Below, in pieces: positions 1 to 64,000 of a stretch of DNA of 64,000 bases. The DNA is taken from positions 352,694-416,693 of the forward strand of contig CALUXD010000002.1 of assembly GCA_944324665.1 (NCBI GenBank), written 5' to 3'. The notes beneath the pieces were generated by a model that saw only the letters and a program-made list of their open reading frames with translations, was not told the origin of the DNA and searched no databases. Source of the stretch: Candidatus Proelusimicrobium volucris (GTDB lineage: Bacteria > Elusimicrobiota > Elusimicrobia > Elusimicrobiales > Elusimicrobiaceae). Positions within the stretch are counted from its first letter, which is position 1. Each line of letters opens with the position of its first letter. The translations under genes and the position numbers were made by a program.

Positions 1-300
1 AGGCGTAAATGATGGCGTTTCTTTGGAGGTCTTAAAAGTTTTGTATAAAATTAAATACCTTTTGATGTTTAAAAATCCGGCTATTGCATTGGGAAATCGC
101 TTTTTCCCCCACTTGCCAGGAGAAAGTTTTTTATAGAAAATATTGATCTACCTGGAAATACTTTTCTGATAATGACTCGTTTTCCTTTCCCTTCGAAGAT
201 ATTTTCTAGTTACTTAAAATTCTTCTGCCGCTTTGATTTTACTAGAGAGGGGCAGGGTTTGTTTTAGAGGTGTTTAAATTATATTAGCCCTTAGTCAAAT

Positions 301-336
301 AAAAAAATCCCCGCTTTTAAGAGCGGGGATTTTTTG
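301..336. terminator. Rho-independent terminator hairpin downstream of the OmpA-family gene (looks bidirectional)
   Basis: Stem atccccgc (307-314) / gcggggat (323-330) with an 8-nt loop. It is flanked by an A-run (301-307) and a T-run (331-335). Confidence 0.7.
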
Positions 337-347
337 GGTAAAAACTT

Positions 348-983
348 TTATATTAAGTCTTTATTGGCCGTTATGTTAAGTTCCACGCGGCGGTTTTTCG
401 CTCTGCCCTCGGCGGTAGCGTTGCTGGCTACGGGGTTTTGTACGCCATAGCCGACATAGCTTATGGAGCTTGTCTTAAGGCCGTTATTCAAGATGAAATC
501 ATAAACGGCTTTAGCGCGTTTTTCCGAGAGAGTTTTGTTATAAGCTGCCGTACCGGTGGAATCTGTGTAGCCTTCTACTACTATAATATTGGCGGGATAT
601 TTCTTGAGAACTTTGTTAAGGTCCATTAAAGTATTCCCCGCCTCGTACGACAAGACTGCACTGTCGGTATCAAAAAGAATTTCGTTCTTTAAGGTTACGA
701 TAATACTGCCGTCTTCGGCGCGAGTTACATCGGCTATAGCTGCTAGTTCTTTGGCTTGTTTATCCAAATAGTTGCCGATTCCCCCTCCTAAAGCCGCGCC
801 TGCCAAAGCTCCGTAAATAGCTCCGCTTTCGGCCTTGCCGCCTGTGTTATGGGCGATTACCGCTCCGGCTATTGCGCCAGTCGCGGCGCCGGCCCCGGCA
901 CCTATCGCCGTTCTTTTGCCGGGCGTGGTGCAGGCGCTTAATACTAAAGCGCACAATACTGCTGTAAGTAAACCTTTTTTCAT
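348..983 (-). CDS. OmpA-family lipoprotein with an N-terminal glycine-zipper region
   Basis: Lipobox LVLSAC after a signal peptide. Gly/Ala-rich segment IGAGAGAATGAIAGAV. C-terminal OmpA-like domain (VEGYTDSTGTAAYNKTLSEKRAKAV ... NRRVEL). Confidence 0.85.
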   Translation of the reverse strand: MKKGLLTAVLCALVLSACTTPGKRTAIGAGAGAATGAIAGAVIAHNTGGKAESGAIYGALAGAALGGGIGNYLDKQAKELAAIADVTRAEDGSIIVTLKNEILFDTDSAVLSYEAGNTLMDLNKVLKKYPANIIVVEGYTDSTGTAAYNKTLSEKRAKAVYDFILNNGLKTSSISYVGYGVQNPVASNATAEGRAKNRRVELNITANKDLI

Positions 984-1044
984 TAGCTTTTACCTTCCTT
1001 GTCTAAAGTTTTACAGATGTTATTATACAAATTTTATCCGATTT

Positions 1045-1851
1045 TTATCCGTTAATAAGGATCCTCTCCGCCGCAGTATATGCCTTGGCCGTACCGCTTT
1101 GCGTTATTATATAATCTCTGTTCCGTTTGCTCCCCTCGTAAACAATGGTTCCTTCTTTTATTTCCGCAGATAAAACTCTGTCCAGGCGTTCATTATCTTT
1201 AAGATAGCCGGATAGTTTCATGGATTTTGAAAGCTCAAGAGCGCTCATTTTAGATGAGTTCCTCAGCATTTTGGCGCTGCCAAGTATTATCAGTGCGGCC
1301 AAGGCGGCGTTTAAGCTTTTGTCTTTTCGTCTTATAATAATATGTTCCTGTTCGCAGTAGGCTATTCTGTCCCATACGGAACTTTCCGGTCTGGGGATTG
1401 GAGGCGGCACCTTTCCGACAGTTCTTTTGCGAATTTCACCTCTAGGCGAGGGGGTTTTGCCAAAGTATTCCGGATTGTACTTGTCGGATAAGGTTTCTTC
1501 GGCACTTCTGTAAGTTTGTGGAATGGGCATTTTTGGAGAACCCCATATATCAGTTTTGGGTGTGTAGACTTTTCTTTCCCCACTATCCAAAAAGCTCGTT
1601 TTGCCGTTGATATATGCAGCTTTTTCCTGCTCACTTCTTGAGATTGTGAGGGAGGGCCTAAAGTCCGTTGGAATTATTTTTTGTTCATAATAATTTCCCG
1701 CTTCGGAAGTCGATTTTGAGTCAATATTTGCAAGTTTTAAAAACTCTTCTTTTTGTTTTTCAATAAAGGAAAGATTCCCTTCTGCTTCAAACTCCTCTCC
1801 ACTTTTCAGCTTTAATCTTAATTTGAAGATTTTCTCTTCGCTTTCAGGCAT
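1045..1851 (-). CDS. Hypothetical protein (268 aa), with a possible C-terminal winged-helix-like region
   Basis: Long ORF. I chose the internal ATG at 1851 because GGAGG lies 7 nt upstream, whereas the track start at 1935 has no SD. No family recognised. Confidence 0.55.
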   Translation of the reverse strand: MPESEEKIFKLRLKLKSGEEFEAEGNLSFIEKQKEEFLKLANIDSKSTSEAGNYYEQKIIPTDFRPSLTISRSEQEKAAYINGKTSFLDSGERKVYTPKTDIWGSPKMPIPQTYRSAEETLSDKYNPEYFGKTPSPRGEIRKRTVGKVPPPIPRPESSVWDRIAYCEQEHIIIRRKDKSLNAALAALIILGSAKMLRNSSKMSALELSKSMKLSGYLKDNERLDRVLSAEIKEGTIVYEGSKRNRDYIITQSGTAKAYTAAERILING

Positions 1852-1921
1852 AAGGCAACCTCCGATAGAGTTATCCAACGGTGTTATTAACAGCTTTTGA
1901 CATATAATAGCAATAATTGGA

Positions 1922-2028
1922 TTATATGTCAACATATGTTTTTACTATGTTTTTATATGTCACAAACTGTTTATAACCCTATTTCTCAGACGAGAATTTA
2001 CAAGATTGTTCTCCTTGATTATATGTCA
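1922..2028. repeat. Three direct copies of TTATATGTCA in the AT-rich region upstream of the 1045-1851 gene
   Basis: Exact decamer at 1922-1931, 1953-1962 and 2019-2028 (GATTATATGTCA in copies 1 and 3). A 10-bp palindrome AACATATGTT lies at 1931-1940. Confidence 0.6.
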
Positions 2029-2384
2029 TAGTCACCAGGAAACCGGAATTTATGCTGGAAAAATAAAAAACAACCTCTCTTTTTGTAAAGAATGAATCAT
2101 TTTTTAGATATTAAAATATATAATATTTTTGTTATAATCCATGGTTGAAATGTAAATAAAAATAATAGTTTTTCCCCTTACTTTTCTTATAAAAATATAC
2201 AGTTTTTATAATATTGTGGAATAATAAAATGCTTATAATGCTTGATTTTAGTTGCTTAATTGTGGAATTGATATTTTTCCATAAGTTTAAAATATGGCGC
2301 AAAATTAAAAAATGCTTAGATTTGGATTTTATGATTTTGGAATATATTTGGGTATACTAAAAACGGGATTTTTTAATTTTGGTT

Positions 2385-2393
2385 TGCTATAAT
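2385..2393 (+). promoter_or_regulatory. Extended -10 element TGCTATAAT directly in front of queH
   Basis: TGnTATAAT match. The hexamer ends 6 nt before the ATG at 2400 and there is no SD in between. Confidence 0.4.
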
Positions 2394-2399
2394 AATTAT

Positions 2400-2948
2400 A
2401 TGGCAAAGATGTTATTGCTTTCCTGCTGTGCGCCGTGCAGCTGTGGCGTAATAAAGAAACTCTCACGGGAGGGCAGGGATTTTGCCGTACTCTTTTATAA
2501 TCCGAATATTGCGCCGGAAGATGAATATAAAAAACGTCTAGCCGAGAATAAAAGGTTGTGCGATGTTTGTAAAGTGCCTTTTTATGATTTGGAATATCAA
2601 CCTGCTCTCTGGGCTGAGGCGATAAAAGGCTGTGAGAAAGACGCTGAACGCGGCGAACGCTGTTTTAGATGTTTTTTGATGAGGCTGCGCCGTGCGGCGG
2701 TATTTGCCAAGCATAACGGCTTTGATACTTTCAGTTCCGTTTTGGGCGTTTCCAGACATAAGGATATGGACCAGGTAAATAAAGCCGGGCTTATGGCGGG
2801 CGAGCTTGAAGGAATACCTTACGATACTTTCAATTGGCGCAAGGGCGGGCTTGAGGAGTTGCGCCGCGCCGTCAATAAAGAATTGACTTTGTACAATCAG
2901 AATTATTGCGGTTGCCCCTATTCCAAAAGAAACAAAGACATTGAGTAG
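2400..2948 (+). CDS. queH: Epoxyqueuosine reductase QueH (DUF208 family)
   Basis: N-terminal LLLSCCAPCS motif, a C-terminal CGC cysteine cluster, and ~180 aa size typical of QueH. The start could also be the ATG at 2409. Confidence 0.8.
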   Translation: MAKMLLLSCCAPCSCGVIKKLSREGRDFAVLFYNPNIAPEDEYKKRLAENKRLCDVCKVPFYDLEYQPALWAEAIKGCEKDAERGERCFRCFLMRLRRAAVFAKHNGFDTFSSVLGVSRHKDMDQVNKAGLMAGELEGIPYDTFNWRKGGLEELRRAVNKELTLYNQNYCGCPYSKRNKDIE

Positions 2949-3325
2949 TATAAATTTTCGCTTAAGGAAATTCTTCCGTGCTTTTTCCTCCGTTAAATAA
3001 AGTTTTTCCCCTACACAGTAAGGGCTTTGTATTGATTGCCGATAAATCTAAGGGGCATATCTTTCCCTTGGTGTAATAAGTGACTGTCGTAATCCTGTGA
3101 TGCTTATCCGGATACGTTGGGTGTGTCGGATATACGTTCCGACGGGGAAAGTTCATATCTGTTCTGCTTTATATTGTGGTAAAAAGTTTCAAATATAGTC
3201 TTTAAGAGGCAAATAACACAAGCAAATAGGCCTTTTTTCCCCATAGTAAAGGCTAAAAAATTATTTGCGAGAGAGTATTGCCCTAAAAAATAGTTTTTTA
3301 TACCGCCGCAGAGGTGTTTTTCCCT

Positions 3326-4747
3326 TTATTCTGTCGGATCTTCAAAACCTACCAGCCACGTGGCGATAAAGCCCGCCGCCGCGGCGGTTAATAAGCCTAT
3401 AAAATAGAATATCGTACTGTGCCAATCGCTCATAGCCAATAAAAGTACAACGCCCGATACTCCAAAGGGTATAGCAGCCGTAGCGTGCAACGCCGATATT
3501 ACCGCTCCGCCGAACGCCGCGCCTACGCAGGCGGTTATGAACGGTTTGAATAAAGGCAAAGTAACGCCGTATATCAGCGGTTCGCCTATACCTAATATCC
3601 CGACGGGCAAAGCGTTTTTTATTATTTGTTTCAGACGGCTGTTTTTAGTTTTTGCCAGCACCGCTATACTCGCGCCGACTTGCCCCGCCCCCGCCATGCA
3701 TAGTATAGGGAAAAGCGGGTTATTGCCCAAAGTGTCGATCAGCTGTTGGTATAAAGGTATTAGGCTTTGATGTATCCCCAGCATTACCACTGGGAGAAAT
3801 CCGCCCGCCAAAATAAAACCAGTGAATGCCCCACCGTGTTCAATGGCCTTTTGCGTGAACAGCGCCAATTTATCGGATAAATAACCCGCGGCGGGCTGTA
3901 TCGCTATAAGCGATAAAAATCCTATTACAAGGACGGTGAATGTAGGAGTTAGGAACATATCCGTACTGCCCTTAAAGCGTTTTTTTATGAATTTTTCAAA
4001 CATACTGCCGAAGTAGCATACCGCCAATACGGCTATTATCCCCCCCTTGCCCGCGGAAAGCTGCATTCCGAATAAACTTACCTCGCTCAGTGACGGGATA
4101 TTTAGTATCCCCGCGAATACCACGCCCAATGCGGGCGTGCCGCCAAATTCTTTGTTGGCGTTATATCCTACTATCGCGCTTAAATAAAAGAATATACCAT
4201 TGCCGAATACGGAAAGCAAAGCGTTTATGTTTGAATAATCAGTTGGCAACAGTTTGGATAAAATATTGTTTATGCCAAGTATCAGGCCGCAGGCGATATA
4301 GGCGGGTATCAGAGGCAGGAAAATATTACCTATTTTGGAGCATATCTTGCTTAAAACGCTGGAATATTTCTTTTTTATTTCAGCTTTTACCTCTTTGTTT
4401 TTTCCTATTTGCTTGGCTGCTGTATTTGGTACGGAGCTATTTGCTTGTTTTTCTGCGCTTTGATTATTTGTTCCATCTAAATTAAGCGGAGCTATTTTGT
4501 GCTTTGAGTGTATATAGTCTGCAAGTTCACCGCATATGCCGGGGCCTAAGATTAGCTGATGTTGGCGTCCGTTCTTTAGGTATCCCATTACGCCGGGTAT
4601 TTTCTTAAAATTTTCAGGAGAGATAACGTCTTCGTTATTAAGAGTAAAGCGCAGTCTTGTCATACAGCTGCCTAGAGATGTTATGTTGTCCGCGCCGCCG
4701 GCGGCTTCTATTATTTTTAAGTAAAGCGTCTGTATTTTATTTTCCAT
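3326..4747 (-). CDS. PTS sugar transporter subunit EIIBC (EIIB-first, sucrose/trehalose/MurNAc-type glucose superfamily)
   Basis: EIIB phosphocysteine motif GSCMTRLRF near the N-terminus, followed by a linker and a polytopic EIIC domain. SD AAAGGA lies upstream. Confidence 0.85.
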   Translation of the reverse strand: MENKIQTLYLKIIEAAGGADNITSLGSCMTRLRFTLNNEDVISPENFKKIPGVMGYLKNGRQHQLILGPGICGELADYIHSKHKIAPLNLDGTNNQSAEKQANSSVPNTAAKQIGKNKEVKAEIKKKYSSVLSKICSKIGNIFLPLIPAYIACGLILGINNILSKLLPTDYSNINALLSVFGNGIFFYLSAIVGYNANKEFGGTPALGVVFAGILNIPSLSEVSLFGMQLSAGKGGIIAVLAVCYFGSMFEKFIKKRFKGSTDMFLTPTFTVLVIGFLSLIAIQPAAGYLSDKLALFTQKAIEHGGAFTGFILAGGFLPVVMLGIHQSLIPLYQQLIDTLGNNPLFPILCMAGAGQVGASIAVLAKTKNSRLKQIIKNALPVGILGIGEPLIYGVTLPLFKPFITACVGAAFGGAVISALHATAAIPFGVSGVVLLLAMSDWHSTIFYFIGLLTAAAAGFIATWLVGFEDPTE

Positions 4748-4820
4748 ATTTTATCCTTTTAGTATTGCCTATATGCGGTATTTTTTGAATAGTTTTTTCG
4801 GCAAAGCCCTATCTTTTATT

Positions 4821-4857
4821 AAAGAAGCCCGCATCTTTTGGGGACGCGGGCTTCTTT
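4821..4857 (-). terminator. Hairpin terminator between the TPR gene and the PTS gene
   Basis: 12-bp arms aaagaagcccgc (4821-4832) / gcgggcttcttt (4846-4857). Confidence 0.5.
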
Positions 4858-4871
4858 GCAAAAATATAAAT

Positions 4872-5522
4872 TTATTTTATTTTGTCGGCTTGAAGTTTGG
4901 CCAAAGAAGCACTGTAACTTGAAGGATATTGTTCCGCGATTTCAAGATACATAGCTTTAGCCTCCTGCGGTTTGCCTGATAATTCAGTAGCCAAAGCCTT
5001 GTGTGTTTTTACTTGCGCCAAAATAAAGTGATTGGGATATTTAGCCTCGAAGGCGGAGGCTTGTTCTATGGCTTTATCGTACATATTCTGCGCTATATAA
5101 GCAGCTATCAAAGAGCTTTCCGCCAATGCCTGCAATTCTTTGTTGCCGTTCTTTAAAGCCTGCTTAAAATAGAGTTCCGCCTTTTCGTAATTCTTATTTT
5201 GATAATAAGCGTTGCCCAGCGTCAGGGCTGCATAGGCGCCGGCGGGTTTTTCCTCATTGGCGGCGGCGTAAATTTCCAATTCGGAGAAGTCTGTATTTTC
5301 TTCTTCGGTCTGTAAGGCCAAAGGCAATTCCGCCAAGAATAAATCCCCCCATTGTTTTTGATAAGCTTGATTTTTAAGATGGGCCGTAAGCGCGCCCGCG
5401 GCGATAGCCAGGAGTACTATGCCAACCATTATCAAAATTTGTTTTTTATAGAGTTTGATTTTCTGCTCCAATACATCGATAATTCCTTTTTCGTTTATAT
5501 TTTGCTGATTGTTGTTTTTCAT
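4872..5522 (-). CDS. Membrane-anchored tetratricopeptide-repeat protein (YfgM-like layout)
   Basis: One N-terminal TM helix (ILIMVGIVLLAIAAGALTA), then TPR-like repeats (ALTLGNAYYQNKNYEKAELYFKQALK etc.). Confidence 0.7.
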   Translation of the reverse strand: MKNNNQQNINEKGIIDVLEQKIKLYKKQILIMVGIVLLAIAAGALTAHLKNQAYQKQWGDLFLAELPLALQTEEENTDFSELEIYAAANEEKPAGAYAALTLGNAYYQNKNYEKAELYFKQALKNGNKELQALAESSLIAAYIAQNMYDKAIEQASAFEAKYPNHFILAQVKTHKALATELSGKPQEAKAMYLEIAEQYPSSYSASLAKLQADKIK

Positions 5523-5552
5523 AATTGTTTTACACCCGTTACCTTTAAATTT

Positions 5553-6059
5553 TTATAACAAATCTTTTTCCTGCAGATGAATACATTCAACCCCGTTTTT
5601 GCCCAGCAGGTTTACGCCCTCCAAAGAGCGGTCGTAAAGTTCGGAGAAGTAAACTCTTTTTATGCCCGAGGCTATTATTACTTTGGCGCAGTGCACGCAA
5701 GGCGAAAAGGTTATATATAAGTCGGAGTTATCGGTAGCTATACCGCTTTTTGCGGCGAACAAAAGAGCGTTTTGTTCGGCGTGCAGTTCATTATCGTTTG
5801 AAAACGCTCCGTGTATCTGATAGAAATCCTGACTTCTGAAAAAGTCTTCCAAGGTTTTGTATTTATCGGCGAAATCGTGTTCGTATATTTTTTTAAAGTG
5901 GTCCTCGCAGTGTTCCCTGCCGGAAGGGACTCCATTAAAGCCTATGCTTATCACGCGGTTGTTTTTGACCAAAACCGCCCCCACTTTAAGACGCGCGCAA
6001 GTAGATTGCTGCGCCACGAGCTTGGCCATACTTATAAAAAGTTTGTTCTTATTCTTCAT
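5553..6059 (-). CDS. Deoxycytidylate (dCMP) deaminase, ComEB-type
   Basis: Zinc-binding motifs HAEQNAL and PCVHCAK of the cytidine/deoxycytidylate deaminase fold. ~168 aa. Confidence 0.85.
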   Translation of the reverse strand: MKNKNKLFISMAKLVAQQSTCARLKVGAVLVKNNRVISIGFNGVPSGREHCEDHFKKIYEHDFADKYKTLEDFFRSQDFYQIHGAFSNDNELHAEQNALLFAAKSGIATDNSDLYITFSPCVHCAKVIIASGIKRVYFSELYDRSLEGVNLLGKNGVECIHLQEKDLL

Positions 6060-7839
6060 TATTGACCTCTTTCTTTTTCTTGAACTGAGCGTTATATAAG
6101 GCTTTATAGGCGCCGTTTCCTTCTTTCATAAGTTGCTCGTGCGTACCGCTTTCCACTATTCTGCCTTCGTTTATTACTATTATTTTATCGGCGTTCTGTA
6201 TCGTGCTTAAGCGATGGGCTATTACGAATACCGTGCGGTCCTTCATAAGATTGTCTATCGCTTTTTGTACTATCGCTTCGGATTTATTGTCCAGCGCGCT
6301 GGTGGCTTCGTCCAATATCACTACGGGCGCCTGCTTTAAGAACGCTCTGGCTATCGCTATGCGCTGTTTCTGTCCGCCCGATAACATTACGCCGCGTTCG
6401 CCGACATAAGTGTCAAGGCCGTCTTTAAGGGAAGCTATAAAATCCTCCAAATGCGCGCTCTTTACCGCTTGTTTTATATCCGCTTCGGCGGCATAGGGGT
6501 TCCCGATCATTATATTTTCCCTAATAGTGCCGCTGAATAGGAAATTATCCTGAAACACTACCGCAATCTGCTTCCTTAAAGAATAGAGATCGATATCTTT
6601 TACGTCTATGCCGTCTATTTTGACGCTTCCCCTTGTCGTATCGTAAAAGCGCGGGATAAGGTTGACGAAAGTCGTTTTTCCGCCGCCGCTGTTGCCTACC
6701 AAAGCTATAGTTTGACCGACGGGCACTTTTAAAGAAATGTCTTTGAGTACGGGCAGGCCTTCTTTATATTCGAAAACGACATCGTCAAATTCTATATCCT
6801 TGCGGATAGAGTCTATTTTTACGGCGTTTTTCGCGCTTTTTATCGAGGTTTTGTAGTTTAGCATTTCAAATACGCGCTCAATGGCGAGGAACGCTTTTTG
6901 TATGTCTATATAATTGTTGCCTATTGATTTAAGCGGGGTATAGAGCATTAACAACGCCGCTATGAAAGAGGCGAAGTTACCGCTTGTTATGGTCCCTTTT
7001 ATTATCAAATTGTTGCCGTACCATATTACGCCCGCCACTCCGAAGGATATTACCACATGCATTACAGGCGAAAGCCAGTTGGTGTGTTTTACCATCTTCA
7101 TGGAGAGATAAAACAGTTCGTCCAAAATGCCGTATTGCTTCTTTAATTGATAGTCCTGCAAATTATAAGAGGTTATCGTCTTATAGCCCGTGCAGGTTTC
7201 GTTATAGGAAGTTATTACGTCTGAGCCTGAAGTCACTATCTTGGGCGTTATCTTTTTTATCTTCTTTCTGACGTATTGCATCGGCAGGGCGGCTATGCCC
7301 AAGACCATTATCGCTATTATCGTAAGCTGCCAGGAGTTGTATACTAGTACGCATACCAAACCTATCGAGGAAAATAATCTCGTCAGGAATTGCTTTACAT
7401 TGTTGATTAAGGCGTTGCTGGCGGTATCGGCGTCGCTGTAAAAGCGGTATACGACATCGCCGGAATTGTGGTTGTCAAAGAAGCCCGGATCAAAGGTAAG
7501 CAGTTTTTGATAGAGCTTTTTCTTTAAGTCGGTGGTGATTTTCGTGCCGACCCAGCTGTTAAGATACGTGGAGGAGAAATTCAACACTCCCTGCACTATG
7601 GCGAAAAGCACTATCAGCAACGGGATATATCCCGCCCAGTCCGCGTTTTTGGCCACCACTACATTATCGACGTAATATTTAAGGAACATCGCTACCGCGC
7701 CGTCCAATGCACCGGCGGGTATAGTCAGGGCTATTCCCAAAAGCGTTCGAAACCAATAGGGCTTTATCAAGGGGCCCATTCTTCGTACGAAGTCTTTTAG
7801 GGTAGTTGGATTAAGTTCCCTGTTAAAATTATTGTCCAT
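6049..7839 (-). CDS. ABC exporter, fused permease/ATPase (MsbA-like lipid/multidrug exporter family)
   Basis: Six-helix N-terminal TMD. Walker A GNSGGGKTT, signature LSGGQKQRIAIARA, Walker B VVILDEATSALD. Confidence 0.85.
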   Translation of the reverse strand: MDNNFNRELNPTTLKDFVRRMGPLIKPYWFRTLLGIALTIPAGALDGAVAMFLKYYVDNVVVAKNADWAGYIPLLIVLFAIVQGVLNFSSTYLNSWVGTKITTDLKKKLYQKLLTFDPGFFDNHNSGDVVYRFYSDADTASNALINNVKQFLTRLFSSIGLVCVLVYNSWQLTIIAIMVLGIAALPMQYVRKKIKKITPKIVTSGSDVITSYNETCTGYKTITSYNLQDYQLKKQYGILDELFYLSMKMVKHTNWLSPVMHVVISFGVAGVIWYGNNLIIKGTITSGNFASFIAALLMLYTPLKSIGNNYIDIQKAFLAIERVFEMLNYKTSIKSAKNAVKIDSIRKDIEFDDVVFEYKEGLPVLKDISLKVPVGQTIALVGNSGGGKTTFVNLIPRFYDTTRGSVKIDGIDVKDIDLYSLRKQIAVVFQDNFLFSGTIRENIMIGNPYAAEADIKQAVKSAHLEDFIASLKDGLDTYVGERGVMLSGGQKQRIAIARAFLKQAPVVILDEATSALDNKSEAIVQKAIDNLMKDRTVFVIAHRLSTIQNADKIIVINEGRIVESGTHEQLMKEGNGAYKALYNAQFKKKKEVNNEE

Positions 7840-7841
7840 AG

Positions 7842-9110
7842 TTATTTATAGCTTTCTATGATGTCGTAAGTATCCATAAAGCCCATCTGTACGGCGACTG
7901 TGGACGCATCTAGCTTTTGACGGTTTTGAAGTCTGGGGCTTGCACCATTGTCCAATAAGAATTTTGCCATCTTTTTATCGTCGTTTTCCGCGGCTATGAA
8001 CAAAACGCTCTCGCCTTTATTGTTCCTGGCGTTTATATCGGCGCCTTTAGCTATTAGATTTTTTATCAATTGCTCATTTTTGGCTCTTACGGCATAGAAC
8101 ATCGGCGTTTCGCCTTTTAGATCCACAGCGTTTACGTTCGCGCCGTTTTCTATTAAGAACATTGACATATCGTTCATATTGCCTGAATTGCTGCCGGACT
8201 GTTCTATTAAAGTCATTAAAACCGTTTGGCCTTTTGTGTTAAGCTGGTCGATATTCGCGCCGGCTAAGAGAATCATTGTAACTATCTCTTTATTGCCGCT
8301 TAAAGCCGCGTCGGTCAGTACGGGGTTGCCTTTGGAATCGGTTTGGTTTGGATCTGCTTTTGCCGTATCGATTAGAAGCGTAATCATATCTTTATCTCTT
8401 TCTTTTATGGCTTTTTCCAAGGGCGGGAGAGAATCGGAAATGTCTATGCCGTTTTTGGCGGCGTATTCGATGAGGAGTTTTGTCGTTTCGGTGTCATTTG
8501 ATTCTATCGTTTGCGCCAAATAATTTGTTGTAGACGAGAATAATACCGAGGCGTCCGCCCCGTTCTGCAAAAGCAAGGGAATTGCTTTTTTGTGGCCGTT
8601 TTCCAGGGCGCCCTCTATCGGCAATTTACCGCCTATACTGGGTTTATTGAAATTGACTTCCCTTTCCGCCAAGAATTGCAATATATACAGGCCGTTATTT
8701 CTCTCAGACGCCGCCAAGTATGCCAGCGTCAAATCGTTTGTGGTTCTTTTTATGTTGTTATAAAGGAATTTTCCTTTCGGCAGGCTTTCGCGGAACGCCA
8801 GCAGATTTTCCATATCCTGCAGGCTTAAATAAGCTTCCGGATTAATGTGATTTTCGTCTACTTGTTTCTTTATAAATCCCAAGTCGCCCCTCATTGCGGC
8901 GCCGATTAAATCCGCCTGGAGTTTTGAGTCGGGCAACTTATATTCCGGCTTAACACATTTGCAGTCCGGATAATCCGTTCTGGTTTCCCAGCTTTTGCAA
9001 GTATTTGTGCATACTTTTGGAGCTTCTTCCTGTTTTGGAGCTTCTTTCTTGCCGCAAGCACCTAAAACAAAAGCAAGAAGGCATAAAGAAAATAAGTATA
9101 AATTTTTCAT
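7842..9110 (-). CDS. Ankyrin-repeat lipoprotein
   Basis: Start at the ATG at 9110 gives MKNLYLFSLCLLAFVLGAC (lipobox). There are multiple ANK repeats, e.g. GETPMFYAVRAKNEQLIKNLIAKGADINARNNKGESVLFIAA. Confidence 0.8.
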   Translation of the reverse strand: MKNLYLFSLCLLAFVLGACGKKEAPKQEEAPKVCTNTCKSWETRTDYPDCKCVKPEYKLPDSKLQADLIGAAMRGDLGFIKKQVDENHINPEAYLSLQDMENLLAFRESLPKGKFLYNNIKRTTNDLTLAYLAASERNNGLYILQFLAEREVNFNKPSIGGKLPIEGALENGHKKAIPLLLQNGADASVLFSSTTNYLAQTIESNDTETTKLLIEYAAKNGIDISDSLPPLEKAIKERDKDMITLLIDTAKADPNQTDSKGNPVLTDAALSGNKEIVTMILLAGANIDQLNTKGQTVLMTLIEQSGSNSGNMNDMSMFLIENGANVNAVDLKGETPMFYAVRAKNEQLIKNLIAKGADINARNNKGESVLFIAAENDDKKMAKFLLDNGASPRLQNRQKLDASTVAVQMGFMDTYDIIESYK

Positions 9111-9179
9111 TTTGGGTTCCCCTTTAATGCGATATATTACATATATCATTTTAGCAAAAAAAACCTTAACTGTGACGGT

Positions 9180-9208
9180 TTGACTAAATTTTTTAAATTA
9201 GCTATTAT
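9180..9208 (+). promoter_or_regulatory. Sigma70-like promoter TTGACT-N17-TATTAT for the M15 peptidase operon
   Basis: -35 TTGACT at 9180-9185, a 17-nt spacer, and -10 TATTAT at 9203-9208. The track's TTG start at 9180 is the -35 box itself. Confidence 0.5.
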
Positions 9209-9266
9209 AAAAATAAGCGGAGAGCCTTATAAACTGCCGAAAAACCACGGCTTTTTACAGGTGTTT

Positions 9267-9683
9267 ATGAAAAAACTTTCTCCGCACTTCTCTTTTGAGG
9301 AACTCTCCTATACTTCGCTGCTATGTTTTAAGGATCAAAATACTTTTTGCGCTTCCTTCTATTTGCAGGAACTTACGGCCTTGTCTTATTATGTTCTTGA
9401 GCCTATCCGCGCGCTGCTTGATACTCCGCTAGTGATAACCAGCGCTTATAGATGTCCCGCTCTCAACGATTATGTAAAAGGGGTGCCAAACTCCCAGCAT
9501 ATAGGGGGCGAAGCGGCAGATTTTATTCCTTTAAACTGCTGTTTGGAAAAAGCATTTGATAAAATCAGGATTTGCAAGTTTATTCATTTCGGGCAGTTGA
9601 TAATGGAGCCAGGCTGGATACACGTATCTTTAGGTTTCCCCTTCAGGCCATTAAAAAAATGCGGCGAGGTTATCGTCAAATGA
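9267..9683 (+). CDS. Peptidase M15A-like (DUF882/phage-type D-Ala-D-Ala carboxypeptidase fold) protein
   Basis: Motifs SAYRCPALN, SQHIGGEAADF (H-x-x-G-x-A-x-D zinc site) and GWIHVS. Start taken at MKKLSPHFSFEEL. Confidence 0.75.
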   Translation: MKKLSPHFSFEELSYTSLLCFKDQNTFCASFYLQELTALSYYVLEPIRALLDTPLVITSAYRCPALNDYVKGVPNSQHIGGEAADFIPLNCCLEKAFDKIRICKFIHFGQLIMEPGWIHVSLGFPFRPLKKCGEVIVK

Positions 9684-10234
9684 AAAACCTTGCTATTATC
9701 ATTCTGATTGTTTGTTGCTGTTTTTTGCTTTTTGCGATATTTGCTAAAAGGGAAGCGGTAGAGGGCGCCAAAATTCCAAACGATTATTTGGATACGGGAT
9801 TAAAAAGGATGATAGAATTAAAGGATCGAACTCTTATTCATAAAGTACGCGTGCCCGAAGTTGGGCAGGGCACTAAAGAAGGACAAAGCCTCCTGGCGGC
9901 AAAAACGGAAAATTTTTATATTCCCCCCGAAGGATCCTTCTCTTATATAGAGCGGGAAGACGGCGAATATAAACTTGACGTCAAAGATTACGGCTTTATT
10001 TTTAAATTGTATTTTGGGTTTTCTTCTAATCTTGAGGGCAAATTCTCGCCTTTGCTGGGCGCGCGTCTTTTTTATTACGGACGCTGGGGCGTTGGGTGCG
10101 GCTACTCTTTAAACGACGGCGCGGCGCTGCTGTTTGAGAGGCGTATAGACGATTTTTTCCCCTTGGATAATACGATATTATTTTTTGGTGCAAATAAAAA
10201 TACGGCCGTTTTTGGGGCGGCCGTGTTTTTGTGA
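9680..10234 (+). CDS. Hypothetical membrane-anchored protein (184 aa)
   Basis: The ATG at 9680 overlaps the upstream TGA (ATGA). N-terminal TM LAIIILIVCCCFLLFAIF. The C-terminal half is aromatic/Gly-rich and looks beta-rich. Confidence 0.55.
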   Translation: MKNLAIIILIVCCCFLLFAIFAKREAVEGAKIPNDYLDTGLKRMIELKDRTLIHKVRVPEVGQGTKEGQSLLAAKTENFYIPPEGSFSYIEREDGEYKLDVKDYGFIFKLYFGFSSNLEGKFSPLLGARLFYYGRWGVGCGYSLNDGAALLFERRIDDFFPLDNTILFFGANKNTAVFGAAVFL

Positions 10235-10246
10235 GATAAATTCCCA

Positions 10247-11185
10247 TTAACTTAACAAAATCCTTATACAGGAAGTGCAGTCGTAACTTTTTGCGTAATC
10301 CAAAGCGGTACGTTGGTGCCTGTCGGTCAATTCTTCGTTGGCGCCAGATTCTATAAGGAATGTCATTATATTGCCCTTATGTTCTTGGGCTGTTATCATT
10401 AACGGGGTAACCCCGTCTTTTTGGGTTCCCTGGTTAATGTCTGCTCCATATTCCAAAAGCACCTGTATCATTGTATTTGCGGGATATGGCGCGGAAGCGG
10501 TATAGTTTTCCCCCGTTACGGCGCGATGTATTGGGGCATAGCCTTTATCGTCGTAGATATCCATTGAGGCTCCTTTCTCTATCAACATTCTTAGCATATC
10601 CTCACTGCCGTTTGATATTGCCATAAATATAGGAGTAAAAGAGGTATTCTTTTCCGGCGAATTTACCGGTGCGCCTCTGTTTATTAAAGCCATAGCTTTT
10701 GGAATATCGTCGAAGTATACCGCGTCCATAAGTTCGCTGAAGAGTTCGTCCTTGGTCATTTTCTTGTTTCTATACTCGTTTTCAAAAGCGATGACTTGTT
10801 TTTTCTGTTTTTCTTTTAGGAAGTATTTTCTCTTGTCTTCCTTTTTTGCTGTATCTATGGTGTTTTGTTCCGTAGAGCCGCCCGTTATGTCTATGTAATT
10901 ATGTTGGGCGCTGCCGTCTATAAAGACCTCATCTATGGTTTCCTCTTTGTTTATGGAAGGCTTATATGTAAAGTTGGCATCTTTATCTTCTTGCGGCGCG
11001 GCTTGGGGTTCCGGCTGGATTTGAGAGGTCTGCGTCGGTGGCGTGGTTGTGGAAGACACCGACATTCCTACAAGTTCCTCCACGGCGGAAGATTGTTGCT
11101 TGCCGCTCTTTATTAAAGTATTCCAAAATCCCCAAACCACCCCTAACGCACAAAGCGCTATTATAATCTTTAATATGGTACGCAT
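10247..11185 (-). CDS. Ankyrin-repeat protein with an N-terminal signal anchor
   Basis: N-terminal TM ILKIIIALCALGVVWGFW, then a low-complexity linker. ANK repeats, e.g. GVTPLMITAQEHKGNIMTFLIESGANEELTD. Confidence 0.8.
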   Translation of the reverse strand: MRTILKIIIALCALGVVWGFWNTLIKSGKQQSSAVEELVGMSVSSTTTPPTQTSQIQPEPQAAPQEDKDANFTYKPSINKEETIDEVFIDGSAQHNYIDITGGSTEQNTIDTAKKEDKRKYFLKEKQKKQVIAFENEYRNKKMTKDELFSELMDAVYFDDIPKAMALINRGAPVNSPEKNTSFTPIFMAISNGSEDMLRMLIEKGASMDIYDDKGYAPIHRAVTGENYTASAPYPANTMIQVLLEYGADINQGTQKDGVTPLMITAQEHKGNIMTFLIESGANEELTDRHQRTALDYAKSYDCTSCIRILLS

Positions 11186-11332
11186 TAAAATTGTCCCCTT
11201 ATGTATTTATAATCTATTATTTTAAGAATAAAAACGCTTTAAAATCAATACCCGCGCGGCTTGACAAATTGAAAGCCTGCTGCCCTTTTATATAAAATAT
11301 ATATAAAAGTAGCAAATATAAAGGGAGTTAAA

Positions 11333-12757
11333 ATGCATAGAAACAAAAATTTATGTAAAATCGTAGCGACGATAGGGCGTATTGACGGACGCGAAGACCT
11401 TATCGAGAAGCTTTATTTGGCGGGAGCGACGGTATTCAGAATGAATCTCAGCCACGCCTCCGTAGCGGAAAATGCAAGAAAGATAGAGATAATCCGCGGC
11501 CTGGAAAAGAAGTACGATTGCGCTTTGGGCGTGATCTTTGATTTGCAGGGCCCTAAACTTAGGGTCGGCGTTTTTGAAAACGAGTCGGTAGTTTTAAAAG
11601 ACGGTCAAGAATTTATCTTAGATATGAATCCTAAACCGGGCGACGAAACACGCGTAAATCTGCCGCATAAGGAAATTTTTGAAGTCATAAAGCCGGGCAA
11701 CGTTTTGCTTTTTAACGATGGTCTTATAAGGGTGGAAGTTTTGTCCGTAACGCCCGAGGAAATAAAAACCAAAGTTATAAACGGCGGAGTATTATCCGAC
11801 CATAAAGGCGTGAATGTTCCCGATGTTTCACTTCCCATATCGGCATTGACTGAAAAGGATATGGAACAAATAAAGCAAGCGGCGGAGTTGGATGTCGATT
11901 GGTTTGCTCTTTCGTTCGTGCAGAAGCCTGAGGATGTTGTCTTTGCGCGTCAGTTGATAAAGTCCAAAGCGGGCATAATATCCAAGATAGAAAAGCCTTC
12001 GGCGATAGAACATCTTGATAAAATTATAGAGTACTCCGACGTAATAATGGTGGCGCGCGGCGATTTGGGCGTAGAACTAAGCCCCGAAAAAGTACCCGTA
12101 ATGCAAAGGCGCATAATAACCAAGTGCCGCGAGGCGGGCAAACCTGTGATAGTGGCCACACAGATGTTGGAATCTATGATAACCAACGTTAATCCGACCA
12201 GGGCGGAAGCTTCCGACGTGGCGACTGCTGTATATGAAGGAGCAGATGCCGTTATGCTTTCGGCCGAAACGGCCAGCGGGCAGCATCCGGTGGAAGCGGT
12301 AAGTACTATGTGCCGTATAATAAAGACTGTGGAAGCCGAGCCTATGTTTAAGGATAATATGAAGCTCAATACGGCGAGCCTTGGCGACGACAGTTCTTCA
12401 GCCGCGGCGATAACTACTGCAGCCGGCGTGGTAGCAAATTTGATAGCTTTAAGCGATTTTATAATTAACTTTACCGATTCAGGCACCACGACGTTAAGAA
12501 CGGCGCGTCAGCGCCCGTGCCTGCCGATACTTTCGCTTACGCCGCATATAGACGTAGCGAGAAAGATGTCAGTAGTATGTGCCGTTACCGCCATGGTGGT
12601 AAACGACTTGACCCGCTTTGAAGATATAGAACGCGAGACCAGAGCTGCGGCCAAGAAATTTGGCTTTGGCGAGAAAGGTACCCAAGTGGTAGTGACAGCC
12701 GGTATACCTTTTGGATCTTCGGGCGATACTAATCTGCTGTATGTTATAACTTTATAG
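11333..12757 (+). CDS. pyk: Pyruvate kinase
   Basis: Full-length match to pyruvate kinase hallmarks (KIVATIG, FRMNLSH, MVARGDLGVE, ATQMLESM). SD AAGGGAG upstream. Confidence 0.95.
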   Translation: MHRNKNLCKIVATIGRIDGREDLIEKLYLAGATVFRMNLSHASVAENARKIEIIRGLEKKYDCALGVIFDLQGPKLRVGVFENESVVLKDGQEFILDMNPKPGDETRVNLPHKEIFEVIKPGNVLLFNDGLIRVEVLSVTPEEIKTKVINGGVLSDHKGVNVPDVSLPISALTEKDMEQIKQAAELDVDWFALSFVQKPEDVVFARQLIKSKAGIISKIEKPSAIEHLDKIIEYSDVIMVARGDLGVELSPEKVPVMQRRIITKCREAGKPVIVATQMLESMITNVNPTRAEASDVATAVYEGADAVMLSAETASGQHPVEAVSTMCRIIKTVEAEPMFKDNMKLNTASLGDDSSSAAAITTAAGVVANLIALSDFIINFTDSGTTTLRTARQRPCLPILSLTPHIDVARKMSVVCAVTAMVVNDLTRFEDIERETRAAAKKFGFGEKGTQVVVTAGIPFGSSGDTNLLYVITL

Positions 12758-12780
12758 ACAACTATGGCCATAAACGTAGA

Positions 12781-12809
12781 ACGCCCTATATGATATAGGG
12801 CGTTTTTTT
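12781..12809 (+). terminator. Rho-independent terminator of pyk
   Basis: 10-bp stem acgccctata / tatagggcgt with a 3-nt loop, followed by TTTTTT. Confidence 0.85.
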
Positions 12810-12833
12810 GTATCTCATAGGATATATGGCAAT

Positions 12834-12901
12834 TAGGTCTTAGGACCTATTGAAGATTGGGCCTTTAAACTCTTGAGAAAAGAAATACTCTCTGTTAAAA
12901 T
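12834..12901 (+). promoter_or_regulatory. Promoter region of giant gene 1: inverted-repeat box, -35 TTGAGA and extended -10 TGTTAAAAT
   Basis: IR TAGGTCTTAGGACCTA at 12834-12849, -35 at 12873-12878, a 17-nt spacer counted to the hexamer, and TGnTAAAAT at 12893-12901. The layout is mirrored upstream of giant gene 2. Confidence 0.45.
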
Positions 12902-12964
12902 ATAAATAGAAGAAGTATAAATTTAACGGTGAAATTTATATTGTTGTCGAAAACGGTGAAAATT

Positions 12965-15900
12965 ATGAATAAAAAAATTATGTCGGCAAGTATGAAATTT
13001 GTATCTTTAATTCTCAGTGCTGTTATGGTGTTTGAAAGCAGCGCTCCCGCCTATGCGCAAGCCAGAAGGCTGCCTTATGAAGGCGGGCGCCAGATAATGG
13101 TTTTTGACGGTAAGAAACTTCTGGAAGAGAAAATGAAGATGGATATGGTAATCCCCGCAGACAATACCAGAGTGGTTCGCCCCAAATATATCAGACCGCA
13201 AATACTGGATAACCCCATTTGGCAAAAAGCTGAAAGGATAAAGATGGAGTTGCTTTTGGGATCTAAAGGCTCCGCGAAGGAGAGCGAAGAAACTTCATAC
13301 GAACCGTTAAACTACAAGCAATTTTATGCCGAGTACGAAAAAGCGGTAAATTCGCAAGCCGACAAATATAAAAAGGATAATGAATCGTTAAAGAAGCAGG
13401 CGTTGCTTGAGATGAATATGCAGGCTGAAAAATATCTGCTGAGCGGCGAATATTCCGAGGCCGATATCGCCGCTTGGAAAACTCAAGAAACAGCCAATAT
13501 AGACAAATGGCTTAAAGAAGAGCAAGGCAAAATAGAGAAAATAAGGACGCAGGAACTTTCAAAAGCAAAAGCCAGCTTTGAAGAATATACAAATGAAGTA
13601 AATGCCGCGGCGGACCTCTATAATAAAGAGATATTTGAGGAAGTTCAAGGCAAAATAAACGAACTGTTCACCTTGTATAAGAATAATCCCAATTTGGAAA
13701 AGGAATTGAGATACACTTTATTTACCACAGTTCCTTTGTTTATCTCCATGAATTATAACGGCGAAAATTTGTTAAACGCCGAGCAGGAAAAAATCATTTT
13801 TGATTTTGCCTTGGATCAATTGGAAAAGCCTATAACGCTGCAAACGGATTCCGCCAACCCGTATATATCCGCGTTGACGGTTTTTGCCGCTTTGGGCCAA
13901 GTTGGCGACGGCGGATCCACGGCGGTAAAGAGAATGGTTTTCAGCAGTGTTGAGGCCCCGCAATTTCATTCTTATTTGCTTCTTACGGCCGTTTCGGCCC
14001 TTCTCGCGGTAAAGGATTATGGCGCGATAAGGGATATTTTAAGCTACTTTAATCAGCAAGAGTCCATATTTGAAACTATGGATTTACTCAGCGTTGCAAA
14101 TTGGGTGGATTACTTCCAAACGATAAACGGCAAATATTTAGGCAATATGTCTTCATTGGCTCAATACCAGTTGGAAGACGGCACTGTTGCCAACGCCTAT
14201 ACCGATATAGCTTTGATGTTGGCGGAAGAAGGCAGCCCTCAAGCACTGGAATTGCTTAAGAATTTCGGCGTTGATAAATGCGTTATGACGCTTGATTTTG
14301 CCTTTAATCTTAAAGACCATTTCTCCCCCCGCTGCGGCGGCATAAAACCTTTTGTGGCAGGAGCCTTAATGAGCGGCAAGGCTGGCGCGGAGAGATATAC
14401 CGGCCCGTTTGTTAAGAAAACTGTCGGGCAGCAGGAATTTACTTCCGACGGGCGTGTAAGAATGGTGACGTCCGATGAAGTAAATAGGGTTGCCTCTGCC
14501 ATAGATACAAATATGAGCAGATTTAAAGCTGGGCAGAAAGAAAGCGGAATGAGCGCCAATGCTTTTATGGCTTTGAATTTGATTAACGAAGCGCTGGGCG
14601 ATATAGGCGTCGCACAAGAATCTTTCATAGATACGGCAATGCTTAAGCAGTACAAGAGCGAGATAGCCAATACCATGCTTGGTAAAGGCGCGATAGTAGA
14701 TGACGCCCGCCGCGCAAGCAAAGAAAAAGGGCAAACTATTTACAAATATGCAAAAATTACGGGCAATATTTTGGATGTGGGCATATTGGTATGGTGTGCC
14801 TGGGACTTGGCTAAACTGGCCCGCGGTATTTACTCTTTAGGCCGCGGAGCTTATGCCGCTTTCAGATTGTCCAGAGTAGGAACTTCGGCGCAGAGAATGG
14901 CCTATATAACCAGCCATTTGCCGCATTTGCGCAAATATTCCTCTGCCGCCAAGTCTGTTGCCAAATTTACGGCCCGCGTCAAGAACGGCATGGAGCCCGT
15001 GGTCTTGGCTCAGAGGGCTTTGTATACTTCTGCGCCGCTGCCTAAGATTGCCGGTGTGGGCTATGAAGGCACCGCAGTCGCTAAAACTTTGGCTACGGCT
15101 TCTTTTGATGCGGCGAAAGGCGGATATGTTATAAACGCGGCTGAGGCTTACAAATCTTCTGCGGGCCAACCCGGAAGAGTGCTTGATATCGTCAATACGA
15201 GAAAAGCCTTAGACGCTGGTGCCGCTTCGGCCCAAGAGTCTTTTGCAAACAGGGGTTTCTTTGAAAAATACAGAGGATACAGAGGTTATCTCTCCGATGC
15301 TACGAAGGAGGCCTTTAATGCAGGTAAATTTGATCAATACTCTTTGTCTGCGGGAATAGATTTCTCTAACGGTATTGCCAGTGCCAGAAACGTAAAGTGG
15401 AGAGCGCCCGTAACTTCCAATAACGTAAATTATTTGGCCAGACCTTTAGGCACTTCGGCTATGCCGGGCACTTTGGAACTGCATCATAGAAGCGCAGTTG
15501 GAATGGACGCAGAGCCTTTGCCGGTAAACGTAACGATTGAAAAGAAAATCCCCACCATCAAATCCAATGAGGTAACCAATGTCCTTTTAACCGGGGAAGA
15601 CGATGTAATGCTTTCCATAACGAAACAGCAGAAGCTTCCTTTCTATTACAGATGGATGTCGAAAGCGGCCGAATCCAAATTGATGCCGCAGAGCTGGTCT
15701 AACGGGATAGAAAGATGGGTAAGCAATTGGCGCGCCGAAAAAGAGTTTAAACTTGTAGACCCGGACTTCTTTAAGATAGGGTTAGACAATGAAAGTTTTG
15801 CCAATTTAGCCAAGATGTCTTATGCCGGTTCTACACCTTTAAACCTCAAATTTATGGGTGAGCGCACTGGCTTTGCCGGCAAGGTCGGCGGTTGGTTTAC

Positions 15901-17872
15901 CAACTCTTTTGCCGGGAAGAAGAGTTTATTCCCCGGTACGGGAACGGTTTTCGTAAGGGAAGGCGAGTTGTTGAGGCCGACTTCAATCAAACTTTCCACG
16001 CAGAAGCCTTTCGACGGAATACAGCTTATAGTAAACGAGAATAATACCATTTCATTGCTTGGCAAGGGCGCCAGCGGCACGATGACGGGCTTGAATGTTC
16101 CGTTCTCCTTGTCTTTGCCCAAGGGAGAGCTGCCTAACTTCCTTAAATATGCTTCCAACGGCAATTTTAACAATCCGTTTAATCTCTCTCTTACTGGCGC
16201 GAAGAATAAACTCAATACATTGTTTGCGGTGCAATTTCTCTCCTTGAGTGCGGCGTCTACCAGCTTGGTGGGCCCGTTAAGACAAAACTATCCCGATATA
16301 TCTAACACCGAGGTTGCATTGATATCAATAGTCTTGCCTTATGCATCGAGTTTCTTGTCTCCGTTCTGGGCGCCTTTTGTAAAGAGATACGGTTCGGCGA
16401 ATATGGTTAAGGCGAGTTTGGGTTTAGCCGGTCTTTCACTTACGATACCGATGTTCTCCGGCTTCCACGGCTTTGGCGACGTAAATTATATGAACCCCAA
16501 TAAACCGTCCATCACGCCCTTGCTTATCAGCGGAACTTTGATAGGTTTATCTTCTTCGATAACCAGGGCCTCGTTTAACCCCTTGATGGACAAGATGGGC
16601 GGCGGTGCAGGGTTGCTTAAAGGTATGGCTTTTAAGAATTTAAGTTCCTTTGCGATGTTGGCGCCTTCCTTGGGCGCGGCGTTATGGGACGCGGCCGATC
16701 CCAGATATTATACTGATGCCGACGGCAATTTCCTCTATAACGACAAGGGCGAAAAGATATTGCATTCTCATACAGACTTCTCGCTGTACAATCCCTTGTT
16801 GCTGGGTATTACGGGCGGAGTATTCTTGGCGTTCCAATCGGCTAGAATGCCTTCGCAGATAGGGAAGGTAAAAGGATATACGATGTCGCAGTTCGCCAAA
16901 GGCTTAAACGGTACGAATATGTTTGCAAGAGGATTTAACAGCGTTTACAGACCTGTTGCCGGCACATTGGCGGAAACTTGGAATGCCACAAAAGTTTTGG
17001 GCAAAAAAGGTGTTTGGCCGATAGCTTTAGCTTCTACGGCGGCTTTGGGTGTGGAATCTTCGTTGCTTTACAACTACAGCCAAACCGAGTCTAACAGATA
17101 TACGGCTAACTATATTTCCAATGATGCCGTTAAACCGGTAATAGCCACTTTGGCCCTTACGATACCGCCTTTCTTGGTAAGGCTTGAATCCAAACCGATA
17201 CTTAAACTGTTTGGCGGAGCGAACAATCCCGAAACATATAAACGTTTGATAGGTGCTTCGTTGGGATCCGCGGCCGTTGGAACAGCCTTATTGGCTACGG
17301 AAGATAATCTTGCCACATTTATACCAGGTATGGCTTTGGTAGGTATGGGTTTTGCCAATACGACTAACGGACTTTTGAAGATAGGCGAATATAATCTTAA
17401 AGCCGCTAAAGCTACGTCAAGTATGCTGACGGGGTATAAAGTAGCTTATCCTGGCGTGCATATAGGTATGGCAATATTCCCTAAAATGTTCAGCGGTGCG
17501 GCTGACAGCCAACTCGAAAAAGATCCTACTATCGAGAAATACGAAGCTTTGCAGGATAATATCTGGATACCCGCTTTGACTTTGGGCGGCTCAGCTTTCT
17601 TCTATGGATTAGGATCGGGATTATTCAAGTTTAAGTCTTTACCAAAGCCTTCACTTAGAATACCCACCGGCTTGCCCGCTTTTGCAAGATTCGGAATCGG
17701 ATCTCCCTCGGTGATGATGCAAGATTGGAGAAATAACGGGTTATTGCTCAATAACGACTTTGGTCAAATGAACATAACAACCCCCTCCGCCGAGCTGGAA
17801 GATATATTGTCAACCGACGAGGCAGAAGCTGAAGAAGAAATTCAATCTTCCGATGCGGCCGCTGCCGAATAA
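12965..17872 (+). CDS. Giant envelope protein (1,635 aa): signal peptide, long N-terminal region and a C-terminal 12-helix MFS-like domain (family member 1)
   Basis: Uninterrupted 4.9-kb ORF. Signal-like N-terminus MNKKIMSASMKFVSLILSAVMVFESSAPAYAQ. The C-terminal ~520 aa contain 6+6 hydrophobic helices. Paralogue of 18153-22841. Confidence 0.8.
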   Translation: MNKKIMSASMKFVSLILSAVMVFESSAPAYAQARRLPYEGGRQIMVFDGKKLLEEKMKMDMVIPADNTRVVRPKYIRPQILDNPIWQKAERIKMELLLGSKGSAKESEETSYEPLNYKQFYAEYEKAVNSQADKYKKDNESLKKQALLEMNMQAEKYLLSGEYSEADIAAWKTQETANIDKWLKEEQGKIEKIRTQELSKAKASFEEYTNEVNAAADLYNKEIFEEVQGKINELFTLYKNNPNLEKELRYTLFTTVPLFISMNYNGENLLNAEQEKIIFDFALDQLEKPITLQTDSANPYISALTVFAALGQVGDGGSTAVKRMVFSSVEAPQFHSYLLLTAVSALLAVKDYGAIRDILSYFNQQESIFETMDLLSVANWVDYFQTINGKYLGNMSSLAQYQLEDGTVANAYTDIALMLAEEGSPQALELLKNFGVDKCVMTLDFAFNLKDHFSPRCGGIKPFVAGALMSGKAGAERYTGPFVKKTVGQQEFTSDGRVRMVTSDEVNRVASAIDTNMSRFKAGQKESGMSANAFMALNLINEALGDIGVAQESFIDTAMLKQYKSEIANTMLGKGAIVDDARRASKEKGQTIYKYAKITGNILDVGILVWCAWDLAKLARGIYSLGRGAYAAFRLSRVGTSAQRMAYITSHLPHLRKYSSAAKSVAKFTARVKNGMEPVVLAQRALYTSAPLPKIAGVGYEGTAVAKTLATASFDAAKGGYVINAAEAYKSSAGQPGRVLDIVNTRKALDAGAASAQESFANRGFFEKYRGYRGYLSDATKEAFNAGKFDQYSLSAGIDFSNGIASARNVKWRAPVTSNNVNYLARPLGTSAMPGTLELHHRSAVGMDAEPLPVNVTIEKKIPTIKSNEVTNVLLTGEDDVMLSITKQQKLPFYYRWMSKAAESKLMPQSWSNGIERWVSNWRAEKEFKLVDPDFFKIGLDNESFANLAKMSYAGSTPLNLKFMGERTGFAGKVGGWFTNSFAGKKSLFPGTGTVFVREGELLRPTSIKLSTQKPFDGIQLIVNENNTISLLGKGASGTMTGLNVPFSLSLPKGELPNFLKYASNGNFNNPFNLSLTGAKNKLNTLFAVQFLSLSAASTSLVGPLRQNYPDISNTEVALISIVLPYASSFLSPFWAPFVKRYGSANMVKASLGLAGLSLTIPMFSGFHGFGDVNYMNPNKPSITPLLISGTLIGLSSSITRASFNPLMDKMGGGAGLLKGMAFKNLSSFAMLAPSLGAALWDAADPRYYTDADGNFLYNDKGEKILHSHTDFSLYNPLLLGITGGVFLAFQSARMPSQIGKVKGYTMSQFAKGLNGTNMFARGFNSVYRPVAGTLAETWNATKVLGKKGVWPIALASTAALGVESSLLYNYSQTESNRYTANYISNDAVKPVIATLALTIPPFLVRLESKPILKLFGGANNPETYKRLIGASLGSAAVGTALLATEDNLATFIPGMALVGMGFANTTNGLLKIGEYNLKAAKATSSMLTGYKVAYPGVHIGMAIFPKMFSGAADSQLEKDPTIEKYEALQDNIWIPALTLGGSAFFYGLGSGLFKFKSLPKPSLRIPTGLPAFARFGIGSPSVMMQDWRNNGLLLNNDFGQMNITTPSAELEDILSTDEAEAEEEIQSSDAAAAE

Positions 17873-17900
17873 TATATAGAAATGTCATAAGAAGTTTTAA

Positions 17901-17930
17901 AAATTCCCCGGTAAAAACCGGGGAATTTTT
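17901..17930 (+). terminator. Rho-independent terminator of giant gene 1
   Basis: Stem aaattccccgg / ccggggaattt with a 6-nt loop and a T-run. Confidence 0.85.
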
Positions 17931-18034
17931 ATTGGGAAAGATATCTTTGCAATAGAATATTTTCCCCCCTTAAAGAGTATTTATATAAACCTAATTGAAG
18001 CGGAAACGGATTATTTTTTATGATCGTTAAGGCT

Positions 18035-18102
18035 TGGGTCTTAAGTCCTAATTGTCAATGGGTCTAAATTCTCTTGTGTCAAGCCTTGCTTGCTGATATA
18101 AT
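18035..18102 (+). promoter_or_regulatory. Promoter region of giant gene 2: IR-like box, -35 TTGTGT and extended -10 TGATATAAT
   Basis: Box TGGGTCTTAAGTCCTA at 18035-18050, -35 at 18074-18079, a 17-nt spacer, and TGnTATAAT at 18094-18102. Confidence 0.5.
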
Positions 18103-18152
18103 GATAATAAGGAGTATAAGGTTTTCTCTTCTTTTCAAAGGTGATAATTATT

Positions 18153-21100
18153 ATGAATAAACATATGTATAATATAGCAAGGAAATCAATATCATTGATA
18201 TTATCCGGTGTATTGCTTTTTGAGTGCAATGCTCCGGCATTGGCGTTAGACTATGGGAATATTTCTTATGATTCGCAAGCGCTTGAGCTTGAAGAAAAAA
18301 TAGATAATGCTTATATAAAAGAAAACACTTCCGTAGGGCAATATGATGCCGTAATCGCTAAGGAAGTAGCCAAGCAGAAAGAAATAATAAAGCCTTTGGC
18401 AGAAAAGATGGTTTCATATAGGGCGGCCGGCAATAAGAAGTATGGCGGCAACTTTTTTAGGGCTTCGGCTTATACAGGTGCGGTTTCTACGAATACCGTG
18501 GGAAAATTGGTCTATGAATTAAAGAGGTTCTTAGCCGGTTTTTATGCCCAACGCAGAATAATGCCTTTTAACGAATTTAAGAAACAATATTCCGAATTTA
18601 TCACTAATGAAGCTAAGCAGTATGCTAAAGAGAATAACTACACCTTTAACTCCAATAACTCTACCGTAAACGATATCGTCAAGGAAATAGAGAAACAGTA
18701 TCCTGCGCAGAAGATGTATAAGGAGTATGTAAGTATAGCGCAGAAAGAACTTAATTGGTACAAGGCCCACGAACAGAAACTAAACGAAGCCGCTTACCAA
18801 ATTTTGAGAGAATATGTAAAAGCCTTGGGCGTCAATATGAATTATGAAGCCGCCCGCTTGCTGTTAAACTTAAAGATTAACAATAAAGACGTGGTAACCT
18901 CTGCCGAAAAGCAGGAACTCTACAACTATATAACCTCTAGAATTAAAGAAGTAGATTTAAAATCTGCTTTTGACTTTGGCATTTTAAAATCCAATAAAAA
19001 AGGCAGAACGAAAGTCGCTGGCAAAATGCTTCAGGACATCATAGACCTTATGATGTTGGGCGTTTATGTAGTTCCGCAGAACGATTCCGCCTATTCGGAA
19101 GCGGTAGTATCTTTAATAGATAAAAGTATGGATACGGCGGCGTTTCCGCATATTCTTAATGCCGGTTTTTCCGCATTGCTGACATTAAAACGTTATGATA
19201 AATTAAATATTATTTTAGATAAATATACGAATATTGAAGCGAAGGGAACATCTTTTGTTGATGCGCTCTCTTTTCAATTTTTTGTAGATTCTTTTAACAA
19301 TATTCAAGGCAACTATTTGCGCGGCGCCGCTTCAAAGGGGGCGCAATACACCACGGAATATGGGTACAGAAACGCGTTTGAAGATATTGCCGTATTGTTG
19401 GCTGAGGAGGGCTCTAAAGACAGCTTGGCTCTTTTAAAGAAATACGGCGTCAATAATAATAGGCCGATAATGCCGTTCCTGGCGGGCGCGTTGCTGGCCG
19501 GTAAAGCCGGGGCCCAAGCCAGTGAATCTTCTAAGAAGATGGGTTTGGATCCCGATTCCTACTTGGCGTTGAAAATCGCCAACACTTCAATGGGAGATTT
19601 GACTTTGACGCAGGAAAGCGATTTGGATATGGCTTTACTGTTGAAGTATCCCGCTATCAAATCGCATTTGGGCAGCGGCGCGATAGTAAATCAAAACAGC
19701 AAAAATTCCAAAAAGACTTCCCGTAAGGTTTATGATTACGCCAGTAACGCGGCAATGGCCGGTGATGTGGCGTTTATGGTATGGGCTACCTTTGACTTGG
19801 TAAGGCTGGCCGGTAAAGCCGTATCTTTGGGCAAAGCGACATATATGGCCGGGAAGATAGCGAAAATAACCGATCCTGCGCTCAGGCTTAAAGCTACTTT
19901 GGGCAATATGTCAAAAATTAGGCCCTACGTATCTGCGCGTTTGGCATTGAGAGGTTTTTCTGGACGTGTTAAAGGCGCGATGGCTGGCGTTGTTCTTGCC
20001 CAGAGGAATTTATATACTTCCGAGGCTTTGCCTGCGGTAGTTGGCGGCGGCGCGGCGAATACGACCGTGGCCAAGGCTTTGGCTACTACTTCATTCGATA
20101 TGGGAAAAGGCGGTTTGGTAATAGACAAAGCGGCGGCTTATAAGGCCTCGGCCGGCGCTCCTAACAGAGTGTTGGACATAATGAATACCCAGAAGGCTTT
20201 AAACGTAGCAAATGCTAATGCGACGCAGAAATTCTTTGCCAAGAGCTTCTTTGAGAAATATAAAAAATATCCCAATATCCTTGCCAGAGAAACCAGAAAC
20301 GCTTTCCGTCAGAGCAATTTCAGAGGCCGCAATTTTGAAGCGGCGATGGATTTCGGTTATAACTTAAAGGGCTTGGTACCCGGTATCCAAACACCTGAGA
20401 GAGCTTCCGCCATGGCACATATAAATTGGCTTTCCAGACCTTTAGGCACTACTGCGAAAGGTACCGGTTCCTTGGAGCTTTTCTACAGAGCGTCTGAGGC
20501 GGACGACCCTATGCCTTTGCCCGTGAATATAACTTTGGGCGAGAAGAAAATCCCCAACATTAAAGCCGATAAAGTAAGCAATGTATTATTGACCGGTCAA
20601 GAAAATGCGGCTTTCAAATTGGCTTTTGAACATGAAAATGTACTCGTCAACCCGACATTCTTTAAAGTCGGATTGGATAACGAAAATTTCGCGAATTTGG
20701 CCAGATTGACTTTGGGCGGCACAAAAGAGCTTAAAATCAAACTTTTGGCGGAAAATACCAGCCTTGCCGCCAGAAGCAAGAACTGGTTTTTAGATCTGTT
20801 CCGCAATAAGGACAAAATAATGTCCGGTACAGGTTCGGTCTGGATAAAAGAAGGTTCTGCGTTGCGCTCTACGCCTATCAAGTTGTCTACGCACAAGGAT
20901 TTTAACGGCGTAAAGGTTCTAATAGATGAAAACAATAAGGTAAGCATACTTGGAAGGAGTGCTATGGGCGCGAAACCTACTCCTTTTACCTATCCTTATT
21001 CTTTCTCTATACCTAAGAGTGAGCTGCCCGTATTTACGCAGTATGCTAAACTGGGCAATTTCAATACTCCGCTCAATATAACGCTTAACGGCGCCAGAGA

Positions 21101-22841
21101 TAAGGTAAACACCTTATATGCCGTACAGTTCCTTTCGCTCAGTGCGGCGTCTACGGGTCTTATCGGGCCTTTAAGACAGAACTATCCGGAAATGAGCAAT
21201 ACTCAGGAATCCTTGATAACGGTAGCTTTGCCTTATCTTCCGAGTTTCCTTTCTCCGTTTTGGGCGCCTTTCGTAAAGAGATTCGGCTCCGCAAATATGA
21301 TGAAGGTCAGCTTGGGCCTTGCGGCCAGCTCTTTGGCACTTTCTACGGCGACAGGGTTTGGCGGCTGGAGCGACGCTAATATTTACAACTTGGACAAACC
21401 GTCCTTGACGCCTTTGCTGTTTAGCGCGGGTTTTATAGGATTGTCTTCCTCTTTAACGAGAGCCGCTTTTAACCCCTTGATGAAAGAAATGGGCGGCGGC
21501 GGCGGATTGCTCAGGGGTATGATGTATAAAAACTTGAGCTCTTTTGCTATGCTTTTGCCTCCGGCGGTTTTCACAGTTTGGGATGCGGTTGATCCCCGCT
21601 ATTATACCGATACCGGCAAGATAGACGGAAATCCGATTGTTTTCCAAGGCGATGATGTTTACGGGACGGACGGTTCTTTGGTAATTGCAAAAGGCCAACC
21701 GATAGTTGACAAAGACGGATTACCCTTAAAACACAGTCATGTTGACTTCTCAATATCCAATCCCGTACTTTTGGGTATAACCGGTGCTATCTTATATAAA
21801 TTCCATACGGCGCACATGTCCAGGCTGATAGGCGCTGTTCCGGGCTATACTCTTGGCCAATCTATAAAGCCTTTGGCCGGCAATTCCAAATTCATGTATT
21901 ATTTCAACAATAACTTATACAGGCCTACTTTTGGGGTGTTGAAAGAAAGCGTGAATTCCACAAAAGTAATGTTCAGGAAAGAAGTGTGGCCGATAACGGC
22001 AGCCGGATTTGGCGCTTTGGGCGTGGAAGCCTCGTTATTTAACAAATATAGTCAGAACGAGGCAAACAACTACCTTACGGATGTGCGTTTATTGGGAGTA
22101 AATGTGGGCGATCCGGTTCTGAGGCCTATAGCCGCAACTTTCTTGCTGGCGGTGCCGCAATTCTTAGTAAGATACAAATCCAAACCGCTGATTGCGAAAC
22201 TTGGCGGGGAGTCTAATCCTCTTACTTATAAGAAACTGATAGGGCTCTCATTGGGTTCGGCCGCGGCCGGTACGGCGCTGTTGGCGACGGAAGATAACTT
22301 CTGGACTTTCGCGGCGGGTATGTCCTTGCTGGGTATGGGTTTTGCCAATACGACTAACGGCTTCTTGATGATCGGCGAAAACAACCTTAAACGCGCAAAA
22401 GTGGCCGAAAGTATTCTTACGGATTGGAAAGTTGCCTATCCTGCGGTACACGTCGGTATGTCTTTAATACCGCTGGCGCATAACTACGTTTCCGATAATG
22501 AAGTGGCAAACAACCCAGAAGGCGTTACCAAACTGCAGGCTATGCAGAACAACATTTGGATACCGGCCGCGGTATTGGGCGGTACCACTTTGGGATTCCT
22601 CAAAGGTGCGGACTTGATAAAAGCGGGACGCGTAGCCAATATGTTTACGCCGGTCAAACATGGTGCGGCGATGGGTGTTCCGTACTTTATGTTAGACAGG
22701 TGGAATACCAATTTGTTCAAACCGAGTTTTACGCCTAATTTTGCTCAGCCTAGTTTTGACTTCAAACCTTTGGGCGTACCGGCTTATAATTTGAACAATA
22801 TAAACACATCTTCTTTAAATCTTGAAGAAAGCGAAAAATAA
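18153..22841 (+). CDS. Giant envelope protein (1,562 aa), family member 2
   Basis: Uninterrupted 4.7-kb ORF. AAGGTGA SD before the ATG at 18153. Collinear similarity to member 1, including LYAVQFLSLSAAST, FLSPFWAPFVKR.GSANM and GMGFANTTNG. Confidence 0.8.
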   Translation: MNKHMYNIARKSISLILSGVLLFECNAPALALDYGNISYDSQALELEEKIDNAYIKENTSVGQYDAVIAKEVAKQKEIIKPLAEKMVSYRAAGNKKYGGNFFRASAYTGAVSTNTVGKLVYELKRFLAGFYAQRRIMPFNEFKKQYSEFITNEAKQYAKENNYTFNSNNSTVNDIVKEIEKQYPAQKMYKEYVSIAQKELNWYKAHEQKLNEAAYQILREYVKALGVNMNYEAARLLLNLKINNKDVVTSAEKQELYNYITSRIKEVDLKSAFDFGILKSNKKGRTKVAGKMLQDIIDLMMLGVYVVPQNDSAYSEAVVSLIDKSMDTAAFPHILNAGFSALLTLKRYDKLNIILDKYTNIEAKGTSFVDALSFQFFVDSFNNIQGNYLRGAASKGAQYTTEYGYRNAFEDIAVLLAEEGSKDSLALLKKYGVNNNRPIMPFLAGALLAGKAGAQASESSKKMGLDPDSYLALKIANTSMGDLTLTQESDLDMALLLKYPAIKSHLGSGAIVNQNSKNSKKTSRKVYDYASNAAMAGDVAFMVWATFDLVRLAGKAVSLGKATYMAGKIAKITDPALRLKATLGNMSKIRPYVSARLALRGFSGRVKGAMAGVVLAQRNLYTSEALPAVVGGGAANTTVAKALATTSFDMGKGGLVIDKAAAYKASAGAPNRVLDIMNTQKALNVANANATQKFFAKSFFEKYKKYPNILARETRNAFRQSNFRGRNFEAAMDFGYNLKGLVPGIQTPERASAMAHINWLSRPLGTTAKGTGSLELFYRASEADDPMPLPVNITLGEKKIPNIKADKVSNVLLTGQENAAFKLAFEHENVLVNPTFFKVGLDNENFANLARLTLGGTKELKIKLLAENTSLAARSKNWFLDLFRNKDKIMSGTGSVWIKEGSALRSTPIKLSTHKDFNGVKVLIDENNKVSILGRSAMGAKPTPFTYPYSFSIPKSELPVFTQYAKLGNFNTPLNITLNGARDKVNTLYAVQFLSLSAASTGLIGPLRQNYPEMSNTQESLITVALPYLPSFLSPFWAPFVKRFGSANMMKVSLGLAASSLALSTATGFGGWSDANIYNLDKPSLTPLLFSAGFIGLSSSLTRAAFNPLMKEMGGGGGLLRGMMYKNLSSFAMLLPPAVFTVWDAVDPRYYTDTGKIDGNPIVFQGDDVYGTDGSLVIAKGQPIVDKDGLPLKHSHVDFSISNPVLLGITGAILYKFHTAHMSRLIGAVPGYTLGQSIKPLAGNSKFMYYFNNNLYRPTFGVLKESVNSTKVMFRKEVWPITAAGFGALGVEASLFNKYSQNEANNYLTDVRLLGVNVGDPVLRPIAATFLLAVPQFLVRYKSKPLIAKLGGESNPLTYKKLIGLSLGSAAAGTALLATEDNFWTFAAGMSLLGMGFANTTNGFLMIGENNLKRAKVAESILTDWKVAYPAVHVGMSLIPLAHNYVSDNEVANNPEGVTKLQAMQNNIWIPAAVLGGTTLGFLKGADLIKAGRVANMFTPVKHGAAMGVPYFMLDRWNTNLFKPSFTPNFAQPSFDFKPLGVPAYNLNNINTSSLNLEESEK

Positions 22842-22859
22842 GTTTGCTTTAGAGATAAG

Positions 22860-22888
22860 AAGGGCCGCATTTGAGGCGGCCCTTTTTT
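22860..22888 (+). terminator. Rho-independent terminator of giant gene 2
   Basis: Stem aagggccgc / gcggccctt with a 7-nt loop and a T-run. Confidence 0.85.
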
Positions 22889-23036
22889 ATCGGGCTTTTT
22901 AATAAGGCGATAAAACCTTTGTAAACTAGAATTTTTTGTTTTTCCGCATATTTCGATTAAGGCAAAGGGCAAATTTTGGAATCCCCCCTCTGCCTTGCGG
23001 TCTTTGCCAGATTTATTTAATATAATTTAAAGTGAT

Positions 23037-23780
23037 ATGAATATTATGCTTGAATTATACAGAAAAATAAAAAAAAGAGCTTACGCCCTGCTTAACGCGG
23101 GCTGGTTTGTAAGTTTCATATTGGTATTGATATTCCTCAATATCCCGCTTTCGATTTTTTCGCTTTCCGGCAGTCTTACGCCAGATGATATTATCGCGAT
23201 AGAATTTTGCGATCTTCTTATAACGATAGTATTTTCGATTGAATATATTTTAAGGCTTTGGACGGCGGATTTATCTCCGTATTACAAGGGCAGCCGTCTG
23301 CGTTTTGCCCTGCGCCCGGAAATGATTATAGACTTTTTGGCTATAGTTCCGATGGTATACATCAACATTAAGCCTTTAAGAGCGCTTAGATTTTTAAGAC
23401 TCTTCAGAATATTGAAACTTGTAGAATATTCCCAGCCGCTTAAATTAATGCTGAAGGTAATATATCAGAATATGGACTCGTTGGTAACCACTGCTTTTGT
23501 TATGGGTTTTCTGCTTACGATAAATTCGTTTTTGATTTATTATTTTGAGCATGATGCCCAACCTGAGGTTTTTAAGAATATATATGACGCCATTTGGTTT
23601 ACGGCTATGACGTTTTGTCAGGCGGGTGCGGATATATCGGTTGTAACTCAGGCGGGAAAATTCCTTAAGATACTCACGGCGTTTTCCGGGATAATGCTTT
23701 TTGCGGTATATTCCGGTATATTTTCTTCTGGTTTTATGAATGCGCGCAAGGCCGCCAAGGAGAAGAAGGAAAATGCCTGA
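23037..23780 (+). CDS. Six-TM voltage-sensor-type ion channel family protein with an atypical pore
   Basis: S4-like LRALRFLRLFRILKLV with a basic residue at every third position. The pore region reads WFTAMTFCQAGAD where K+ channels have TVGYGD. Confidence 0.75.
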   Translation: MNIMLELYRKIKKRAYALLNAGWFVSFILVLIFLNIPLSIFSLSGSLTPDDIIAIEFCDLLITIVFSIEYILRLWTADLSPYYKGSRLRFALRPEMIIDFLAIVPMVYINIKPLRALRFLRLFRILKLVEYSQPLKLMLKVIYQNMDSLVTTAFVMGFLLTINSFLIYYFEHDAQPEVFKNIYDAIWFTAMTFCQAGADISVVTQAGKFLKILTAFSGIMLFAVYSGIFSSGFMNARKAAKEKKENA

Positions 23781-25188
23781 TGGCGGATTTATAGAGAACT
23801 ACACAAGGAACAGAACTTTTGCTTTTTTCATAGTGGTTATAGGCAATTTTATAGGCGCGCTGGATTCCAGCGTGGTAAATATAGCTTTGCCGGTGATGTC
23901 GAAATATTTTAATGTCGGCCTGATAGAAATACAGTGGATAGTAACAATATACTGTTTGGGGATAGTAAGCATTTTGCCCATAAGCAGCAAGTTGGGCAAC
24001 AAATATGGACAGAACAGGGTATACAGCTGGGGTTTTATGCTTTTTGGGGTAGGCTCCTTATTATGCGCTTGTTCGACTTTTCTTTTGGCTTTGATAGTAT
24101 CTCGTTTTATACAGGCTTTGGGCGCGGCGATGCTGTTTGCTTTGGCGCAGGGCGTGGTGGCGAGTATGTTCACCGGTGTGAAGCGGGGCCAATTTTTGGG
24201 TATGATAGGCTCCGTAGTGGCTTTGGGCAATATAACGGGGCCTAGTTTGGGCGGTATGCTTTTGGATGCGTTTGGCTGGCAGTCTTTATTCTACATAAAT
24301 TTGCCTTTGGCGGCCTTTGGCGCCTATTTCGCATATAAGACGCTGCCAAGCGTAAAAAGACGCAAATTAGGTAAAATAAACTTAAATTCGGCCATTCTGT
24401 TTATAGTTTTGAGCATGTGCTTCTTTACCGCGCTTTCTTTGGCTGAAAAAGCCGGTTTTACCAGCCCGCACATATTGTTTATGTTAACGCTCTCGGCTAT
24501 ATTGGGCATAGTGCTTTACAGACACGAAAGAAAAACCAAAACCCCTCTTTTAAATTTGAGTTTATATTCCAACAAGGTGTTTGCTTACGGCAATATGGCG
24601 ATGATGTTGGTGTTCATCGCGATCAACGTCAACGGTCTGCTGATACCGTTTTATTTGCAGGATATATACGGTTTAAGCGCGTTCAAAACGGGTACTTTAA
24701 TACTGTTTTACTCTGTTCCTTTGATAGTTGTGGCGCCGATAAGCGGTTGGCTTTCTGGCAAAATAGGTTCAAGGAAACTTACCGTTTGTTCGATGATAGT
24801 AGTTATCTGCGGTTTATTGTGGTATATGGGATTGGGGGCGGAGTTTAAGGAATATCAAATTATTCTTGGACAAATGATATTGGGTATAGGTAACGGAATG
24901 TTTAATTCTCCCAATAATAACAGCATAATGAGTGCGATAGAACGAAAATACTACAATGACGCCAGCGGTTTAAACTCTTTGGCGAGGAATACGGGGATAG
25001 TCGTGGGGGTGGCTCTTACGGTGAATATTTTTGACGGTTTGCTTAATTTGTTTCAAAATGGCGGGGCGGACCATATTTCTGCGTTTATATCGGCCTATCA
25101 TTTAACTTTGATTTTGGCGATAGTTACCGCGGCTGCGGCGGGAGTGCTATCGTATCTCGGCAAGGAGCCCGACAGAAAGCTGCTTTAA
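23773..25188 (+). CDS. MFS transporter, DHA2 (14-TM, EmrB/QacA-like) family
   Basis: ~14 hydrophobic helices with MFS-like loops (LGNKYGQNRVY). The ATG at 23773 follows AAGGA and overlaps the upstream stop. Confidence 0.8.
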   Translation: MPDGGFIENYTRNRTFAFFIVVIGNFIGALDSSVVNIALPVMSKYFNVGLIEIQWIVTIYCLGIVSILPISSKLGNKYGQNRVYSWGFMLFGVGSLLCACSTFLLALIVSRFIQALGAAMLFALAQGVVASMFTGVKRGQFLGMIGSVVALGNITGPSLGGMLLDAFGWQSLFYINLPLAAFGAYFAYKTLPSVKRRKLGKINLNSAILFIVLSMCFFTALSLAEKAGFTSPHILFMLTLSAILGIVLYRHERKTKTPLLNLSLYSNKVFAYGNMAMMLVFIAINVNGLLIPFYLQDIYGLSAFKTGTLILFYSVPLIVVAPISGWLSGKIGSRKLTVCSMIVVICGLLWYMGLGAEFKEYQIILGQMILGIGNGMFNSPNNNSIMSAIERKYYNDASGLNSLARNTGIVVGVALTVNIFDGLLNLFQNGGADHISAFISAYHLTLILAIVTAAAAGVLSYLGKEPDRKLL

Positions 25189-25205
25189 TTTGCCAGATGA
25201 AAAGC

Positions 25206-25236
25206 AAAACCGCCTGCCCAAAAAGCAAGCGGTTTT
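25206..25236. terminator. Hairpin between the convergent MFS and permease genes
   Basis: Arms aaaaccgc / gcggtttt with a 15-nt loop and T-rich flanks. Confidence 0.55.
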
Positions 25237-25241
25237 ATTTT

Positions 25242-26591
25242 TTAAGAACGGGTTGATAGCCTCTCTTTCTTCGCTTTTAGAAATATCGGTATTCCTATCG
25301 CAAAGAATATTGCCGCCATTGCCAAATATTTAAGATTGGCCGCGTAAATCAGCCATATCGCATATATGGAGCCCAATATTCCTGTAATCATTATTTTGAC
25401 GCGGCTTATCCCCCATTCGCTTTTATAATGTTTTCTGCGGCCGTTTTGAATCAAATAGATAGTGGTTACCAGATAGGCGGGCAAAATCATTACGGCGGTT
25501 ATGTTTAGCATAGTTTCCCAAGCATTTGCCGAGAAAAACGCTATAAAAAGGGCCGCCTGCATACATATCGTGGTAATCAGTAGAGAGAAAGTCGGCGCGG
25601 CGTTTTCGTTCTCTCTGGCGAAGGCTTTGGGGAATGTGCCCTCTTTTGCCGCCGCGTAAGGCGCTTCTATTGAGATCAACTCCCAAGAAAGCCAAGCGAA
25701 AAGCACCGATATAATCAAGCCCAAATTCATTATAATCGCACCCGCCTTGCCTATCGCCGCCTCCAATACCCCGGCGGTCGAAGGATTGGCGTAGGAGGCT
25801 ATGTCCTCTCTTGCCAAAAAGCCGAAAGGAAGCAGGGAAATTAACATATATACGGCCAAACAGGACAAGAATCCCAACAAAGTGGCTTTGGCTACATCGC
25901 TTTGCTTTTTTGCTCTGCCGGAGAGCACCACCGCCGATTCTATCCCGATAAAGCACCACAGCGTTACCACCATAGTGGAACGGACATTTCCCATCAATTC
26001 TTTTACGCTGAAAGAGCCCGATAGAATATTGGCCGTCAAAGCCTCTTTGAAGACGTCCCACTTAAACATTACGAAAGCCGCAATTATAAAAAATATCAGC
26101 GGCATAATTTTTGCTATCGTGCCGAATAAATTCACCAAAGCCGCCGTTTTTATACCCTTTCTTATCAAGATCATAAAAGACCATATTATCAGGCTTGAGA
26201 GCAGAAGCGCATTTAAATTGTTCCCCCCTTCGAAATAGGGCGGGAAGAAGTAATTTAAGGCTTCCATCATGATTACCGCCATCGCTATATTGGAAAATAC
26301 GTTCGAAAGCCAATATCCCCAAGCGATAAAAAAGCCCGTCCTTTTGCCGAACCCGTCCTTTGCATAGGCGAATATACCTGCCGTCAGCTTCGGCTTAATG
26401 TTGGATAATATTCTAAAGGTTTCTGCTATAAAGAACATACCCAGCCCGGTTATAATCCATGCCGTAAGTACGGCGTCGGCCGGGGCAGCCGCGGCCATAT
26501 TCTGCGGAAGCGAGAATACGCCCGATCCCATCATGGAGCTTACGACAAGCCCGCAAAGGCCCGCTATGCCAAGTTTCATTGAGGTTTTCAT
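25242..26591 (-). CDS. APC-superfamily basic amino acid/polyamine antiporter (APA family, ArcD-like), copy 2
   Basis: N-terminal SSMMGSGVFSLPQNMA signature and ~12-13 TM helices. The ATG at 26591 overlaps the upstream TGA (ATGA). Confidence 0.85.
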   Translation of the reverse strand: MKTSMKLGIAGLCGLVVSSMMGSGVFSLPQNMAAAAPADAVLTAWIITGLGMFFIAETFRILSNIKPKLTAGIFAYAKDGFGKRTGFFIAWGYWLSNVFSNIAMAVIMMEALNYFFPPYFEGGNNLNALLLSSLIIWSFMILIRKGIKTAALVNLFGTIAKIMPLIFFIIAAFVMFKWDVFKEALTANILSGSFSVKELMGNVRSTMVVTLWCFIGIESAVVLSGRAKKQSDVAKATLLGFLSCLAVYMLISLLPFGFLAREDIASYANPSTAGVLEAAIGKAGAIIMNLGLIISVLFAWLSWELISIEAPYAAAKEGTFPKAFARENENAAPTFSLLITTICMQAALFIAFFSANAWETMLNITAVMILPAYLVTTIYLIQNGRRKHYKSEWGISRVKIMITGILGSIYAIWLIYAANLKYLAMAAIFFAIGIPIFLKAKKERLSTRS

Positions 26592-27973
26592 TTGCTTTCC
26601 TTTCTTTGTTTGGCGGCGGCCCAATATACGGGTATGCCCGCGGCGAAGAATATAACCGCCATCGCCAAATATTTGAGATTGGCCGCATAAATCAGCCATA
26701 AAGAGTATATTATCCCGACAGAGCCTATAAATATCGCTTTGGGACGGCTGACTTTACAGGTCTGGCTGAATTTCTTCTTGCGTGATATTTTAAACAGGTA
26801 CAATGTCGTTATAAAATATACCGGCAGTATCATAACGCTGGTAATGCTGAGCATGGTATTCCACGCGTCGGCGGAAAAGAAGGCTATCAACAAAGTTATT
26901 TGCGTGGTAATAGTGGTTATCAGAAGCGAAAACACTGGTACTTCTTTTTTGTTTTCTTTCAAGAAGGCTTTTGGGTACAAGCCCTTGCCCGCCGCGCTGA
27001 AAGGTACTTCCGTAGCGATTATTACCCAGGACAGCCAAGAAAATAAAACCGATACCATAAGCCCCAATATCATTATCAGTCCGCCGGTTTTGCCGATAAT
27101 TTGCTCCAATACGCCCGCCGTAGAGGGGTTGGGAAAAGCCGCTACCGCCCCCCTTTGCAGTATGCCCAGCGGCAAAAGCGAGATAAGAATATAACATATC
27201 AGGCAGATAAGAAAGCCGCCCAAGGTGGCGCGGGAAACGTCCTTTTTCCGTTTCGCCCTGCTGGATAATACCACCGCCGTTTCCACCCCGATAAAAGCCC
27301 ATATCGTTACCAGCATGGTATTCTTTATTTCCGCCATCATAAAAGAGAAGCTGAACTCCGGTGAATGTATGGTGTTTAGTATGTCGGTTTTTATTGTGTC
27401 GAGGTCAAAAGCTATTAAACATACGGCGATGAAGATGAATACCGGCACCAATTTGAAACAGGTACCTATGAAATTGACTATCGTGGCGGTTTTTATCCCT
27501 CGGAGAATTAAAATATAAAACAGCCATATTATCGCGGTGGAAAGCAAAAGCGAGTTTAAATTGTTTCCGCCCTCAAAATACGGCGGGAAGAAATAATTTA
27601 AAGCTTCCATCAAAATTACGGCAAGCCCCGTGTTTGCGCATATATTGCAAAGCCAATAGCCCCACGCTATAAAAAAGCCTGCCCCCGGCCCAAAGCCTTC
27701 CTGCGCATAGGCATATATCCCGGAAGCCATTTCCGGCTTGATTTTGGCCAAAAGATGAAAAGTATACACTATGCAGAACATTCCCAGCCCGGTAATCAGC
27801 CAGGCCGCTATTATAGAGGCCGCGCCCGCGCCCTGCGCCATATTTTGCGGCAGGGAGTAAACGCCCGAACCTATCATAGAACTTATTACCACTCCGATTA
27901 AACCCCAAAGAGTGAGTTTAACGGTATAATTTTTGTCTGTTTTTACAGCCGCTTCGTCAGGATACTCTTTCAT
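26588..27973 (-). CDS. APC-superfamily basic amino acid/polyamine antiporter (APA family, ArcD-like), copy 1
   Basis: SSMIGSGVYSLPQNMA signature. Collinear paralogue of the downstream gene. I prefer the ATG at 27973; the track's TTG at 27997 is possible. Confidence 0.8.
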   Translation of the reverse strand: MKEYPDEAAVKTDKNYTVKLTLWGLIGVVISSMIGSGVYSLPQNMAQGAGAASIIAAWLITGLGMFCIVYTFHLLAKIKPEMASGIYAYAQEGFGPGAGFFIAWGYWLCNICANTGLAVILMEALNYFFPPYFEGGNNLNSLLLSTAIIWLFYILILRGIKTATIVNFIGTCFKLVPVFIFIAVCLIAFDLDTIKTDILNTIHSPEFSFSFMMAEIKNTMLVTIWAFIGVETAVVLSSRAKRKKDVSRATLGGFLICLICYILISLLPLGILQRGAVAAFPNPSTAGVLEQIIGKTGGLIMILGLMVSVLFSWLSWVIIATEVPFSAAGKGLYPKAFLKENKKEVPVFSLLITTITTQITLLIAFFSADAWNTMLSITSVMILPVYFITTLYLFKISRKKKFSQTCKVSRPKAIFIGSVGIIYSLWLIYAANLKYLAMAVIFFAAGIPVYWAAAKQRKESK

Positions 27974-28123
27974 CTCTCGTAACTTTACACCTTCCAATAA
28001 AAAAAATAAGCGTTTAAAAAAACGCTAATAGAAATTTTACTAAATTTTGATATTTTCTTTTATATATTTTTCCCAATCTTTTTAAAGCTCCTTGTGCTGT
28101 ATATAATATCTAAAACTGCAATA

Positions 28124-28157
28124 AAAAAGAGTCCCCCAACGGCGGGAACTCTTTTTT
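28124..28157 (-). terminator. Terminator hairpin downstream of lexA
   Basis: Minus strand reads AAAAGAGTTCCC...GGGGACTCTTTT, with one bulge, followed by a T-run. Confidence 0.6.
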
Positions 28158-28174
28158 ACCCTCTTTCCCTTTTT

Positions 28175-28780
28175 TTACAAACCTCTTTTTAACACGCTCC
28201 TAACAATCCCAGCTATCTTAAAAGATTCCTTATCGGCTATTATGGGGGCATAATGTTTATTGTCTGATACCAAAAGGACATTGCCGCTGCGTTTATCGGG
28301 GACGAAACGTTTTATCATCGTTTCGCCATTATTGGAGCAGACTATAACATCGCGCTCGCGCGGGGCGTCGTTCTTTTCCACTATTATCCAATCTTTGGGG
28401 TGTATAAGCTCCGTCATGGAATCCCCCTTCGCCTCCACCATAAATCCTTTAGATACAGGGAAATTCACCATAGATGGATCCACCGGGACAACTCTGCTAG
28501 GGGTGCCGTCTAGTATTGTACCGGCTGGGCCGCATTTGGCCATACCGTAAAGCGGCAGATAGAGGACATTATCCTCCGTATTCTTTATATAATACTGCTG
28601 GGAGTTTGCGGCGCTGCGCGTTATATAGCCTTTCTTTTCCAGCTGGGTTATATGATAGTGAACCACGCTCTTGCTGGAAATATCCATTTGCAAGGCGAGC
28701 TCTTCCATCGTGAGAGGATTATCCTGGTGTTCCTTTAGAAGTTTTAGAAGTTTCTCTTGGTTTGGATGAAGTTTCTTCAT
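28175..28780 (-). CDS. lexA: LexA repressor (S24 peptidase)
   Basis: N-terminal wHTH (ELALQMDISSKSVVHYHITQLEKKGYI). Ala-Gly cleavage-site candidate (GPAG). Catalytic GDSM serine and MIKRF lysine. SD GAGGGA. Confidence 0.85.
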   Translation of the reverse strand: MKKLHPNQEKLLKLLKEHQDNPLTMEELALQMDISSKSVVHYHITQLEKKGYITRSAANSQQYYIKNTEDNVLYLPLYGMAKCGPAGTILDGTPSRVVPVDPSMVNFPVSKGFMVEAKGDSMTELIHPKDWIIVEKNDAPRERDVIVCSNNGETMIKRFVPDKRSGNVLLVSDNKHYAPIIADKESFKIAGIVRSVLKRGL

Positions 28781-28813
28781 ACTATCCCTCTAATTGCAAA
28801 GTGAAAAGATTTT

Positions 28814-28843
28814 ATTGTTTTAATTGTTCTATATATTGTTCTA
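28814..28843 (-). promoter_or_regulatory. Direct-repeat candidate LexA operator in the lexA promoter region
   Basis: ATTGTTTTA (28814-28822), ATTGTTCTA (28823-28831) and ATTGTTCTA (28835-28843). These read (G/A)AACAAT repeats on the lexA strand, ~35-65 nt upstream of the ATG. Confidence 0.4.
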
Positions 28844-29020
28844 ATAATATAATAAAAAAATTTAATATTTGCAATATTTTTCTGGAATTATTCTGAAGAT
28901 ATCCCAAAGGTTTATATATCCTTATAAATATAGCCCGTTATAGTTTTTGGAAATATTTGCGTTTTATAGGGGGCATATTTTCTATACTGCCAATATATTT
29001 TTATACGGAATTATGAGAAT

Positions 29021-29054
29021 AAAAAAAGCCCCCGCTTGAACGGGGGCTTTTAAA
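29021..29054 (-). terminator. Rho-independent terminator of the sugar-phosphate antiporter gene
   Basis: Stem aaagcccccg / cgggggcttt with a 6-nt loop and A/T runs on both sides. Confidence 0.8.
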
Positions 29055-29064
29055 AAGACTTTTA

Positions 29065-30444
29065 TTATTTGTGGGCGTCCGGTGCAGCTTCCTTTTTCCA
29101 CGTGATGGAAATCAAGATGCCGGCTATAATACAAGCGATGATGCAGGATATAAATACACCCTGCCAACCATAATGCTTGCTTATAAACGCCGCGCCGCTT
29201 GAGGAAAGCATAGCGCCGAAGTATCCGAACATACCGGTAAAACCGCAGGCCGCGGATACGGATTCCTGGGTTACGATACGGCTGGTTTGAACTCCGCCGG
29301 CCAAGTTTTGGGGGCCGTCTACGAAGAACCCGATGAAAGCGGCCAACAAAGAAGTCCAGAAGAAAGCGTCGGTGCCGGCAACTTTATAAAATCCCCAGCA
29401 GCTGGCGGCTAAAATAGCCAAATAGATTAAGTTCATCTGGGTGCAGCGGCCCTGGAAGAATTTATCCGCCAAGTAGCCCGCTACGATACCGCCCGGCATA
29501 CCGAGGAACGGCATCCATTTCAAAGCGGAAACGGCCGCATCCTGAGCGAAGCCTCTATCTTCCACCAAGAATAAGGTACCCCAGTCCAAAGTGGCGAAAC
29601 GTACATAGTAAACGAATACGTAAGAAAGCGCCAAAGCCCACAGGAACGGGTTGGCGAATACGTGTTTTTTAAGAACTTGCCAGTGGGTAAGGCCGGTATC
29701 TTTCTTAATTGGCATAGGGTCATTTTTATATTCATCGATAGGCGGCAGACCGACGGTGGTCGGTTTATCGGTAAGGAAGAACAACAGGAAAATGCTGTAG
29801 CAGATACCCATAATTGCAGGTATGATGAACGCCATTTTCCATAAGTCGAATTTAAGTAAATATGTTATCAATACGCCGACGAAGAACGCGCCGAACGTAT
29901 GGCTGGAGGACCATAAAGTCCATTTTGTCGCCCTCTCGCTGGGGGAGAACCAATAGACCAAACCTTTAGCGACCGGAGGAAACCCCATGGATTGGAAAAT
30001 ACCGTTTAAACCCCATGCAAATGCCGCAAAGGCTACCAAGGGGATTGTCATATGGGTTTTGGCTACCCAAGCCTGCAAATCGGGCAGGAACGGAAAGGCC
30101 AAGTTTACCAACGAAGAGCAGAACAGACCCAAAGCCATTACGGATCTTATATTGCATTTATCTGCCATTACGCCGCTGAGGAACTTGCCTACGCCGTAAG
30201 TCGCGTAGATGGTCGTGCCGATAATACCTAATTGTATTACGTCAAAACCGAAATTGTCTTTAAGCGCAGGTTTTACGAAGTCAAGGTTTTTCCTTGTGAA
30301 GTAAAAGAGCGCGTAGCCGAAGTACATGCCGAAGAACATCTTTATACGCCACATCGTATATGTTCTTTTTATTACTTTTTCGTCTGTTAATCTTTGGTCA
30401 GCATCTTTGAGAGGCTTCATCCAGTTGATAAACTTTGATAACAT
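29065..30444 (-). CDS. MFS organophosphate:phosphate antiporter (GlpT/UhpC/UhpT family)
   Basis: N-terminal WRIKMFFGMYFGYALFYFTRKN pattern typical of the OPA family. 12 TM helices, ~459 aa. Confidence 0.85.
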   Translation of the reverse strand: MLSKFINWMKPLKDADQRLTDEKVIKRTYTMWRIKMFFGMYFGYALFYFTRKNLDFVKPALKDNFGFDVIQLGIIGTTIYATYGVGKFLSGVMADKCNIRSVMALGLFCSSLVNLAFPFLPDLQAWVAKTHMTIPLVAFAAFAWGLNGIFQSMGFPPVAKGLVYWFSPSERATKWTLWSSSHTFGAFFVGVLITYLLKFDLWKMAFIIPAIMGICYSIFLLFFLTDKPTTVGLPPIDEYKNDPMPIKKDTGLTHWQVLKKHVFANPFLWALALSYVFVYYVRFATLDWGTLFLVEDRGFAQDAAVSALKWMPFLGMPGGIVAGYLADKFFQGRCTQMNLIYLAILAASCWGFYKVAGTDAFFWTSLLAAFIGFFVDGPQNLAGGVQTSRIVTQESVSAACGFTGMFGYFGAMLSSSGAAFISKHYGWQGVFISCIIACIIAGILISITWKKEAAPDAHK

Positions 30445-30680
30445 ACTTTCTCCTGTCTATAATATACAAGAACAAGACAAAACAAACACAAAACATCATT
30501 ATCCCCGCAGTTGGCGAGAAGTAAGCCTTTCTTTTGCCTTGTTGTTGTGTCTACAAAAAGAATTGTAACATAATATAGCCCCAAATACAAACAACTTTTT
30601 TATTTAAATTACCGTCGTCAAAAGCGATAAAAAAAGGTCCTATTGATTTTTCCCGCCCTATTTGATAACTTTATCGTTAT

Positions 30681-31409
30681 ATGTTACAGGAAGCCATAAA
30701 AACTATTAAGAACGCCAAAGCGCTTGTCGCTTTTACGGGTGCGGGTATTTCCGTGGAGAGCGGCATTCCCCCCTTCCGCGGCGCGGGCGGGCTGTGGGAA
30801 CGTTACGACCCTTCCGCCATTGATATCGATTTCTTTTACTCTAATCCAAAAGAGTCTTGGCGCGAGATGAAAAAGATTTTTTTCAATTCCATGGGGCAGG
30901 CCGAACCAAATACCGCACATAAAGTCCTTGCCGATTGGGAAAAAAAGGGCCTGCTTAAAGGGATAATAACGCAGAATATTGATAATTTGCACCAGCGGGC
31001 GGGCAGCGTCAACGTAAAAGAGTTCCACGGTACGATAAATTATTTGCTGTGTACCGGCTGCGGGAAGCGCTATCATTTGGGTGAAGTCGATTTGAATGCG
31101 GAACTGCCGTCGTGCAAAGCGTGCGGCGCTTTTCTTAAACCTGATTTTATATTTTATGGAGAGGGTATCAATCCTAAGGTATATCAGGAAAGTTTGGATT
31201 TGGCCTACACTGCCGACGTTATGCTTGTAATAGGTACATCCGGCGAGGTAATGCCCGCGTGCGCCCTGCCGTTGACGGCTAAGCAAAACGGGGCTAAAAT
31301 AATAGAGATAAACACCCTGCCCTCTACCTATACCGATTCGATATCGGATTTTTACTTCGAACGTAAGGCGGGCGAGTTGTTTGGGGAGATTGCAAAAGTC
31401 TTTAGATAA
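30681..31409 (+). CDS. cobB: NAD-dependent protein deacylase, Sir2 family (CobB)
   Basis: GAGISVESGIPPFRG, QNIDNLH, the Zn ribbon CTGCG...CKACG, and a GTSG motif. Confidence 0.9.
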   Translation: MLQEAIKTIKNAKALVAFTGAGISVESGIPPFRGAGGLWERYDPSAIDIDFFYSNPKESWREMKKIFFNSMGQAEPNTAHKVLADWEKKGLLKGIITQNIDNLHQRAGSVNVKEFHGTINYLLCTGCGKRYHLGEVDLNAELPSCKACGAFLKPDFIFYGEGINPKVYQESLDLAYTADVMLVIGTSGEVMPACALPLTAKQNGAKIIEINTLPSTYTDSISDFYFERKAGELFGEIAKVFR

Positions 31410-31465
31410 ATTGTATATTTTAAATTCCACAGGCCCTGCCCTTACCCCCGGCGGGGCCACCCATT

Positions 31466-31500
31466 AAAAACCCGGCTTGAATTAACAAGCCGGGTTTTTT
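31466..31500. terminator. Bidirectional terminator between convergent cobB and cdd
   Basis: 14-bp stem aaaaacccggcttg / caagccgggttttt with a 6-nt loop. Confidence 0.85.
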
Positions 31501-31510
31501 AGGAGAAATT

Positions 31511-31969
31511 TTACTTTTTCGTTTTCTTTTTTGATGTTTTCTCCAAGGCCTTAGGAGTGAAAGGGAAAGGATAGAAATCCTTTAATTTCCTGCAGGATAT
31601 CCGCGCCGGTTTACCCGATGATAAATCGGCCGTACATATCGGCATATCGGGTTTTGCAAATTCCGCCATAACCTGCCTGCATGCTCCGCAAGGCGTGCTT
31701 AAAGGGCCTAAATCTTTTTGGCTGAAAACTATTACCAATGCCTTTATTTCCCGCTCGCCTGACACTACCGCGGAGAAGATGGCGTTCCTTTCCGCGCATA
31801 CCGTAAGGCCGTAGGAGGCATTTTCTATATTGGTGCCTCTGTATATTTTTCCGCTTTCGGCCAGGACCGCGGCGCCCACTTTAAATTTTGAGTAAGGAGA
31901 GTAAGAATTATTCATAGCCTGCGCCGCGTTTGATAGTAATTCGTCCAAAAGCTTTTTGGAAAGTTTCAT
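31511..31969 (-). CDS. cdd: Cytidine deaminase (homotetrameric type)
   Basis: CAERNAI and PCGACRQ zinc motifs. ~150 aa. Confidence 0.9.
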   Translation of the reverse strand: MKLSKKLLDELLSNAAQAMNNSYSPYSKFKVGAAVLAESGKIYRGTNIENASYGLTVCAERNAIFSAVVSGEREIKALVIVFSQKDLGPLSTPCGACRQVMAEFAKPDMPICTADLSSGKPARISCRKLKDFYPFPFTPKALEKTSKKKTKK

Positions 31970-32048
31970 AAATACGCTCCTTGTTTAAGTGTCTTTAGAT
32001 TATAGCATAAAGAGCGTAAATTTTTTAAACAATATCGTATCGGAGAAT

Positions 32049-33110
32049 TTAAATTTTCTGGAGCGTTGCTTTTGCTATTTCTTCCCAAGGAAGTTCCGAA
32101 AATTCGTCCGGCGCCTGCAGTATCGTCGCCTTATCGGATAAAGGCGCCCATACTTTTTGGTTGGCCTTGTCGCTTGCCTTGTATATACAAATTTGTTTTT
32201 TGTCCAGAGCCGCAGCCGCGTGTACGAAAGCCGTATCGGGCGTTATCAGCAAATCGCTGACGGCCAGTATAGCGAAGTTCATAAATAGATTATCTTGGGG
32301 CGTTATAAATAGATTATTTGCTTGTATCCGATTGGCCAGCGCTTCGGTTTTGGCGTGCTGCCCCAGCAAAATTATATTGTATTTATCCAATGCGGCACAA
32401 AGCGCTTTGATTTGAGTTTCCCCCAAGCAGCGGTGTTTGCTTGCCGCAAAAGCGTTTAAGGCGATATTGCCTTTTTTGTGAGGCAGTTTGGAAAAATATT
32501 TTAGAACTTCTTTTTTTAGAGCATTGGGTACAAATAAATCATAAGATATGTTTTGGGGCTTTTCCAAGCGTAAAGTCCTAAACATAGCTTGGTGCCACGC
32601 CGTTATATGGGAGCCGTCCAAATCAAATGTACAGCCTAGATTATAGGATTTAAACTCCCCTCTATTAAACCCGAACGCGAAACGAGGATTTATAAGCCTT
32701 AGCAGGAGCAAGGTGTCAAAAGTGGGGTGTTTATCCATATCTATGTATAAATCTATATTTTGGCGCCTTAGGGCTAAGCCCGTTTTGATTATCGGCCACA
32801 GGCCTTTTTTGCATATTATTATTTGGGATATATTGCGATTGTTTTCTATTATTTGCGCCGAGGCGGGCCCCGCTATTACGGTTATTTCCGCTTTGGGCAG
32901 GGCTTTTTTAATTTCCCTAAAGGCAACGGTGTTGACTATCATATCGCCGAGTTTGTTATCGTTTCTCAAAAATACGATTTTCTTTATGGTCTTTAGCTGG
33001 TGGGGCGTAAATCTGTTTTTGTTTTTTTTGTCAAAAAGGAATTTGCCCGCTTTGGCTTTAAGCCCGCGCAAATACAAATTTTTTCTTCTGTTCCATTCTC
33101 TGAAGGTCAT
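32049..33110 (-). CDS. Glycosyltransferase family 9 (LPS heptosyltransferase-like)
   Basis: GT9 layout: N-terminal ...LRNDNKLGDMIV..., C-terminal ...TPDTAFVHAAAAL. ~350 aa. Confidence 0.8.
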   Translation of the reverse strand: MTFREWNRRKNLYLRGLKAKAGKFLFDKKNKNRFTPHQLKTIKKIVFLRNDNKLGDMIVNTVAFREIKKALPKAEITVIAGPASAQIIENNRNISQIIICKKGLWPIIKTGLALRRQNIDLYIDMDKHPTFDTLLLLRLINPRFAFGFNRGEFKSYNLGCTFDLDGSHITAWHQAMFRTLRLEKPQNISYDLFVPNALKKEVLKYFSKLPHKKGNIALNAFAASKHRCLGETQIKALCAALDKYNIILLGQHAKTEALANRIQANNLFITPQDNLFMNFAILAVSDLLITPDTAFVHAAAALDKKQICIYKASDKANQKVWAPLSDKATILQAPDEFSELPWEEIAKATLQKI

Positions 33111-33121
33111 AATAACCGATA

Positions 33122-34156
33122 TTATATCTTATTATGAAGCAGCTTTCGTATGGAAGCAACAGCCTTTTCAACGGGGAGGGCTTTTATTTCTTTTACTGGA
33201 GCACTGGCCGATATCTCCGATTGAATGGCTATGGCATTATCGGCTTTCAGCGGAGCAAACAGTTTAAAGTTTCTTTCCCATCCCGAATAAAAAGCGAGCA
33301 AGTCTTTGCGATAGGCGCAGGCTATATGTACGGCGGCGCTGTCGACGGAGATAATCATATCGGTGTTTTTTATTAAAGCGAAGAATTCTTCCGTACTCAG
33401 CGGCGGCGTTTGCGAGGGGCGGAGATCCCGTAAAACGGATATGTATTCCGCCGAATCTCTTGTAAAGGGAATAATTAGATTTACTTGATCTTCTTTCCCC
33501 TCAAAAGCGGATTTTAAAATTTCCCGTATTTCTTCCAGGTTAATTTTTCTGTCCGTACCGCTTGGGCTAAGAACGATGTTGGCTTTCTCTTTGTGTAAGA
33601 GTTTTTTCGCCTTCTCCTCACATTCTTTTGGAATTTCAGGCAAAGAATATTCGGGATCGGCGGTTTTGATATAAGGTTTTAACGGAGTCAGTTCCAGGCT
33701 TTTGCTTAGATGTGTCCGCGCCAAATCGGGAATGTAATAATCTATGTTTTGTATGGTGTTTATGTTGTAATATTTTTTCTCTTTCTTCTGGAAAGAGATT
33801 GTATATTTAGGTTTTAAAATGAAATCAAAAATTATATTTCTTGTAGTAAACGATGGAATGTAATCTATGAATATCTGCCATTTCCCGCGGTTGGAGAAAT
33901 AGCCGATAAAATTGTCTTTTATGACTTTGTCTACGAAGGGATTGTTTCTGAAAACAATTTCGTTTCTTTTGACTGCTAAAACCCCCGTTTTAATATTAGG
34001 ATAGGCCTCTTTAAGCTGTTTTAAAACGGCGGTTAATATAACGGCGTCGCCAAGGCCGGTGCCGATAGGACGGATAAGCACGGATTTTATCGAGGAGAAA
34101 TCAAAATCTTCAAATTTCTTTTTTCTGGCGAATATTTTTGAGATTATAGCTTTCAC
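33122..34156 (-). CDS. Glycosyltransferase family 9 (LPS heptosyltransferase-like)
   Basis: IRPIGTGLGDAVILTAVLKQLK N-terminal motif and ISVDSAAVHIACA C-terminal motif typical of GT9. Confidence 0.75.
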   Translation of the reverse strand: MKAIISKIFARKKKFEDFDFSSIKSVLIRPIGTGLGDAVILTAVLKQLKEAYPNIKTGVLAVKRNEIVFRNNPFVDKVIKDNFIGYFSNRGKWQIFIDYIPSFTTRNIIFDFILKPKYTISFQKKEKKYYNINTIQNIDYYIPDLARTHLSKSLELTPLKPYIKTADPEYSLPEIPKECEEKAKKLLHKEKANIVLSPSGTDRKINLEEIREILKSAFEGKEDQVNLIIPFTRDSAEYISVLRDLRPSQTPPLSTEEFFALIKNTDMIISVDSAAVHIACAYRKDLLAFYSGWERNFKLFAPLKADNAIAIQSEISASAPVKEIKALPVEKAVASIRKLLHNKI

Positions 34157-34317
34157 TTTTTTTTCTCCTCAGGTAATATTTGGGATATTTTAGGAAATAG
34201 CAGATGTCGTCAAACAGCAAGGCGCTGTCGAACAATAGTGTTTGCCTAAAATCCAATATGGTTCTTGGGCCGTGAATATTTCTTGGGTAATTATTGTATT
34301 TTATTCTGTTCGTTTTA

Positions 34318-34418
34318 AACCTGTTTTTGTTTTTTTTGTCAAAAAGGAATTTGCCCATTTTAGCTTTAAGCCCGCGCAGGTAGAGGTTTTTTCTTCTGTT
34401 GCATTCTCTGAAGGACAT
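34318..34418 (-). pseudogene. 5' remnant of a GT9 gene, duplicating the first ~34 codons of the 32049-33110 gene
   Basis: ~101 bp align to 33010-33110 with 11 mismatches by hand alignment (MSFRECNRRKNLYLRGLKAKMGKFLFDKKNKNRF vs MTFREWNRRKNLYLRGLKAKAGKFLFDKKNKNRF). Similarity stops after that, and the ORF runs into the next gene. Confidence 0.6.
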
Positions 34419-34430
34419 AAAGTTAATATC

Positions 34431-35423
34431 TTATATTTTTTTAATCATTTTGTTGTAATAGTTTCTGTATTGTTTTTTTATGTAATGAAAAAATATCTTA
34501 GCAAATATATTCTTACGATATTTATAATATAGGGCCATTTTCGGGGTTATAATATTATTATCCGTTAAATAACGGATAAGCTTTTCCGGAGGTAGTTTTT
34601 CTTTCGCTTTTTTAGAAACAAATTTAGTATGATTTGTTATTGCGTTTCCCACGCTTTGAAAGAAGTAGACTTTACGCAAATAATCGTTTGTTTCGGAAAA
34701 ATGTTTATATACTTTTAGCCAATTGGTTAAATTCTCAATAGAAATACTGGTGCTCTCATTAAAACTGTCTTGTCCTTTATGCAATCTGTAAAAGATACAA
34801 TTCCCATCAACAAATATTATTGCCTTGCCTACTTTCATAGTTTCTATCATCATAGGCCAATCAAAAATCTTGCCAAACTTTTTTTGAAGCAGTGAGATAT
34901 CCGCATTTTTATAGAACTCTGATTTGATAATGCTGCCACTCCAAGAAGGTGACGGTGACGTCCAAAAACCTAGGGCAAAATCGGCCTGATTGTCTATAAG
35001 ATAATGTTTGTCGTTAAGACTTCTAGGCATAGTATATTCTTTTGGTGGGATATTGGTATAAAAACAGAAAGATTTAGCACTTATAAAAGATATATCCCGG
35101 TATTTAGTTAAAGCTTTTAAGGCGAGGCCCAAATATTGCGGGTGGATTAAATCGTCATCGTGCAATACCATAGTATAGGGCTTAGACATCAAACTTTGCG
35201 CCGTTATAAAATTGGCGAAAGGTTTATCGGGCTGAGTGCGTATATACTTTACTTGCGGATAGTTTTTGATAAATTCTTCTGTTTTGTCGTCGGTAGAGTT
35301 ATCCAGCAGAAAAATATCGCCTAGGCTTTTTTGCGCCAAAACGCTTTCAAGCGCCTGTCTGCACATTGCGGGGCGGTTTCTGGTAAAAATAAAAATTTCT
35401 ATGTCTTTGGAAGTAAAAGCCAT
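34431..35423 (-). CDS. Glycosyltransferase family 2
   Basis: GT-A motifs: IFTRNRPAMCRQALESVLAQ, LLDNSTDD, LHDDDLI. Confidence 0.8.
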   Translation of the reverse strand: MAFTSKDIEIFIFTRNRPAMCRQALESVLAQKSLGDIFLLDNSTDDKTEEFIKNYPQVKYIRTQPDKPFANFITAQSLMSKPYTMVLHDDDLIHPQYLGLALKALTKYRDISFISAKSFCFYTNIPPKEYTMPRSLNDKHYLIDNQADFALGFWTSPSPSWSGSIIKSEFYKNADISLLQKKFGKIFDWPMMIETMKVGKAIIFVDGNCIFYRLHKGQDSFNESTSISIENLTNWLKVYKHFSETNDYLRKVYFFQSVGNAITNHTKFVSKKAKEKLPPEKLIRYLTDNNIITPKMALYYKYRKNIFAKIFFHYIKKQYRNYYNKMIKKI

Positions 35424-36275
35424 TTAAATCTCCGTTGTTTTGGCGAGATATTCGTAAAATCTTTTTATGCCGTCCTCGTATGAGGTAAACTTGAAATCGG
35501 GCAGTTCCGCTTTCAGCAGGGCGTTATCGCCCGTATATTCATTGGCCAGGCCTTCTTTGGCGGATATAATCTCGCTTTTGTAAGAAGATATTTTGTTTAT
35601 TGTTTGCGCGATTTCCATAAGCGATATGCCTTTGTCGGGCGTTATGTTGATAAACCTCGCTTTTGGCTTTTTTTCAATGAAGCGCAGTACTATTTCGCAT
35701 AAATCTTCTACGGGGATATAGTCAAATACGACATTTTGGCGCATAGTTATCGGTTTATGCGCCAAGTTGCATTTTGAGGCGTGTGTTATAAATCTGGAGT
35801 CAAACTCATACGGCCCGTAAACGCCAAACAACCTTAAATTAAGTACATTGGGGTATTTTTGTATTTCTTGGCTTATTTTGTATTTGGCGCGGCCGTATAA
35901 ATCTTTGGGGATAACTTCCCCCCATTGGCTTTCCTTGATTTTTTTTATCGGGCGGCTTTTGTCGTATTCCGCGCCCGAGCCGAAGGTTATTATATCGCGC
36001 CCGTCGGCCGCTTTGACGAAGTTTTCAAATATGGCCAAGTTCTTTCCTTCAATGTCCGAGGGTATGTTTTTAGGGTCGCTTATTCCGTAAAAGCCGGAAA
36101 GTATGTATAAATCGGGCTGATAGGTATCGGCCAAAGCCTTTACGGTTTTAGCGTTGGTAAAGTCGTAGTCTTTGCTTTTTGGCGCGATTAGTTTAAAGTT
36201 TTTATCTTCCAAGAAGGGTTTTAAATTGCGCCCCACAAATCCGCCTGCGCCGGTCATTAATATTGTTTTACGCAT
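35424..36275 (-). CDS. NAD(P)-dependent sugar epimerase/reductase (extended SDR)
   Basis: Rossmann motif TGAGGFVGRNL and catalytic YGRAK. Confidence 0.8.
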   Translation of the reverse strand: MRKTILMTGAGGFVGRNLKPFLEDKNFKLIAPKSKDYDFTNAKTVKALADTYQPDLYILSGFYGISDPKNIPSDIEGKNLAIFENFVKAADGRDIITFGSGAEYDKSRPIKKIKESQWGEVIPKDLYGRAKYKISQEIQKYPNVLNLRLFGVYGPYEFDSRFITHASKCNLAHKPITMRQNVVFDYIPVEDLCEIVLRFIEKKPKARFINITPDKGISLMEIAQTINKISSYKSEIISAKEGLANEYTGDNALLKAELPDFKFTSYEDGIKRFYEYLAKTTEI

Positions 36276-36278
36276 AAA

Positions 36279-37250
36279 TCATCTCTTTTTAGGCCATATT
36301 TTGGTTTTTATGAAATAGAACAGCCTTATGTTTATCCCTTTGTCGGTTCTATAAAACCATATTATGGGATTTTTGCTCAATATGTATTTAAATACCGCCA
36401 ATATAAGGAGCAGTTTCTTTTTAAAACCAACCGCCATAAAAATATCGCATAAATTTTGTATTTTGAAAGGAGGCCAGCCCATAAAATCATTCATAGAACC
36501 GAAAAAATTCTTTCCCAAAACCAACACATCAAAACATTGTTCCCTTAATTTTTTATCTTTTATCATTCTGTAAGAGTCTATATATCCCCATAGCAAACTG
36601 AATGTATTTGTCCTATAAAACAAGTCTTTATTTTCTTTTTTGACTTGATGGGATTTTTCCTCGCTGGATTGTAATACAAGCCTGCCTTGCGGAATGAAGA
36701 TTTTTCCTTCCTCATTTATTATTTTGCAGGAAAGAGCGTGAAACGGGAATAAATTATAAGCCATCATATACGCATTTCTTATAACGGTATCGGTTATGTG
36801 CTTAGTATTGTATATGGCGCTGGGCAGGAAGCACATTTCGTTTAAAAGATATGGTATCTCCTCGCTTCTGAAGTTTGGGGTATGGCTTGTCATTATTATG
36901 TCATAGTCCAGCTCTATGGCTTTTTCCACTTCGTTCCAAGCGGACCAGTTATAATTGTCGTCGTCGCAAAGTATCCACAGATATTGTTTTGAAGCGGTTT
37001 CCATGGCTTTGATTATATTTCCGCTTAAGCCCGCGTTGTATTTGTTCTTTATGTGTTTCAGGTTTCCGTATTCTTTGCGATAGGCTTTAACTATTGCGGC
37101 GGTGCCGTCGGTGGAGTTATTATCCAAAACGGTAATGTCAAAATCTTTTACGGGCGAATTATCGGCCAGCAGCTGTTTTAGGGTAGCGTCCAAAAAATTG
37201 GCCCTGTTATAGGTTATTACTATTATTTGCAGTTTGTTTTTTATAGACAT
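36279..37250 (-). CDS. Glycosyltransferase family 2
   Basis: VITYNRANFLDATLKQLL, VLDNNSTDGT, and a CDDDNY DxD-type motif. Confidence 0.8.
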   Translation of the reverse strand: MSIKNKLQIIVITYNRANFLDATLKQLLADNSPVKDFDITVLDNNSTDGTAAIVKAYRKEYGNLKHIKNKYNAGLSGNIIKAMETASKQYLWILCDDDNYNWSAWNEVEKAIELDYDIIMTSHTPNFRSEEIPYLLNEMCFLPSAIYNTKHITDTVIRNAYMMAYNLFPFHALSCKIINEEGKIFIPQGRLVLQSSEEKSHQVKKENKDLFYRTNTFSLLWGYIDSYRMIKDKKLREQCFDVLVLGKNFFGSMNDFMGWPPFKIQNLCDIFMAVGFKKKLLLILAVFKYILSKNPIIWFYRTDKGINIRLFYFIKTKIWPKKR

Positions 37251-37251
37251 T

Positions 37252-38148
37252 TCAGTTATCCGTATAGGGTATATTATTGCTTTGCAAAATTATTTTTACC
37301 GCATCGGGCAAAGGCGTAAAAGAATTAAATCCGACTTCATTTAACAGTTTGTAGTTATCGCCCAGATAAAGGCTTGGCTGGGTTGAGGGCTCGTCGGATA
37401 AGGAAAGCAGATCCTCTTTGTCCGCCGGTTTGAAAAACAACTTGGCGTAATCGGCCAAAGAAACCGCCTCCCCCGTACATATGTTAAGCGCGCCCTGCGC
37501 CTTGGAAAATAAGGCTTTTACAGTCGCCGCCGCGCAGTCGGGCGCAAAGACAAAATCCCTCTTAAGCCGGGAATGCCTTAAATTTAATACTGTTCCCCCC
37601 TTTAAGGAATTTATTATCTGCGCCGTCAAACGGGGAAGAACCTCGTCTTTGCCGAATATTTGGAAAGGCCTTATCCACAAAAATTCAATCCCGTTAGCCT
37701 TAGAGTAATCAAGCGCCTGCCGATAAAGGCGGGTTTTGCATTCCTCATAGGCGTTGGCGGCCTGCAAAGGAGAATCTTCCGCTAAAGGATTATCGGAGGC
37801 GGCGTATTCAAACATACTGCCGAAATATACCGCCCGTTTCCCCCCGTTGGCGTGGAAAGCTTTAAGCAAATTCATTCCAGCTTGCAGAAATTTAAAATTT
37901 AACGGGGAATCGGCATAATCGCCCGATACTTTCCAAGCCAGATTGATAAGATAATTCGGCTTTACCCCGCCGAGAATATTTTTGACGAAAGTTTCGTCAA
38001 ACAGGTCGCCTTGTATGTATTCTATGCCGGGCAGTTTGTTTTTGGGCGGCAGAATATCCAAAGCCCAAATTTTCGGTCCGCATGCCGAAAGACGGGGCAA
38101 TAGTTCCTTGCCCAGCAATCCGCTCGCGCCCGTCAGCAAAATATTCAT
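37252..38148 (-). CDS. NAD(P)-dependent sugar epimerase/reductase (extended SDR)
   Basis: LLTGASGLLGKEL Rossmann motif and YEECK catalytic pair. The stop/start overlaps the upstream ThDP enzyme gene. Confidence 0.8.
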   Translation of the reverse strand: MNILLTGASGLLGKELLPRLSACGPKIWALDILPPKNKLPGIEYIQGDLFDETFVKNILGGVKPNYLINLAWKVSGDYADSPLNFKFLQAGMNLLKAFHANGGKRAVYFGSMFEYAASDNPLAEDSPLQAANAYEECKTRLYRQALDYSKANGIEFLWIRPFQIFGKDEVLPRLTAQIINSLKGGTVLNLRHSRLKRDFVFAPDCAAATVKALFSKAQGALNICTGEAVSLADYAKLFFKPADKEDLLSLSDEPSTQPSLYLGDNYKLLNEVGFNSFTPLPDAVKIILQSNNIPYTDN

Positions 38149-39902
38149 TTGTAAATATTTTCCTCCATTTCTTCTTTGGGCAGGAACGGGAACATATCTT
38201 CCAAAGTAGGCGACACCATACTGCCGTCGGGCAGTTTTTTGGAGGATAGTTTAGGCGTAAAGATATAATCGTCCTTTAAAACTATCTCGCACAAAACGGG
38301 CCCTTTAAGGCTCAGCGCTTTCTCTATTTGCTTTTTTAAGTTCTTGGGCGAGCTTATTTGAGCGGTTCTCAGGCCGAACGCCTGCGCCAGTTTGATAAAA
38401 TCCGGCATTTTTACTCCGCTCTCTTGCCCGCAGGCGGTGTACCTTCCGAAGAAATTCCTCTGCGTCTGTTTTATGGATATGTAGCCGTCATTGTTAAACA
38501 GGAATATCTTTATCGGCAGATTATAGGTTTTTACCGTTTGCAGTTCCTGCAGGTTCATCATTATGCTGCCGTCGCCCTCAAGGCAGATTGTCTCTTCCTT
38601 CCCGGCCGCTATGCACGCGCCTATCGCGGCGGGCAGGCCGTAACCCATTGAGGCGTTGCCCGAGTTCAAAAACATTCTCTTCCCCTCTTTTGACGCCCCC
38701 GCCTGATATAAAGCCAAACACGCCGTCGCGTTTGAGGCTACCGTCGTAGTAAGCCCCGAGCATTGTGTTATCAGTCTGGCACATTCGTAGGGATTGAGTT
38801 TTTCTTTCAAATCTTTAAATTCGCTTAAGGGTGTGTATTTCTTTACACGCGCGCGGCACCAATTAAGCCATTTCTCGGCTTTTAAATCTTTGGCTTTGGA
38901 AAGCAACGCCTTTATAAAATCTTTTACATCGGCTTTGACGGCGATATCGGGCTTTACCGTTGGTTTTTTAAGTTCCGCCTCGTCAATATCCACGATAATT
39001 TTTACCGCTTTTTTAGCGAAGTTTTCCCAATTATAGCTGGCTTGGCGGATATTGTTCCTTGTGCCCAAGAACAAAACGCAGTCGGCGTTTTGCAGGGCGA
39101 AGTTCCCCGCTCTCTGCCCTACGGTTCCTATTCTCCCGGCAAACAGGGGATTATCTTCCGAGATTAAATCAAACCCGTTAAAGGTTGTTGCAATCGGGAT
39201 ATTGAGCTTCTGGGCGAGTTTTTTAAAATCGTTTTGCGCGCCCGCCAGCCTTATGCCGTGCCCCGCGACAATAAGCGGCGCTTTGGCTTTTTTTAAGGCT
39301 TTTATTATTTGTTCCGTCTTTAAATTGTATTTGGCTTTTGCCGGTATTTTAAAGCCCTTTAGTTTCTTCTCGTCTATCAAGGCGGCTTGAATGTTTATCG
39401 GTATATCAAGCCAAACGGGGCCGGGACGCCCGTTCTTAGCCAGATAGATGGCTTTTTCCAGGTGGAATTTTATATCCTCGGCTTTGGTTATCGATACGGC
39501 GTATTTGGTAAAAGGTTTTACGGCCGCTATAATATCGGCCTCCTGGTCGCCCAGCTGCCTAAGGGGTATATCGGGGCACGAGGCTTTGCAGGTGCTGAAT
39601 TTTACCTGCCCCGAAAAATATATCACCGGTACGCTGTCCGTCCACTGTCCGAAAAGGCCGTTTAGGCAGTTAAGCCCGCCCGGGCCCGTTGTTACGCATA
39701 CGGCGGCCAAATCCTGGTTGAGGCGGGCGTATCCCTCGGCTTCTATGGCGAGGGCCTGCTCATTGTGGGCGCAGTAATATTTCAGCTTGGAGTTGCCGAA
39801 AGAATCGTTTAAGTGCATCGCCCCACCGCCCGATATCATAAAGATGTCCTTTACTCCATGGGCGGATATATATTTGGCTATATAATCCGATACTTTTATC
39901 AT
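38145..39902 (-). CDS. Thiamine-diphosphate-dependent enzyme, acetolactate-synthase-large-subunit-like (YerE-like candidate)
   Basis: Three-domain ALS-like length (585 aa). N-terminal HNEQALAIEAEGYAR (catalytic Glu) and the ThDP motif GDGSIMMNLQEL...NNDGY. Confidence 0.85.
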   Translation of the reverse strand: MIKVSDYIAKYISAHGVKDIFMISGGGAMHLNDSFGNSKLKYYCAHNEQALAIEAEGYARLNQDLAAVCVTTGPGGLNCLNGLFGQWTDSVPVIYFSGQVKFSTCKASCPDIPLRQLGDQEADIIAAVKPFTKYAVSITKAEDIKFHLEKAIYLAKNGRPGPVWLDIPINIQAALIDEKKLKGFKIPAKAKYNLKTEQIIKALKKAKAPLIVAGHGIRLAGAQNDFKKLAQKLNIPIATTFNGFDLISEDNPLFAGRIGTVGQRAGNFALQNADCVLFLGTRNNIRQASYNWENFAKKAVKIIVDIDEAELKKPTVKPDIAVKADVKDFIKALLSKAKDLKAEKWLNWCRARVKKYTPLSEFKDLKEKLNPYECARLITQCSGLTTTVASNATACLALYQAGASKEGKRMFLNSGNASMGYGLPAAIGACIAAGKEETICLEGDGSIMMNLQELQTVKTYNLPIKIFLFNNDGYISIKQTQRNFFGRYTACGQESGVKMPDFIKLAQAFGLRTAQISSPKNLKKQIEKALSLKGPVLCEIVLKDDYIFTPKLSSKKLPDGSMVSPTLEDMFPFLPKEEMEENIYK

Positions 39903-39907
39903 TTAAA

Positions 39908-40729
39908 TCAATATCCGGTTTCGCCGCCGGCTTCCTCAATCAATTTTTTGTAACGGGCTTCCAGCATATCAATCCTTTTTGCGTCCTCTTTATGTATACA
40001 GCCGTAGAAATCGCGCTTGTTTTTAAGCCACATAAGTTCAAAGCCGACGGCTTTCAAAATGCCTTGAGGCGCTTTTTCGTCGGCCAGAGAGGCTTGCGCG
40101 CCAAAGATTATTTTCCTTGTTTCAAAGCGGTCAAGGGTATTAGGCGGAAGGTTTTTAAAAAACGGCAGAGAATGGGCCGATACACCGCCGCCGATACAAC
40201 ATTCAAGGCCGCGCGCTTTGCATTTGGTCAAAATGTCTTTGGCTATTTCAAAAATTCTGTCGGAGTTGATGTCTTCCCTAGTCAAGCCGAGCGATCCGCA
40301 CATATCAACCCTGCCCAAAACTATGCCATGTATGCCTTTTATGGCTTCGCAGTCGAGCATGGCCTGAAGGTTTTTATGGCCGGTTTCAGTTTCTATATTG
40401 ACCAGAAATTTAACGTCGTCGCCGTATTCCTTGGGGAAGGCCAGCTTCGCGGAATTGACGAATTTGCTTAAAGCGTAAGGCGTTTCTATCATCGGGCCGA
40501 CTATCCTTGATACCCCTATGATTTTAGCGTCGTACATATCTTTAAGGGCTTCGCAGCCGCCTACTTTTATCGTAAGCTCCAACCCCGCCGTAGTTACCAC
40601 TTCTTTCAGGCGCATGGCTTCTTCCAGGCGGGTGCCTTCGGCTTCAAATTCCGCCTTTACGCCTTCAACATGATGATTATGTTTTAAATCCGTCAGGATG
40701 TCAACCATCTTTTTTTCAAGATAATTCAT
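39908..40729 (-). CDS. HpcH/HpaI aldolase / citrate-lyase-beta-like TIM-barrel protein
   Basis: LVNIETETGHKNL ... GIVLGRVDMCGSLGL resembles the IET / G-x-x-D-L-s-x-S-x-G pattern of that family. The assignment is tentative. Confidence 0.55.
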   Translation of the reverse strand: MNYLEKKMVDILTDLKHNHHVEGVKAEFEAEGTRLEEAMRLKEVVTTAGLELTIKVGGCEALKDMYDAKIIGVSRIVGPMIETPYALSKFVNSAKLAFPKEYGDDVKFLVNIETETGHKNLQAMLDCEAIKGIHGIVLGRVDMCGSLGLTREDINSDRIFEIAKDILTKCKARGLECCIGGGVSAHSLPFFKNLPPNTLDRFETRKIIFGAQASLADEKAPQGILKAVGFELMWLKNKRDFYGCIHKEDAKRIDMLEARYKKLIEEAGGETGY

Positions 40730-40730
40730 T

Positions 40731-42092
40731 TTATTTCTCCTGTTTTGTCTTTCCGGTTACAAATTGTTTAATCGCGGCTATTGTTTTGTCTATATCGTCC
40801 GCTCCGAGCCCGGGCCATACGCCCACCCAAAAACTGCCGCGCATAACTTCTTCGGTATTGGGGAGCAGGGCGTATTCTTTATCCGTCAAATCGCGCGAGT
40901 TCAACACTATGGAATTTTTAATTCTCAAAGGGATATCGTCGTCGGTGAAGGCGGGCTGCCTCAAGATATTGCCGGCGAACACCTGCCTTGTGCCTATGCC
41001 TTGGCTTTCAAGGTATTTGCAGAGTTCTATTTTGTCAAAGCCCGCGTCTTTGCGTACGGTCAGGATAAAGCCGAACCAGCTCGGCTCGGCCTGCGCCTGC
41101 CAGGCGGGCAGAATAAAGTATTTGTCAAAGGGTTTAAGCGCCATAAAAAGGCGGGTAAAATTTTCCTTGCGCTTGGCGATGAAGCCGTCAAGTTTTTTAA
41201 GCTGGGCCAAAGCGCAGGCGGCCTGCCAGTCGGTTATTTTAAGGTTATAGCCCAAGTGGGAATAGGTATATTTATGGTCATAGCCGAAGGGCAGTTTGCC
41301 AAGCTGCATATTAAAGCGGTTTTTGCATGTATTGTCTTTGCCAGGCGGGCACCAGCAGTCGCGGCCCCAATCCCTAAAGGACATCAAAATCCTGTACAAA
41401 ACGGGGTCATCGGTGACGACGGCGCCGCCCTCGCCCATCGTTATATGGTGGGCGGGATAGAAGCTGAAGGTGCCTATATGCCCGAAAGTACCCGTATGTT
41501 TGCCGCCGAATTTGGCGCCCAAGGCGTCGCAGTTGTCCTCAATGAGCCAAAGGCCTTTGTCTTGGCAGATTTGTTTTATCTTTTCCAGATTGAAAGGATT
41601 GCCCAAAGTATGCGCGACGAAAACCGCCTTGGTTTTTGGTGAAAGAGCTTGCTCGATTTCGCTTTCCAAAATATTGTGGGTGTTTATATCCACGTCAACA
41701 AACACGGGTATAAGCCCGTTTTGTATTATCGGCGCTACGGTAGTCGGGAAACCCGCCGCCACGGTGATAACCTCGTCGCCCCTTTTAAGGCGTCTGTCGC
41801 CCAGTTTGTGGGAAGTGAGCGCGCTCAAAGCCAGCAGATTGGCGCTTGAGCCCGAATTTACGCTTAAAGCGTATTTTGAACCCAAATAAGCCGCAAATTG
41901 CTTTTCAAATTGTTCATTAAAACGCCCCGTCGTCAGCCACATATCCAAAGTGGCGTCGAGCATATTGTCCAGCTCTTCCGTGCCTAGCACCTTACCCGAT
42001 GCGGGGATATAAGTCCTTTGCTGTTTTTTTTGCTGGGCTCTGTAATATTTGCGCCCTAAAGTTTTAATCAATTTCCTTGTTAAGTTTTCCAT
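40731..42092 (-). CDS. rfbH: CDP-6-deoxy-L-threo-D-glycero-4-hexulose 3-dehydrase (E1; RfbH/DdhC)
   Basis: DegT-fold protein with His where the Schiff-base Lys would be (FYPAHHITMGEGG). By my count it has an exact C-X57-C-X1-C-X7-C cysteine pattern (DNC...DCWCPPGKDNTC). Start taken at MENLTRK (the ATG at 42092). Confidence 0.85.
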   Translation of the reverse strand: MENLTRKLIKTLGRKYYRAQQKKQQRTYIPASGKVLGTEELDNMLDATLDMWLTTGRFNEQFEKQFAAYLGSKYALSVNSGSSANLLALSALTSHKLGDRRLKRGDEVITVAAGFPTTVAPIIQNGLIPVFVDVDINTHNILESEIEQALSPKTKAVFVAHTLGNPFNLEKIKQICQDKGLWLIEDNCDALGAKFGGKHTGTFGHIGTFSFYPAHHITMGEGGAVVTDDPVLYRILMSFRDWGRDCWCPPGKDNTCKNRFNMQLGKLPFGYDHKYTYSHLGYNLKITDWQAACALAQLKKLDGFIAKRKENFTRLFMALKPFDKYFILPAWQAQAEPSWFGFILTVRKDAGFDKIELCKYLESQGIGTRQVFAGNILRQPAFTDDDIPLRIKNSIVLNSRDLTDKEYALLPNTEEVMRGSFWVGVWPGLGADDIDKTIAAIKQFVTGKTKQEK

Positions 42093-43158
42093 AATTCTCT
42101 CTATATTCAGATATCTGTTTAAGCGTGAAGGCTTTGATGTCCGCGCCTTCGTAGAAATTTTTGTACCACAGCGCCGTTTCCTTAACGGCTTTGTCAAAGT
42201 CGTAAACGGGGCGCCAGTTAAGAAGTTTAAAAGCCTTCTCTATATCAAGGTGAAGGAGTTTCGCCTCGTGCAGTTTGGCGCAGGGCTCAACTCTGTAAGA
42301 GCCGCCCCCCCACGTCTTTAAAAACAGTTTTACCAAATCCTCAACGGTGCGGACGTCGCTTGGGTTTGGGCCGAAGTTCCAGCCCTGCGCCAGAGAAGGA
42401 TTATCCCACATCTTTTTGCCCAAGAGCATATAGCCAAAAAGCGGCTCCAGCACATGCTGCCACGGCCTTGTGGCAAGCGGGTTTCTCAGCACTATTTGCT
42501 CGCCTTTGCTTAAGGCGCGGGCGCAGTCAGGTACGATTCTATCCAAGGCGTAATCTCCGCCGCCTATTACATTACCGGCCCTGCAGCTTGCCAAGGCAGT
42601 ATTGTGGCTTTTGCCGTACTCTTTAATATTGAAAAACGAATTTCTGTAACAGGAGGTAAGCAGTTCCGCCATGCCTTTTGACGCGCTGTAAGGGTCATAG
42701 CCGCCCATGGGCGAAGTTTCTTTATAAGGAATATCCGTTTCCTTATTTTCGTAGCATTTGTCGCTTGTTATGTTTATCAGAACTTTTACGCTGGGCGTTT
42801 GGCGTACGGCCTCAAAAAGATTCGCCGTGCCGATAACATTGGTTTGTATCGTTTCCACCGGCTCTTTGTAGGAAAGCCTTACCAGAGGCTGCGCCGCCAA
42901 GTGGAATACTATATCTGGCTTAAAAGAAAGTACTTCTTTTTTAAGTTTATCGGCGTCCAAAATATTGCCTATTACGCTTTGCGTCGCTTTTTCAAGCCCG
43001 AGCAGTTCGTATAAAGAAGGATTGGTATTGGGCGCCAAAGCGTAGCCTTTAACTTCCGCGCCCATATCTGTAAGCACGGCGCTGAGCCAAGAGCCTTTAA
43101 AGCCAGTATGCCCCGTCAGAAATATCTTTTTGCCTTTATAAAATTGTTCCAATGTCAT
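42064..43158 (-). CDS. rfbG: CDP-glucose 4,6-dehydratase
   Basis: FLTGHTGFKGSWLS N-terminus, the Y-x-x-x-K pair YSASK, and ~360 aa. It sits between rfbF and rfbH. Confidence 0.9.
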   Translation of the reverse strand: MTLEQFYKGKKIFLTGHTGFKGSWLSAVLTDMGAEVKGYALAPNTNPSLYELLGLEKATQSVIGNILDADKLKKEVLSFKPDIVFHLAAQPLVRLSYKEPVETIQTNVIGTANLFEAVRQTPSVKVLINITSDKCYENKETDIPYKETSPMGGYDPYSASKGMAELLTSCYRNSFFNIKEYGKSHNTALASCRAGNVIGGGDYALDRIVPDCARALSKGEQIVLRNPLATRPWQHVLEPLFGYMLLGKKMWDNPSLAQGWNFGPNPSDVRTVEDLVKLFLKTWGGGSYRVEPCAKLHEAKLLHLDIEKAFKLLNWRPVYDFDKAVKETALWYKNFYEGADIKAFTLKQISEYRENYGKLNKEID

Positions 43159-43173
43159 ATAATTTTTCGGCCT

Positions 43174-43950
43174 TTACCATTTTTTCCAAGGGGCTTTGCC
43201 CTCCGCCCATAATTGCTCAAGCTGGTTTTTGTCGCGCAGAGCGTCCATCGGCTTCCAAAAGCCTTCGTGCTTATAGGCGGCTATTTGGCCGTCGGCGGAC
43301 AATTCCTCCATAGGCTCCTTTTCCCATACGCAGGCGTCGTCGCCTTCCTTTATGTATTTAAGAACTTCCGGCTCCAATACGAAAAAACCCGCATTTATCC
43401 AGCCGCCGTCGCCTTTTGGCTTTTCCTTAAAGGACTTGATTATGCCGTTCATATCTATATCCATCGCGCCAAAACGCCCCTCGGGCTGTACGGTAGTAAC
43501 GGTGGCCAGTTTGCCCGTCTTTTTGTGGAAGGCTATTAAATCTTTGATATTTACGTCGCTTACCCCGTCGCCGTAGGTTAAAAGGAAAGTTTCGTCCCCG
43601 ATATATTTTTCCGCCTGTTTTATGCGTCCGCCGGTCATAGTGTTTAGTCCGGTGTCCAAAATGGTAACTTTCCACGGCTCGGCTTTATGGTTCAGGGTTT
43701 GTATGGTATTTGCCGCCAAATCTATTTGCAAATCGGAATTGTGCAGAAAATAATCGGCGAAATATTCCTTTATTATATATCCTTTATAGCCCGCCAATAT
43801 TATAAATTCGTTTATACCGTAATGGGAGTATATCTTCATTATGTGCCACAGTATCGGCTTGCCGCCTATTTCTATCATCGGTTTAGGGCGAAGGTGGGAT
43901 TCTTCCGCTATACGCGTACCCATCCCGCCCGCCAATATAACAGCTTTCAT
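43174..43950 (-). CDS. rfbF: Glucose-1-phosphate cytidylyltransferase
   Basis: MKAVILAGGMGTRI...RPKPMIEIGGKPILWHIM. GGAGG lies 7 nt upstream of the ATG at 43950. Confidence 0.9.
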   Translation of the reverse strand: MKAVILAGGMGTRIAEESHLRPKPMIEIGGKPILWHIMKIYSHYGINEFIILAGYKGYIIKEYFADYFLHNSDLQIDLAANTIQTLNHKAEPWKVTILDTGLNTMTGGRIKQAEKYIGDETFLLTYGDGVSDVNIKDLIAFHKKTGKLATVTTVQPEGRFGAMDIDMNGIIKSFKEKPKGDGGWINAGFFVLEPEVLKYIKEGDDACVWEKEPMEELSADGQIAAYKHEGFWKPMDALRDKNQLEQLWAEGKAPWKKW

Positions 43951-44153
43951 AAAATATGCCTCCAAATGGTTTTATATATTATACATAATTAAGTTGTGGC
44001 GAAATATATAAGTAAAAAGGATTATCAGAAAGGTTATCTTATCTTTATTTGCGATATTCTTTCTATGACGGAACTATCCAAACAGTTTGCCTTGGCTTTC
44101 AATTTTAATGCTACAATACAAAATAAGTATATGTACAGATGAGGTTTTGTTTT

Positions 44154-45428
44154 ATGGGGAGATTGCTTCGCGCCGTTTTGTTGGCGTGTTTTTTAACTTT
44201 CGGTTTTGTTGTTTCAGCTTTTTCGGGAACCGATAAAAATCAAACGGGGAAAGAGAGCGTTTTTTATGAACAGGTACTCTTGGAGGAAGCCATCTCTGCG
44301 CAAAAGGTTTCAGCCAGGCATGAGAGGCGGATTTCTCAGAATAAATCTTTTAGCGAGTACGGTGATTTCCTTTCCTTTTATTCCGAAGCCAAAAAAATGG
44401 CGGAAGACAAATTGGGGCTGCAATTCGGCATTGACGTTTCTTTTATGGCTCAGCGTGCCGCGCCGAACGGAAAGAACACCGCAATACAAGCTATTTATTA
44501 CCCCTATGCCACGTGGAATTTATTTAAGAGCGAGCGCTGGGGTTCCGGCCAAATAGATTTTAACTACACTCTTACGCGTTATTGGGGCGGAGAAGCTGCG
44601 GCTTTAAACAATAGGGTTAATGTAGTTGCCGGTATAAACGACGGCTTATCGGACGGAGATACTTTTTCCCAAGCTACCTATACACACACCATGCCCGGCA
44701 AATTAAGCTGGCTTAGTTTGACGGTGGGGCAATATCCTCTATACAATTTTGACGGGACGACTTATGATTCAAACCCTCAAACGGCGCTTATAAACTATGC
44801 TCTTGCGCAGAACGCTAGCGCGAGTTACCCTGCGGCTAGTTTGGGCGCTTACCTGCAAGCCGCTTTAAACGAGAAAATAACCTTAAGCGCAGGCTATCAG
44901 GACGCCACAAATATCAGCGGCAGTCAAATAAGGTTTAAGGACGCCTTTCCCGGCGAATATACGGCGTTCGCTTCTTTAAGTTATGCGGACAATTCCGCCC
45001 AATATTCGGCGATGGCGTATTATCAGCCGTCGGTGGAAGATCAGGAGGGTTACAGCTGGGGCTGGTCTTTAAACGCGGAGCGAGACCTCGGCAAAAAATG
45101 GAATATATTTGGGCGCGCAAACGGCTCCAGCGATAATATAACTTCTATAAAACAATCCTATGTTTTGGGGATTTCTTTCCTGAATCCGCTTGAAAGAAAT
45201 CCGTTGGACGTCATTACCATAGCCGCGGCTTATAACCGCTTGAGCGAAGATGCATTGCTCCTGCCTTATGTCCGCTCGGCCGAAACGGTTATAGAAGCAC
45301 AATGGGTTTGGGGAATAAGCAAATATTTTACTCTTACGCCCGATATACAGCTTTATCCGCGCGCGGGTTTAAGTTCTGAGCAAGAGTGGGTTAGCGTAGC
45401 CTCGCTTAGGACAACTTTTATGTTCTAA
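44154..45428 (+). CDS. Outer-membrane beta-barrel porin, possibly OprB-type carbohydrate porin
   Basis: Signal peptide, alternating beta-strand pattern, and a C-terminal aromatic residue (...TTFMF). GAGG SD before the ATG at 44154 and TGCTACAAT at 44109-44117. Confidence 0.55.
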   Translation: MGRLLRAVLLACFLTFGFVVSAFSGTDKNQTGKESVFYEQVLLEEAISAQKVSARHERRISQNKSFSEYGDFLSFYSEAKKMAEDKLGLQFGIDVSFMAQRAAPNGKNTAIQAIYYPYATWNLFKSERWGSGQIDFNYTLTRYWGGEAAALNNRVNVVAGINDGLSDGDTFSQATYTHTMPGKLSWLSLTVGQYPLYNFDGTTYDSNPQTALINYALAQNASASYPAASLGAYLQAALNEKITLSAGYQDATNISGSQIRFKDAFPGEYTAFASLSYADNSAQYSAMAYYQPSVEDQEGYSWGWSLNAERDLGKKWNIFGRANGSSDNITSIKQSYVLGISFLNPLERNPLDVITIAAAYNRLSEDALLLPYVRSAETVIEAQWVWGISKYFTLTPDIQLYPRAGLSSEQEWVSVASLRTTFMF

Positions 45429-45534
45429 GTCCATATTGAGTTTATATTGTAAAAATTGGGCTAATAAACGCATTTCCGCATCAAAAAAACCCGCGCCTTA
45501 ATCGCGCGTTTTTTTATTTGTTATTAACAAAATT

Positions 45535-45996
45535 TTATTTGCAAACATCTACCCAAATGCCGCGGGTGATATTCTGCAGTTCTTCTATCGTAAGTTTTAC
45601 CGCATTATTGGCCGCGCCAGCCGCGGGATAGGTATAAGGGTATTTCTTTAAAGATTCGTCCAAGTAAATCTTTACCCCCTCTTTAAGACCGAAGGGGCAT
45701 ACTCCGCCTATCGGGTGGCCGGTAAGGTTGGGGACTTCCTCACCTTTTAAAAAGGAGGCTTTCTCCTTAAAATATTCCTTAAATTTTTTATTGTCAATGC
45801 GTGCCGTACCCATAACCACTATGACTATCGGGCCGCTTTTTGTGTTGAAGGAAAGTGTTTTGGCTATAAGCCCCTCTTCGCAGCCTATGGCTTGGGCGGC
45901 CAAAGCCACCGTCGCGGTGGAGGCGGGCAATTCAATATATCTGTCTTCAAGATGATGTTCTTTAAGCTGTTGTTTTACTCTTTCTATATTTTCCAT
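45535..45996 (-). CDS. YbaK/EbsC-type aminoacyl-tRNA editing (deacylase) domain protein
   Basis: ~150 aa with the KTL.F....P..VVV pattern and a GGVCPFG motif typical of the YbaK/ProX family. Confidence 0.8.
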   Translation of the reverse strand: MENIERVKQQLKEHHLEDRYIELPASTATVALAAQAIGCEEGLIAKTLSFNTKSGPIVIVVMGTARIDNKKFKEYFKEKASFLKGEEVPNLTGHPIGGVCPFGLKEGVKIYLDESLKKYPYTYPAAGAANNAVKLTIEELQNITRGIWVDVCK

Positions 45997-46096
45997 AAAT
46001 ATATCATATCAATTTAAAAAAGCCTTGAAAGGGCCCGTTTTTTCTTTGTTTAAAGCGCTTTTTCCGGCTCTTTGTACGGTGTTGAACCCGAGCTTT

Positions 46097-46130
46097 AAAA
46101 AGCCCCGTTTCTCAAAGAGGAACGGGACTG
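46097..46130 (-). terminator. Rho-independent terminator of giant gene 3
   Basis: Minus strand reads cccgttcctc-ttt-gagaaacggg (one mismatch), followed by GCTTTTT. Confidence 0.7.
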
Positions 46131-46142
46131 TTAATTTACATT

Positions 46143-49100
46143 TTATTTGTTTTCAGTGTCTGTTTTGGTAAAGAGTTCCTTTTTTTCTTCCGTTTTATTA
46201 TCGGTTTGGAGTTCTTCCCCTTCTTTTTCGCCGCTGGCGTATACCACTTCCGTAGAGAAGTCAAAAGAAGTCGTATTTTTTGGGGCGGTCTGCGCGGCAT
46301 TTGCCTTCTGTTTTTTGAATATGGACTGCGCTAAAGCCAAAGCACCGCCGCTCAAGGCAACCGGGACAAGCACCGCTACCTGCAAAGAGCCCGTCAAATC
46401 CGATACGAAGCTGAGCAGCGTTCCCGCGGCGGCCGCCGCTACCGAAAAGCTGAATATAAGCAAAGTGGTGTTTGCCGCTTTTTCGCCTCTGCCTTGCAGT
46501 GCCGCGTTAAATAAAGGCGGGAAGAGATTCGCATCGCCAATAAAGAATAAAGCCGCACCCGTAAGCCCCAAAGGCGATATTCCCTCCAAGGCGAAAAGGG
46601 TTAAACCCGATAAAACCAATCCGCCCGATATTTTGTAAGTGGAGGTCGAAGAGAGTATCCCCCTCTTCTGCAGTTCGCCGCATAAAGCCCTGGCAAGGCC
46701 CATGGCAGTATATATCAGTACGCCGCCCAATATATTAGGCATATCAGATAGAGCGCCGTAATGCTCCTGCGCCATGGAAAATACCAATAAAGAAGTTGTC
46801 AGCTCGCCCGCTTCTATCAAAGAGAAAGAGATGGCGGCTTTTCGGGCTTCGGCATCTTTAAAGAACATTTCAACAAGGCCTTTTAGCCCGCCGTCTTCTT
46901 TGGATTCGGGCAAGGGTACGTCTCTGAAGTTCCCCCTGAAGATGCTGGTAAGCGCGATAAGGCTTAACGGCGCGAGAAGTAAAGGAAACGTAATCGCGTT
47001 GTTTACTTCCCCAAAGCCCAAAGATTGCGACGCAAAGTTAAGCAAGGGCCCAAACTCAAGGAACAATATGGTTCCCAAACTTCTGGCCATAGCCGTTTGC
47101 GTGGTAAGGCCGAGCGCTCTTTGCGCGTCGAAATTGACGTCTATCAAAGGATATATCGTCGAGTATTTTATCTCGTTGGAAAGCGATACCAGCGATATGC
47201 CCGCCAGAGAACTTATCAGGCCGGCCGTACTGCCGTCATTGGTAAAGCCGTTAAGGCCGCCCAATACCGTCAGCCCGACGCCGAGGAAAGTGCCGACCGC
47301 GGCCGTCCTCGCCATATTTATTACGCCCCATCTGTTAAAGAAGTATCCCATAAACGGCACCAAACCCGCGGGCAGATAACTTATTAAGCTGATTATCGTG
47401 TTTGTAGTGGAAGTATCCAGCCCGTATACTTGGCTTATCATGGGTGCGGTGGCTGTTACCGTCGTCGCCGCGAGGAAGTTATACAAGAAAGCCGAAGGCT
47501 TTACTATATCGTCCTTCTTCTTTAAGAATGCCGCTATTTTGCCTAACAGGCTTTTGGGTTCTTCTTTAGCTTGAGTGGAATTTTCCGCCGCTTCATTGGC
47601 ACTGTTGCCGACCGATGCGGAAGAGTAAAAATCTCCCAATATTTCCGCTACGGCGGCGGGGCTTTCCCTTAAAAGATGAGGCCTGCCGGGTACTTCATAG
47701 ACCCAAGACGACGGATCTGTTCTGTTTTCTATAAAACCGTAATTGTAATCCTTTGTTATTCTTGCCGTAGGGGCTTGCGTTTGCCCGTATGAACCTGCCA
47801 AGAGTTTGCCATCGGCGTATCCGTATATGTCGCGCGCCAGCATTACGGGCAAAGCTACGCCCGCCGCGGCGTTTTGCAGCCCGGAGGCAAGTTTAGCCGT
47901 CCAATAAGCCGCACCCCGCCCTTGCAGTATATTTCCGCCTATTAATGGAATGCCGTTGTAGAAACTTAATATCTTGGGGTCTACTACGTCTACGGGCCTT
48001 ATATTCTTTATGCTTATGCCCGTTTTGGCCGCGATATCGTAAGCGCTAAGATTAAATACATTGGCCGCTTTAACGCCGCCGCGCGTAAAATTAGCCACCT
48101 GTTCCGTCGCCGCCAGAACTCTGCCTCCGTTTAACATTCCAGGCGTTACGGTGGCTACATTATAATTGAACAGTAAGGTCGTGCCCAGCACGGTGGCTTT
48201 GTTGTTTACTATTCGCAGGGTTTTGCTCGCTAAGCCAAGGTGGTGATTATCAAGCCATTTATATAGATTGTCAATACGGTTGAGCGGAGATATTTTTGGC
48301 GAGTCCGATAAAGTAGGCGCTTTATACTCTCCTTTTATGTTAAAGGCTTCGGCCAAAGTCGTTTCCGTTTTGCCCGAGTGGTTAAATATCAATCCGTTTC
48401 CGCTTTCGCTGTTCCACCAGCGGCCGAGTTTGCTGTTTTTTAGCCAATCTCCAAATCTGTTGGCGCGTGCTGTTTTTAAAGCCTCTGAGCTTTTGGCGTA
48501 CTTTGCCAAATTGGCCTCGTAGCTGCGGTAGCGGGCGATATAATCTGCCGATGCTTTGCTAAGCTGTACCGCTTTAGGGGCTTGAGGTTTTATCGAAAGT
48601 TCGGCTTTAAGCGTTTCAAGTTCTTTTAGAATCTGCTGCGCTTTTGCGTTCTCGCCGCTTGCGGCCAAAGCATTATACTGCGCCGCTTTGGTATTATAAA
48701 GATTTACTTTGGCGTTATAGGACTTAGTGGCGGCGATATATTTTTCATACATGCTTTTGTTTGTTTGATTTACGGTGTTTATCTCTGCCTCTATCGCGGC
48801 CTTTTCCTGAGCGGATATATTGCGCTGTGCTTTTGCTATATCGTGTTCGCTTTTGGCCAATTTATATTCGGCCGTTGCTTTATCGGCTTTGGCTTGGCGG
48901 TATGCGCTTACCTTTTTGCCGCCGCTGCGCCGCGCTCTTAGTTTGCTTATCGCGCTTTTGCGCCCGTCGTAGAGTTTCTTAATTCTAAGATTATCGGCTT
49001 TTATCGCGGCTATGTTTATACCCTCGCCGCGTATCTTTACCGCCTTTAACAAACGGCTTTTTCCAGCCAATTTTATTTTGCTTAAACGGTATGAAGTCTT

Positions 49101-50837
49101 TGCCAAATTTGCCCCGCCGCGGATAAGAGAAGGTATACTCTTGATAAGTGCGGGCGTCAAAACCACCATTAGGGCCATATCCGTCCAATAACCGGCGGAT
49201 TTTATTTTTTGGTTGTCATTGTATCTTGTGGCTTTCTTGTCGTTGAGGGCCTTTTTAGAGAGGCCTTCCCCCCCTTCCGTAAAAGCCAAATTGTTTACGC
49301 GCGTCTGCGTGGCGGCGTTAAGGTCCCACCAGTCGAGATTATTTAGCAGTTTCCTTGCGCTTAAGGACAAGGCGTCTTTTCTGGCTTTGTTCTTTAACAC
49401 TCCGCTTACCAAAGGCGTGTGTATTTTGTTGCCCGTATCTCTCTTTAGCAGCATTAAGAGGAAATTGCCTTGCGCGGCGGCAGTTTTGGCTAAAGCGTAG
49501 CTCCGTGCTTCCTCCCGCACATATTTATTTATGATTTTCCGCGAAAGTGCGGCGGCGTATTTGGATTTGTTTACGCTTATCGAATAACCTATATCTTCAA
49601 GGACATTGCCGTATATATTGCCGTATTTGTTTTGGCCTTTTTGTATAAGATATTGCGTTTTTTCCCCGTATCCGTTAAGATAATTGCCGCCGCCGCCTCT
49701 TATGTATCTGTTAAATACCCCTATGCCTTTTTCTGCGGCGTTTTCTATGCTGAGGAGCTCTAAAACAGCTTTCGCTTTACCCTTTATCCCTTTGTTTTTT
49801 AAAGTTTCACTTAAAAGCAGATGCTCTATTTTGGCCCAAGAGTCTTTATCGTTTATCAGCGATAAGGCTGTTACGCCCGATTCCAAAGCTATGGCGCCGT
49901 AGTCGCCGTCCCAGGCTTCTGAGACGGAATCATATATTATCCTCCCGTTGGCGGCGGGATTTTTGCCCAACAAGGCAAGCAGGACCATAGCCTCGCCGGA
50001 ATTTATGCAGTCGAGCTGTCTTTTTTGCTTACCCTTGGCGCTTTTTTCTTTTAGGCCGCGGCTCTTCCCGCTAAAAGAGTATTCTATGCCGGGCATATAA
50101 TCTACAAGGTAAATGTCATTATCGCAGTATTGCGGCGCTTTTTTGGCTATGGCGCTTATATAGTTTATAAAACGGGCATAATCTTTATCGTTCACTCCGC
50201 CTAATAAAGCCAGATCCCGTACTTTGGCAAATACACCGTTATTGCTTGCGGGCGTATCGCCTTTTTCCAAAATGCCTTTTTGTATTTCTGATTTATAGAA
50301 TTTATCGTTTAGAACGCCGTTTAGCAAACCTTGTATGAAGGCGGGGCACTCGTATGTGTTTTTATTGTATTGGGTTTGTTCTTTCCCGGAACAGGCTTTA
50401 AGGTAATACTTTTCGACGTCGTAACTGCCGTCTGGCGCTTTGCCACGCGCGTAGGCTGAACGCCCTGCTTGATAAGAAGCCGAGTTAAGACGTTGAAGCT
50501 CTTTGTACGCTTGGTAGGCAAATTCTATTTCCGCCGCAAGTTCTTCGGCCGTAAGCTCTATTCCTTTATATTCCTCTTTGATGAGCTTAGAGAGTGCCGC
50601 TATCGTGTCGGCGTCTTGCGCGCGATTGTATGCCCCGTTTAATATGTCGGATATGTCAAACTCGAACGAGTTCTCCTTTTGCCAAGCGGCAAAATCGTAT
50701 CCGGTTTTAACCGGGAGCAGCTGGGCATAACTTCCCGCCGTTAAGTTCAGCAGAATCGCCAAGCTGATAGCTATCGATATAGCTTTGTTTAAGCTCTTGC
50801 TTAAACGTTTTTGTAACCACGATACTCTGTTCTTCAT
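46143..50837 (-). CDS. Giant envelope protein (1,564 aa), divergent family member 3
   Basis: Uninterrupted 4.7-kb ORF with a signal-like N-terminus, a Lys/Ala-rich coiled-coil-like stretch and a C-terminal polytopic domain. It shares blocks with members 1 and 2 in both the N-terminal region and the membrane domain. Confidence 0.8.
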   Translation of the reverse strand: MKNRVSWLQKRLSKSLNKAISIAISLAILLNLTAGSYAQLLPVKTGYDFAAWQKENSFEFDISDILNGAYNRAQDADTIAALSKLIKEEYKGIELTAEELAAEIEFAYQAYKELQRLNSASYQAGRSAYARGKAPDGSYDVEKYYLKACSGKEQTQYNKNTYECPAFIQGLLNGVLNDKFYKSEIQKGILEKGDTPASNNGVFAKVRDLALLGGVNDKDYARFINYISAIAKKAPQYCDNDIYLVDYMPGIEYSFSGKSRGLKEKSAKGKQKRQLDCINSGEAMVLLALLGKNPAANGRIIYDSVSEAWDGDYGAIALESGVTALSLINDKDSWAKIEHLLLSETLKNKGIKGKAKAVLELLSIENAAEKGIGVFNRYIRGGGGNYLNGYGEKTQYLIQKGQNKYGNIYGNVLEDIGYSISVNKSKYAAALSRKIINKYVREEARSYALAKTAAAQGNFLLMLLKRDTGNKIHTPLVSGVLKNKARKDALSLSARKLLNNLDWWDLNAATQTRVNNLAFTEGGEGLSKKALNDKKATRYNDNQKIKSAGYWTDMALMVVLTPALIKSIPSLIRGGANLAKTSYRLSKIKLAGKSRLLKAVKIRGEGINIAAIKADNLRIKKLYDGRKSAISKLRARRSGGKKVSAYRQAKADKATAEYKLAKSEHDIAKAQRNISAQEKAAIEAEINTVNQTNKSMYEKYIAATKSYNAKVNLYNTKAAQYNALAASGENAKAQQILKELETLKAELSIKPQAPKAVQLSKASADYIARYRSYEANLAKYAKSSEALKTARANRFGDWLKNSKLGRWWNSESGNGLIFNHSGKTETTLAEAFNIKGEYKAPTLSDSPKISPLNRIDNLYKWLDNHHLGLASKTLRIVNNKATVLGTTLLFNYNVATVTPGMLNGGRVLAATEQVANFTRGGVKAANVFNLSAYDIAAKTGISIKNIRPVDVVDPKILSFYNGIPLIGGNILQGRGAAYWTAKLASGLQNAAAGVALPVMLARDIYGYADGKLLAGSYGQTQAPTARITKDYNYGFIENRTDPSSWVYEVPGRPHLLRESPAAVAEILGDFYSSASVGNSANEAAENSTQAKEEPKSLLGKIAAFLKKKDDIVKPSAFLYNFLAATTVTATAPMISQVYGLDTSTTNTIISLISYLPAGLVPFMGYFFNRWGVINMARTAAVGTFLGVGLTVLGGLNGFTNDGSTAGLISSLAGISLVSLSNEIKYSTIYPLIDVNFDAQRALGLTTQTAMARSLGTILFLEFGPLLNFASQSLGFGEVNNAITFPLLLAPLSLIALTSIFRGNFRDVPLPESKEDGGLKGLVEMFFKDAEARKAAISFSLIEAGELTTSLLVFSMAQEHYGALSDMPNILGGVLIYTAMGLARALCGELQKRGILSSTSTYKISGGLVLSGLTLFALEGISPLGLTGAALFFIGDANLFPPLFNAALQGRGEKAANTTLLIFSFSVAAAAAGTLLSFVSDLTGSLQVAVLVPVALSGGALALAQSIFKKQKANAAQTAPKNTTSFDFSTEVVYASGEKEGEELQTDNKTEEKKELFTKTDTENK

Positions 50838-51506
50838 TTTATTTACCTTTTAGTTCTTCTTTAATGCTTGCGGAAACCATTAATCTTTACTTTGCCTTTG
50901 TGTCCCCGCGTAAAAAATTGTATTTTTGCGCCGCTATCGCCTAATCATAAAATGAATGAACATCGACATCAGATAATATGTCGCTCTATATATATAAGGA
51001 AAAACGTAAAAATAATTTTTTAAAAATAGTGTTCTCATAAAATAACCTCAAAACAAAAAAATAATAAGATCTGCCGCTTCTTTTATTAAGTCCCGCAGAT
51101 CTTACGTATAATAAATTAAAATTTTGGATTATCTCGTGAGAATCTGCATCATATTCTTCCTAAGGGATAACTTATATCCTAACCTGCACATCAACATGGT
51201 GTAATATAAGCCCTTGGAGAATAGACGCATAATGGAAGTGATATAATTATTAAAGGAATATATGCCGAATAATATAAAAGAATATCCGCCGCAAATAGAT
51301 TTGCGGATATCCGCCTTTTCAAAAGCACTTATTATATTATAGGTAATGCTGTTTGACATAATTATTTCCTTCTCTTCCAATATTATATAAAATTTCGAAA
51401 AGCGAATATAATATTTTTTTAAGAATTGTGCAAATATTTTGCAAATATAGTAAAATTTATCTAGTAAGGACAATCTGTATTACAAAAAAACAGGAGTAAA
51501 AAGTAA

Positions 51507-52052
51507 ATGAAAAAAATAACTGCATTAATGTTTGCTTTCTTGATGCTCGTGACGTTTGCTTCCGCTCAGAAGACAAATGCCGCCGCCGAGAAAGCGACCG
51601 CGTCCGAAACATCAATAACCACCGATGGCCAAAAAGATACCACGGTAGAATATAACGGTATAGTTATTTCTATCCCTAAAGGGGTAAAAGCTACGGTGTC
51701 CAAAGATGCTAAGGGCAATATCATTGTTTCAGGTTCTGATCTCAATGGGGTAAAAATTGACGGAGAAACTGTAAACAGCACCGGTAAAACGACTCTTTCA
51801 ATCAATGCTTCCACCAAAGTGATGACAGTAAAGGAAGGTAATAACGTAACGGTAACCAATGCCAAAGGCCAAACGTATTCCGTAAAAGCCGGGCAAACTA
51901 CCGCCCAAGCTGCCGCGACCGTTACAACGGCTAAGCCGGCCGCGAAAGCGGAAGTCGTTCCCGCTTTCGTATTGCCCAGCACGGAAAGTGCTGCTAACCA
52001 GCAGACCGTGCAGAACGTGGAAGAAACGTTGAGCCCGTCTTCACCGCGTTAA
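51507..52052 (+). CDS. Secreted Thr/Val/Lys-rich hypothetical protein
   Basis: AGGAG SD and signal peptide MKKITALMFAFLMLVTFASAQ. No family recognised. Confidence 0.6.
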   Translation: MKKITALMFAFLMLVTFASAQKTNAAAEKATASETSITTDGQKDTTVEYNGIVISIPKGVKATVSKDAKGNIIVSGSDLNGVKIDGETVNSTGKTTLSINASTKVMTVKEGNNVTVTNAKGQTYSVKAGQTTAQAAATVTTAKPAAKAEVVPAFVLPSTESAANQQTVQNVEETLSPSSPR

Positions 52053-52076
52053 TTATAGGAGACTTTGTAGAAACAT

Positions 52077-53204
52077 ATGAAAAAGTTATTATTATTGGCA
52101 GTATCTTTATTGGTCGTCAACTCGGCCTTTGCGGGTGACGTAAAGTTCCTCGTATCGGAAGATCTCAGCTACGACGACAATATTTACCTTACCGACGGTA
52201 ATGAGAAGGATTCTTTCATAAGCAAGACTCAGGCCGGTGTGACTTATGCCAACCCCATAGCCGGCAGCGGCTTGGAATTAAACGCCACCGCTTTGGGCGG
52301 TTATAACGCCTATACCGAAGACAATGGCAAGAACGGCTTCTGGAATGCTTATGCCAACGTCGACGTTAAAAATGATCTCTTGAAAATCGGGGATTCTTTC
52401 CTCTATACGTCTGATCAGGCCAACTCCGAACTTACCGAAAGAGCTAAAAGATTGAACAACAACTTCTATCTTTCGGCCAAGACTTCCACCGATAAGAAAT
52501 TCGGTTTCGGCGTTGTAGCCAACGATTCCTACGATTACTATATCGATAATCCGTGGAAATATGATTTGACCCGCAACCGCTTAAACGCCGGCGTGCAGGC
52601 TTTCTACAATATTTCCTCCAAGACCAGCGCTTTCGTCGAGTATGTTTACACCAACATCGCTTATAGAGACAACACCAACAATGATTCCGACGGCAGTGCG
52701 GTAGCCCTCGGTGTTGAAGGCAAAATCGCTCAGAAAGTTTCCGGCGTAGCTAAAGTTAACTATGTAATGCGCGATTACAGCCACGATATGGAAGGTTACA
52801 GCAGCTATGAAGACCTCGTCGGTTATTATGTAGCTTTGTCCTGGAACCCGACCGAAAGAAACACCGTTCGCTTGTCCGGTGAAAGAAGATTCGAAGAATC
52901 TGTATATGAAAATAACAGATACTTTACCGATACTTTGGTATCCTTATACGGTTCTCACAAACTCTCCGACAAACTTACCGCCGGTTTGACCTTAGCCTAT
53001 GAAAATATGGCTTATGACCGCGCTAACAATAACGGAGTAAAGAGAAGCGACGACCTCTTCACCGTTCGCCCGGAATTGGATTACCAGTTCCAAGAGTGGC
53101 TTTCCGCCGGTGTATGGTATCAGTTCAGGAACAGAGATTCCAACACCAACGGCAATGATTATGCCAGCAACAAAGGCGGCGTATTCGTAAAAGCCTTGTT
53201 CTAA
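52077..53204 (+). CDS. Outer-membrane beta-barrel protein (BBP2-like putative porin)
   Basis: Signal peptide, an N-terminal LSYDDNIYLT motif, alternating strands and a C-terminal ...FVKALF. Confidence 0.65.
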   Translation: MKKLLLLAVSLLVVNSAFAGDVKFLVSEDLSYDDNIYLTDGNEKDSFISKTQAGVTYANPIAGSGLELNATALGGYNAYTEDNGKNGFWNAYANVDVKNDLLKIGDSFLYTSDQANSELTERAKRLNNNFYLSAKTSTDKKFGFGVVANDSYDYYIDNPWKYDLTRNRLNAGVQAFYNISSKTSAFVEYVYTNIAYRDNTNNDSDGSAVALGVEGKIAQKVSGVAKVNYVMRDYSHDMEGYSSYEDLVGYYVALSWNPTERNTVRLSGERRFEESVYENNRYFTDTLVSLYGSHKLSDKLTAGLTLAYENMAYDRANNNGVKRSDDLFTVRPELDYQFQEWLSAGVWYQFRNRDSNTNGNDYASNKGGVFVKALF

Positions 53205-53220
53205 TTTTAAAATTAGAGAA

Positions 53221-53249
53221 AAAGCCCTCCTTCAGGAGGGCTTTTTTTT
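53221..53249 (+). terminator. Rho-independent terminator
   Basis: Stem aaagccctcc / ggagggcttt with a 4-nt loop and a T8 run. Confidence 0.9.
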
Positions 53250-53494
53250 GTCTCTTATAATTGGGGTTATTTTATTATCTTATCAACTTGTATAAATTGT
53301 TTTAAAGTTTATCCAATTCCTACAAGCCAATAATAAAGTAGAATATAATTAACTTCCTAGTAAAAGCGCAGTATCCATTAGATGAAAATAAAAAATCTCC
53401 CAAAACGTAAATATATTATTTAAAAAGTTAATTCCGAGCATTTCCCCCCCTTTTTGCAAAAAAAGCTGCAAGAGGCATTTTCCCCCGTTGTTAA

Positions 53495-53755
53495 AGAGAA
53501 GTCCAAAAAATCACAGCCGAGGTCGCTTGGCACACCATAGAAGCCAAATATTCCGATACCCTTATTTGGGAAACCGTAACCCCTTATTTTGAGCAAAGAA
53601 ATATTCACTTTTACGTTAATAAATGCGGCTTTCGCATAGAGGAGTTTTTTTACGAGAAGCATAAAGAGAAAAATATCCATAGCGCAAACCAAGTAAGTAA
53701 ACCTGAGATTGGCACTGATGTTTATTTTCGTTTTGAAAAGGATATGAGGAAATGA
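53495..53755 (+). pseudogene. Possible C-terminal remnant of a GNAT-type acetyltransferase
   Basis: Start-less open frame ending ...RNIHFYVNKCGFRIEEFF..., which resembles the N-x-x-A-x-x-FY-x-K-x-GF end of the GNAT fold. C7 and A-runs lie just upstream. Not on the ORF track. Confidence 0.3.
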
Positions 53756-53828
53756 TTTCCTATGCTTGCAAGCAATGTTTCCAATAGAATATATTAAAAT
53801 ATTTACGGAGTATAAAACGTAAGCAAAA

Positions 53829-53860
53829 CAAAAAATACCCCCGAATATTCGGGGGTATTT
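53829..53860 (-). terminator. Rho-independent terminator of the 53876-56581 operon
   Basis: Stem aaataccccc / gggggtattt around the loop gaatattc, with a T-run on the minus strand. Confidence 0.8.
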
Positions 53861-53875
53861 AGCAAATATACAGCC

Positions 53876-55168
53876 TTATTTATGGGGCCAAATTACTCCG
53901 TTTACCGATCTGGGGTGATTGAGTCTCACCTTGCCGGATTCAGCGTCCATATTCTGTATCGCTTTTAAGGCTTTTAATAGTTCGGGCGTTCTTTTTATAA
54001 GTCTGCCCGTTCCAACGTCTACGATATTGCTGTTGTTTTGATAGTGTTTGCCGTTTTCATCAATAATCGGCCTGGTAAAGACATTTTCATCAAATTCCAC
54101 TTGTTGGGCATCGCTGAAAAGATTGATTATATCCAACAGTGCCATATCGTATTTAATCGGATCGGAGGAATATTGTAATTCCGTTCTTATAACTATCAAA
54201 CCGTGTAGACGAATGATGGATTCCTCTTTGGCTATATTATCCAACCAACGGGTGGAACGGGTAATATTGGGAAGCTGAGGTTTTTCACAAGATTGCGGCT
54301 GAGGAAGCTCCACGATATTTTCGTTCGCGATGGAGGCTTTGGCGGCACTCCCGGTTAAATCTTGAGCGTATTGGCTATTGGTTAAATAGTTGTATTTTAC
54401 CAAGCGCTGGGTGAGATCTTCGTAGAGATTATCCACTATTTCAGAACCTAAAAAAGTCATCATCTCAAGCATAATTACGGCGGCCAAACCTTTTGTTATG
54501 CTGGCGGAGGCTAGAGTCATTGAAGTAACCGCGGCGGAAGAGCCAAACCAAGTAGCCACCAATGCCCCTTCTGCGCCGAGCGTCGCCCCTGCCGTATATA
54601 CCGCCGCTACCGTAAGCAAGCCCAAAACTATTCCTTGCAGACAGGCAGAACCGTATTCTTTTACTTTCGCTTTCTTTAACTCTTTTTGGTAGCGAGGATT
54701 CTTCTTCAGCAGTTCAGATATTACTTTAGTTTCTCTGCTCATGGCGTTCATTACTTCATACGGGGTATAATTTGCAAACTCGCTGTCATGATAATCTTTG
54801 ATCGCCGCTTGATATTTATTCCATGCGGGTTTAATGTAATACACATCGTGAAAGCCCGAAAGATTACCGTTGGGATTAAGTTTTTTATATAAGGATATTG
54901 CCTCAAAATAGTTTAACCCTTGATAAGGATGAAGGAAATTTAAGGGACTAGGGCTTTTTGCTTTTTGAGGTGGCGCCATAAGGACATTTCCCGTATTGCC
55001 AAAAGACGGAGCGGTAAAGCCCGAATTAAACCCGCCAAAAGAATATACGCCCGTCTGATTGTAGGAAGGAACCTCCTTTTTACGAGGTATAGGCTGCGCG
55101 TTTAAGGGTATTGACCCTCCGATTAAAGTAAGACAAAGCATTATAGAAACCGTTTTTTTGTATATCAT
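53876..55168 (-). CDS. Exported hypothetical protein with a central small-residue-rich hydrophobic block
   Basis: GGAGG SD and a signal peptide. Internal segment ACLQGIVLGLLTVAAVYTAGATLGAEGALVATWFGSSAAVTSMTLASASI. Confidence 0.65.
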   Translation of the reverse strand: MIYKKTVSIMLCLTLIGGSIPLNAQPIPRKKEVPSYNQTGVYSFGGFNSGFTAPSFGNTGNVLMAPPQKAKSPSPLNFLHPYQGLNYFEAISLYKKLNPNGNLSGFHDVYYIKPAWNKYQAAIKDYHDSEFANYTPYEVMNAMSRETKVISELLKKNPRYQKELKKAKVKEYGSACLQGIVLGLLTVAAVYTAGATLGAEGALVATWFGSSAAVTSMTLASASITKGLAAVIMLEMMTFLGSEIVDNLYEDLTQRLVKYNYLTNSQYAQDLTGSAAKASIANENIVELPQPQSCEKPQLPNITRSTRWLDNIAKEESIIRLHGLIVIRTELQYSSDPIKYDMALLDIINLFSDAQQVEFDENVFTRPIIDENGKHYQNNSNIVDVGTGRLIKRTPELLKALKAIQNMDAESGKVRLNHPRSVNGVIWPHK

Positions 55169-55180
55169 AATTTCCTCCCG

Positions 55181-56581
55181 TTATTTGGGTTGAAACCTCA
55201 TCAATTCAAAAGGGATATTCTTGTGTACAGCCGTATTGTCCTGAGGAATTACCAAATCCCTTTGTATTCTTTCATTAAATTCTTCCTTTTCCATCTCGGT
55301 AGTTATGGCTTTAATGTCGGAGAGATACGCTTTCAAAGCTTCATCATTAGTTGCCAATGTGTGTATTCTATCGCCCCAGTCCTCTATATATGGCAGGAGT
55401 TTCTCTGCCGAAAGAGAGTTTTCGCTTTCGCTTTGGAAAAGCTCGCTTACCATATTCCGTACTTCTTTCCCCCCTGTATATATTATACCGATATTATCGG
55501 GATTGTTTTGTACGGCTGTTAAAATTTCTCTTTTCAGTTCAGTTCTGTTTGATACCGCATTTATTATTTCCAGTTCGCTGTTAGATGTGTTTGCCGCATT
55601 CGCTTGGCTGGTATATAATGTTAAGAACAATCCCGCGCCTATGGCTAAAGGCAATACGCTCTTTAAAGATTTTAAACCCATTTTTGTTTTACTGGTCAAT
55701 TCCGCCTTTGATACCCTTTGTGCCAAACCCGGTATCATACTTATTTCTGCTTTATTGGTTTGTTTTGCTATTGCGACTATATTATCTATCCCTTCATCTC
55801 CTACGGAATAGAGCAATGTTCTAAAAGGATCGTCGTAGATTCTTTTAAGATCCAAAAGCTCTTTTTGCGCGTTTGATATTTCTCTTCTCCAAGCGGTTAC
55901 TTGTCTGTCTGCTCTGGCGCCCGCTTTTCTTATCAGGACTTTGTTTCTGGCAATTCTGCCCCTTAACGCCGCTATCCTGCCGCCAAGAAGGCTTTGCGCA
56001 TATTGTATTTCCGCCGATAAGGCCAAAGAGACGGCTTTAACGCGGGGAAGATTAAAAGTTCTTTGTATTTTGTTGACTAAAAACTCAAAATCTACGGAAC
56101 TTTTATCAAGGATATCTTTCGCTATTTTATTGAAGAAATCAGGAGTATCTTTCAATACGGTCGCCGCAGAACGAGGGGTTTGCCCCGAAGAAAGCGCATT
56201 TACCGCATTTTTCGTATACATCAAGGAAAATCTGCTCTTACTGCTATATCTGTTATCGGCGATGGCTAAAGAATTGTAAAGGTCGTAAATAAAATCGTCG
56301 TTGGCAAGATTTGCTTTCAATACTTTATTTATAAGGTTTTCGCTTTCTCTAAGCGATTTTGTCATTGCGTCTAATTCCGCCTGGGAAGCCGAAGGCTTTG
56401 CCAATAAATATTGTTCAGATTTGGCTACATAATTGTTTATGTCTTCGGCAAAGAGCCCTGGCCATATTTCGTATAATTTCATTCTATTGTGCAAGGCCGA
56501 GGCGGCGTCTTGTGCAAATACCGTCGTAAGGTTTGAGCTAATGATCCCTAAGGCAAGAATTAGCGAAATTATTCTTTTCAT
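55181..56581 (-). CDS. Exported hypothetical protein (helical) with one internal hydrophobic segment
   Basis: AGGAG SD and signal peptide MKRIISLILALGIISSNLTTVFAQ. Internal VLPLAIGAGLFLTLYTSQANA. Confidence 0.65.
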   Translation of the reverse strand: MKRIISLILALGIISSNLTTVFAQDAASALHNRMKLYEIWPGLFAEDINNYVAKSEQYLLAKPSASQAELDAMTKSLRESENLINKVLKANLANDDFIYDLYNSLAIADNRYSSKSRFSLMYTKNAVNALSSGQTPRSAATVLKDTPDFFNKIAKDILDKSSVDFEFLVNKIQRTFNLPRVKAVSLALSAEIQYAQSLLGGRIAALRGRIARNKVLIRKAGARADRQVTAWRREISNAQKELLDLKRIYDDPFRTLLYSVGDEGIDNIVAIAKQTNKAEISMIPGLAQRVSKAELTSKTKMGLKSLKSVLPLAIGAGLFLTLYTSQANAANTSNSELEIINAVSNRTELKREILTAVQNNPDNIGIIYTGGKEVRNMVSELFQSESENSLSAEKLLPYIEDWGDRIHTLATNDEALKAYLSDIKAITTEMEKEEFNERIQRDLVIPQDNTAVHKNIPFELMRFQPK

Positions 56582-56717
56582 TTTAGTTAAATCTCCTGTG
56601 TTACGCTTTAATATATAGTATAAGTTATGGAAGATAAAATGGAAGAGTCTTTATTCCCATTGGAAAATGGGTCTAAAGTCCTAAAATCCGCCAAAATCGG
56701 TTGAGGTATTTTATTTT

Positions 56718-57737
56718 TTAATTCGCTTTGCTTTTTAATACCGCAGCGGTATATGGGGGCACAACTCTGTTGTTTTTACCGAAAAGATTTTTATATTTTT
56801 TCTTTTCAAATTCTTTAGGCAAAAGGAGGTCGCCGTCCGATATGTTTAAAATTATATCGTAGTAGTACCCTTTATAGAGGCGTCTTTGCGTTTTTAAATT
56901 ATTCTCCCCCTCAAGCGGAGAGGCCGTTTGCAAGCCCTTTTCGAATACGGGAAGCATTTTGTTTATTTCTTTGGCGACTTTTTTTAGTCTTTTCCAATGT
57001 TCCGGCTTGGACTGGGGCAAAGGAATGCTTTGTGAATTGAAAGTGAAAAAGAATAAACCTTCCGCACCTTCCAAAAGGCCGTCATAAGCCATAAACCGCA
57101 TTTCCTCAACCGTAGGGAATCGGCCTATCCTTTTGTCATCGGGGCGGTATTGTTTAAATTCACGCCAGTCGAAAGATTGCACCACCCCCCATACGGGCTT
57201 CTCGGGCAGGCCGCCCTCTTCTAAAATATTTTTTACATCTTTCACTTGCTCCCCGAAAGAAGTTAAAGGCAGATGTGGTACGGGGTACCAATCCACCATC
57301 AAAATATCCGCCGTATCATAATAGGGCTTTGCGTGGCTTCCCTTGCCTACCACAAAGGCGGTTTTCTTATCGGGGAAAGCCTTGTTTGCGGCATTTTGAA
57401 GGTTTTTTAAATAGGAATTGTCTTTTTTATTTACGTCCGGTTCGTCGTATAAATAGAGGGCTAGTATAGGCCAGGAACGCGCTTCTTCCAGGTATGGCGA
57501 ATTTATTATTTTATCGGGATATACAACGATTTTAACTCCGCGTTTTTGGGCCTCTAAAGCCAAGTCTTTTATTTTTTCGGGGTTTTGCGTGTATGTCTGA
57601 ATACAATTAAATCCCGCCTTTTTGACGGTTTTTATATATTTAGCTTCATTTACCTCGTAAAGGCATAATGGGAAACCTGCGGCTTGGATAACAGCAGCCG
57701 AAACTATAAACGAAATAGTTAAAATAATTTTAAACAA
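56718..57737 (-). CDS. Secreted hypothetical protein, possibly a TIM-barrel glycoside-hydrolase-like enzyme
   Basis: TTG start preceded by AAGGA, overlapping the upstream stop. Signal peptide present. Alternating beta/alpha pattern with acidic residues. The family call is weak. Confidence 0.5.
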   Translation of the reverse strand: MFKIILTISFIVSAAVIQAAGFPLCLYEVNEAKYIKTVKKAGFNCIQTYTQNPEKIKDLALEAQKRGVKIVVYPDKIINSPYLEEARSWPILALYLYDEPDVNKKDNSYLKNLQNAANKAFPDKKTAFVVGKGSHAKPYYDTADILMVDWYPVPHLPLTSFGEQVKDVKNILEEGGLPEKPVWGVVQSFDWREFKQYRPDDKRIGRFPTVEEMRFMAYDGLLEGAEGLFFFTFNSQSIPLPQSKPEHWKRLKKVAKEINKMLPVFEKGLQTASPLEGENNLKTQRRLYKGYYYDIILNISDGDLLLPKEFEKKKYKNLFGKNNRVVPPYTAAVLKSKAN

Positions 57738-59052
57738 TGTTTTTATCCTTAATAAAAGCCCTTTTGGCTGTTTTGAACATTATTTCCAAGTCCAAAAACA
57801 GGGAGCGGTTTTTTATGTACCATACGTCATAGGAAAGGCGTTTGTAAGCGGCGTCGAAAGTGGAATCGGGGATAGACTCTTTATTTTTAAGATCTTCCCT
57901 TACGCAATAATTTGGCGGTGCTTTAAAGTTAAGCTGAGCCCATCCCGTAAGGCCCGGTTTTATTACGCTTCTTATATTGTGGCAACTTAAATGTTTATTC
58001 AGGAAGTAATAATCTTCTGTCCATAACGGTCTTGGGCCGACTATGGAGATATCGCCTTTTAGTATATTGATAAGCTGGGGTATTTCGTCCAGCCTAAACC
58101 GTCTTAAAATCGCGCCGATTTTGGTAATATCTTCGCTGCCTGGCTTCATCGTGCGGAATTTGTAGATGTATATCTTCTTTTCGTTCTTGCCGATGCGTTC
58201 CTGGAAGAAAAAGGGTGGTATCCCGTCGATAAATTTTATCGCGAAATAAGTTAAAATCCCAAGCGGAAGCATAATCGGCATAAGCACCAGGCAGAAAAGA
58301 ACGTCCAAGGCTCTTTTGATAAAAGGATAATATTTTTCTTCCTGCCTTGCGGCGACGCCGCGTATAAGCCACATCGCGTCTTTTAGGCTGCCCTTGCTTG
58401 AGCGCATAAACAGATGTTCGTAAAAATTATAGTCCGTTGTCAGCAAAACGCCCTTATTTAGGAATAAAGTGGATATTACCGCCCAAGTTTTTTTATTCTC
58501 GCTCAGCATTTTGCTGGCCATCACAATAAGGTCTATATTTTCCGGCGGGATTTCTTTGATGTCGTCGGGGTTTTCAAAGCGGCCCAGGACTTCCAAATTG
58601 TCGTAAGAGGCCAAATCTTTCTCTATTTCCTTTAAGGTATTGCTTTTGCCAAGCAGCAATATTCTTTGTTTGACAAAAGTGAAAGAGGCATATAACTTTC
58701 TGGATATGTACATATAGGAAAAATAGATAATAAACACCAACAGCAAGATAAATTTAGGGGTAGCTACGTTGAAAAATGACGTGGTAAAATATATCCCGAA
58801 AGCGGAAGTAATCAAAGATATGGTAAAAGCTATTATTATGTTGCTGTAGTCCAAGCGTCCTTTTTTTATCAGCTGAGTGTCATAAAAAGAAAATATCCAC
58901 AAAATTAGCGAAGTTACGCCAAACACCGGCAAAAGAACTTTTATAGTCGGGTCGAAAACATTGTGGGAAAATTTCCCGTATCTCAAAGTAACAACGAGTG
59001 CCGTTGTCAGCGTGAATGAAATTAAATCCGCAATAAAAAATAGTAATCTCAT
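57730..59052 (-). CDS. Polyprenyl-phosphate glycosyl-1-phosphate transferase (bacterial sugar transferase, WbaP-like)
   Basis: N-terminal TM helices plus the C-terminal catalytic domain with RRFRLDEIPQLINILKGDISIVGPRP. Confidence 0.9.
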   Translation of the reverse strand: MRLLFFIADLISFTLTTALVVTLRYGKFSHNVFDPTIKVLLPVFGVTSLILWIFSFYDTQLIKKGRLDYSNIIIAFTISLITSAFGIYFTTSFFNVATPKFILLLVFIIYFSYMYISRKLYASFTFVKQRILLLGKSNTLKEIEKDLASYDNLEVLGRFENPDDIKEIPPENIDLIVMASKMLSENKKTWAVISTLFLNKGVLLTTDYNFYEHLFMRSSKGSLKDAMWLIRGVAARQEEKYYPFIKRALDVLFCLVLMPIMLPLGILTYFAIKFIDGIPPFFFQERIGKNEKKIYIYKFRTMKPGSEDITKIGAILRRFRLDEIPQLINILKGDISIVGPRPLWTEDYYFLNKHLSCHNIRSVIKPGLTGWAQLNFKAPPNYCVREDLKNKESIPDSTFDAAYKRLSYDVWYIKNRSLFLDLEIMFKTAKRAFIKDKNIV

Positions 59053-59055
59053 AAT

Positions 59056-59976
59056 TTAAGCTTTAAGTATCTCTTTTAAGCCTTCTTTAAGCGAAACTTT
59101 TGCCTTGTAGCCCAATTGCGTTATTTTTGTTATATCGGCGGCGGAATTTTTTACGTCGCCGGCTCTTTTGGGCTTAAAAACGCGCTTCATTTTTTTGCCG
59201 GCGATAGCCTCTATTTCTTTTGCCAGCTTGAGCAGAGTATATGTTTTGCCTGAGGCTACATTGTAAACTTCCCCCGCTTTGCCCTTTTCCATAACCAAAA
59301 TTGTGGCGTCGGCGACGTCGTCTATAAAGACAAAATCTCTGCTTTGTTTGCCGTCCCAATCGATAAAGAAGGTATTGCCGCGTTTAGCTAAATCCATAAA
59401 TTTGGCTATAACGGCGGCGTAGGGGGAGTTGGGGTTCTGCTTCGGCCCAAAAACGTTGAAATAGCGCACGCATACGGTTTCAAGGCCGTATGCCTTAAAA
59501 TAGCATTTAAGCAGTTCTTCCCCTATCAATTTGCTGGCGGCGTAAGGCGATCGGCAGTCAGTTAAAGCTGTTTCTTTGTAAGGAAGTTCTTTACCGTTGC
59601 CGTATACCACTCCCGAAGATGCCAACAAAACCCTTTTTACGCCGTTTAAGCGGGCGGCTTCCAAGACATTATTGGTGCCCTCTATGTTGATTTTATGGGT
59701 TTTTGCCGGTTCCTCCATAGACTGTGCGACCGAAACCAAAGCCGCATGGTGGTAAACGCAATTAACGCCTTTCATAGCTTGCTTTAATTTTTTAAAATCG
59801 GTTATGTCGCCTTTTACTATTTTGATTTTATTTTTAATTTTTGAAAGGTTTTTTACGTCGCCGGAAGAAAAATTATCGTAAACGATGACTTTGTGCCCCT
59901 TTTCTGCCAGTCTTTCGGCCAAACGAGAGCCTATAAAGCCCGCTCCGCCCGTAATAAAGGATATCTTCCCGCTCAT
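59056..59976 (-). CDS. NAD-dependent nucleotide-sugar 4-epimerase (extended SDR)
   Basis: ITGGAGFIGS Rossmann motif and YAASK. Start set to the ATG at 59976, because the track's TTG at 59982 lies 1 nt from the -10 box. Confidence 0.85.
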   Translation of the reverse strand: MSGKISFITGGAGFIGSRLAERLAEKGHKVIVYDNFSSGDVKNLSKIKNKIKIVKGDITDFKKLKQAMKGVNCVYHHAALVSVAQSMEEPAKTHKINIEGTNNVLEAARLNGVKRVLLASSGVVYGNGKELPYKETALTDCRSPYAASKLIGEELLKCYFKAYGLETVCVRYFNVFGPKQNPNSPYAAVIAKFMDLAKRGNTFFIDWDGKQSRDFVFIDDVADATILVMEKGKAGEVYNVASGKTYTLLKLAKEIEAIAGKKMKRVFKPKRAGDVKNSAADITKITQLGYKAKVSLKEGLKEILKA

Positions 59977-59983
59977 ATTCAAA

Positions 59984-60021
59984 ATTATACCATTTTTGCA
60001 ATCTCCCCTAAATGGTATAAT
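59984..60021. promoter_or_regulatory. Mirror-symmetric divergent promoter: two back-to-back extended -10 boxes (AAATGGTATAAT) forming a perfect 12-bp inverted repeat
   Basis: attataccattt (59984-59995) is the exact reverse complement of aaatggtataat (60010-60021). Each TATAAT lies 7 nt from an ATG (59976 on minus, 60029 on plus), with no SD. Confidence 0.55.
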
Positions 60022-60028
60022 ATATTAA

Positions 60029-60850
60029 ATGAAGAACAGTACCCCATTTTCAGTTTTGATGTCGGTTTACGCCAAAGAAAAGGCCTCTTGGCTTAAAGAG
60101 TCGCTTGAAAGCGTTTTTAATCAGACTTTTCCCCCTTCCGAGACGGTTTTGGTGGCCGACGGTCCTTTGACGCCGGAGCTTGAAAGCGTAATATCTTCCT
60201 TTAAAGATCGGCTTAAACTTGTCCGCCTGCCTGAGAACAAGGGGCTGGGCACTGCGCTTAATGAGGGGCTTAAGGCTTGTTCTTATCCTTTGGTAGCGCG
60301 TATGGACAGCGACGATATCGCAGTTGCCAACCGTTTTGAACTGCAAATTGCGGCTTTTGAGAGAGATAAAGATCTTTCCGTATCGGGCGGAGCCATTGAG
60401 GAAATTGATTCCCTTACCAAAAAGAGCATAGCATTCAGGCGTCTTCCGCTTGGCGACGGGGAACTTAAGTCTTTCCTAAAGAAGAGATGTCCGTTTAATC
60501 ACATGACGGTTATGTTTAAAAAGGAAGATGTCTTATCGGCCGGCGGCTACTTGCATTTACACTATATGGAAGATTATTATCTTTGGACGAGAATGGCGGA
60601 AAAGGGTTTTAAATTCGCCAATTTGCCGCAAATCCTTGTTCGCGCCAGGACAGACAAGGCTTTATATGGTCGGCGCGGCGGCTTTGAATATTTTTTGAGC
60701 AACAAAAAGCTGTATTCTTATATGAAAGAGCACGGTATGATAGGCCTTAAAGACTATATCTATATACTTTCCATCCGCTTTTTTGTACAAACCCTTATGC
60801 CCAATTCTTTAAGGAGTTTCTTTTATACTCGGATACTGAGGAAGTTATAG
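60029..60850 (+). CDS. Glycosyltransferase family 2
   Basis: SVLMSVYAKEK...SVFNQT, VLVADGP, ARMDSDDIA. Confidence 0.85.
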   Translation: MKNSTPFSVLMSVYAKEKASWLKESLESVFNQTFPPSETVLVADGPLTPELESVISSFKDRLKLVRLPENKGLGTALNEGLKACSYPLVARMDSDDIAVANRFELQIAAFERDKDLSVSGGAIEEIDSLTKKSIAFRRLPLGDGELKSFLKKRCPFNHMTVMFKKEDVLSAGGYLHLHYMEDYYLWTRMAEKGFKFANLPQILVRARTDKALYGRRGGFEYFLSNKKLYSYMKEHGMIGLKDYIYILSIRFFVQTLMPNSLRSFFYTRILRKL

Positions 60851-60851
60851 T

Positions 60852-61958
60852 ATGAAGAAAGTCCTTTATATAATTTCCACCTTGAGACGAACGGGCCCCA
60901 CAAATATTTTGGCGGGTACGGCACTAAATTTGGACGGAAGGGTTTTTAAGCCTATGGTTCTAACTCTTTCGCCTGAGGAAGACGAGAATAATTCTTGGAA
61001 ACAAGAACTGCAGTCTAAGGGTATAGAAGTCCATTCTTTAAATTTAAGCCGCATAAAGGGGATTTTTTGTGCGGGGCGGGCTTTAAAACGCAAAATTGAG
61101 GAAATTAAACCCGATATAATACATACGCATTGTTTCCGTTCGGCGGTATATTGCGCGTTATTTGTTAAGGGATATAAGCGGGTGTCGGAAATTCATTGCG
61201 ATTATGAGGAAGATTATGCTTTGGCCTACGGCGGAATTAAAGGGGCTATAATGGCTAAAGTGTTTACCTGGGCTTTGTCTAGCGCGGATAAGAGAGTATG
61301 TTGTTCGCAAATGTTGGCGGCTATTTTAAGGCGCAAAAAACCGGACGTCGATTACGCTTATGTAAACAATGGCGTGGATACGGAAAAATTTAAGCCTTAT
61401 GACGGAGATAAGGCCGCTTTGCGGCGCGTTTTGAAATTGCCGCTGGATAAAAGAGTTTTTATATGGGCAGGGGTATTTATAAAGAGAAAAGATTTCCCCA
61501 CCCTTGCAAAAGCGGTAATGGCTTTGAAAGAGGAAAAGGACTTTTTCGTTTTTTGCGGCGATGGGCCTTTGCTTTCGGAAATGCAAACGATGTTGGACGG
61601 GCAGAAAAACATAATGTTTACGGGTTTTTGCCCTGAGATACACAAATATTTGCAGTCTGCGGATTTTTACATATCCACATCGCTTACGGAGAGTTTCCAC
61701 CTTACGGTGTATGAGGCTCTCTCCTGCGGGCTGCCCGTAATTTTAAGCGATATAGAGGCTTACGCCAATTTGCGCGGCAATGAGGCTGTTTCCTTTTTCA
61801 AGACGGGCGATTACAAAGAGTTGGCTAAAGCGATAGGAATTGCCGCGCAAGAATATTCCCCCGCCAAGAGAGAGGCCGCAGTTAAAATGATAAGGGACTC
61901 TTACTCCCTGCAAAAGATGGCGGAAGGTTACGGAGATTTATATCTAAACGGACTATGA
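60852..61958 (+). CDS. Glycosyltransferase family 4 (GT-B, Glycos_transf_1 type)
   Basis: C-terminal E-x7-E region ESFHLTVYEALSCGLPVILSD. GAGGAAG SD. Confidence 0.85.
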   Translation: MKKVLYIISTLRRTGPTNILAGTALNLDGRVFKPMVLTLSPEEDENNSWKQELQSKGIEVHSLNLSRIKGIFCAGRALKRKIEEIKPDIIHTHCFRSAVYCALFVKGYKRVSEIHCDYEEDYALAYGGIKGAIMAKVFTWALSSADKRVCCSQMLAAILRRKKPDVDYAYVNNGVDTEKFKPYDGDKAALRRVLKLPLDKRVFIWAGVFIKRKDFPTLAKAVMALKEEKDFFVFCGDGPLLSEMQTMLDGQKNIMFTGFCPEIHKYLQSADFYISTSLTESFHLTVYEALSCGLPVILSDIEAYANLRGNEAVSFFKTGDYKELAKAIGIAAQEYSPAKREAAVKMIRDSYSLQKMAEGYGDLYLNGL

Positions 61959-63040
61959 TTTATTTTCTTACCATTTATTCGGCGGTGGCCGCGTTAAGTT
62001 TTACCGATTTTATACCCAAATTGCGCAAATTCGGCGCGCTGATGTGCATAATATTGCTTGCGATGCTTGCGGGGTGGCGCAATATGGGCGGGAGCGATTT
62101 CTATGTTTACCAAGATATATATTACGGCTTAACGCTTAACTATATGTCTGCGGAAGCTGGCTATGCCATAATAAATAATCTATTTTCCGGATTGGGGTTT
62201 TCTTATAACGCTTTTCTGTTTGTTTACAGCTTGGCTGCGATAAGCATAATGGTGATTTTTTTGGAAAAACACGTAAAATACCCTAAATTCGCCTTGCTGT
62301 TCTATATGGCGTGTTACTTCTTCTTTTACAATATGGTTCTTAACAGGCAGATGCTTTGTATGTCGATGTCCTTATGGGTAATATACTTTTGGGACAAGAA
62401 CAAACTCTATTCTCTTTTGTGCCTGCTTACCGGGTTCCTATTCCACCAATCCATAATAGTTTTGCTTCCCCTGCTGTTGGTTTTTGAAGTTTTAAAGCAT
62501 ACCAAAGGCATAAAATATTGGCTATTGTTTTTTGTTGCCGCGATAGGTTTTACGGCTTTAATCACTCCGCAAATGCTGCTTGGCATTACGGCTTCTTTAC
62601 CGGGGCTTTCTTCAATGTCCGCGCGCCTTCTTAACTATTTGGAAAACGCCGGTGGAGAGTATGCCCTTAATTTAGTCGAATACGTGAAAATGGCCGCGGC
62701 TTTATGCATTATTCTTCCTTTCGCCAAAAAGATACTTGCCGATAAAGGAAACCACATTTGGGCGTTCTTTTACTTTTTCGGGATAATTTTTCTGTTTTGG
62801 ACAAGAAATATAGAAATATTGTTCCGCGTTTTCGCTTATTTTGATTTAAGTTTATTGGTTTTGATACCTTATGCCGTCAATATTGTGGCAAACAGATTTT
62901 CACCCTCTCAGCGCAAGCCGTTTTTGATATTAACTTATGCCGCCGTGGGGGCATTATCTATTATGGCGATACTTTACCGCGCGGCGAATTTTGGGGACGG
63001 CTCCTTTTTGTCCTATCAATTTTATTTTATGGATATTTGA
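61955..63040 (+). CDS. EpsG-family polytopic membrane protein (putative Wzy-type glycan polymerase)
   Basis: ~11 TM helices with aromatic-rich loops, located between glycosyltransferase genes. ATGA overlap with the upstream gene. Confidence 0.75.
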   Translation: MIYFLTIYSAVAALSFTDFIPKLRKFGALMCIILLAMLAGWRNMGGSDFYVYQDIYYGLTLNYMSAEAGYAIINNLFSGLGFSYNAFLFVYSLAAISIMVIFLEKHVKYPKFALLFYMACYFFFYNMVLNRQMLCMSMSLWVIYFWDKNKLYSLLCLLTGFLFHQSIIVLLPLLLVFEVLKHTKGIKYWLLFFVAAIGFTALITPQMLLGITASLPGLSSMSARLLNYLENAGGEYALNLVEYVKMAAALCIILPFAKKILADKGNHIWAFFYFFGIIFLFWTRNIEILFRVFAYFDLSLLVLIPYAVNIVANRFSPSQRKPFLILTYAAVGALSIMAILYRAANFGDGSFLSYQFYFMDI

Positions 63041-63042
63041 TT

Positions 63043-63912
63043 ATGATAACGATATTCACCCCCGCTTATAATCGTGCGCACACTTTGGGCAAATTGTACG
63101 AAAGCCTTAAAAGGCAGAGCAGCCATAATTTTGAGTGGCTTGTAATAGACGACGGCAGCAAGGACGGCACGCAAGAACTTTTTAAAACTTGGCTTGAGCA
63201 ACGCAATCCCTTCAAAATAACATATATCAAGACGGAAAACGGCGGCAAGCATAAGGCGATAAATTTAGGCGTTTCAAAAGCGGGCGGGGAAGCCTTTTTT
63301 ATAGTAGACAGCGACGATTTCCTTCCACCAGACTCCGTTGAAAAGATAGAGAAGGCTTTTTCCTCCGTAGTTGATAATGAAAGATTTGCCGGCATTTGCG
63401 GTTTAAAGGCAGGGGCTTTTGACAAACAGCCTTTGGGCAATAGCGCGGCTTCGGCTGGTTTGGATTGCTCAATGGCGGATATAAGGTATAAATATCATAT
63501 CCGCGGTGATATGGCGGAAGTGTTTAAGACCTCGGTATTAAGACAATATCCGTTTCCCGTATTTGAGGGCGAAAAATTTATGAACGAGGCCGTCGTCTGG
63601 GGCGAAATAGCCAAAAAACATCTTATGCGCTATACAGGCGATATTTTGTATTACTGCGAGTATATGCCAGACGGATTAACCCGTTCGATACGCCGCCAAT
63701 ATCGCCGCAGCCCCAAAGGAACAAAACTTTATTACGGCAGGCTGATAAAGGATAAGTCCATCCCGCTGAAAGAACGGGCAAAGGCGGGCGTATTGTATTG
63801 GCGGTATTTGTGTTTTAATGGGGAAGGATATAAAAATATGCCGTCATTTTTGGTAATATTTTGGCCCGCGGGCGTGTTTTTTTATTTTATGGATTGCTTT
63901 TTAGGGGCGTAA
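63043..63912 (+). CDS. Glycosyltransferase family 2
   Basis: ITIFTPAYNRAHTL, WLVIDDGSKDGT, IVDSDDFL. I prefer the ATG at 63043 over the TTG at 63037. Confidence 0.8.
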   Translation: MITIFTPAYNRAHTLGKLYESLKRQSSHNFEWLVIDDGSKDGTQELFKTWLEQRNPFKITYIKTENGGKHKAINLGVSKAGGEAFFIVDSDDFLPPDSVEKIEKAFSSVVDNERFAGICGLKAGAFDKQPLGNSAASAGLDCSMADIRYKYHIRGDMAEVFKTSVLRQYPFPVFEGEKFMNEAVVWGEIAKKHLMRYTGDILYYCEYMPDGLTRSIRRQYRRSPKGTKLYYGRLIKDKSIPLKERAKAGVLYWRYLCFNGEGYKNMPSFLVIFWPAGVFFYFMDCFLGA

Positions 63913-63978
63913 AATAAAGTGTTCCATCTTTTAACAGTTGACGTCTATCATTACTTTGTATGAAGGATAAAATAAATT

Positions 63979-64000
63979 ATGAAAAAAATTGCGATATTAA
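63979..64000 (+). CDS. 5' end of a further gene, truncated by the window edge (MKKIAIL...)
   Basis: An ATG after a GAAGGA-containing spacer, on the same strand as the glycan operon. Only 7 codons are visible. Confidence 0.25.

What the first reader, a model, noticed from the sequence alone, without database searches (positions are those of the whole stretch)
59974..60031. Perfectly mirror-symmetric divergent promoter with two leaderless-type start codons
The 52 bp between the ATGs of the epimerase (minus, 59976) and the GT2 gene (plus, 60029) contain a perfect 12-bp inverted repeat with a 14-bp spacer. Read outward on each strand, it gives AAATGGTATAAT, an extended -10 (TGnTATAAT). Each is followed by exactly 7 nt and then ATG, with no Shine-Dalgarno sequence. 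Transcription normally starts about 7 nt after the -10, so both mRNAs would begin at or next to their start codon. This would be a compact bidirectional leaderless control module at the head of a glycan locus. The palindrome could also be a binding site for a dimeric regulator.
Basis: partly seen in the sequence, partly recalled or inferred. Interest (0 to 1): 0.6.

Follow-up and report, generated by a model that had tools for sequence, protein, structure and literature searches.

The report
Back-to-back leaderless promoters, glycan locus
Two strong promoters sit back to back between two sugar-chain operons of a gut Elusimicrobium, each so close to its gene's ATG that the mRNA probably has no leader; about a fifth of this genome's operons are built the same way, so this is a tidy example of a known design.

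Summary
CAT lies at 59974-59976, ATTATACCATTT at 59984-59995, then 14 nt, AAATGGTATAAT at 60010-60021, then 7 nt and ATG at 60029. Neither side has a Shine-Dalgarno sequence. The leaderless reading is well supported, but only indirectly. In this 1.5-Mb Elusimicrobium genome, -10 hexamers pile up exactly 6 nt, and less often 7 nt, upstream of start codons. About 20% of operon-head genes show this, against about 2% of internal genes, and none of them has an SD. The 12-mer matches the consensus of that promoter class (AAwwTGnTAtAAT). Related genomes of the same genus show the same signal. In five orthologous epimerase/GT2 spacers, TG and TATAAT are invariant on both sides. The "n" of TGn, the central 14 nt and the discriminators all drift. 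That pattern fits a promoter, not an operator. The palindrome is therefore best read as two consensus extended -10 promoters facing outward, not a site for a dimeric regulator. The verdict is a real feature and a new member of a known kind (bacterial leaderless genes with the -10 next to the ORF, in back-to-back divergent promoters). Interest is modest. The genus-wide leaderless class is the more useful result.

The parts
59056..59976 (-). SDR sugar-nucleotide epimerase/dehydratase gene (306 aa). It is the first gene of the minus-strand operon.
   Evidence: Pfam PF01370 E=8e-63, profile position 2 at residue 7. NCBIfam GalE/TviC-like, below the equivalog cut-offs.
59977..59983 (-). 7-nt discriminator TTTGAAT between the -10 hexamer and the ATG. 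It has no SD, and a T directly precedes the ATG.
   Evidence: Sequence. The promoter class has T at -1 in 66-88% of members.
59984..59995 (-). Left arm, reading AAATGGTATAAT on the minus strand. It holds the A-tract, TGG (59992-59990) and the -10 hexamer TATAAT (59989-59984).
   Evidence: It matches the class consensus AAwwTGnTAtAAT. TG and TATAAT are invariant in 5 orthologues.
59993..59998 (+). Weak candidate -35 (TTTTTG, 2 of 6 matches) for the plus promoter, 17 nt from its -10. It abuts the TGG of the minus promoter.
   Evidence: Read from the sequence. The class logo shows only a weak T-rich -35. This part is inferred.
59996..60009 (.). Central 14 nt (TTGCAATCTCCCCT) between the arms. The sequence is not conserved among orthologues, but its length is.
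   Evidence: Alignment A1 and genus loci.
60007..60012 (-). Weak candidate -35 (TTTAGG on the minus strand, 3 of 6 matches) for the minus promoter, 17 nt from its -10.
   Evidence: Read from the sequence. This part is inferred.
60010..60021 (+). Right arm AAATGGTATAAT, holding the A-tract, TGG (60013-60015) and the -10 hexamer TATAAT (60016-60021).
60022..60028 (+). 7-nt discriminator ATATTAA. It has no SD, and its last three bases are an in-frame TAA stop.
   Evidence: The translation reads '...IIY*MKNSTPF'.
60029..60850 (+). Family-2 glycosyltransferase gene (273 aa). It is the first gene of the plus-strand operon.
   Evidence: Pfam PF00535 E=6e-22 from residue 8. EpsE-like in NCBIfam, below the cut-off.
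60852..63912 (+). The rest of the plus operon: GT4 (60852-61958), an EpsG-family polymerase-like membrane protein (61955-63040) and a second GT2 (63037-63912). The genes are tightly packed or overlapping.
   Evidence: GT4 has GAGGA 9 nt upstream of its ATG, and the others overlap by 4 nt.
56718..59052 (-). The rest of the minus operon: a polyprenyl glycosylphosphotransferase (priming transferase, 57730-59052) and a 339-aa protein with no family match (56718-57737).
   Evidence: Pfam PF02397. TIGR03025 E=1e-67, below the cut-off.

Best explanation
The 52-bp spacer holds two separate sigma-70-type extended -10 promoters (TGGTATAAT, each preceded by an A-tract) placed back to back with their -10 hexamers 26 bp apart. 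Each fires outward. Each -10 ends 7 nt before an ATG, so RNA polymerase should start at the A of the ATG or 1-2 nt before it. Both operon-head mRNAs (epimerase plus priming transferase on the minus strand; GT2, GT4, EpsG-like protein and GT2 on the plus strand) would then be leaderless. They would be translated by direct recognition of a 5'-terminal AUG rather than by SD pairing. Downstream genes would use SD sites or translational coupling. The 12-bp 'palindrome' is simply the same near-consensus promoter written twice on opposite strands.

Shown here: the sequence layout, the genome-wide and genus-wide positional class, the conservation pattern and the start-codon assignment.

Inferred: the actual 5' ends, the activity of both promoters, and any interplay between them. 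That interplay could be steric competition, because the polymerase footprints overlap with start sites about 53 bp apart, or coupling through supercoiling.
For: (1) Layout and missing SD.

(2) Genome-wide class. Among 432 genes with unambiguous starts, TA...T, TATAAT and TG.TA...T spike at spacer 6 (38, 12 and 12, against backgrounds of about 14, 1.5 and 1). For TG.TA.AAT followed by an ATG that opens an ORF of at least 80 aa, the counts are 27 at spacer 6, 9 at spacer 7 (9 of 9 such ATGs), and 0-5 at every other spacer from 0 to 20. Among unambiguous operon heads, 36 of 181 (20%) carry a hexamer matching TATAAT at 5 or 6 positions at spacer 6 or 7. Among internal genes the figure is 4 of 251. 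None of the 36 has an SD-like motif.

(3) The class logo is A-19, A-18, W, W, T-15 (78%), G-14 (47%), n, TAtAAT. T directly precedes the ATG in 88% (spacer 6) and 66% (spacer 7), the pyrimidine-purine signature of a start site at the A. The 12-mer of the finding fits every position.

(4) Genus-wide signal. TGNTATAAT-N6-ATG gives 7-22 hits per genome in 15 congeners, against 0-4 for the reversed control. With N7 the counts are 2-9 against 0-3.

(5) Orthologous spacers come from G010/L002, G015, G029/L004, G026 and L082. TG and TATAAT are kept on both sides. The spacers are 5-8 nt on the epimerase side and 7 nt on the GT2 side. The n of TGn (G, C or A), the discriminators and the central 14 nt all change.

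(6) More distant GT2 homologues keep a TGnTATAAT upstream but with a 36-37-nt leader and an SD (G005, L007). This shows the element behaves as a promoter whose distance to the ATG can change.

(7) The start codons are fixed by an in-frame stop, Pfam alignment and N-terminal conservation.

(8) The first 50 nt of both putative mRNAs fold no better than shuffles (z = +1.0 and +1.2).

(9) The design is documented in the literature as GeneMarkS-2 'group C' and 'TA-led' genes, with the -10 lying 6-8 nt from the start (PMC6028130, PMC3160421, PMC12340547).
Against: The dominant spacer of the class is 6 nt, not 7. In this genome only 3 exact TGNTATAAT-N7-ATG sites exist, and two of them are this pair. 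The true 5' end may therefore lie 1 nt upstream of the ATG.

Perfect 12 of 12 identity of the two promoters is rarer than two independent draws from the average class profile would give (P about 7e-4). It recurs in G015. Some extra constraint on symmetry cannot be excluded.

My gene calls come from a home-made ORF and codon-score caller, not a validated gene finder.
Confidence: 0.8

Rival explanations
1. The palindrome is, or is also, an operator. A dimeric transcription factor binds the two 12-bp half-sites and co-regulates both glycan operons, with the -10 elements embedded in its site.
For: The perfect 12-bp inverted repeat is unique in the genome. It recurs perfectly in G015 despite a different centre. 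The 26-bp distance between hexamers is kept in 5 of 6 orthologues although indels occur in the discriminators. Identity over 12 nt exceeds the expectation from the class profile.
Against: Every conserved position belongs to the promoter consensus, and the one position a polymerase does not read (n of TGn) is the one that varies (G/G, C/G, C/A, A/A). The central 14 nt is not conserved. The half-site centres are 26 bp apart, about 2.5 helical turns, so they face opposite sides of the helix, which is unusual for a dimer (general knowledge). The motif occurs nowhere else in the genome. None of the seven flanking genes scanned matches a regulator family. The 26-bp distance is also explained by packing: each weak -35 abuts the other promoter's TGn. 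Unrelated loci in the genus show the same 25-26-bp spacing.
Confidence: 0.1
2. The mRNAs have leaders. Transcription starts further upstream, inside the neighbouring divergent gene, and the AT-rich spacer acts as an unstructured, SD-independent (S1-type) ribosome landing site. The TATAAT matches are incidental AT-rich sequence.
For: SD-less leadered initiation exists in many bacteria (PMC5397173, listed). The generic promoter scan finds sigma-70-like sites inside both flanking genes, but no more than in shuffles.
Against: An AU-rich enhancer would not need TG at -15/-14, would not sit at a fixed distance of 6-7 nt, and would not be restricted to operon heads. TG and TATAAT are invariant in orthologues while neighbouring A/T bases change. 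The promoter scan shows no excess over shuffles (5 sites against 3.5 +/- 1.8).
Confidence: 0.07
3. Only one of the two promoters works at a time or at all. The two polymerases exclude each other, so the pair acts as a competitive switch that balances the priming operon against the elongation and polymerisation operon.
For: The start sites would be about 53 bp apart, so each polymerase footprint (roughly -55 to +20, general knowledge) covers the other promoter. Competition at symmetric bidirectional promoters has been demonstrated in E. coli when transcription is activated (PMC12825309).
Against: Nothing was tested here. The same E. coli study found basal transcription too low for competition. 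Extended -10 promoters need little upstream contact. This is a refinement of the main explanation rather than a true alternative.
Confidence: 0.25

Closest known systems
Bacterial leaderless genes with the -10 (Pribnow) box 6-8 nt upstream of the start codon: GeneMarkS-2 'group C' genomes, 'TA-led' genes, and the Deinococcus-Thermus '-10 region adjacent to ORF' pattern (PMC6028130, PMC3160421, PMC12340547)
   Same: A TANNNT/TATAAT hexamer lies 6-7 nt from an ATG. There is no SD. The pattern is restricted to first genes of operons, and internal genes use SD. About 20% of operons are affected, near the 25-50% reported for group C.
   Different: The lineage is a gut Elusimicrobium of 45% GC, not among the phyla those papers name as rich in leaderless genes (Actinobacteria, Deinococcus-Thermus). 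The promoters are of the extended -10 (TGn) type with full TATAAT, not the degenerate TAnnnT of high-GC genomes.
Extended -10 promoters (TGnTATAAT; the '-16 region' TRTG of Gram-positive promoters)
   Same: TG lies one base upstream of a consensus -10, and the -35 is poor (2-3 of 6 matches). The class logo shows T-15 at 78% and G-14 at 47%.
   Different: Comparison with the Gram-positive TRTG motif rests on my own knowledge. Here -17 is A or T in equal parts, and an A-tract at -19/-18 is added.
Symmetric bidirectional promoters of E. coli and Salmonella (Warman et al.; PMC12825309, PMC10268837)
   Same: Both show divergent transcription from a pseudo-symmetrical AT-rich sequence. Polymerase can engage in either orientation, and one binding event probably excludes the other.
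   Different: In those promoters the two -10 elements overlap or interlock, and the start sites are 18 bp apart (or 10 or 23 bp). Here two separate -10 hexamers lie 26 bp apart, and the start sites would be about 53 bp apart. A true example of the overlapping type exists elsewhere in this genome (C1 538180/538202).
Classical back-to-back divergent promoters, such as lambda PRM/PR, where the PRM transcript of cI is leaderless (own knowledge)
   Same: Two outward promoters share one short control region, and a leaderless mRNA comes from one of them.
   Different: In lambda the region is organised around repressor operators and only one transcript is leaderless. Here no operator is evident, and both transcripts would be leaderless.

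Membership tests
Bacterial leaderless (TA-led / group C) gene | -10-like hexamer (TANNNT) ending 6-8 nt upstream of the start codon | tested here: met
   TATAAT ends 7 nt before both ATGs.
Bacterial leaderless (TA-led / group C) gene | No Shine-Dalgarno sequence upstream of the start | tested here: met
   No GGAG, GAGG, AGGA, GGGA or AAGG in -16 to -4 on either side.
Bacterial leaderless (TA-led / group C) gene | First gene of its operon, with an AUG start codon | tested here: met
   The genes diverge from a shared spacer and both start with ATG. Downstream genes are tightly packed.
Bacterial leaderless (TA-led / group C) gene | The genome shows a positional excess of -10 motifs at that distance, so the class exists in the organism | tested here: met
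   The spike lies at spacer 6, with spacer 7 second. 20% of operon heads show it, against 1.6% of internal genes. The same holds in congeners.
Bacterial leaderless (TA-led / group C) gene | Mapped transcript 5' end at, or within a few nt of, the A of AUG | not testable with these tools
No transcription-start data for Elusimicrobia were found.
Extended -10 promoter | TG at -15/-14, one base upstream of the -10 hexamer, with a dispensable or weak -35 | tested here: met
   TGGTATAAT is present on both strands. The best -35 candidates are TTTTTG (2 of 6) and TTTAGG (3 of 6) at a 17-nt spacer. TG is invariant in orthologues.
Symmetric bidirectional promoter (Warman type) | Overlapping or interlocked -10 elements on opposite strands, with divergent start sites about 18 bp apart (or 10 or 23 bp) | tested here: not met
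   The hexamers are 26 bp apart and the predicted start sites about 53 bp apart. The definition comes from PMC12825309.
Palindromic operator of a dimeric regulator | Half-site bases conserved beyond what the promoter itself requires | tested here: not met
   Only promoter-consensus positions are conserved. The n of TGn and the centre vary.
Palindromic operator of a dimeric regulator | The same motif recurs at other regulated sites, or a regulator gene lies adjacent | tested here: not met
   The 12-mer occurs only at this site. No regulator family appears among the seven neighbouring genes scanned.
Palindromic operator of a dimeric regulator | Protein binding to the site | not testable with these tools
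   This needs a gel shift or footprint.

The most novel reading that the evidence does not exclude
The exact dyad has a function beyond two independent promoters. The evidence for a dyad is the 12 of 12 identity, seen also in G015, and the fixed 26-bp distance between hexamers, seen in 5 of 6 orthologues and at unrelated loci in the genus. The function could be a competitive or supercoiling-coupled toggle that sets the ratio of the priming operon to the polymerisation operon of a surface glycan. It could also be a shared site for an unidentified factor. More broadly, gut Elusimicrobia would be a lineage not previously noted in which about a fifth of operons are leaderless and compact double-leaderless divergent promoters are a standard building block.
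Probability: 0.15. Interest if true: 0.5.

Novelty: new member of a known kind. Interest (0 to 1): 0.3.

Why it matters
For this locus the result fixes the start codons. It also predicts that both glycan operons are driven by strong, -35-independent promoters with no 5' UTR. That leaves no room for riboswitch, sRNA or SD-based translational control of the first genes.

For the organism the survey shows that a gut Elusimicrobium genus uses leaderless initiation for roughly one operon in five. This matters for gene-start annotation of these mostly uncultured genomes, because SD-based gene finders will misplace such starts. It also adds a mid-GC lineage to the known distribution of bacterial leaderless translation. 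None of this changes current concepts.

Tried and rejected

2. Generic sigma-70 and terminator scan: it missed both promoters because it requires a -35 match, and it showed no excess over shuffles, so it was not informative.

3. Metagenome scan for more orthologues: only one useful close relative (L082, 63% identity). The rest were GT2 homologues at 50% identity or less, from other phyla and in different contexts.

4. Supplements of the GeneMarkS-2 and Zheng 2011 papers, searched for an Elusimicrobium classification: nothing is held.

5. Downstream in-frame ATG as the true start: rejected. For GT2, Met11 lies inside the first beta-strand covered by the Pfam profile. For the epimerase, no ATG precedes the GxxGxxG motif other than the one at 59976.

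6. TTG at 59982 as the epimerase start: rejected. It lies 1 nt after the -10 hexamer and is absent in orthologues.

7. The conserved CTCC in the centre (GGAG on the minus strand) as an SD: rejected. It lies 26 nt from the ATG, upstream of the -10, and is absent in G015 and G026.

8. RNA hairpin formed by the inverted repeat: rejected. Each transcript would start downstream of its own arm, so neither RNA contains both arms.
Full report
**What is in the sequence.** The finding is accurate to the base. The minus-strand start codon is CAT at 59974-59976. It is followed by 7 nt, then ATTATACCATTT at 59984-59995. A 14-nt centre spans 59996-60009. AAATGGTATAAT lies at 60010-60021, followed by 7 nt and ATG at 60029-60031. 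The repeat finder extends the dyad to 23 nt at 78%, taking in both start codons. Read outward, each arm is AAATGG-TATAAT, a textbook extended -10 (TGnTATAAT). Neither 7-nt discriminator (ATATTAA, TTTGAAT) nor the 20 nt upstream of either ATG contains an SD-like tetramer.

**The genes.** The minus gene is an SDR sugar-nucleotide epimerase/dehydratase (PF01370, E=8e-63). It is followed by a polyprenyl glycosylphosphotransferase (PF02397; TIGR03025-like) and a 339-aa protein with no family match. The plus gene is a GT2 glycosyltransferase (PF00535). It is followed by a GT4, an EpsG-family membrane protein and another GT2, all tightly packed or overlapping. The spacer therefore heads two divergent operons of a Wzy-type surface-glycan locus.

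**Are the start codons right?** Yes.
- An in-frame TAA (60026-60028) directly precedes the GT2 ATG.
- The Pfam GT2 profile begins at residue 8, and the N-terminus (M-x3-5-FSVLMSVY) is conserved in orthologues.
- The epimerase profile begins at residue 7, just ahead of the GxxGxxG motif.
- The TTG at 59982 listed by the ORF tool lies 1 nt after the -10 hexamer and is not conserved.

**The organism.** The window lies in a 1.496-Mb, 45% GC genome of 4 contigs. The closest GT2 loci belong to Elusimicrobia and Elusimicrobium genomes. The 16S rRNA ends in ...GGATCACCTCCTTT, so the anti-SD is intact, and most genes do carry an SD 5-10 nt upstream.

I called 1307 genes with a simple ORF and codon-score script.
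- Among 432 genes whose start is unambiguous, TA...T, TATAAT and TG.TA...T each show a sharp spike with exactly 6 nt between the motif and the start codon. The counts are 38, 12 and 12, against backgrounds of about 14, 1.5 and 1.
- Starting from the motif instead, there are 376 TG.TA.AAT sites in the genome. An ATG opening an ORF of at least 80 aa follows at spacer 6 in 27 cases, at spacer 7 in 9 (all 9 ATGs at that spacing), at spacers 5, 8 and 9 in 4-5 each, and at the other spacers from 0 to 20 in 0-3 each.
- For the looser TA.AAT the counts are 81 at spacer 6 and 57 at spacer 7, over a baseline of about 20. That is roughly 100 excess genes.
- In the unbiased subset, 36 of 181 operon-head genes (20%) have a hexamer matching TATAAT at 5 or 6 positions at spacer 6 or 7. 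Among internal genes the figure is 4 of 251 (1.6%). None of the 36 has an SD-like motif.
- The class logo (81 ATG-start genes at spacer 6 and 41 at spacer 7) reads A-19 (62%), A-18 (62%), W, W, T-15 (78%), G-14 (47%), n, T-A-t-A-A-T. The -35 is only faintly T-rich. T directly precedes the ATG in 88% (spacer 6) and 66% (spacer 7). That pyrimidine-purine step is what is expected if transcription starts at the A of the ATG.

AAATGGTATAAT fits the logo at all 12 positions. This genome therefore has a genuine leaderless class of the kind described as 'TA-led' or 'group C' (PMC3160421; PMC6028130, which gives 6-8 nt between the Pribnow box and the start; PMC12340547). The finding is a member of it, with the second most common spacer.

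**The same trait in relatives.** TGNTATAAT-N6-ATG occurs 7-22 times per genome in 15 same-genus genomes and 13 times in this one, against 0-4 for the reversed-pattern control. It is also enriched in other genera of the order. With N7 the counts are 2-9 against 0-3.

**Comparative footprint of this spacer.** Five orthologous epimerase/GT2 spacers were recovered. They are G010 (identical to L002 over the spacer; 88% protein identity), G015 (86%), G029 (identical to L004 over the spacer; 72%), G026 (62%) and the metagenome contig L082 (63%).
- On the GT2 side all five have TGnTATAAT followed by 7 nt and ATG.
- On the epimerase side all five have TGnTATAAT followed by 5, 6, 6, 8 or 8 nt and ATG.
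- TG and TATAAT are invariant.
- The n is G/G in this window and G015, C/G in G010, C/A in G029 and G026, and A/A in L082.
- The discriminators and the central 14 nt differ freely (TTGCAATCTCCCCT, TTGGGCTCTCCATT, TTAGATTAGCCGCT and others).

This is the pattern expected of two promoters, because polymerase does not read the n. It is not the pattern expected of a protein-specific palindrome. In more distant homologues a TGnTATAAT is still present upstream of the GT2 gene, but it is followed by a 36-37-nt leader with an SD (G005, L007). In others it is again 6 nt from the ATG (G041, G043, E. posterum L003). So the element behaves as a promoter whose distance to the ORF evolves.

**Is the perfect dyad more than two promoters?** Partly open.
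- Two random members of the class would be identical over 12 nt with P of about 7e-4.
- The perfect 12-bp repeat recurs in G015 with a different centre.
- The distance between hexamers is 26 bp in five of the six spacers compared (this window and four orthologues), even though the epimerase-side discriminator has gained and lost bases.

A simple structural reason exists. At 26 bp, the -35 position of each promoter (17-nt spacer) abuts the TGn of the other. The layout is [-10][nCA][TTTTTG]-8 nt-[CCTAAA][TGn][-10], so 26 bp is the tightest packing of two complete promoters.

Other evidence points the same way. A genus-wide search for ATTATAnCA-N(0-30)-TGnTATAAT finds 0-4 such back-to-back pairs per genome in 24 of 34 genomes, and the reversed control finds almost none. 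The pairs fall into several unrelated orthologous families, and total lengths of 37-38 nt (hexamers 25-26 bp apart) are the most frequent. One of those families carries a consensus TTGACA next to the opposite extended -10.

In this genome ten divergent pairs have leaderless-type -10 elements on both sides, this pair included. For seven of them the ATG-to-ATG gap is 21-61 nt, and for three of those it is 51-52 nt. The architecture is therefore a recurring building block, not a special device of the glycan locus.

**Mechanism proposed.** Sigma-70-type holoenzyme recognises each extended -10 with little help from a -35. It would start at the A of the ATG, the 8th base after the hexamer, or one base earlier. 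On the plus side positions 6-8 after the hexamer are A, A, A. On the minus side they are A, T, A. The resulting mRNAs begin with AUG, or carry at most 1-2 extra bases. They would be translated by the leaderless route, in which an initiator-tRNA-loaded ribosome recognises the 5'-terminal AUG (general knowledge). The first 50 nt of both mRNAs are weakly structured (z = +1.0 and +1.2 against shuffles). Downstream cistrons use an SD (GAGGA before the GT4 gene) or overlapping stop and start codons.

The predicted start sites are only about 53 bp apart, so the two polymerase footprints overlap. Mutual exclusion is plausible, as shown for symmetric bidirectional promoters in E. coli under activation (PMC12825309). 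Positive coupling through the negative supercoils generated by divergent transcription is also plausible. Neither was tested.

**Comparison with known systems.** The feature meets every sequence-level criterion of a bacterial leaderless gene and of an extended -10 promoter. It does not meet the definition of the Warman-type bidirectional promoter, which has interlocked -10 elements and start sites 18, 10 or 23 bp apart. It is a classical back-to-back divergent pair. No paper in the library links leaderless expression to Elusimicrobia specifically, and no transcription-start mapping for the phylum was found.

**Limits.** The gene calls are home-made. The spacer-7 subclass is small in this genome when the strict 9-mer is required.

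**Verdict.** The regulator-palindrome idea is not supported (about 0.1). This is a new member of a known kind. Interest is about 0.3, mostly for the lineage-wide leaderless class and its use in start-codon annotation.

Noticed in passing
genome contig C1 538180/538202 (outside the window): The ATGs of a 519-aa membrane protein (minus strand) and of GatB (plus strand, N-terminus MKHEFEPVIGLEIHVQL) are only 21 nt apart: CATATTTGATATTATATTAAATATATG. Their -10 hexamers overlap by 4 bp (TATAAT on the minus strand, TATATT on the plus). This is a symmetric bidirectional promoter of the Warman type, and both mRNAs would be leaderless.
   Followed up: partly
relatives, e.g. G014:C7:14960-15000, G001:C7:6147-6187, G011:C6:57326-57366: A 23-nt back-to-back pair, ATTATACCATTTAATGCTATAAT, is conserved in 11 genomes of the genus. 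Where the flanks were listed (G001, G006, G011, G014), N6-ATG follows on both sides. This is a second, even more compact double-leaderless divergent promoter. The genes it serves were not identified.
   Followed up: no
window 1897-1932: A perfect 12-bp inverted repeat, TTGACATATAAT-12 nt-ATTATATGTCAA, has arms that fuse a consensus -35 to a consensus -10. It is one of only four perfect inverted repeats in the genome that contain a -10 hexamer.
   Followed up: no
whole genome: There are 120 distinct perfect 12-bp inverted repeats with loops of 30 nt or less, against 2-4 in composition-preserving shuffles. They are presumably mostly terminators, but they were not classified.
   Followed up: no
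window 60029-60850 and loci L008-L081: Outside Elusimicrobia, the nearest homologues of the GT2 protein (43-51% identity) are in gut Clostridia, Bacteroidales and Negativicutes. This is typical of glycan-locus genes exchanged among gut bacteria.
   Followed up: no
window 56718-57737 (-) and 61955-63040 (+): The 339-aa protein in the minus operon has no Pfam or NCBIfam match. The EpsG-family protein (PF14897) has no NCBIfam match. They may be the chain-length, flippase or polymerase components of the locus.
   Followed up: no
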